Part shown: positions 1 to 29,376 of the stretch, one piece after another
Layout: each line of letters begins with the position of its first letter
Numbering within the stretch: the first letter of the stretch is position 1
Virus record (IMG/VR): IMGVR_UViG_3300043908_002087
Span: 1 to 29,376 of that record
Length of the DNA: 29,376 bases
Source of the DNA: a virus
Lineage: Duplodnaviria > Caudoviricetes
Strand: one strand, 5' to 3'
Notes under the pieces: model-generated
The model's database searches: none
The model's input: only the letters and a program-made list of their open reading frames with translations
What the model was told of the DNA's origin: nothing
Made by a program: the position numbers and the translations under genes

Positions 1-190
1 AGATAAAAAAACAGGAAGATTTATTACAAGAAAATCATTAAGCTTCATAATTGCAAGAAGTATTTACAGCAAAGGAATAAGAGCTACACTATTTTTTACA
101 AAACCCTTTGAAGATGGTTTAAATAAATACAGTGATGAATTTATAGAAGGTTTTTTAAATGACAATTTAAATATTGAAGAATGAGTACAT
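1..190. repeat. Terminal direct repeat / circular assembly overlap, copy 1
   Basis: 1-190 matches 29187-29376 except A79/C29265 and C106/T29292; it falls in the middle of a gene and joins the last ORF to ORF 181. Confidence 0.97.
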
Positions 191-1254
191 TAACACTAAC
201 AAGGTCACCAAGATATATAAGAACAACAGCACTTGCAAATGCAATAAAGTTTGAGCTGAAACTGTACATCTTTACTGGCACAACATCTGATAAACCAGCA
301 ACTCCAACCTATACACTTGAAAAAGATACTATCAACAGTGAAACACAAGTAACATTTGAGATTAACCAATTGATTAGAGATTATTATGACCACATTGCAC
401 CAACAACAGGCAACAGCACAGGTTATGCACTTTGGGCAATTGCAGATGTAACAGGATTTACAAGTAGTTCAGTAGGTTCAACAGTAAGCACTACATTCTT
501 AGCTTTTGATGGTTATAATTATTTTCAAGAAGCAGCTTCCAATGGTGGTTCAATAAATGCTACTTACACACTTCCAACATTATTAACTTCAAGCAAAATA
601 CAAGTTCTTGAAAGTGAAGCAGCACAAATTCCAGTAAATGCTGAGATTGCTGAAACTGTAAACTACAAATTAAATGGTGCAACAGTAAGCACACATTCAA
701 TTACTGATAGTGGCAATACAAACCAAAAGATTCAATACATAACTACAACTGCTGCAAATGTAGATGCTGTTGAGGTGGTTTACAATAGTGGGGCAAGTAC
801 ACAATCATTTACTATTGAAGAAGTATTGGAATGCAAACATACAGTCAGCAAAATTGTTTTTATCAATAAATATGGAGCTTTACAAAATTTGTATTTCTTT
901 AAAAAATCAGTTGAAAGTTTACAAGTAAACAAGGATAATTTCAATAGGAATATATTAGATGAAACACTTCCATACATTGCTGGATTCCAATTCAAAGAAC
1001 ATCAAGCAAAGAAGTTTAATATTATTGCAAATGAATCACTAGTATTGAACTCTGGTTTTGTTCCTGAAGCAATGAATGATACTTTTAAAGAGCTATTATT
1101 AAGTCAATATGTTTGGATAGTAAGAAATGGAGATACATTGCCAGTAAACATAGAAGAATCAGCACTTACATTTAAAACAGGATTGAATGATAAGTTGATT
1201 AATTACACTATAAACTTGAAGTTTGCTTTTGATACAATAAACAATATTCATTAA
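181..1254 (+). CDS. Putative tail/distal-tail structural protein (357 aa)
   Basis: Thr/Ser-rich, beta-rich; C-terminal FINKYGA...FFKKS...LNSGFV...ELLLS pattern typical of Bacteroidota phage tail proteins; lies in tail operon. Confidence 0.6.
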   Translation: MSTLTLTRSPRYIRTTALANAIKFELKLYIFTGTTSDKPATPTYTLEKDTINSETQVTFEINQLIRDYYDHIAPTTGNSTGYALWAIADVTGFTSSSVGSTVSTTFLAFDGYNYFQEAASNGGSINATYTLPTLLTSSKIQVLESEAAQIPVNAEIAETVNYKLNGATVSTHSITDSGNTNQKIQYITTTAANVDAVEVVYNSGASTQSFTIEEVLECKHTVSKIVFINKYGALQNLYFFKKSVESLQVNKDNFNRNILDETLPYIAGFQFKEHQAKKFNIIANESLVLNSGFVPEAMNDTFKELLLSQYVWIVRNGDTLPVNIEESALTFKTGLNDKLINYTINLKFAFDTINNIH

Positions 1255-3473
1255 TGCAAGAATTAATACTTTACATAAAACCACAGCAAAGGGATAAAAC
1301 AGATCAAAACTTTGTAAAGGTAGATTTGTTTTCTGATGAGAATGTAAGCTTAACACAGGTTATCCAAGATGTTAGGGATATTGATAAAGTGTTTACTGAT
1401 TTTAGCAGAACGTTCAACATTCCAGCAAGTGAAAAGAACAACAAGCTGTTCAAACATTGGTACAACCCTGATGTAAAAGGTTTTGATGCTAACATACAAA
1501 GTGATGCAAAGATTGAATTAAACTACCAACCATTTAGAGAGGGCAAAATAAGATTGCAAGAGGTCAAGATGAAAGATAACAGACCACATACTTACAAGGT
1601 TACTTTCTTTGGTAAAACAGTTAGTTTAAATAATTTATTTGGTGAGGATAAGCTCAACAATTTAGTTTGGATGGATAACTTCAAACTGCCATCACTTACT
1701 GCAAATGTTCTTACAGGATTGCAAACAGGGCATAATATTACAGTTGATAGTGTTACTTACAATAGTGCAATTATTTACCCTTTAATTACACATACTCAAA
1801 GATACATTTATGACGATTCAGCAAATTTTACAGATGTTGGTAATTTATCTGATGATAGTACAAATGATAAAACAAGGGGAGTATTTCCTGAGGATTTAAA
1901 ACCAGCAATAAAAGCTAGTTTAGTTATAAAGGCAATTGAAGAGCAATATGGAATTACTTTCAAAACAGGTGAATTTTTTGATAGCACTGAATTTAGCAAT
2001 TTGTATTTATGGTTGCATAGAGATAAAGGAAAAATAGAAACTAAAAATTCTCTTGTTATTGATAGCACAGCTTTTACTTGTGGTGGTAATCCAGTAAGTG
2101 GTTCAGATGAACCAAGTAATATTGTTTCATCTTCTAATTTGTGTGCTTTATATACTGCTGCACCTACACAATTTACAAATGGCGTTTATAAAGTTACTAA
2201 AACAACAAATTTTGCAACAGATAATTACAACTTTTTATATCAAGTGAGTATTGCACCAGCTTCAGGTTTTACAAGTGTAATTTATGATATAATTATTTTT
2301 GATTCTTTGACAGGTGATACTCTTGCTTTTGAAACAAACACAGATACAGGTTCAAAACAAATATTATTAGATACATCTTCAAACCCTATGGCAATAGGTG
2401 AAAGTAAACACATAACAACAAGAATTGAAACTACTGCTGCATCTTTTGAATTTCAAGCAACTATAACAGTAGGTCAAACAGTAACAGAAACAGTTGGCTC
2501 TCCTTTGAGTGATTTATGTTTTTTTGTTTCTAATTCAGCTAACGTTCCAGTTACAATTGATGATATCAGACCAACTGAACAAGTACCTGACATCAAGGTA
2601 TTAGATTTTTTAAAAGGTATTTTTAAGGTATTTAATTTAACAGCTTTTTTAGATAGTAGTGATAGAGTTGTAGTAAAAACATTAGATAATTTTTATGGTG
2701 ATTCAACAACAACACACGACATAAGTAAGTTTATTGTAAAGGATGAACATACAGTAAGTGAAGCACTTCCATTTAGTAATATAAAGTTTGAATATCCAGA
2801 ACCTAAAACAAAACTTGCACAAGCATTTTTGAATTTAAACAACACAGAATATGGAAGCTTAAATTTTATTGCTGATGCTAGTCAAAAAAGAAAGTATGAA
2901 GTATTACCACCTTTTGAACATATGCTTTTTGAAAGGTTAGCTGATGGAACTACAAAAGTAAATACAGATGTACAGTATGGTTTGGCAGTTGATGAAGATG
3001 ATAATTCAGTAAAAACAGCACCTTTACTTTTTTATGGTATTTACAACACAAGCATTAGCACACCAATAAATTATGTAGATAGCACAAGACCAGTAACTTC
3101 ATCTTCAGGAATAACAAATACAACTATAAACAATTACTGGATGCCACACAATGCAAATGAGTTAGGAACAACCTCAACAGCACCAGCATTTAATTTAAAT
3201 TTTGGTAGTGAGATCAACAGCTATACATTAACAGATTATGGTGGAAGCAACAACAGTTTATTCCAAAAGTTTTATCAAAGTTATATTCAAAGGGTATTCA
3301 ACACAAAAACAAGAATCTTTAAATACAAAGCTGTACTTCCTTTGAAGTTTTTACTTACTTACAGTCTAGCAGATAAAATATTTGTAACAGGAAGAGCATT
3401 TACAATTAACAAAATAACTACTGATTTGCAAACAGGAAGAAGCACATTAGAATTATTAAATGAACCAAGCTAA
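1254..3473 (+). CDS. Putative tail tip/baseplate hub protein (739 aa)
   Basis: N-terminal VDLF.DE...LT...D..DI..VFTDFS..F.IPAS..NN..F motif; YPLI motif; FL..I.K.FNL motif; translationally coupled to ORF 181. Confidence 0.65.
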   Translation: MQELILYIKPQQRDKTDQNFVKVDLFSDENVSLTQVIQDVRDIDKVFTDFSRTFNIPASEKNNKLFKHWYNPDVKGFDANIQSDAKIELNYQPFREGKIRLQEVKMKDNRPHTYKVTFFGKTVSLNNLFGEDKLNNLVWMDNFKLPSLTANVLTGLQTGHNITVDSVTYNSAIIYPLITHTQRYIYDDSANFTDVGNLSDDSTNDKTRGVFPEDLKPAIKASLVIKAIEEQYGITFKTGEFFDSTEFSNLYLWLHRDKGKIETKNSLVIDSTAFTCGGNPVSGSDEPSNIVSSSNLCALYTAAPTQFTNGVYKVTKTTNFATDNYNFLYQVSIAPASGFTSVIYDIIIFDSLTGDTLAFETNTDTGSKQILLDTSSNPMAIGESKHITTRIETTAASFEFQATITVGQTVTETVGSPLSDLCFFVSNSANVPVTIDDIRPTEQVPDIKVLDFLKGIFKVFNLTAFLDSSDRVVVKTLDNFYGDSTTTHDISKFIVKDEHTVSEALPFSNIKFEYPEPKTKLAQAFLNLNNTEYGSLNFIADASQKRKYEVLPPFEHMLFERLADGTTKVNTDVQYGLAVDEDDNSVKTAPLLFYGIYNTSISTPINYVDSTRPVTSSSGITNTTINNYWMPHNANELGTTSTAPAFNLNFGSEINSYTLTDYGGSNNSLFQKFYQSYIQRVFNTKTRIFKYKAVLPLKFLLTYSLADKIFVTGRAFTINKITTDLQTGRSTLELLNEPS

Positions 3474-3626
3474 ATGAAAACAATACTTGATGGATTAGAG
3501 TTTATTAAAGAGATCAAAGCTTATGATAAAAACATCATTATTGCTTTGGGTGTTAACAAGGTAGCATTAACAATAAAAGAAGGATTTTATATTAAAAAAC
3601 TAGAAGATGAAGCAAGTAAATTATAG
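3474..3626 (+). CDS. Small hypothetical protein (50 aa, MKTILDGLEFIKEIKAYDKNIIIALGVNKV...), not in the ORF track
   Basis: ATG directly follows the upstream TAA; fills the gap and overlaps the tape measure start. Confidence 0.7.
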   Translation: MKTILDGLEFIKEIKAYDKNIIIALGVNKVALTIKEGFYIKKLEDEASKL

Positions 3627-6021
3627 AATAAATGTAACAACAGCTAGTTCTGATAAAAACATAAAAAAAACAGAAAAGAACGTTAAGGGTTTAGGCAAAG
3701 GTGTTAAAAGTGTAAATAAATCAACTACAAACTTAAATGATTCTTTAGCTGTTATGCCTGGCAGTATAGGAAGGGTTGTTCAATCATTTAAAGCATTAAA
3801 GGTTGCATTATTATCTAGTGGAATAGGTGCTATTATTGTGGCTGTTGGAGCATTAACTGGATTGTTTGCTGCTGCAACTAAAAAAGGTGCTGATTTTGCA
3901 AAACAAATGTCAACACTTAAAGCAGTTTCAGGTGCAAGTGCTGAACAGATGAATGCATTGTCTGAATCTGCAAAAGAGTTAGGTTCTTCAACTCAGTTTA
4001 CTGCTATACAAGTAGGAGAGCTTCAAACAGAGTTTGCTAAAATGGGTTTCAGCACACAACAAATACTTGATTCAACAAAAGCAACTCTAGATTTAGCAGC
4101 TTCAATGGAAGTTGATTTGGCAAGTGCTGCAATGTTGGCTGGTTCAACTGTTAATGCTTTTGGTTTAGAAGCTGAAGATACACAAAGGGTTGTTGATGTA
4201 TTAGCAAAAAGCACAAGTAGTAGTGCGTTGGATTTTGGAAGTTTAACTGAAAGTTTAAAAATGGCTGCACCAATTGCTAAAAGCACTGGTGTAAGTATTG
4301 AAGAAACTGCTGCAATGCTTGGTGTTTTAGCAAACACAGGAATTAAAGGCTCACTGGCTGGAACAGGACTAAGTAAAACATTTATTGAATTAAATAAAAA
4401 AGGCATTGATCTAAAAGATGCTTTAGATACAGTAAACAAAAGTAGCAATGGATTAAATACTGCAATAGATTTAGTTGGTCAGGTTGGTGCAAAGTCTTTA
4501 TTGAATTTAGCATCCAAGTCAGAGGATATTGATAAACTTACTGTAAGCTTACAAGAATCAGAAGGAGCAGCAGCAGCAATGGCAGAGGTTAGGCTTGATA
4601 ATTTAGCTGGTGATACTACAAAATTAAGTTCAGCATTTGAGGGTTTTCTTTTATCTATTGAAGATGGAGGTGGATTGTTTTCTAAAATAGCAAGATTATT
4701 TGTTCAATTTGCAACAAGCTTTTTAACAGGCATTACAAAAATGTCAAACTTTTTTGGTGCTTTTATTTCAGAGTTTAATGAATCGTTTGCTGTATTTCAT
4801 AATTTAAAACTTTCAGCAAGTATTGCAATAGATAGCATAGTATTAGGATTTTTAAACTTAAAAGGTGTTGTAGCTGAAATTCCTTTTATTGGAAAAGCAA
4901 TTGATAAAAAAGCATTAGAAGAAAGTAAAGAAGCAACCATTCAAAGCATAAAAGAAAGTAGTGAGGGTATTGCTTACTGGAATGGTATTGCAGAAAAAAG
5001 AAGGGAATCTGGATTAGGTTTTTTTGAAAGAGTAAATGAAAGAACTAAAAAAATGGCAATTGCTGCTGAACAAAAAATTACAGAAGCAAAAGAAGTTGAA
5101 ACAGAAAAAAGAGAAATTATTTCTGAAGATGAAGCAGAAAAAGAAAGAAAAAGATTACAAAAATTAGCAGAAGAAAGAATAAAAGCAGAAAGAAAAAGAA
5201 TCCAAAACATTGCAAAGCTTGAGGGTGAACTGTTTGCTGAGATTGAAAAATTAGATGAAGAAGCTAGAAGAAGAAAACAAACAGCACAGCAAAATGAGAT
5301 TGATGACCTGAATGAAAAATATTTTAAATTACTAAATGATACAAGACTTGGTGAGGAAGAAAAATTAAGACTTCAAGAATATTTTAGAGAACAAGAACAA
5401 GCAATTAATGATAAATATGATAAAATTGCTGAAGATAGCCAAAAGAAAATTGCAGAACAAGAAAAGAAAACAAATGAGGAAAGAATTAAAGGAGAACAAA
5501 CTGTTTTAGAAAAAAAGTTACAAATGACTTCTGATGCTCTTGGTGCAATCAGTCAGCTTGTTACTGCCTTTGCTGGAGCAGATGAAGCAGAACAAAAAAA
5601 GGCATTTAAAATAAATAAAGCTTTAAGCATTGCACAAGCATTAGTTAATACTGCTTTATCAGTAACTGCTGCATTAACTGCTGGTGGTAATCCAATTAAA
5701 TTAGCTACAGGCGCACAGTTTGTAGAAGCTGGAATAGCTGCTGCTTTAGGTGCAGCACAGGTTGCAGCAATAGCAAAAACTAGGTTTGAATCTTCAGGAG
5801 GTGGAGGTTCTTCAGCACCAAGTTCAAGTTTAGGAGGTGCTGCTGGTGGATTAGGTTCACAAGCTCCAGCATTCAATGTGGTTGGGCAATCAGGATTTAA
5901 TCAAGTAGCACAAGCATTAGGACAGCAGAACAGCACACCAATAAAAGCATTTGTGGTTAGTGGTGATGTAACATCTGCACAAGCATTAGAAAACAACATA
6001 ATAGATACAGCAACATTTTAA
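3607..6021 (+). CDS. Tail tape measure protein (TP901-type core, 804 aa)
   Basis: AKELGSSTQFTA, VDVLAK, GVSIEETAAMLGVLANTGIKGSLAGT and DNLAGD motifs; long Ala-rich and coiled-coil helical regions. Confidence 0.95.
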   Translation: MKQVNYRINVTTASSDKNIKKTEKNVKGLGKGVKSVNKSTTNLNDSLAVMPGSIGRVVQSFKALKVALLSSGIGAIIVAVGALTGLFAAATKKGADFAKQMSTLKAVSGASAEQMNALSESAKELGSSTQFTAIQVGELQTEFAKMGFSTQQILDSTKATLDLAASMEVDLASAAMLAGSTVNAFGLEAEDTQRVVDVLAKSTSSSALDFGSLTESLKMAAPIAKSTGVSIEETAAMLGVLANTGIKGSLAGTGLSKTFIELNKKGIDLKDALDTVNKSSNGLNTAIDLVGQVGAKSLLNLASKSEDIDKLTVSLQESEGAAAAMAEVRLDNLAGDTTKLSSAFEGFLLSIEDGGGLFSKIARLFVQFATSFLTGITKMSNFFGAFISEFNESFAVFHNLKLSASIAIDSIVLGFLNLKGVVAEIPFIGKAIDKKALEESKEATIQSIKESSEGIAYWNGIAEKRRESGLGFFERVNERTKKMAIAAEQKITEAKEVETEKREIISEDEAEKERKRLQKLAEERIKAERKRIQNIAKLEGELFAEIEKLDEEARRRKQTAQQNEIDDLNEKYFKLLNDTRLGEEEKLRLQEYFREQEQAINDKYDKIAEDSQKKIAEQEKKTNEERIKGEQTVLEKKLQMTSDALGAISQLVTAFAGADEAEQKKAFKINKALSIAQALVNTALSVTAALTAGGNPIKLATGAQFVEAGIAAALGAAQVAAIAKTRFESSGGGGSSAPSSSLGGAAGGLGSQAPAFNVVGQSGFNQVAQALGQQNSTPIKAFVVSGDVTSAQALENNIIDTATF

Positions 6022-6032
6022 ATAAAAAAGCA

Positions 6033-7604
6033 ATGGAAAGAAAAATGGAAATAATTGAACTTCTTCTGGATGAAGAAGATGAAATCACTGGAATTGAAGC
6101 AGTAAGCATCGTGGAAGCGCCAGCAATTGAAAGTGATTTTGTAGCACTTAAAAGCCAAGAAATACAACTTGCAAAAGTAGATGATGAAAAGAAAATATTA
6201 ATGGGAGCAGCCCTTATTCCAAACCGTCCGATATATCGCAAGCAAGGTGAAAAAGAGTATTATGTATATTTTTCTGCTGATACTGTAAGAAAAGCAAGTG
6301 AGTTGTTTTTTCAAAATGGCAATCAGAATAATGCAACCCTAGAACACAAAATGCAAGTAAACAATTTAACAGTTGTAGAATCTTGGATTGTAGAAAACAA
6401 AGAAAAAGATAAAAGCTCCTTGTATGGTTTAGATGTTCCAGAGGGTACTTGGATGATTTCAATGAAGGTAAATAATAATGAGATTTGGAATGATTTTGTA
6501 AAGACTGGCAAAGTAAAAGGCTTTAGCATTGAAGGCTATTTTGCTGACAAAGCAAAGCTAAGTGCAATTGATGCTGAAGAGCAAGAAGCATTAAAAAAGA
6601 TTGAAGAAATTAAAAACTTATTTACCAAAAAAACAGAATTACAAAGCTTTACAGATTATCCTCAAGCAGTTAGCAACAATGCAAAAAGAGGTAGAGAATT
6701 AAATGAAAAGGTAGGCAATAAATGTGCAACTGATGTGGGAAAGATGCGTAGTGCTGACTTGGCTGCTGGTCGTGCTGTAAGTGTAGATACTATAAAAAGA
6801 ATGTATAGTTTTCTTTCAAGGGCTGGAGAGTATTATGATGAAGGCAACACAGAAGCTTGTGGAACTATCAGTTATTTATTGTGGGGTGGTAAGGCAGCGT
6901 TGAGATGGAGCAAAAGCAAATTAAAAGAACTAGGTGAAATTGAACTTGCTTCAATGGTTATTGATGATCAGTTTGCAATCATTGATGATAGGTTGGCATA
7001 CTCAACACAAGAGAAAGCTGAAGAAATGGCAAGGAATATAGGTTGTAAAGGATTCCACACACACGAGTTTGAAGGAAAGACTTGGTATATGCCTTGTGAG
7101 TATCACGTTAAAGATGATATGTACAAACACAAATGCCCAAAGGGTTACAAAAAAAACAAGGAAGGCAAATGTGTAAAAATGGCTGAAATAGGAGAAAGAG
7201 GTGGAATTAGAAAAAGTCCTAAAGCTCCAAAGTCAGGGACTCCAAACCCAAATCCAAAAGGCAAAGGCACAGCAAAGGGTGATGCATCTACAAGCAGAGG
7301 TGCAAAGGTTAGCAAGAAGGATGAAGCAGCACTACAAAAGAAATCTGATGATTTTAATGAAAGGTATAAAAAGAAACTTGGCTATGGTGTTACTATTGGG
7401 CAATTGAAAGCAGTATTTCAAAGAGGTTTAGGAGCATTCAACACTAGTCACAGTCCTAGAATTAAATCACCAACAGCTTGGGCACAGGCAAGAGTGAATG
7501 CATACTTGTATTTAGTAAGAAATGGCAGACCACAAAACCCAAAATACACTGGAGACTTTGATCTGTTACCAGCCAAGCATCCAAAATCACCTAAAAACAA
7601 ATAG
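6033..7604 (+). CDS. XkdF-like putative prohead serine protease with several appended C-terminal domains (523 aa)
   Basis: LMGAALIPN, EH, ESW, GTW and KGFSIEG motifs in the first ~170 aa; upstream of scaffold and capsid genes. Confidence 0.8.
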   Translation: MERKMEIIELLLDEEDEITGIEAVSIVEAPAIESDFVALKSQEIQLAKVDDEKKILMGAALIPNRPIYRKQGEKEYYVYFSADTVRKASELFFQNGNQNNATLEHKMQVNNLTVVESWIVENKEKDKSSLYGLDVPEGTWMISMKVNNNEIWNDFVKTGKVKGFSIEGYFADKAKLSAIDAEEQEALKKIEEIKNLFTKKTELQSFTDYPQAVSNNAKRGRELNEKVGNKCATDVGKMRSADLAAGRAVSVDTIKRMYSFLSRAGEYYDEGNTEACGTISYLLWGGKAALRWSKSKLKELGEIELASMVIDDQFAIIDDRLAYSTQEKAEEMARNIGCKGFHTHEFEGKTWYMPCEYHVKDDMYKHKCPKGYKKNKEGKCVKMAEIGERGGIRKSPKAPKSGTPNPNPKGKGTAKGDASTSRGAKVSKKDEAALQKKSDDFNERYKKKLGYGVTIGQLKAVFQRGLGAFNTSHSPRIKSPTAWAQARVNAYLYLVRNGRPQNPKYTGDFDLLPAKHPKSPKNK

Positions 7605-7605
7605 A

Positions 7606-7764
7606 ATGAAAACTAAAAGAAGAAAAAAAGAAACACATATTCCAAGTAGAACATCTCCAAAAGGTGGAAGAAGGGGTTGTTTATGTAAAGATGGTAAAAG
7701 ATACAGTATTTCTTGCTGTGATGGTAGCATTGGAGCACAGGGAATAGGCAAAACACAGGCATAA
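7606..7764 (+). CDS. Small basic Cys-rich protein (52 aa, SPKGGRRGCLCKDG...CCDGS)
   Basis: In-frame ATG at 7606 just after the protease stop is a more plausible start than 7522. Confidence 0.7.
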   Translation: MKTKRRKKETHIPSRTSPKGGRRGCLCKDGKRYSISCCDGSIGAQGIGKTQA

Positions 7765-7777
7765 TAACAGTGTTGGG

Positions 7778-7813
7778 TATAACACTTTGCACTTTTTTTT
7801 ACATTAATAGTAT
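7778..7813 (+). promoter_or_regulatory. Putative phage late promoter, copy 1 (TATAACACTTT-N9-TTTACATTAATAGTAT)
   Basis: Identical bipartite motif with identical spacing at 27386-27421; both precede structural operons. Confidence 0.75.
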
Positions 7814-7831
7814 ACAATTACAATTAAAAGT

Positions 7832-8455
7832 ATGAAAGCGACAGAAATTCTAAACAAAATAAAAGGCATAGTTGGTGTAGAACTTGCTGAAGAAACAGTA
7901 AATCTTGCTGAAATGAAACTTGAAAACGGTACTGTATTGGTGGCTGAAGAATTTAAAGCTGGTGAAGCAATCTTCATAAAATCAGAAGAAGAACAAATTG
8001 CACTTCCAGTTGGTGAATACAAACTAGAGAACGATATGGTTCTTGTAGTTAAAGAAGAAGGGTTAATCTCAGAAATTAAAGAGGTTGAAGCAGAGAAAGA
8101 GGAAGAAGAAAAAGAAGAAGTTGAAGCTGCTGACCACAAAGATGAAGAGAAAGAGGAAATGAGATATGTTACCAAAGAAGAATTTAACAAAGCAGTTGAT
8201 GAGATCAAAGCAATGATTGATGAAATGGGCAAACATAAAGATGAAATGTCTGAAGAAACTGCAACTGAAGAAGTTAAAGAAGAAGTAAAAGAAGAACTTC
8301 AAGAAACTGAATTATCTGCAACCAAAGAGGAAGCAGTTGAACCAATAAAGCACAATCCTGAAACTGAGCAAAACAAAAAAGGGAAGTTTTTATTTGGGCA
8401 AAAACGTACTGAAACTACAATGGATAGAGTTTTTAGTAAAATAGCTAGTAATTAA
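7832..8455 (+). CDS. Capsid scaffolding protein (207 aa)
   Basis: Very acidic, helical; immediately upstream of the major capsid gene. Confidence 0.75.
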   Translation: MKATEILNKIKGIVGVELAEETVNLAEMKLENGTVLVAEEFKAGEAIFIKSEEEQIALPVGEYKLENDMVLVVKEEGLISEIKEVEAEKEEEEKEEVEAADHKDEEKEEMRYVTKEEFNKAVDEIKAMIDEMGKHKDEMSEETATEEVKEEVKEELQETELSATKEEAVEPIKHNPETEQNKKGKFLFGQKRTETTMDRVFSKIASN

Positions 8456-8470
8456 TTAAAAAAAAGAAAA

Positions 8471-9403
8471 ATGGCGACAACAACTTCAATCACTTCAACT
8501 TACGCTGGTGAATTTGCTGGAAAGTACATTTCTGCAGCTCTATTGAGTGGTTCAACAATTGAAAACGGTTTAATTACCGTAAAACCTAATGTTAAGTTCA
8601 AAGAGGTTTTAAAGAAAGTAGCAACTGATGCAAACGTTATCAAAGATGCAACTTGTGATTTCACACCAACTGGAACTTTAACATTAACAGAAAGAATTTT
8701 ACAACCTGAAGAATTTCAGATTAACTTGAATCTTTGTAAAAAAGATTTTAGAAGTGATTGGGAAGCGGTTCAAATGGGTTATTCAGCCTATGATAACTTG
8801 CCACCTGCATTTTCTGATTTCATCCTAGCACACGTTGCTGGATTGGTTGCTGAGAAAACAGAGCAGAACATCTGGTCGGGGCAAAATTCCAATGCTGGAG
8901 AATTCGACGGGTTCTACTATTTAGCTACTGCTGGTGGTGCTGGAACTGTTGCAGTATCTGGTTCACCCTTAAATGCTTCGAATATTATAGATGAAATGGG
9001 TAAGGTGGTTACAGCAATACCTAGCGGCGTTTATGGAAAAGAAGATTTGTATATCTACGTTTCAAGAAAAGCAGCTAAATTATACGTTAGAGCTTTAGGT
9101 GGATTTGGAGCTAATGGCTTGGGAGCTGCTGGTGTTAACGCACAAGGAACACAATGGTGGAACAATGGAGCATTATCTTATGATGGTGTTAAAGTTGTTA
9201 TTGCTTCTGGATTGCCAGATGATTCAATGATGGCTGCACAGAAAAGCAACCTATACTTTGGTACAGGATTACTTTCAGATCATAATGAAGTTAAGTTACT
9301 GGATATGAGTGATTTGGACGGCAGTCAGAACTGTCGCGTAGTTATGAGATTCACAGCTGGTGTTCAGATTGGAATTGCTGAGGATGTAGTTATATACGCA
9401 TAA
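8471..9403 (+). CDS. Major capsid protein (310 aa)
   Basis: Follows protease and scaffold; YAGEFAGKYISAALLS, CDF, LCK.DF..DWEA motifs typical of Bacteroidota phage capsids; followed by a terminator. Confidence 0.9.
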   Translation: MATTTSITSTYAGEFAGKYISAALLSGSTIENGLITVKPNVKFKEVLKKVATDANVIKDATCDFTPTGTLTLTERILQPEEFQINLNLCKKDFRSDWEAVQMGYSAYDNLPPAFSDFILAHVAGLVAEKTEQNIWSGQNSNAGEFDGFYYLATAGGAGTVAVSGSPLNASNIIDEMGKVVTAIPSGVYGKEDLYIYVSRKAAKLYVRALGGFGANGLGAAGVNAQGTQWWNNGALSYDGVKVVIASGLPDDSMMAAQKSNLYFGTGLLSDHNEVKLLDMSDLDGSQNCRVVMRFTAGVQIGIAEDVVIYA

Positions 9404-9410
9404 TTAACTT

Positions 9411-9437
9411 GGGGAGTGTAAAAGCTCCCCTATTTTT
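9411..9437 (+). terminator. Intrinsic terminator after the capsid gene
   Basis: GGGGAGT-GTAAAA-GCTCCCC stem-loop followed by TATTTTT. Confidence 0.8.
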
Positions 9438-9457
9438 AACATTAAAAAAGAAAAAAA

Positions 9458-10003
9458 ATGGCTTGTGATTTATCAGTAGGACGTAAGGTACCGTGTAAGG
9501 ACGTTATTGGAGGCATAACTAAGGTTTACCTAATTAACTTCGGTTCACTTGGTACTGTAACTCAAACAGATGATGCAATCAGTGATATGACTGGAACTGC
9601 ATCAGCATTTTTATATGATGTAAAAGGTAACAGCAATTTAGAACAGACAATAACAAGTTCTAGAGAAAATGGAACAACCTTTTTTGAACAAACAATTACT
9701 TTGTCTTTGCCAAAATTAAGCAAAGAAGACAACAAAGAATTAAAACTACTTTCATTTGGAAGACCGCATATTGTTATACAGGATTACAACGGAAATTCAA
9801 TGATGTGTGGTGTAGAATTTGGCTGTGAGGTGACTGGGGGTACAATCTCCACTGGAACTGCTATGGGGGATATGTCGGGTTACTCTCTTACGCTAGTTGG
9901 CACTGAAAAGAAACCGTCCAACTTTATTTTAAATGGTACTGTTGATGATCCATTTGCTGGAATGTCTGGAACATTTACCATTGTACAAGGTACTAATTCA
10001 TAG
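9458..10003 (+). CDS. Major tail tube protein (181 aa)
   Basis: MACDL..GR...CKD.IGG, SRENGTTFFEQ and TGTAMGD.SGY.LT motifs; size, and flanking terminators consistent with a highly expressed structural gene. Confidence 0.75.
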   Translation: MACDLSVGRKVPCKDVIGGITKVYLINFGSLGTVTQTDDAISDMTGTASAFLYDVKGNSNLEQTITSSRENGTTFFEQTITLSLPKLSKEDNKELKLLSFGRPHIVIQDYNGNSMMCGVEFGCEVTGGTISTGTAMGDMSGYSLTLVGTEKKPSNFILNGTVDDPFAGMSGTFTIVQGTNS

Positions 10004-10035
10004 GTAGTATAGTTAATAATTAGTGTTTGTTAAGG

Positions 10036-10069
10036 AAGGGTAGGTTGGAAGATAATCTACCCTTTTTTT
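10036..10069 (+). terminator. Intrinsic terminator after the tail tube gene
   Basis: AAGGGTAGGTT / AATCTACCCTT stem, 7-nt loop, T tract. Confidence 0.85.
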
Positions 10070-10079
10070 ATTAAAAAAA

Positions 10080-10430
10080 ATGCAAGTAATAACAACAACT
10101 GGAACAAGATTGATTAATTTAGTACCAAGAGAAAAATTTTCTGGTGCTAAAACCTATTCACTAGTGATAAAATCTGAGGAATTAAATAAAGTTATTTTTA
10201 CTGATTCTAACGCAACTTTTTCAGAAGTTGACTATTATTACACATACAGCACAACACAAGCTCTTACAGAAGCTAATTTTTACACTTACGAGGTAAGAAA
10301 CACAACTGACAATACATTAGTATTTAAAGATAAAATTTTTGCAACAGATCAAACAGTTAGCACTTTCAATATAAGCAACAATGTTTACACTGAAACCTCA
10401 ACTGGCGATAACGAATACATTTATGCATAA
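10080..10430 (+). CDS. Putative virion (head-tail) protein (116 aa)
   Basis: Beta-rich, in structural operon, coupled to the portal start. Confidence 0.5.
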   Translation: MQVITTTGTRLINLVPREKFSGAKTYSLVIKSEELNKVIFTDSNATFSEVDYYYTYSTTQALTEANFYTYEVRNTTDNTLVFKDKIFATDQTVSTFNISNNVYTETSTGDNEYIYA

Positions 10431-12211
10431 TGGACAATGTTCACTTAATACAACTTAGCAGCTACGAAAGACCAACAATTACTGAAGAAAAGAATCAGGA
10501 TTGGGTAGGCATTGGTGATAACAATGATTATTACCAAAGTTTAATTGATGCTTATATGGATAGCACTACAAACAATGCTGTAATAAATGGTATTGTAAAC
10601 CAAATATATGGCAAAGGGTTAGATGCAACAGATAGCAATAGAAAGCCTGAGCAGTATGCTGAAATGAAAAAAATCTTAAAACACAAAGAATTAAGAAGGG
10701 TTGTACAGGATTTAAAATTATTGGGTGAAGGTGCTTTTCAAGTTACTTATTCAGGTGATAAAATTGCAAGTATTACACATTTTCCAAGAGAAACATTACG
10801 CGCCGAAAAGTGTGGTGAAGATGGTAAAATAAAAAATTATTTATACAGTGCTGATTGGACAAAAGTAACAAAGCAAACAGAGCTTAAAAAATTCCCTGTA
10901 TTTGGTAGTGGTGCAACTAATGAAATATTTATTGTAAGAAGATATGTAAGTGGGTACTTTTACTATAGTCCAGCTGATTATCAAACAGCGTATTGCACTT
11001 TAGAGAAACATATTGCAGATTACTTAATAAATGATGCACAATGCAGCTTTAGTGGTACTAAAATAATTAATTTTAACAACGGTGTTCCAGATAGGGAAAA
11101 GCAAGAACACATAAAATCACAGGTATTACAAAAGCTTACAGGAAGTTATGGAGAAAAAGTAATTGTAGCATTTAACAACAATACAGAAAGTAAGACTACA
11201 ATTGATGATATAAGCTTAACAGATGCACCTGAACACTATAATTATCTATCAGAAGAGTGTACAAGAAAAATACTTGTAACACATAGGGTTAGTTCTCCTT
11301 TGTTAATTGGTTTAAGAGATGGTAATAATGGTTTAGGTTCAAATGCTGATGAGATCAAAAATGCTAGTTTGTTATTTAACAATGTAGTTATAAAACCTTA
11401 TCAAGATTTAATTTTAGATGCCTTAGATGAATTGTTTGCAGTAAATAACATATCACTAAATATGTATTTTAAAACTATTGAACCTTTAGAGTTTATGGAT
11501 TTAGATGATGATTTAGATGCAGAAACAAAAGAAGAAGAAACTGGAATAAAGCAAGAAGATGATGCTGAAGCATTAGAAGCTACAAGGCACTGTTTTCACA
11601 ACATAGATGACAAAGTATTAAACAGCATTGCTGATGAGCTTATAGCTTTAGGTGAAGATGAAGATTTAGAAAACTACACTGTTGTAGATGAAAGGGAAGT
11701 TGATTATGATAATGAAGCAAGTTTGGATAAAATGCTGAACCTAGCTAGTACAGGTGTTGCAAGACCAAAAGCAAAAAGTGAGCAAGATGGCACTTCAAAG
11801 CAAGAAAGTCAGAAAGGTGTATTATTTAAAGTTAGATACACTTATTCACCAAAAAGAGTAAGTGCAAATTCAAGAGAATTTTGTAAAAAAATGGTTGCAG
11901 CAGATAAAGTATACAGGAAAGAAGATATTATGATGATGGATAAAAAGCCAGTAAATGCTGGTTTTGGTGAGAATGGTGCTGACACGTATTCAATATGGTT
12001 GTATAAAGGCGGACCAAGATGCCGACACAAATGGTTCAGAAAAACTTATATGCTAAAGGATGGAAAAGAAACAGAGATAACAACAGGCAGAGCAAGAAGC
12101 AAAGGTTTTGTAGCACCTAAAAACCCACAGAAAGTTCCTGTTGCACCTAATGATATGCCAAGAAAAGGATTTAGTCCAAGAAATAGAAATTTACCAAAAG
12201 ACGCTAGATAA
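10430..12211 (+). CDS. Portal protein with C-terminal MuF-like/Cys-His extension (593 aa)
   Basis: Portal-like core (YYSPADY, INFNNGVP, HRVSSPLLIG, VIKPYQ), acidic linker, then SREFC...YSIWLYKGGPRCRHKW domain. Confidence 0.85.
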   Translation: MDNVHLIQLSSYERPTITEEKNQDWVGIGDNNDYYQSLIDAYMDSTTNNAVINGIVNQIYGKGLDATDSNRKPEQYAEMKKILKHKELRRVVQDLKLLGEGAFQVTYSGDKIASITHFPRETLRAEKCGEDGKIKNYLYSADWTKVTKQTELKKFPVFGSGATNEIFIVRRYVSGYFYYSPADYQTAYCTLEKHIADYLINDAQCSFSGTKIINFNNGVPDREKQEHIKSQVLQKLTGSYGEKVIVAFNNNTESKTTIDDISLTDAPEHYNYLSEECTRKILVTHRVSSPLLIGLRDGNNGLGSNADEIKNASLLFNNVVIKPYQDLILDALDELFAVNNISLNMYFKTIEPLEFMDLDDDLDAETKEEETGIKQEDDAEALEATRHCFHNIDDKVLNSIADELIALGEDEDLENYTVVDEREVDYDNEASLDKMLNLASTGVARPKAKSEQDGTSKQESQKGVLFKVRYTYSPKRVSANSREFCKKMVAADKVYRKEDIMMMDKKPVNAGFGENGADTYSIWLYKGGPRCRHKWFRKTYMLKDGKETEITTGRARSKGFVAPKNPQKVPVAPNDMPRKGFSPRNRNLPKDAR

Positions 12212-12723
12212 TGCCAAAAGCACTTTTTATATCACGACAAGATTTAGTTACATTCACAACTGCAAACGGAAACCTTGATCCAGATAAATTCTTACCCTAT
12301 ATCCGTATTGCACAGGACATTCATATTCAGAACTATTTAGGAACTGATTTAATGGAGAAAATTGAAAGTTTAATTACTGCTGGAACTTTAACTTTGGTAG
12401 ATAACCCTAATTATTTTAATTTGGTAAAAGACCATATAAAAGATATGTTGATATACTGGGCAATGGTCGAGTATTTACCCTATGCTGGTGTGAATATTAC
12501 AAACAATGGTATATTTTCAATGCAACCTGAAAACAGTACAGTATTGGATAAAAACAGGGTTGACAGCTTAATTGAAAAAGCAAGAGATACAGCACAGCAT
12601 TACACACGTAGGTTTATTGATTACATAACGTTTAATCAAACATTATTTCCAGAATACAACAGCAACAGCAATGGTGATATGAACCCTGATGATGTAGCAG
12701 ATTTTGGAGGATTTGTACTTTAA
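12211..12723 (+). CDS. Putative head-tail adaptor/head completion protein (170 aa)
   Basis: Follows portal; N.D.DK..P.I..AQDIHIQNYLGTDL and FPEY motifs. Confidence 0.6.
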   Translation: MPKALFISRQDLVTFTTANGNLDPDKFLPYIRIAQDIHIQNYLGTDLMEKIESLITAGTLTLVDNPNYFNLVKDHIKDMLIYWAMVEYLPYAGVNITNNGIFSMQPENSTVLDKNRVDSLIEKARDTAQHYTRRFIDYITFNQTLFPEYNSNSNGDMNPDDVADFGGFVL

Positions 12724-12733
12724 AAAATAGATT

Positions 12734-13576
12734 ATGGCAGTAACAAATGGATGGGGACAAGGAGTAATTAACAACACTAATGGATGGGGTAAATTAGCTA
12801 CCAACAACATTGGTGCTGGTTCTGTTTATGAGAACAGTGCAAGTGGTGATACTGTTATGGTTGCACCATCTACACCTTCATTTTCAAACACAAAATCTGT
12901 TTTATTTGATGGTGTGGATGATTTTGTTAATTGTGGAAATGTAACTACTTTAAATAATGCAACTAATGGAAGTTGGTCGCTTTGGATAAAACCACAAGCA
13001 ACAGGACTTAAATTTTTATTTAGTGCATATCAAGGAAGTGGACCAAACCAACAAATACAAGTGCAAAAAAAAGGAACTGGAATATCAATAAGATTAAGAG
13101 CAGAAGGATTTAGTGGTGGTACACCAATAATGTTCAATGAAAGTTCACAAAGCTGGACGCTAGATGAATGGTATCATATAGCTATTACATTTGATGGTTC
13201 TGAATCAGATAATGCTCTAAAAATGAAAGTATATGTGAATGCAAACCAATTAACAAATACATCTGCTGGAGCTTCAACAACAAATATTAATTCTACAACA
13301 TCTGATTTCCACATTGGTTCTTTTACAACCTCAAATGAGTTTGCTGGAAACATTGATGAGTTTAGCATTTTTAATTATACTTTAACACAGGCAAATGTAA
13401 ATACAATATTCAATTCAGGTGTTGCAAATGATATTTCTTCTTTAAACCCTTCTCACTGGTGGAGGATGGGCGATGGTGATACTTTTCCAACCCTCACTGA
13501 TAATGGTTCAGGAAGTAACGATGGAACAATGACAAATATGGCAGCAGATGATATTGTTGAAGATACACCTTCATAA
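12734..13576 (+). CDS. LamG/concanavalin A-like lectin domain virion protein, candidate receptor-binding protein (280 aa)
   Basis: FDGVDDFV, WSLWIK, WYHIAITFDG, KVYVN, F.GNIDEFSIFN.TL motifs; short NGWG-repeat N-terminal anchor. Confidence 0.85.
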   Translation: MAVTNGWGQGVINNTNGWGKLATNNIGAGSVYENSASGDTVMVAPSTPSFSNTKSVLFDGVDDFVNCGNVTTLNNATNGSWSLWIKPQATGLKFLFSAYQGSGPNQQIQVQKKGTGISIRLRAEGFSGGTPIMFNESSQSWTLDEWYHIAITFDGSESDNALKMKVYVNANQLTNTSAGASTTNINSTTSDFHIGSFTTSNEFAGNIDEFSIFNYTLTQANVNTIFNSGVANDISSLNPSHWWRMGDGDTFPTLTDNGSGSNDGTMTNMAADDIVEDTPS

Positions 13577-13585
13577 AATTATAAA

Positions 13586-13831
13586 ATGAGAACTTACAGC
13601 ATTATAAAAACAGAAGATTTAGGCAAAGTAAAATTTAGAGAAATTTTAGAAAACTCTCCAAAAACAATTAGAAGAAGTTTAGATGATACTTTATTTGTAA
13701 TTAAATACAGTTCAGAGCCATCATTTATAAAAGATGGTACAGTAAAACCATCACAAACTTTAACTCATTCAGAAGCTTTAGAATTAATGTCAACAGCAGC
13801 TTGGAGCCAAGAAGAACCAGTTGAAGAATAA
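13586..13831 (+). CDS. Hypothetical protein following the LamG gene (81 aa)
   Basis: Clean ORF with A-rich start context; RRSLD..LFVIK...THSEAL..M...W pattern. Confidence 0.6.
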   Translation: MRTYSIIKTEDLGKVKFREILENSPKTIRRSLDDTLFVIKYSSEPSFIKDGTVKPSQTLTHSEALELMSTAAWSQEEPVEE

Positions 13832-13861
13832 AAGTATAATATTGTGCAAAAAGCTTTAAAT

Positions 13862-14167
13862 ATGGAAGATCACAATTTAATTGTTTTGATATCAACCCTA
13901 GTAACTGCACTAGGTATTAAGGAAATATGGTCTTTGATAAAGCAAAGAATTGACATTAAAGCAAAAAAAGAAGAGAGAAATGATGAACTTTCATATAGAG
14001 TTATAGAAGAGTTAAAAGCCAAGATTGAAGGTTTAGAATTAAAGATTGATGAGTTGATTAAAGAGAACACCGAGCTTCATAGGCAAGTAGCAAAAATGGA
14101 AGAAAGGTTGTTACAAAATGCAAGAAAAAAATCAGCAAGAACACAAAGAAGAAAAGAAAATAAATAA
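13862..14167 (+). CDS. N-terminal TM + coiled-coil protein, holin/antiholin-like lysis accessory
   Basis: Hydrophobic LIVLISTLVTALGI segment then heptad coiled coil; directly upstream of the endolysin; ATG 13862 preferred over GTG 13844. Confidence 0.5.
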   Translation: MEDHNLIVLISTLVTALGIKEIWSLIKQRIDIKAKKEERNDELSYRVIEELKAKIEGLELKIDELIKENTELHRQVAKMEERLLQNARKKSARTQRRKENK

Positions 14168-14169
14168 TT

Positions 14170-14619
14170 ATGAGAAAGATTGATAAAATAATTATACACT
14201 GTTCTGCAACTGTTGAGGGTGTTAATGTTTCTACATCAACGATAAAAAGATGGCACGTTCAAGGCAGAGGTTGGAGTGATATAGGTTATCATTATGTAAT
14301 TGGTTTGGATGGTGCTATTGACTATGGAAGACCAATAAACAGGTCTGGAGCGCACACAAAAGGAGAAAATGAAACTAGCATTGGAATTTGTTACATTGGT
14401 GGTTTAGGTAAAAGCAAAAGAGCAAAAGATACAAGAACAGAAGCACAGAAAAAAGCATTAGTTAAAATACTTAAAACACTAACACACATTTATCCAGAAG
14501 CTTCAATACATAGCCATTTTGAATTTGCCAATAAAGCCTGTCCGTGTTTCAATGCTGGTGAAGAGTATGCAGAGCTTCAGCCAAAGGGATATAAATACCA
14601 GAAAAAAAGTAAGAAATAA
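14170..14619 (+). CDS. Endolysin, N-acetylmuramoyl-L-alanine amidase (T7 lysozyme/Amidase_2-like)
   Basis: IIIHCSAT, GWSDIGYHYVI, GAH, SIGICYIGG, H...NKACP Zn-ligand motifs. Confidence 0.95.
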   Translation: MRKIDKIIIHCSATVEGVNVSTSTIKRWHVQGRGWSDIGYHYVIGLDGAIDYGRPINRSGAHTKGENETSIGICYIGGLGKSKRAKDTRTEAQKKALVKILKTLTHIYPEASIHSHFEFANKACPCFNAGEEYAELQPKGYKYQKKSKK

Positions 14620-14831
14620 TGAATGACCAACAAAAAAACATATTAACCAACATTATAGGTTTGATTATATTGGCTTTGAATGTGTATGCTTTCTACTGGA
14701 TGCAAGTAGATTTACTTGATTTTTGTGTAGTTCTATGTATTTCATTAGTATTGTTTTTATTCAAAGCAGAAAATACAAAAAGATGGTTAAGAAAAGCCTT
14801 AAAAGGTATATTATCCAAGTTCTCACAGTAG
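14619..14831 (+). CDS. Putative holin (70 aa, two TM segments)
   Basis: Two hydrophobic stretches and a basic C-terminus; between endolysin and spanin. Confidence 0.6.
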   Translation: MNDQQKNILTNIIGLIILALNVYAFYWMQVDLLDFCVVLCISLVLFLFKAENTKRWLRKALKGILSKFSQ

Positions 14832-15232
14832 CACTGCTCTTTAGTTGTTCACCACAAAAAAGACTAAATAGATTAGTTAAAAAATACCCACATTTAACAG
14901 AGGTTTCTATTGATACAATAAGGGTTATTGATACCTTTATAGTTCAGCAATATGATACAACTTTAATAAACAACTTCATCAAACAAGATTGTGTAATTGT
15001 ACTAAATAATGAAAGGGTTAAGATATCTTATAAATACGACACAATCACAGAGAAAATCATTCATTCAGTTAAATTACCTAATGATACGATTATTAAGGAG
15101 AAGATTATACCAATTGAAGTTGAAAAGATTGTATATAAAGAAATAAGCTGGTGGGAAAAATACCAGAGTTTAATTTACATTTTTCTTATTGGTTTTGTTT
15201 TGTTGGTTATCTATAAAAGACTAACAAAATGA
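14783..15232 (+). CDS. Putative unimolecular spanin (lipoprotein with C-terminal TM)
   Basis: From ATG 14783: basic N-terminus, hydrophobic core, LFS-C lipobox; beta-rich DT-repeat middle; C-terminal TM LIYIFLIGFVLLVIY. Confidence 0.7.
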   Translation: MVKKSLKRYIIQVLTVALLFSCSPQKRLNRLVKKYPHLTEVSIDTIRVIDTFIVQQYDTTLINNFIKQDCVIVLNNERVKISYKYDTITEKIIHSVKLPNDTIIKEKIIPIEVEKIVYKEISWWEKYQSLIYIFLIGFVLLVIYKRLTK

Positions 15233-16302
15233 GAAATTTTAACAAAGATTTTTCAGATAGGTATAAAAAAGAAAGGGGAAACCCTAGATACAGATTAACT
15301 GAAGATGAAGCAAACATTATTCAGCAATATAGAAGGGTAAAAGAAGAAGCTAAAAGTGAGGGTTTAAACCCAAATGATGTACACAGTGGTTGGATAAAAT
15401 CTAAAAATGCAAGTTTATATTTTAAGAATGCAAATTTTAGATCAAGAGATTTAAAACAATTCAAAGAAGATTTAATTCAAGAGCTTCAGCAGTATGCACC
15501 AGAGTTTAAATACATTGAAAAGCCAAAGGTTAGTGATGGACATTTACTGTTGATATCACCAGCAGATATTCACATTGGTAAATTATGTAAAAGTTTTATA
15601 AGTGGTGAGGAATACAACAAGCAGAAAGCTGTAATTAGAACGCTTGAAGGTGTACAAGGTTGCCTAGATAAAAGCAGAGGTTTTAACATAGATAAAATAC
15701 TTCTTGTTATTGGCAATGATGTGATGCACATTGATAGTTTTAGCAACAAAACCACAAGAGGAACTGAGCAAGATGTCGACGGAATGTTCTTTGAGCATTT
15801 TCACATTGCTAAAAGGTTGTATATTAATATCATTGAAATGCTGTTGGCATTTTATCCAGATTTACATATTATGTATAACAGCAGTAACCACGACTATTTA
15901 ACTGGTTTTATGTTAGCAGATGTAATTGCTACATATTTTAAGAATAATAAGAACATAAGTTTTGATATTAGCTTACAATACAGGAAGTATTACAAGTATA
16001 AAAACAATTTAATCGGCAGTACTCACGGTGATGGTGCAAAGTGGGATTTATTGCCTATGCTTATGGCTGATGAATGCAAGGATTGGAGCAAGTGTAAGTA
16101 CAGATATATGTTTACTCACCACGTTCATCACAAAATAAATAAAGATTATGTTGGTTTGTCACTTGAAAGCTTACGCAGTCCATCACCAGCAGATAGATGG
16201 CATTCAAAATACGGTTATACTTCATCTAACAATCAAGCAATAGAAAGCTTTATATTCTCAAAAAACAATGGTCAGGTAGCAAGGTTAACACATTTATTTT
16301 AA
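15229..16302 (+). CDS. Calcineurin-like metallophosphoesterase (357 aa)
   Basis: DIHIG, GND..H.D, SNHD, HGD and HHVHH metal-binding motifs. Confidence 0.85.
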   Translation: MRNFNKDFSDRYKKERGNPRYRLTEDEANIIQQYRRVKEEAKSEGLNPNDVHSGWIKSKNASLYFKNANFRSRDLKQFKEDLIQELQQYAPEFKYIEKPKVSDGHLLLISPADIHIGKLCKSFISGEEYNKQKAVIRTLEGVQGCLDKSRGFNIDKILLVIGNDVMHIDSFSNKTTRGTEQDVDGMFFEHFHIAKRLYINIIEMLLAFYPDLHIMYNSSNHDYLTGFMLADVIATYFKNNKNISFDISLQYRKYYKYKNNLIGSTHGDGAKWDLLPMLMADECKDWSKCKYRYMFTHHVHHKINKDYVGLSLESLRSPSPADRWHSKYGYTSSNNQAIESFIFSKNNGQVARLTHLF

Positions 16303-16320
16303 TTTTTTTTTATTTAAGTA

Positions 16321-16352
16321 TTGTATATTTATAATTATTATTTATATATTTA
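16321..16352 (+). promoter_or_regulatory. Putative host (Bacteroidota primary sigma) early promoter
   Basis: TTG-N21-TATATTTA resembles the -33 TTTG / -7 TAnnTTTG consensus; AT-rich gap at the start of the early region. Confidence 0.6.
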
Positions 16353-16369
16353 CAAAAAACATTACAACT

Positions 16370-16651
16370 ATGTTAGAATTAGAAAAAAAACAATTACCAT
16401 ATAACACTGAGGTTGTTATGAATGGTTTTAATAATCAAGAAATTTATATTCTTAAAGAAACTGAAAAAGCCTTTTTATTATGCTATAGTAAAATAGTAAA
16501 AAGAGGTACAAGTATGGTATCAGACCATAAAGAATTTAGTTTTTGGTGTCCTAAGTCAGTATGGTTTAATGATAGAAACTTTACTAATTATGGTAAAATA
16601 GATGAAAAAAATCCTGTGATTTTCAATCCACCTTATTTTTTAATTAAATAA
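16370..16651 (+). CDS. Hypothetical early protein (93 aa)
   Basis: ETEKAFL...FWCPKS motif recurrent in small phage proteins; first gene after the early promoter. Confidence 0.7.
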   Translation: MLELEKKQLPYNTEVVMNGFNNQEIYILKETEKAFLLCYSKIVKRGTSMVSDHKEFSFWCPKSVWFNDRNFTNYGKIDEKNPVIFNPPYFLIK

Positions 16652-16659
16652 AAACAACT

Positions 16660-16809
16660 ATGAATAAAATTTTAAACATCATTGAACAGGTTGAGCAAGG
16701 TAAAATTACTGCTGAAGAATCTGTAAAACTTATTAAAGCAACAGTTCTTGACATTCAAGAAGATGAATTGCTTGATTATGTATTTCCAACTAAAAAATTC
16801 AAACAATGA
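16660..16809 (+). CDS. Small protein with SHOCT-like motif (49 aa, MNKILNIIEQVEQGKITAEE...)
   Basis: Read manually; AAAACAACT-ATG start context; ATGA overlap with next ORF. Confidence 0.7.
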   Translation: MNKILNIIEQVEQGKITAEESVKLIKATVLDIQEDELLDYVFPTKKFKQ

Positions 16810-16895
16810 AAAAGGAAATATTAAACACAACAGTGCTAGTAACTGCACTTTACATTAGTTACAAAATAATCAGTTATTTAATAATTAATCTTTAA
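16806..16895 (+). CDS. Small membrane peptide (29 aa, MKKEILNTTVLVTALYISYKIISYLIINL)
   Basis: Read manually; ATGA coupling; single hydrophobic helix. Confidence 0.55.
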   Translation: MKKEILNTTVLVTALYISYKIISYLIINL

Positions 16896-16899
16896 AACA

Positions 16900-17064
16900 A
16901 TGGTAAGAACATTCTATGTGCAGAAAGGCAAAGAAGATATAATGCACAAATTCAAAGAAACCAATGAAAAACTTGGTTTAAACTACTCAGCTACTCTTGT
17001 TGAGTTAATGCAAAAATTCAATAAAGAACATTCTAAAAAAGTAAAGGATGGAAGTAACAAGTAA
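16900..17064 (+). CDS. Ribbon-helix-helix (Arc/CopG-like) DNA-binding protein (54 aa)
   Basis: MVRTFYV beta-strand, helix, then GLNYSATLVELMQKF matching the RHH G-x-S/N-x-S helix B pattern. Confidence 0.6.
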   Translation: MVRTFYVQKGKEDIMHKFKETNEKLGLNYSATLVELMQKFNKEHSKKVKDGSNK

Positions 17065-17248
17065 ACATAAAAGACACATTGTTACCCTATCTGACAGGCA
17101 TACTGAAGTAGATGTTGAGATTGTACAAAATGACAATTTCAAATCTGTAAAATTCAAAAGCTTCAAAACTCAATATTCTATTTGTGTAAATAATGGTGAG
17201 TTTATGCAACTGCTAAAAATTCTTGAAACCTTAAAACAAGAGCTATGA
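17048..17248 (+). CDS. Hypothetical protein (66 aa)
   Basis: Tightly packed ORF with ATGA overlap to the next gene. Confidence 0.65.
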   Translation: MEVTSKHKRHIVTLSDRHTEVDVEIVQNDNFKSVKFKSFKTQYSICVNNGEFMQLLKILETLKQEL

Positions 17249-17598
17249 ATTACACATTGGAAGAAGAAGCACATTACAAATATCTGCAAGAGCGTTTAGA
17301 TCAATGGCAAACACATCATTTTGAGCAAGAACTTCTTGGAAATGTTAAAAGCTGTTTAACAAGAGTTAACTGGCATAAAAACATTCTACTTAACAAACAC
17401 ACACAAATTTCTCAAAAGTCCCTTAGAAGCATTTTAAATGGCTTTGAAAAGGAAATCTACAACTTGGAAGATTTGCAAAGAAAACTAAGATTGATAAACT
17501 CAAAAAGTTTACGTTGCAAGACAATACTTTCAAAAACAAAACAACTACAATTATTAACACTAAAATTCATTAACGATGAACAGAAAAGAACAACTTAA
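17245..17598 (+). CDS. Hypothetical helical protein (117 aa)
   Basis: Tightly packed ORF in early operon. Confidence 0.65.
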   Translation: MNYTLEEEAHYKYLQERLDQWQTHHFEQELLGNVKSCLTRVNWHKNILLNKHTQISQKSLRSILNGFEKEIYNLEDLQRKLRLINSKSLRCKTILSKTKQLQLLTLKFINDEQKRTT

Positions 17599-17953
17599 TA
17601 CTTTGTTTCAAAAGTATGAGCTTGATGTTGAAGATACATTTAAGCACAAACACTATCACATAATCACAAGAAGTGGTATTGATAAAATTCAAGCAAGAGC
17701 AGAGATTTCAATTAATTATGATCTTAAGCATTATAATCCAGATTTAAAAACCTGTATAATCAAAGCAACAGGTAAATGCAATGATGTAGAGATACAAACC
17801 TACGGTGAGTGTTCCCCTGAAAACAACAGAAATGCTTATCCAGTAGCCATTGCAGAAAAGAGAGCAATGAGCAGAATAGTTCTAAAGCTATGTGGTTTTT
17901 ATGAGCTTGGGGTGTTTGGAGAAGATGAAAGCGAATCCTTTAAAAATAATTAA
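17576..17953 (+). CDS. Putative single-strand annealing protein (Rad52/Sak-like fold, 125 aa)
   Basis: YPVAIAEKRAMSRIVLKLCGFY motif; adjacent to exonuclease and SSB. Confidence 0.5.
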   Translation: MNRKEQLNTLFQKYELDVEDTFKHKHYHIITRSGIDKIQARAEISINYDLKHYNPDLKTCIIKATGKCNDVEIQTYGECSPENNRNAYPVAIAEKRAMSRIVLKLCGFYELGVFGEDESESFKNN

Positions 17954-17954
17954 G

Positions 17955-18653
17955 ATGAAAAAAGATAGATTAAGTTATTCAGCATTAAGTGCTTTTAGTA
18001 AATCCCCAAATCATTTATTAAGCTATTGGAACAAGGAAGAAACACCTCCAACAGATGCACAGGAGTTTGGCAAACTGTTGCATAAAATGGTACTTGAACC
18101 TGAAGAGCTATTGCGAGAGTATATTCAATATGAAGGAAGAAGAGCTGGTAAAGCTTGGGCAGAGTTTCAAGAAAGGCATCCAAGCAAAACAATTGTAACT
18201 ACAAAATTGTACAATCATTGTTATAAAACCTATAGCAAAGCTTTAGAAAATAAAGTATTTAAAGATTTACTATCCAAAACAACTGAAACTGAAAAGCACA
18301 TAGAATGGCAGTGCAAGGGTGTAAACTTTCACGGGTTTGTTGATATGGTTGGAGAAGGTTTTATTGCTGATATTAAAACAACAACTGATGCTGGAGAAAG
18401 GTTTGAAAGAGATTTGTACTATGACAATCTTGGGTATATAATGCAGGGTGCAATGTATTTGGAAGCATTTCCAAAAGATACTGTTTACTATATTATTGCA
18501 ATTGAAAAATCAGAACCTTACAATGTTCAGGTGTATGAATTATCTGAAAAATCAATTTACAGAGGAGTTGAAAAATACAATGATTTGGTTGATGCATTCA
18601 AAGAATGGGATGGGCAGCCAATGAGTTACAGTAGTGAAATAAAATTAATCTAA
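17955..18653 (+). CDS. PD-(D/E)XK exonuclease (RecE/DUF3799-like)
   Basis: LSYSAL, FGKLLH.MVLEP, E...HGFVD, IADIKTT, YIMQGAMY motifs; ATG 17955 is the more plausible start. Confidence 0.85.
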   Translation: MKKDRLSYSALSAFSKSPNHLLSYWNKEETPPTDAQEFGKLLHKMVLEPEELLREYIQYEGRRAGKAWAEFQERHPSKTIVTTKLYNHCYKTYSKALENKVFKDLLSKTTETEKHIEWQCKGVNFHGFVDMVGEGFIADIKTTTDAGERFERDLYYDNLGYIMQGAMYLEAFPKDTVYYIIAIEKSEPYNVQVYELSEKSIYRGVEKYNDLVDAFKEWDGQPMSYSSEIKLI

Positions 18654-18665
18654 AAACAAATAAAA

Positions 18666-18920
18666 ATGAGTGAAAAAAAAGTATACTGTGGAAGTGGTAA
18701 AAAACAAAGTGAAACTTGGTTAAAAGCTACAATAAACATCAATAAAATTAAAGACCATATTGAAGAGTTTAAGGGACATAAGTTTATCAGAATTAACATC
18801 AACATCAAAGATGAAATAGATCAATTTAACAAAGATGTTGCAATAAGTATTGATAAATGGCAACCTGAACCAAAAGCTCAAACTGAAAGTTTTGAAGATG
18901 GTGATGACTTACCATTTTAA
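18666..18920 (+). CDS. Small single-stranded DNA-binding protein (84 aa)
   Basis: Acidic C-terminal tail ending DGDDLPF; in recombination module. Confidence 0.65.
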   Translation: MSEKKVYCGSGKKQSETWLKATININKIKDHIEEFKGHKFIRININIKDEIDQFNKDVAISIDKWQPEPKAQTESFEDGDDLPF

Positions 18921-19203
18921 ACTTAACCTTGAAAGGTACTATAAAATACTATCCCTAAAATCAAGGGGTTACAGTGATAATGAAATAAAACACATTACTG
19001 GGTTAAATCTTGTAACAGTTAGGAAGTATTTATACTACTATGAATTCAAACATAAAAAGGGAGATTATGTCTCCCTTAATTCAAAACAAGAACCCTATTA
19101 CAAAGATGAAATGAAGTATGGAAGCATTCCAACTTACAACTTTGATGATCTGAGTGAAACAGAAAAAGAACTTTATTACAACAACTTAAAAAAAAATAAC
19201 TAA
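18850..19203 (+). CDS. Helix-turn-helix protein (start uncertain, possibly 18898 or 18904)
   Basis: GYSDNEIKHITGLNLVTVRKYL HTH-like segment. Confidence 0.55.
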   Translation: MINGNLNQKLKLKVLKMVMTYHFKLNLERYYKILSLKSRGYSDNEIKHITGLNLVTVRKYLYYYEFKHKKGDYVSLNSKQEPYYKDEMKYGSIPTYNFDDLSETEKELYYNNLKKNN

Positions 19204-20408
19204 TGAATATATTAAAAGAATTTCAAGAACTTATACCACCTTTAACAAACGAAGAGTATAAACAACTTGAAAGCAATTGTTTAGAAGAAGGTATTAGAGA
19301 ACCAATTCTAACTTGGAATGATTATATAATTGATGGTCATAATAGATTTAAAATTGCTCAACAATGGAGCTTAGAATTTAAAACAGAAAGTAAAAGTTTT
19401 AATAGTGAAGATGATGTTAAAGAATGGATGATACTCAATCAATTCGGAAGACGTAATTTAACTAACTACCAAAGAACTGTTTTAGCACTACAATTAGAAG
19501 ATGTATTTAGAGCAAAAGCAAAAGAAAATCAAGCTATACAATATAAAGGAAATTCACTTTCGCAGATTTCTGCAGAAGTGAAACCAATTGATACAAGAAA
19601 AGAACTTTCAAAAGTTGCAGCAGTTTCACACGATACAATAGCTAAAGTAAAAAAGATACAAGAGAAAGCACCAGAAGAAGTAAAAGCAAAATTAAGAACA
19701 GGTGAAGTAAGTATTAATGCTGCTTATAAAGAAATAAAAAAAGAGGAAAAGAAAGAAGCAATACAAGAAGAAAGAAGAATATTAGCAGAAGAAGGTAGTA
19801 ACAAAGAAATAGAAATAGATTTTAGATTAGGTGATTTTGAAGAAGTGTTTGCAGATATTAAAGATGGTAGTATTGATTGTATAATTACTGATCCTCCTTA
19901 TCCAAAAGAGTTTTTAGAATGTTGGACAAAACTATCAAGGTTTGCTAAAAGAGTTTTAAAACCTAATGGTTTTTGTATAGCTTATAGCGGTCAAATGAAT
20001 TTACCAGAAGTAATGAAAAGAATGAATGAACATTTAAATTATTATTGGATTTTCAGTTTATTGCATACTGGAAATAGACAATTAATAAATGGTAGAAATT
20101 TATTTTGTGGATGGAAACCAATATTAATTTATCAGAATAATTTTAGTAAAATAAAAAAACCAATGGATGATTTTATTACAGGTACAGGTATAGAAAAAAA
20201 ATATCATAAATGGCAACAAGCTGAAATTGAATTAAATTATATTATTGAAAATTTTACTAATATTGGTGATACAATACTTGAACCATTTGCTGGTGGTGGA
20301 ACAACTATATTAGCTTCATTAAATAATAAAAGAAATGTTATTGCTTCTGAAATTATAGAAGAATCATATAATATTTGTAAAAAAAGAATAGCGGAATGGA
20401 AAAGTTAG
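19203..20408 (+). CDS. ParB-like domain fused to N6A/N4C DNA methyltransferase (401 aa)
   Basis: N-terminal GIREPI...IIDGHNR...NQFGRRNL plus HTH; C-terminal IITDPPY and ILEPFAGGGTT (beta-class motif order). Confidence 0.9.
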   Translation: MNILKEFQELIPPLTNEEYKQLESNCLEEGIREPILTWNDYIIDGHNRFKIAQQWSLEFKTESKSFNSEDDVKEWMILNQFGRRNLTNYQRTVLALQLEDVFRAKAKENQAIQYKGNSLSQISAEVKPIDTRKELSKVAAVSHDTIAKVKKIQEKAPEEVKAKLRTGEVSINAAYKEIKKEEKKEAIQEERRILAEEGSNKEIEIDFRLGDFEEVFADIKDGSIDCIITDPPYPKEFLECWTKLSRFAKRVLKPNGFCIAYSGQMNLPEVMKRMNEHLNYYWIFSLLHTGNRQLINGRNLFCGWKPILIYQNNFSKIKKPMDDFITGTGIEKKYHKWQQAEIELNYIIENFTNIGDTILEPFAGGGTTILASLNNKRNVIASEIIEESYNICKKRIAEWKS

Positions 20409-20794
20409 GAAATTATTTTAATAGTGAATTAAATGAATATATTGGAAAAAATTTACCTCGTATAATGACTTCCATTGATTTAGATTTATTACAGGTTAAA
20501 AAAAGAAGAAAGATAATTAGATTAGCAGAATATAAACACGAGAGGGAAAAAGTTGGTAAACAACAATATGATGCATTAAAAATACTTGCTGATATAGCAA
20601 AAAAAATAAATGATAATCCACAGTTATTTGATAATTGGAAATTACAAGTATTAATTATTAGAGGAAATAAACCTTATGATCAAATAAAAATTGAAGATTT
20701 AATTACTGATAAATCACACAAAATAACAGATAAAAAACAAATTAATGAATTTTTGTGTTTAGAACAATTAACAAAACAAACTAATCAAATATGA
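20396..20794 (+). CDS. Putative PD-(D/E)XK-like nuclease (132 aa)
   Basis: IDLD...LAEYK...QQ..AL spacing resembles a restriction-fold active site; overlaps the MTase gene. Confidence 0.45.
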   Translation: MEKLGNYFNSELNEYIGKNLPRIMTSIDLDLLQVKKRRKIIRLAEYKHEREKVGKQQYDALKILADIAKKINDNPQLFDNWKLQVLIIRGNKPYDQIKIEDLITDKSHKITDKKQINEFLCLEQLTKQTNQI

Positions 20795-21207
20795 TTGAAC
20801 TACCATACTTTAAATTCTTTCCCAACCAATGGTTAACAGGAACAATTGCTTTTCAAAACTTTGATGTACAAGGTGCATTTATGAGAGTATGCTGCTTTTA
20901 CTGGAGCAAGGGGTGTAAGGTTTCCAACAGTGAACTTAAAAATATTGTTGGAGATTATTACGATAAATTATTAGAAACTAATTTAATTAAAGTTGAGAAC
21001 AAACTAATAAAGATTAAGTGGTTAGATGAACAGTTTGAAGAAAGAAAAACAGCACACCAAAAAAGAGTTAAAGCTGGAAGATTAGGTGGTAAGCAAAGCT
21101 CAAGCAATGCTCAAGCATTAAGAAAAGATAAGAAAAGAAAAGATAACTATGCTAATGATAATGTTTTGAGAGTTAGTGATGATATTAAAAAACTGCTTAA
21201 AAAATGA
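20791..21207 (+). CDS. Replication initiator (YdaU/DUF1376-like, lambda O-analogue, 138 aa)
   Basis: LPYFKFFP..WL.G.I...QGAF...CC.YW N-terminus, AGRLGG motif, internal iteron-like repeats, upstream of helicase. Confidence 0.75.
   Translation: MIELPYFKFFPNQWLTGTIAFQNFDVQGAFMRVCCFYWSKGCKVSNSELKNIVGDYYDKLLETNLIKVENKLIKIKWLDEQFEERKTAHQKRVKAGRLGGKQSSSNAQALRKDKKRKDNYANDNVLRVSDDIKKLLKK
21091..21144 (+). repeat. Origin-like element inside the initiator gene: 11-bp iterons + AAGAW pentamers
   Basis: AAGCAAAGCTC AAGCAATGCTC AAGCATT then AAGAA AAGAT AAGAA AAGAA AAGAT. Confidence 0.7.
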
Positions 21208-22061
21208 TTTTAGATGATAAACAAACACTTAAATACTTACACGCTTACAAGGATGGTAAAATTAAACAAGGTCTTGGAGTTGGAATAGATGAATTTGATA
21301 AGCACTTAGTATTTAAAAGAGCACAGTTTGTTATGGTGCTAGGATTAGATAACTGTGGGAAAACGTTCTGGTTGCTTTGGTATTTACTTTGCCAAGCTAA
21401 ATTAAACAACAAAAAGTTTATTATTTGGAGTGGTGAAAACAGAGCTGGTCAACTTAAAAGAGATATTATTCAAATGTGGTTAGGAATTAAATTTAAGGAT
21501 ATTATTAAAAGCAAAATTGATTTCTACAACCAAGAGATAAGTAAGTATTTTAAGTTTTTAGATAATTCAAGAATGTATTCAGTTAATGAGTTGTTAAATA
21601 TATTTTCTGAAGCTGATGTTGATGGTTGTGTGATTGATCCATTTACTGGTTTGAATCATCCTAGAAACCAACCAATGTTTGAAAGAAACTATATTTTCTG
21701 CAACCTTGTTAGAGAGTTTTGCAATAAAACAGGCAAGAGTGTATATGTTTGTATGCATCCACAAACAGAAGCAGCTAGAAGAGTTTATCCACAAGATCAT
21801 TTACTTAATGGACATATACAACCACCAAGAAAAGCCGACTGCGAGGGTGGGCAAGTGTTTCCAAACAGGGTTGATGATTTCCTTTGTGTGCATAGATTAA
21901 TTTCACATCCAGATTTATGGATGCTTACAGAACTACACGTTTACAAAGTTAAGGACAAAGAAACTGGTGGAACTCCTACAATGTTAAATGAACCTTTGAG
22001 GTTTGATTATAACAATGGTTTAGGTTTTACCTTAGGAGGTGTTAACCCTTTAAATAAATAA
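21204..22061 (+). CDS. DnaB/SF4-like replicative helicase (285 aa)
   Basis: Walker A GLDNCGKT, IWSGEN, Walker B CVIDP, VCMHP, GG..F.NRVDD...VHR, K.K motifs. Confidence 0.85.
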   Translation: MILDDKQTLKYLHAYKDGKIKQGLGVGIDEFDKHLVFKRAQFVMVLGLDNCGKTFWLLWYLLCQAKLNNKKFIIWSGENRAGQLKRDIIQMWLGIKFKDIIKSKIDFYNQEISKYFKFLDNSRMYSVNELLNIFSEADVDGCVIDPFTGLNHPRNQPMFERNYIFCNLVREFCNKTGKSVYVCMHPQTEAARRVYPQDHLLNGHIQPPRKADCEGGQVFPNRVDDFLCVHRLISHPDLWMLTELHVYKVKDKETGGTPTMLNEPLRFDYNNGLGFTLGGVNPLNK

Positions 22062-22062
22062 T

Positions 22063-22809
22063 ATGAATTTAATAAAAGGAGATTGTTTAGAAGTTATGAA
22101 GTCAATACCAGACGCTTCAGTAGATGCTATTTTAACAGATCCCCCTTACGGAACAACAGCTTGTAAATGGGATAGTGTTATAGATTTTGATTTGATGTGG
22201 AAACAACTTAATAGAATAATAAAGTCTAACGGTGCAATAGTTTTATTTGGTAGTGAGCCATTTAGTAGTGCTTTAAGAATGAGTAATATAAATAATTATA
22301 AGTATGATTGGATATGGATAAAAAACAAAGGAGGTAATTTTTTTAATGCAAAAAAAATGCCTTTAATAGAGCACGAAATTATTTCAGTTTTTTACAATAA
22401 ATTACCAACTTACAATCCACAAATGCAAAAGAGAACAAAAATGAGTTTAGCAAGGGTAAAGTCATCAGCAATTATTGGAGGTAGTGTGAAGGAAGGTTCT
22501 GTCTATGGTAACAGTATTAAAACTAAAAAAAAATATCAAGAATTAAGAAACCCTTCATCATACCAAGAATTTAATGTTGAAAGAGGAAAACACCCAACAC
22601 AAAAACCAGTTTCTTTAATGGAATACTTAATTTTAACTTACACCAACGAAAACGAAACTGTTTTAGATTTTACTATGGGTAGTGGTTCTACAGGTGTGGC
22701 TTGTGTAAATACTAAAAGATATTTTATAGGTATTGAATTAGATAATAAATATTTTGAGATTGCTAAAAAAAGAATAGAACAACATAAACAACAACTAAGA
22801 TTATACTAA
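22063..22809 (+). CDS. DNA methyltransferase, N6_N4_Mtase beta class (248 aa)
   Basis: GDCLEVM, ILTDPPYG, HPTQKPV, VLDFTMGSGSTG, FIGIE motifs. Confidence 0.95.
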   Translation: MNLIKGDCLEVMKSIPDASVDAILTDPPYGTTACKWDSVIDFDLMWKQLNRIIKSNGAIVLFGSEPFSSALRMSNINNYKYDWIWIKNKGGNFFNAKKMPLIEHEIISVFYNKLPTYNPQMQKRTKMSLARVKSSAIIGGSVKEGSVYGNSIKTKKKYQELRNPSSYQEFNVERGKHPTQKPVSLMEYLILTYTNENETVLDFTMGSGSTGVACVNTKRYFIGIELDNKYFEIAKKRIEQHKQQLRLY

Positions 22810-23102
22810 TGAATTTACTAGAAATAATAAACATTAAAAATGAGTTTCACATACTTATTTTAAAAGCAAAAGAAAAAGCAAAGACTAAAGAACAACTAAA
22901 AAATTTAGAGGTTTTGACTGAAACCCTAAAGCTTTTGCATATTCTTCATAAAAAAATAGATGAGGTAAATGCTAAGAAAAGAAAAGCAGATTTAGAATTA
23001 GCTAGAAAATATTTAGAGATTAAAACACTAAAAATTGATATTAATACACTTAATAAAAGAATTAAAAATCAAAATAAGGAAATTGAAAAGTTGATGAAAT
23101 GA
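22809..23102 (+). CDS. Hypothetical coiled-coil protein (97 aa)
   Basis: TAATG coupling to MTase; Leu/Lys-rich heptads. Confidence 0.65.
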   Translation: MNLLEIINIKNEFHILILKAKEKAKTKEQLKNLEVLTETLKLLHILHKKIDEVNAKKRKADLELARKYLEIKTLKIDINTLNKRIKNQNKEIEKLMK

Positions 23103-23185
23103 TTTGTTATTATGTTTCAATAGTAGCTGTGATGCTTTGTGTTTTTATTTTAGGTATATTAATAGGAAAAGCAATTTATGAATAA
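23099..23185 (+). CDS. Small membrane peptide (28 aa, MICYYVSIVAVMLCVFILGILIGKAIYE)
   Basis: Read manually; ATGA overlap; one TM helix. Confidence 0.55.
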   Translation: MICYYVSIVAVMLCVFILGILIGKAIYE

Positions 23186-23327
23186 ACTTAACAAATTAAG
23201 ACAGGTTAAAGATGTTGTTTATAAACCTAAACAAAGAAAGAGAACATTAACCATTACAGAACTGATTGAGAAATACCCAAATGATGCTGATCTTGGCAGA
23301 GAGGTTAGAAAACTAAAAAGCAAATAA
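23178..23327 (+). CDS. Small protein (49 aa) with KYPNDADLGREVR motif
   Basis: Read manually; stop abuts next ATG at 23328; YPND.xLG..VR is a recurrent phage microprotein motif. Confidence 0.7.
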   Translation: MNKLNKLRQVKDVVYKPKQRKRTLTITELIEKYPNDADLGREVRKLKSK

Positions 23328-23672
23328 ATGAATGCAAATAAAAAAGGTAAAAGATTTGAATTGCAAGTAGCAAAGTATTTAAGCAAAGAATTTGGATCAG
23401 AAATAAGAAGAACTCCAAACAGTGGGGGTTTAAGTATTAAGGGTGATATTATGGCAACTCAGGGAATACTATCAGAGTTTAATTGGGAGTGTAAGAACCA
23501 AGAAAAGCTAAACATCTGGAAGGCATTAGAACAGTCAGCTAATGATTGCATTGGTTCACATAAACAGCCATTAGTAGTGTTTACAAAGAACTTTGAAAAA
23601 GATTATGTTGCATTAAGGTTAGAAGATTTTACACAATTATTATTAGAATTAGAACAGTTAAGGAATGAATGA
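23328..23672 (+). CDS. Holliday junction resolvase-like PD-(D/E)XK nuclease (114 aa)
   Basis: KGKRFE, RRTPNSGG, GDI, WECKN motifs. Confidence 0.8.
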   Translation: MNANKKGKRFELQVAKYLSKEFGSEIRRTPNSGGLSIKGDIMATQGILSEFNWECKNQEKLNIWKALEQSANDCIGSHKQPLVVFTKNFEKDYVALRLEDFTQLLLELEQLRNE

Positions 23673-24012
23673 AGTATTAAATAAAATTGCTGAGATTATT
23701 GAGCAGTACAACAACACAAGTATAAATGATGGTGTTAAGCTAAATGAACAGTTAAAAAACCTTACAAGCTACCTGTATTACATTGAAGGTATAAAATCTA
23801 AATACCACCAAGACTTTGAAGAAATAGTTTACAACAAAGTAAACAATGAAAAGCTATCTGTTGCTAGAGCAACCAATGAAGCAAATATTGCTGTTCCTGA
23901 AGTGTATAAATTAAGAAAACTTACCTCTGCTGGTTACAGGGTTTGTGATGCAATAAGAAGTAACATCAGTTTTTTAAAATTAGAATACAATAATGTAACT
24001 AAAAGTTATTAA
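23665..24012 (+). CDS. Hypothetical helical protein (115 aa)
   Basis: Overlapping start, clean ORF. Confidence 0.65.
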   Translation: MNEVLNKIAEIIEQYNNTSINDGVKLNEQLKNLTSYLYYIEGIKSKYHQDFEEIVYNKVNNEKLSVARATNEANIAVPEVYKLRKLTSAGYRVCDAIRSNISFLKLEYNNVTKSY

Positions 24013-24037
24013 TTTTGTATAACCACAAAAATATATT

Positions 24038-24541
24038 TTGTCACATAATGAGGTTCTTAATATCTTGGCACAACATCAGAAAAAATGGGAAGCAATGGCA
24101 AACAAGCTGCTGTACCAAAACACTGAGTTAAACCCTATTGATATTGTACAAGATATGTATATAAAGGTCTTTGATGACTTAACAAACAATGAACTTCAAA
24201 TTGAAAACTTAATTGTAAACAACAAACCACATTTTGGAATTGTTAAAACTATACTTAAAAGAATAATACAAGTAAAAAGTAAAAACAAGAACAAAAAAGT
24301 AAGTTTAAATAATTCACATAAACAAATAGCTGATTCACAAGAACAGCAAGAAGATATTGAAAAAAAGATTGATGAGGTACTTAACACTATGTATTGGTTT
24401 GATAGAAAGTTATTTAACCTATATAGAAAAGAATTTCACAGTATTAGAAAACTCAGCAAGGCAACAAAAATAAGTCACGCAACCGTTCATAAAACAATAG
24501 CAAAATGCAAACAGGAACTAAAAAACAAAATAAAACTGTAA
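24038..24541 (+). CDS. ECF-type sigma-70-like factor, probable late transcription factor (167 aa, TTG start)
   Basis: Region-2-like DIVQDMYIK and region-4 HTH SIRKLSKATKISHATVHKTI; at the early/late boundary. Confidence 0.75.
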   Translation: MSHNEVLNILAQHQKKWEAMANKLLYQNTELNPIDIVQDMYIKVFDDLTNNELQIENLIVNNKPHFGIVKTILKRIIQVKSKNKNKKVSLNNSHKQIADSQEQQEDIEKKIDEVLNTMYWFDRKLFNLYRKEFHSIRKLSKATKISHATVHKTIAKCKQELKNKIKL

Positions 24542-24906
24542 GAAAGAAAAAATCTACCAAATCAAAAGGTTTAGGTGATACAATTGCAAAGGTAACAAAA
24601 GTAACAGGCATTGAAAAGGTAGTAAAGTTTATTGCTGGTGAAGATTGTGGGTGTGAAGAAAGAAGAATAAAACTTAATAAACTATTTCCATACAACAAAC
24701 CAGAATGTCTACAAGAACAAGAATATACATTCTTAAAAGAATTTTTTAAATTAAATAAAACAAGCTTAACAGAACAAGAACAAGTCCAACTTATACAAAT
24801 AAGCAATAGGGTACTTCACACCAATAGAGAAATTAGCAGTTGTTCTAGCTGTGTAAGAGAATTGATAGCAGATTGCAAACGTTTATTTGATAACTATAAT
24901 GGATAA
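24505..24906 (+). CDS. Cys-rich hypothetical protein (133 aa)
   Basis: GLGDTI...TGI...DCGCEERR..LN.LFPY and CSSC motifs. Confidence 0.7.
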   Translation: MQTGTKKQNKTVRKKKSTKSKGLGDTIAKVTKVTGIEKVVKFIAGEDCGCEERRIKLNKLFPYNKPECLQEQEYTFLKEFFKLNKTSLTEQEQVQLIQISNRVLHTNREISSCSSCVRELIADCKRLFDNYNG

Positions 24907-25060
24907 AGATACCCAAGCAAAAGAAAAGAAACTATTAACATATTTAAGCAAAACAAAAAAAACAGAGTTTGAAAAACTACTAGAAGAACTAGAAAAAAAA
25001 CCAGTACCAACAAGACAATGCAGCATAGATAATAATGAATGTGAATCTTGTAGTGGATAA
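24899..25060 (+). CDS. Microprotein (53 aa) ending CSIDNNECESCSG, resembling the RNR alpha-subunit C-terminal redox tail
   Basis: Read manually: MDKDTQAKEKKLLTYLSKTKKTEFEKLLEELEKKPVPTRQCSIDNNECESCSG*; overlaps upstream stop. Confidence 0.7.
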   Translation: MDKDTQAKEKKLLTYLSKTKKTEFEKLLEELEKKPVPTRQCSIDNNECESCSG

Positions 25061-25070
25061 ATAAATAATT

Positions 25071-25214
25071 ATGCCAAAGCCAAAAGCAAATGAATCAAGG
25101 AAGGACTTTATGATCAGGTGCATCCCTATGGTTATTAGAGAAGGTAAAAGTAGAGAACAAGCAATTGCACAATGTTCAGCTACTTATGCAAACAAAGATA
25201 AATATGCAAAATGA
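25071..25214 (+). CDS. Small protein (47 aa, MPKPKANESRKDFMIRCIP...EQAIAQC)
   Basis: Read manually; A/T-rich start context; PKP..ES..DF..RC...QA.A.C is a recurrent phage motif. Confidence 0.7.
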   Translation: MPKPKANESRKDFMIRCIPMVIREGKSREQAIAQCSATYANKDKYAK

Positions 25215-25293
25215 AGGTGATGAAATACTTGCTGCAATCATTACTGGATTGATAATATTATTGCTATTGGTTACTATGGAAATGATTTTGTAA
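25204..25293 (+). CDS. Small membrane peptide (29 aa, MQNEGDEILAAIITGLIILLLLVTMEMIL)
   Basis: Read manually; fills gap before terS; single TM helix. Confidence 0.5.
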   Translation: MQNEGDEILAAIITGLIILLLLVTMEMIL

Positions 25294-25319
25294 ATACAAT
25301 GAGAATACAATGAGCAATG
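25293..25319 (+). repeat. Tandem 11-bp direct repeat (AATACAATGAG x2 + CAATG) at the terS start
   Basis: 25293-25303 and 25304-25314 are identical. Confidence 0.7.
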
Positions 25320-25658
25320 GCAAATGAACAAAATTTAATATCATTTAAAAAAGGACAGTCAGGAAATCCAAATGGCAGACCAAAAGGAAGCAGAAACAGA
25401 AGCACAATTGTAAAGGAAGTTTTACAAATGCTTAGTAAAGAAGATAATCCATTAACAGGCCAAGAAGAATGGTTAACCAATGAGCAAAGAATGACAATAA
25501 GCATACTACTCAAAGCTTTGAAAGGTGATGTAAATGCATACAAGGCTTTGATGGATTCAGCTTATGGTACAGCAAGAGATACTGTTGATATTAACAGCAA
25601 TGAAAAGAGAAGTATTGATTTCAAACATTTAATAAGTGGAATTAAAGCTAAGCAATAA
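25317..25658 (+). CDS. terS: Terminase small subunit (113 aa)
   Basis: FKKGQSGNPNGRPKG motif, KALKGD..AYK.LMD..YG; overlaps terL start. Confidence 0.8.
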   Translation: MANEQNLISFKKGQSGNPNGRPKGSRNRSTIVKEVLQMLSKEDNPLTGQEEWLTNEQRMTISILLKALKGDVNAYKALMDSAYGTARDTVDINSNEKRSIDFKHLISGIKAKQ

Positions 25659-26841
25659 ATATTTAGTATTAGAAAATGATACTAGATACTTTATTTGCAC
25701 AGGTGGAAGAGGTTCAGGCAAATCCTTTGCAATAAACACACTACTTACACTTCTAACTTATGAGCAAGGGCATAAGATACTATTTACTAGATATACATTA
25801 AGAGCTGCTAGTATATCAATCATTCCAGAGTTTATTGAAAAGCTAGAACTACAAAAGATTGAGCAAGATTTTCACATTACAAAAGATGAAATCATAAACA
25901 AGCAAACTGGCAGTAAAATACTATTCAGAGGAATTAAAACAAGTTCAGGAGACCAAACAGCAAACTTGAAATCTTTGCAAGGTGTTACTACTTGGGTGTT
26001 GGATGAAGCTGAAGAATTAACTGATGAAAGTATATTTGATAAAATAGATTTATCCATCAGGCAAAAGGACAAAGACAACAGAGTAATATTAATACTAAAC
26101 CCAACCACAAAAGAAAACTTTATTTACCAAAGATTCTTTGAAGCAAGGGGTGTTGAAGCTGGTAGCAATATTATTAAGGATGATACAACCTACATACATA
26201 CAACTTATTTAGATAACATAGAAAACCTTTCAGAAAGCTATATTAAACAAATAGAGCAAATGAAAAAACGTAGACCAAACAGATACAAGCATACTATCTT
26301 AGGAAGTTGGTTAGATAAAGCAGAAGGTGTTATTTACAACAATTGGAGTATTGGAGAATTTAAGCAAGTTGGTAAAATAGTATTTGGTCAGGATTATGGG
26401 TTTAGCAATGATCCAAGCACATTAATTAAAACAAGCATAGATAAGGATAATAAGATTATTTATGTACAACAATGCTTTTATCAAACAAAGCTTACAACAA
26501 GTGAGATTGCAGTATTAAATAAAAAGTATGCTGGTGATAATTTAATAGTTGGTGATAGTGCTGAACCAAGATTAATAAATGAGTTAAGCAGACATAACAA
26601 AGTTGTTCCAGCAATCAAAGGACAGGGCAGTATTACTTATGGGATTAGTTTGCTACAGGATTATGATTTAGTAATTACTGAAGATAGTGTTGAGTTAATT
26701 AAAGAACTTAACAACTATTGTTGGTTAGAAAAGAAAAGCCAAACACCTTGTGATAATTGGAATCATTGCCTGGATGCATTAAGGTATGCAGTAAGTTATC
26801 AGTTGCAAAATCCAAACAGTGGAGAATATTTTCTTTATTAG
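25636..26841 (+). CDS. terL: Terminase large subunit (PBSX/SPP1-like, 401 aa)
   Basis: Walker A GGRGSGKS, Walker B WVLDEAEE, LNP, HTTYLDN, nuclease GQDYGFSNDP, DSAEP, NHCLDALRY. Confidence 0.97.
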   Translation: MELKLSNKYLVLENDTRYFICTGGRGSGKSFAINTLLTLLTYEQGHKILFTRYTLRAASISIIPEFIEKLELQKIEQDFHITKDEIINKQTGSKILFRGIKTSSGDQTANLKSLQGVTTWVLDEAEELTDESIFDKIDLSIRQKDKDNRVILILNPTTKENFIYQRFFEARGVEAGSNIIKDDTTYIHTTYLDNIENLSESYIKQIEQMKKRRPNRYKHTILGSWLDKAEGVIYNNWSIGEFKQVGKIVFGQDYGFSNDPSTLIKTSIDKDNKIIYVQQCFYQTKLTTSEIAVLNKKYAGDNLIVGDSAEPRLINELSRHNKVVPAIKGQGSITYGISLLQDYDLVITEDSVELIKELNNYCWLEKKSQTPCDNWNHCLDALRYAVSYQLQNPNSGEYFLY

Positions 26842-26864
26842 CAAAAAACAGCTCTCAACAGAGG

Positions 26865-26923
26865 AAGCAATGCTTAACCAATGCCCAAGCATTAAGATAA
26901 GATAAAATAAGATAAGATAAGAT
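26865..26923 (+). repeat. Second, intergenic origin-like element: 11-bp iterons + six AAGAT-type pentamers
   Basis: AAGCAATGCTT AACCAATGCCC AAGCATT then AAGAT AAGAT AAAAT AAGAT AAGAT AAGAT; colinear with 21091-21144. Confidence 0.8.
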
Positions 26924-26945
26924 GTAAAAAAAAGTTGTAAAATGT

Positions 26946-26976
26946 TTTGTAGTTTGTAAATATATTTATATATTAG
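26946..26976 (+). promoter_or_regulatory. Putative host-type (Bacteroidota) promoter
   Basis: TTTG-N19-TATATTAG; shares TTGTA and TATTTATATATT with the 16321-16352 promoter. Confidence 0.6.
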
Positions 26977-26999
26977 CATTGTATTTAAAAACAAACAAA

Positions 27000-27224
27000 A
27001 TGAAATTAGTAAAAGAACATAGCAGATTGACACAAGTTAAAGAAGGTAATAGAATTGTATTTAAGGTTTTAGAATCAAGAAATGGTAAAAGATTTCATAG
27101 TATGTACAAAGGAGGATTTGGAATTGTACCTGATTGTAACTCTTTTGAGGAATGTATTGAAAAAACATTTAAAAAATTACACATAATAAATGAAGATTTT
27201 AAAAACAGATTAATTAGAATTTAA
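27000..27224 (+). CDS. Orphan hypothetical protein (74 aa, MKLVKEHSRL...)
   Basis: ATG 27000 with AAACAAACAAA context is better than TTG 26979; has its own promoter and terminator. Confidence 0.7.
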   Translation: MKLVKEHSRLTQVKEGNRIVFKVLESRNGKRFHSMYKGGFGIVPDCNSFEECIEKTFKKLHIINEDFKNRLIRI

Positions 27225-27230
27225 TTAAGT

Positions 27231-27326
27231 TAAACAACTAAATTAAAAGCTCCTGACAATTCTGCCTCTCCAATAAAACCAGCGGAAGGTCTTGTTAACG
27301 AGTAATTCCTATAATCTAGTTGTTTA
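27231..27326 (+). ncRNA. Candidate structured non-coding RNA (rod-like multi-stem hairpin)
   Basis: Nested pairings TAAACAACTA/TAGTTGTTTA, ATTA/TAAT, GCTC/GAGT, TGACAA/TTGTTA, TTCTGC/GCGGAA around a 16-nt loop; G-U wobbles favour a + strand RNA. Confidence 0.55.
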
Positions 27327-27327
27327 T

Positions 27328-27362
27328 ACCTCCCTACTATTTAGTATGGGAGGTTTTTTTTT
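27328..27362 (+). terminator. Intrinsic terminator
   Basis: ACCTCCC-TACT / AGTA-(T)-GGGAGGT stem followed by a long T run. Confidence 0.9.
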
Positions 27363-27385
27363 GTACAAACTTTTTTAATTTTGTA

Positions 27386-27421
27386 TATAACACTTTACTA
27401 AAAAATTTACATTAATAGTAT
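27386..27421 (+). promoter_or_regulatory. Putative phage late promoter, copy 2
   Basis: TATAACACTTT-N9-TTTACATTAATAGTAT, same as 7778-7813; runs into the ATG at 27420. Confidence 0.75.
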
Positions 27422-28058
27422 GAGGATTAAATTAAATGTTCCTGAAGATTTAAGTGAAATAACACTTGCACAGTATCAACGTTGGATCAAAATAGCTGAA
27501 AAGCAAGAAGAAGTAAATACTTTCTACCAGCAAAAGATGATTGAAATATTCTGCAATGCTAACTTACAGGACATTATGCAGATGAGGTTAAAGGACATTC
27601 AAGAGATTACAACTCACTTGGATTCTTTATTTAATAACACACCAGAGTTTCAACCTTTATTTAAATTAGAAGATGAAGAGTTTGGATTTATTCCAAAGCT
27701 AGATGAAATGACATTTGGTGAATATATTGATTTAGATAATTACCTTGCAGATTGGCAGCAGATGGATTCAGCAATGGCTGTTTTGTTTCGTCCAGTAACA
27801 TACAAAAGAAAAGGTAAGTATTTAATTGAAGATTATGTTAGTTCTGAAAAGTATGATCTAAGTGAAATGCCCTTGAATGTTGTACTTGGTTCTTTGGTTT
27901 TTTTTTGCGATTTAAAGAACGAATTACTGAAACATATAATGAACTATTTGAAAACTCAGGACATAGTGGACATTCCACAAAGCTTGAAGGATTTGCTAGA
28001 AAGTGGGGTTGGTATCAATCCATATATGGGCTTACAAAAGGAGAGGTTAATAAAATAG
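27420..28058 (+). CDS. Tail assembly chaperone (gpG-like, 212 aa)
   Basis: EITL.QYQ, FGFIPKLDEMTFGEYIDLD, MAVLFRP motifs; contains T9 slippery run leading into an open -1 frame. Confidence 0.65.
   Translation: MRIKLNVPEDLSEITLAQYQRWIKIAEKQEEVNTFYQQKMIEIFCNANLQDIMQMRLKDIQEITTHLDSLFNNTPEFQPLFKLEDEEFGFIPKLDEMTFGEYIDLDNYLADWQQMDSAMAVLFRPVTYKRKGKYLIEDYVSSEKYDLSEMPLNVVLGSLVFFCDLKNELLKHIMNYLKTQDIVDIPQSLKDLLESGVGINPYMGLQKERLIK
27897..27907 (+). other. Putative -1 programmed ribosomal frameshift site (GTT TTT TTT TGC)
   Basis: T TTT TTT heptamer at 27899-27905 in correct X XXY YYZ phase; the -1 frame is open to 28162. Confidence 0.75.
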
Positions 28059-28162
28059 ATACTGTTACTTCTACTAAATTACATACTTGCTTAACTATGT
28101 TAGCATTTGAAAAAGATAAAATGGAAGTTGAACAGCAATTGATGAAAAATGCAAAGAGATGA
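27905..28162 (+). CDS. -1 frame extension of the tail assembly chaperone (gpGT-like, fusion ~247 aa)
   Basis: No good independent start (TTG inside the T run); FARKWGWYQSIY...LHTCLTMLAFEKDK reads as real protein. Confidence 0.7.
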   Translation: MRFKERITETYNELFENSGHSGHSTKLEGFARKWGWYQSIYGLTKGEVNKIDTVTSTKLHTCLTMLAFEKDKMEVEQQLMKNAKR

Positions 28163-28415
28163 AATCATAGATCAGCTAATTACAAGAAAGCTGTTTGGTC
28201 AATCTGAATCATTGGTGTTAACTGATGGATTAGAGGAAGCATTTATGGGAGTAACCTCAACAACACCAACTAGAGCTATTTATGATTATTGGAAGTGTTT
28301 AGATATTATCATAAAATCAAATGAAATGAACTTTGATGATTCCATTGATTATTTAAACCAATTAACAGAAGAAGATGTTGGAGAGCATTCACCATTATAT
28401 ATAAAATTAATATGA
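28149..28415 (+). CDS. Conserved-looking hypothetical phage protein (88 aa)
   Basis: DGLEEAFMG...RAIYD..K...M..DD..DY...VGEHSP pattern; overlaps both neighbours. Confidence 0.7.
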   Translation: MQRDEIIDQLITRKLFGQSESLVLTDGLEEAFMGVTSTTPTRAIYDYWKCLDIIIKSNEMNFDDSIDYLNQLTEEDVGEHSPLYIKLI

Positions 28416-28867
28416 ACAGTTTTTATAGAGTAATAGATAAAATTAAACAGGCAGTAAGCTCTGAACCATTTAACAACCAAGTTACCTTTGGTGATATTGC
28501 AGATGTTGATCTTAGAAAGCAATCAATGTTTCCATTATCACACATTACAGTAAACAATGCAACCATAACTGAAAACCTTGTACAGCACAATATGACAGTG
28601 TTCTTTATGGATTTAGTAGATGTAAGCAATTCAGAAGATGAAAGCTTTTTTCTTGGCAATGACAATACACAGGACATTTTAAACACACAGTTAGCACTTG
28701 CAACAAGAGTAATACAGCTATTAAGAAAAGGTGATTTATACAGGGATGAATTTGAGATTGAAGGTGATGCAAGTTGTGAACCATTTACAGAAAGGTTTGA
28801 AAACAGGTTGGCAGGTTGGGCAGTTACATTTACAATAAACACCAAAACTGAAATGACTATTTGCTAA
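28412..28867 (+). CDS. Putative tail terminator/completion protein (151 aa)
   Basis: FPLSHI and CEPFTERFENRLAGW motifs; tail operon context. Confidence 0.6.
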   Translation: MNSFYRVIDKIKQAVSSEPFNNQVTFGDIADVDLRKQSMFPLSHITVNNATITENLVQHNMTVFFMDLVDVSNSEDESFFLGNDNTQDILNTQLALATRVIQLLRKGDLYRDEFEIEGDASCEPFTERFENRLAGWAVTFTINTKTEMTIC

Positions 28868-29370
28868 TGGGAGAATTTGAAAAGGCATTAGAAAAGTATG
28901 GCAAGTATGTTGTTCAACAGGCAAGAACAAGATTAACAAAAGGTAGGCAACCTTATGGGACAATAAATTCTTCAAAGCAATTATACAACAGCTTAAAATT
29001 TAATGTTAAAAAAAATGGCATTGAATTTAGTATGCTTGAATATGGAGAATATCAAGACCAAGGTGTTAGAGGTAAAAATTCTTATTATGCTGATGAAACT
29101 GCAAACAGTCCATTTAAATACAAAAATAAAATCCCACCAGCACAACCTTTTGAAAAGTGGATAAAGAAAAAAGGAATACAGGGAAGAGATAAAAAAACAG
29201 GAAGATTTATTACAAGAAAATCATTAAGCTTCATAATTGCAAGAAGTATTTACAGCAAAGGAATCAGAGCTACACTATTTTTTACAAAACCTTTTGAAGA
29301 TGGTTTAAATAAATACAGTGATGAATTTATAGAAGGTTTTTTAAATGACAATTTAAATATTGAAGAATGA
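28867..29370 (+). CDS. Putative neck/tail completion protein (HK97 gp10-like position)
   Basis: S..LYNS, YG.YQDQGV.G, F.IARSI..KGI....FF motifs; ATG 28867 coupled to upstream TAA; ATGA overlap with ORF 181 across the join. Confidence 0.6.
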   Translation: MGEFEKALEKYGKYVVQQARTRLTKGRQPYGTINSSKQLYNSLKFNVKKNGIEFSMLEYGEYQDQGVRGKNSYYADETANSPFKYKNKIPPAQPFEKWIKKKGIQGRDKKTGRFITRKSLSFIIARSIYSKGIRATLFFTKPFEDGLNKYSDEFIEGFLNDNLNIEE

Positions 29371-29376
29371 GTACAT
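29187..29376. repeat. Terminal direct repeat / circular assembly overlap, copy 2
   Basis: 188/190 identical to 1-190. Confidence 0.97.

Follow-up and report, generated by a model that had tools for sequence, protein, structure and literature searches.

Two co-varying copies of a likely replication origin, inside and outside the likely initiator gene of a phage

A likely replication origin inside the likely initiator gene of a small marine phage is present as a second, co-varying copy in the intergenic region downstream of its large terminase gene (terL). Comparison of this phage with its relatives suggests that a single initiator probably uses both copies as origins, and that the intergenic copy probably suffices on its own. 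A layout of two sites is in itself already known; a natural series of phages with the site inside the gene, in both places, or in the intergenic region only was not found in the literature that we searched.

The DNA analyzed here (IMG/VR record IMGVR_UViG_3300043908_002087; 29,376 nucleotides, hereafter the window) is a circular phage genome of 29,186 bp with a 190-nt terminal repeat. Among cultured phages, Nonlabens phage P12024 has the closest terL (53%), and homologues of the initiator occur in phages of Leeuwenhoekiella, Flavobacterium and Cellulophaga. These cultured relatives of terL and the initiator, the sole basis for assigning a host, point to marine Flavobacteria. A scan of genome contigs for prophage hosts yielded six loci, all on MAG contigs with uninformative or implausible labels.

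Table 1 Features of the window discussed in the text.
Feature	Position	Strand	Remarks
Exonuclease	17892-18653		PHROGs; possible part of an SPP1-like restart set, with the RusA-like resolvase
Likely replication initiator, 138 aa	20791..21207	+	N-terminal domain resembling a winged helix, then a long helix, a linker whose codons hold the origin, and a short C-terminal tail
Codons 86-96, predicted iteron-reading helix	21046..21078	+	Within helix H76-97 of AF2 model; motif type tracks iteron type
In-gene iterons (11-nt near-palindromes: two full, one half)	21091..21119	+	Synonymous sites near-fixed
In-gene pentamers, rich in purines (AAGAW x5); likely unwinding element	21120..21144	+	Constrained by stop avoidance
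C-terminal tail of initiator, putative helicase-recruiting peptide	21145..21204	+	Tail type travels with helicase type
DnaB-like helicase, 285 aa	21204..22061	+	PHROG 19, E=7e-9; PHROG 18375, E=5e-20; Pfam ATPase/KaiC
RusA-like Holliday junction resolvase	23328..23672	+	PHROG 244, E=3e-25; PHROG 412, E=3e-37
Terminase large subunit (terL)	25636..26841	+	Pfam Terminase_3, Terminase_3C; PHROG 2; landmark upstream of intergenic copy
Intergenic iterons (11-nt units: two full, one half)	26865..26893	+	Conserved, co-varying in relatives
Intergenic pentamer tract (six units), likely unwinding element	26894..26923	+	T-rich
Moron cassette: promoter-like AT-rich leader, small ORF from ATG 27000	26930..27224	+	Directly after intergenic copy

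Two copies of one element in the window

The original prediction described an iteron and pentamer array inside the initiator gene that recurs, in the same order, as a free-standing copy after terL. The duplication is real: positions 21091-21146 and 26865-26920, on the same strand and 5,774 nt apart, are identical at 48 of 56 positions, with the order of parts shared by both copies and the flanks unrelated. The in-gene copy (21091-21144) contains two full 11-nt units and half of another, followed by five pentamers, and the intergenic copy (26865-26923) repeats this order but has six pentamers. A perfect palindrome around a central A, also part of the prediction, is found in the first intergenic unit. 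The tract adjoining the iterons is AT-rich and strand-biased, with 87% purine on one strand. When 40-nt windows of the genome were ranked by helix stability, the in-gene tract fell within the least stable 10.8% and the intergenic tract within the least stable 1.1%.

The copies align without gaps at a score of 32, whereas 60 local codon-block shuffles gave no score above 17 and 97 other 110-nt windows of the genome none above 16; a chance match was rejected on these grounds. An assembly artefact was rejected as well, since in all four seawater runs checked (two of which are possibly the source of the window) contigs bridge each copy and no joint connects the two. Remnants of an initiator pseudogene are not found beside the intergenic copy, whose flanks show no similarity to those of the in-gene copy, and an origin of the copy as such a remnant was thus dismissed. 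An 84-aa minus-strand ORF (26779-27033) overlaps the intergenic copy; it is unlikely to be a gene because gains and losses of 5-nt and 11-nt units in relatives would break its frame.

The initiator, its tail and the helicase

The 138-aa protein is likely a replication initiator, on the basis of weak family and fold matches together with its genomic context, the stronger of the two. Its AF2 model (pLDDT 70) contains helices, a beta-hairpin and a long helix at residues 76-97. Fold matches were weak and of a generic wHTH type (best Z 5.4; N-terminal domain of DnaD, Z 4.6-4.7), and a Foldseek search returned no match at E<=0.001. The label YdaU/DUF1376, given to the protein originally, stands as a weak match: the ESM Atlas places the protein at 0.95 to a DUF1376-named cluster, with 171 shared features and DUF1376 on 30% of the members, but Pfam DUF1376 (PF07120) did not match the window protein, the morran homologue reached 19.5 bits against a curated cut-off of 30.1, and weak matches were obtained in 6 of 22 relatives (best E=4e-4). 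As for the context, six related loci carry a protein of another family in the initiator slot, each with repeats and a purine-rich tract that belong to it and with similar types of C-terminal tail. The locus also has lambda-type traits, namely near-palindromic repeats in the linker-coding part of the gene, an adjacent AT-rich strand-biased tract and a helicase gene after the initiator.

The initiator and helicase ORFs overlap by 4 nt, with no loader gene between them, and tail types, which vary together with helicase types, are common to window-type initiators and unrelated initiator families. The tail of the initiator may, from these sequence comparisons, be the part that recruits the helicase. 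A PDB sequence search with the helicase gave no match. At 285 aa, and with no primase domain, the helicase is short; in the cultured relatives the initiator is followed by primase-helicases of 600 aa or by a different partner. Of an SPP1-like restart set of exonuclease, annealase, SSB and RusA-like resolvase, the exonuclease and the resolvase were identified with PHROGs, and the candidates for an annealase (17576) and an SSB (18666) had no matching family hit.

The pentamer tract is also a crossover point (21120-21204 in the window; L006, L014 and L044 among relatives). The N-terminal part of the L006 initiator is 97% identical to that of the window but is joined to a different tail and followed by a helicase that is 57% identical, and L044 has a full 204-aa initiator on a window-type N-terminus. 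Identical tail types were found on three unrelated initiator families.

Three states among related phages

Related loci were gathered by initiator, terL and motif searches. This yielded 62 distinct loci in which the helicase, terL and the post-terL interval are covered, 56 of them with a window-type initiator; L209 is included in this census and was, together with L034 and L075, left out of the site alignment (interval not covered). Both copies were present in 42 of the 56 loci, an in-gene copy only in seven and an intergenic copy only in seven, while no locus had neither; four were classed by eye (L082, L084 and L103 as both, L386 as intergenic only). An intergenic copy in related genomes, which the original prediction had proposed to look for, is therefore conserved. 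The proportions of the three states are biased: 49 loci, none of which was devoid of both copies, were found independently of the motif, and the remaining seven, which include five of all seven intergenic-only loci, only through the motif or tract search. All relatives in this comparison are metagenomic contigs, and their viability is assumed.

Searches of whole records gave the same picture. A single, intergenic tract was detected in G006 (100% complete), G007 (97%), G009 (86%), and G008 and G011 (both with direct terminal repeats); a single, in-gene tract in G001, G003, G004, G013, G014 and G015; and exactly two sites in five of five two-copy records. The in-gene site of G002 was missed at whole-record stringency and is visible in the site alignment.

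How the in-gene site can be lost is illustrated by L386 and its two-copy near-sister L052, in which 92 of the first 104 initiator residues are identical and terL is 98% identical. A 39-nt in-frame deletion removes the in-gene site of L386, and the intergenic site is retained. L053, another contig, encodes a shortened protein identical to that of L386. The sole, intergenic site of L056 equals the intergenic site of the window in size. In the initiator tree (97 columns, with many unresolved forks and L221 on a long branch) the intergenic-only L056, L221 and L203 group lie on separate branches, and they differ in linkers and tails. Their placement suggests that the in-gene site was lost independently in about four lineages.

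The second copy was absent from all six loci with another initiator family in the slot, and from all four cultured phages with full-length homologous initiators (phi10:1 and Nekkels_1 being read over about 50 of 53 kb). Since these ten and L205 have only the in-gene site, the in-gene state is, judged from this distribution, likely to be ancestral. In Nonlabens phage P12024S, whose terL is related, the replication module is a different one and terL is followed by no gap. The L095 lineage (L095, L318 and L468, with L320 similar) has no copy after terL, and L095 itself has a short in-gene site. The intergenic copy thus seems not always to be needed, although these are fragments that may carry a copy elsewhere, and each site may suffice alone.

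Across the family the two copies are 4.6-8.3 kb apart, and the intergenic site lies 29 to over 1,100 nt from terL in relatives. The moron cassette that follows it in the window is absent from L006 and L014, and L004 has a different ORF at that place; in other relatives morons are found on either side of the copy. A switch linking replication to the adjacent promoter or to packaging was among the functions originally offered for this site. Lying as it does after terL and ahead of the first structural gene, the site might couple the initiator to late transcription or DNA packaging. Two very distant terL clades do keep it in place, with terL on one side and the homologue of ORF 27420 on the other, and a promoter-like motif precedes 27420. 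However, such a coupling sits poorly with the variable distance from terL and the morons on either side, with the absence of the site from phages that have the same terL and structural genes, and with a site sequence that tracks the in-gene site and not terL. The assembled contigs of the seawater runs showed no genome ends. We consider such a coupling very improbable.

Selection on the DNA of the in-gene site

The original prediction held that the motif is selected as DNA, and pointed to pentamers of the coding copy in which A replaces T. The codon table bears out that T at 21124 or 21139, but not at 21134, would create an in-frame TAA. In 41 two-copy loci, pentamer T was found at none of the 64 positions where a stop would arise, compared with 83 of 112 free in-gene positions and 149 of 214 intergenic ones. 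Codon choice in the in-gene site is likewise restricted, with a top-codon share of 0.97 (12 columns) versus 0.74 (57; p=1e-5) among 22 dereplicated genes. Avoidance of T only where it would give a stop, together with near-fixed synonymous codons, supports selection on the DNA, and the near-fixation implies that in two-copy phages the in-gene copy is more than a relic.

These constraints also bear on the possibility that one site fires and the other regulates, by titration or handcuffing or, in two-copy phages, through an in-gene roadblock on the initiator-helicase transcript. A site of the titration or handcuffing type is known from P1 (incA). The in-gene site of two-copy phages is short, with two full units in 39 of 41, in comparison with three to four full units and seven to eight pentamers in most in-gene-only phages (these read by eye, as the automatic iteron counter undercounted their irregular arrays), and it melts less easily, yet its synonymous sites are near-fixed; all of this would suit a regulatory site. 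Yet titration needs no unwinding tract, both sites keep the tract in exact register, and each site stands alone in some relatives. A regulatory role of this kind is therefore quite unlikely to be the whole explanation, although it is compatible with the reading of the intergenic site as an origin.

The two copies co-vary with each other and with a predicted recognition helix

Co-variation of the copies, a further check proposed with the original prediction, was evident. Mismatches per unit to the other copy in the same phage were 1.9, compared with 2.9-3.6 when copies were shuffled among phages (n=28, 14 and 9 clusters; p<=3e-4), and partial Mantel correlations between the copies, controlled for distance in the initiator and in terL, were r=0.67-0.87. 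The flank after terL is common to L060 and L330, which differ in iteron type, each matching its own in-gene site. Co-variation with the initiator was only partly as proposed: it is seen with the motif at residues 86-96 and is weak with the N-terminal 95 residues as a whole (intergenic copy, terL held: r 0.17-0.30, significant only at the finest clustering).

In 21 of 24 phages with G/C-spacer iterons, the intergenic unit is nearer to the reverse complement of the in-gene unit than to a direct copy of it. This is the match expected for a site read by a dimer and one that direct copying would not give, and gene conversion was rejected as the cause of the co-variation for this reason. The matching also bears on whether the second copy is a duplication that is neutral and homogenized through gene conversion, or a low-complexity match due to chance. 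The tract is of low complexity and short repeats do recombine, but the score of 32 exceeds all controls, differences between the copies are fixed within lineages, units match as reverse complements, and the intergenic copy persists where the in-gene donor is gone. A neutral or chance origin is exceedingly improbable, and appears largely refuted by the co-variation, the near-fixed synonymous sites and the reverse-complement matching.

The motif in the predicted helix varies with iteron type. Initiators of the KRVxAG type occur with A/T-spacer iterons, those of the RNVxNG type with G/C-spacer iterons and those of the K[IV]NAxNG type with 4-nt-spacer iterons; the cultured Arctus_1 combines a KRVxA motif with A/T-spacer iterons (read by eye), and an exception is L051, with a mixed intergenic site. 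This match is inflated by linkage in two-copy phages, because the helix adjoins the in-gene site, so that only intergenic-only phages, with no in-gene site to hitch-hike with, provide an independent test. There the match holds in L056 and L386 and partly in L221. If true, this would amount to a natural recognition code of three helix motifs for three iteron types, re-coded at both sites, and a DUF1376-like protein without tested function would gain both a DNA site and a predicted recognition helix.

How the two sites may work and how they may have arisen

Of the functions originally offered for the second copy, that of a second origin is the best match, given that some complete genomes have the intergenic copy and no other; such genomes are hard to reconcile with a site used purely for titration or with a packaging or promoter switch. 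If such phages are viable, their intergenic site must fire, as they have no other copy. In the mechanism that we propose, dimers of the initiator would use helix 86-96 to bind the 11-nt near-palindromes, melting would take place in the neighboring tract of purine-rich pentamers, and the short tail of the initiator would recruit the DnaB-like helicase, encoded by the overlapping ORF, without a separate loader.

The origin may at first have resided within the gene, as it does in lambda. Once copied into the moron hotspot after terL, it would have been free of coding limits there and would melt more easily, and the in-gene site could then have been lost in about four lineages. Most phages retain both sites, each of them under selection, and probably do so because an additional place to fire or restart raises the amount of progeny DNA. 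Initiation that is faster or more robust, restart as in SPP1, and autoregulation through the in-gene site are all candidate reasons for keeping both. We rate the chances as even that in this abundant family of marine phages the origin left the gene in these steps (in-gene, duplicated, and then intergenic after an in-frame deletion, in about four lineages), with a short helix of a minimal initiator of 130-140 aa re-coding both sites together.

Three natural genotypes within one initiator family, including near-identical sisters one deletion apart, make the function of a second origin directly testable. The family also offers very small replicons for the genetics of marine Flavobacteria, with a 138-aa initiator, a 285-aa helicase and an origin of about 60 bp.

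Comparison with known replication systems

The closest parallel in layout is SPP1, in which, according to the available parts of the sources, oriL is inside gene 38, oriR is in a moron-bearing intergenic segment of the late region, and both are bound by gp38 (PMC6316719, PMC3485210, PMC5615212). The window resembles SPP1 in having a second site of the same organization (direct repeats together with an AT-rich element) outside the initiator gene in a moron-bearing late segment, and in the presence of a DnaB-family helicase, an exonuclease and a RusA-like resolvase. The differences are that the copies are 4.6-8.3 kb apart in the window family as opposed to about 12-13 kb; that SPP1 has the loader gp39 between initiator and helicase, where the ORFs of the window overlap; that the window family has a 138-aa DUF1376-like initiator, 11-nt near-palindromic iterons and a pentamer tract; and that it includes single-site relatives of either kind, intergenic-only ones among them, which are not reported for SPP1 in the portions of these papers available (PMC6316719, PMC3485210, PMC5615212). 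As the likeness is one of layout and gene content and there is no loader gene, we do not classify the window as an SPP1 member.

The parallel raises the possibility of a division of labor of the SPP1 type, in which the in-gene site fires, whereas at the intergenic site the bound initiator acts as a fork block and sets off a recombination-driven switch to concatemer (sigma) replication. The shared position of the site, in SPP1 a moron-bearing intergenic segment of the late region as far as described in the accessible text (PMC6316719, PMC3485210), the exonuclease and RusA-like resolvase of the window, and the selection on both sites would all agree with this. However, a resolvase homologue is kept by single-site phages of both kinds (12 of 15 loci with a single site or a shortened gene, the others being partial or distant), so that a second site is not needed for concatemers, and in intergenic-only genomes it is the intergenic site that has to fire. 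For SPP1 oriR, too, the part of PMC6316719 available to us presents the barrier role as a proposal, and the window family offers a test of second origins of the SPP1 type. We find a strict division of labor unlikely; a fork block may be a side role of the intergenic site in two-copy phages.

In lambda, two iterons with the AT-rich region are the smallest fragment for unwinding, and in gene O of lambda and Stx phages palindromic iterons and an AT-rich tract lie in the part coding for the initiator linker, the length of the linker varies with the number of iterons, and an N-terminal DNA-binding part is joined to a C-terminal part on the helicase side (PMC7466680, available part). The window initiator is alike in these respects. 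However, lambda has one origin and a separate loader, P, whereas the C-terminal domain of the window initiator is about 20 residues long and the origin can be duplicated or lie wholly outside the gene. The lambda rule that the origin is kept inside the initiator gene can thus be broken.

Among cultured phages, Arctus_1 (Leeuwenhoekiella), morran9-1 (Flavobacterium), and phi10:1 and Nekkels_1 (both Cellulophaga) have an N-terminal domain 30-44% identical to that of the window initiator and in-gene repeats followed by a purine-rich tract. They differ in that their initiators are 227-286 aa long, with a C-terminal domain, and no second copy was found in them. Extra arrays of initiator-binding repeats away from the main origin are present in P4 (ori/crr), R6K (alpha/beta/gamma) and P1 (incA), where the P4 crr, R6K and incA arrays are co-required or purely regulatory sites. 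In contrast, each site of the window family is found alone in some genomes, and both have the unwinding tract. Our literature search, which covered few subscription journals, turned up papers on SPP1 and lambda but no report on the window-type initiator family or on an origin moved out of its initiator gene.

Further observations

Short repeats followed by an AAGAT pentamer tract were also found in other viral contigs with no match to this initiator (L184, L187, L196, L199, L202, L247, L250, L254 and L296). Since the tract occurs in these arrays without this initiator, several initiator families may, from its distribution, use it as a general motif for unwinding.

In this phage family the terL position is held by two very distant clades (about 30% identical), and the intergenic site follows both (L052, L056, L080, L083 and the L203 group versus the window). 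Relatives differ greatly in the moron slot after terL. AT-rich promoter-like leaders that are alike precede the first early gene (16297-16366) and the moron (26930-26975), and a scan of the window for sigma-70 promoters and terminators gave a result no better than chance. A motif GTATA..AACAC, followed by TACATTAATAGTAT, is common to 7775-7815 (before the head operon) and 27383-27420 (before ORF 27420), and may be a late promoter for the sigma-like protein encoded at 24038-24541. Two N6/N4 DNA methyltransferase genes (19203-20408 and 22063-22809) flank the replication genes, one of them with a fused ParB-like domain.

Finally, an ACAGA(G/T) motif (26856-26864 in the window) precedes the intergenic iterons in several distant lineages (L014, L056, L080, L203, L050 and L070). 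In L050 and L070 this motif stays beside terL, with the iteron array further downstream.
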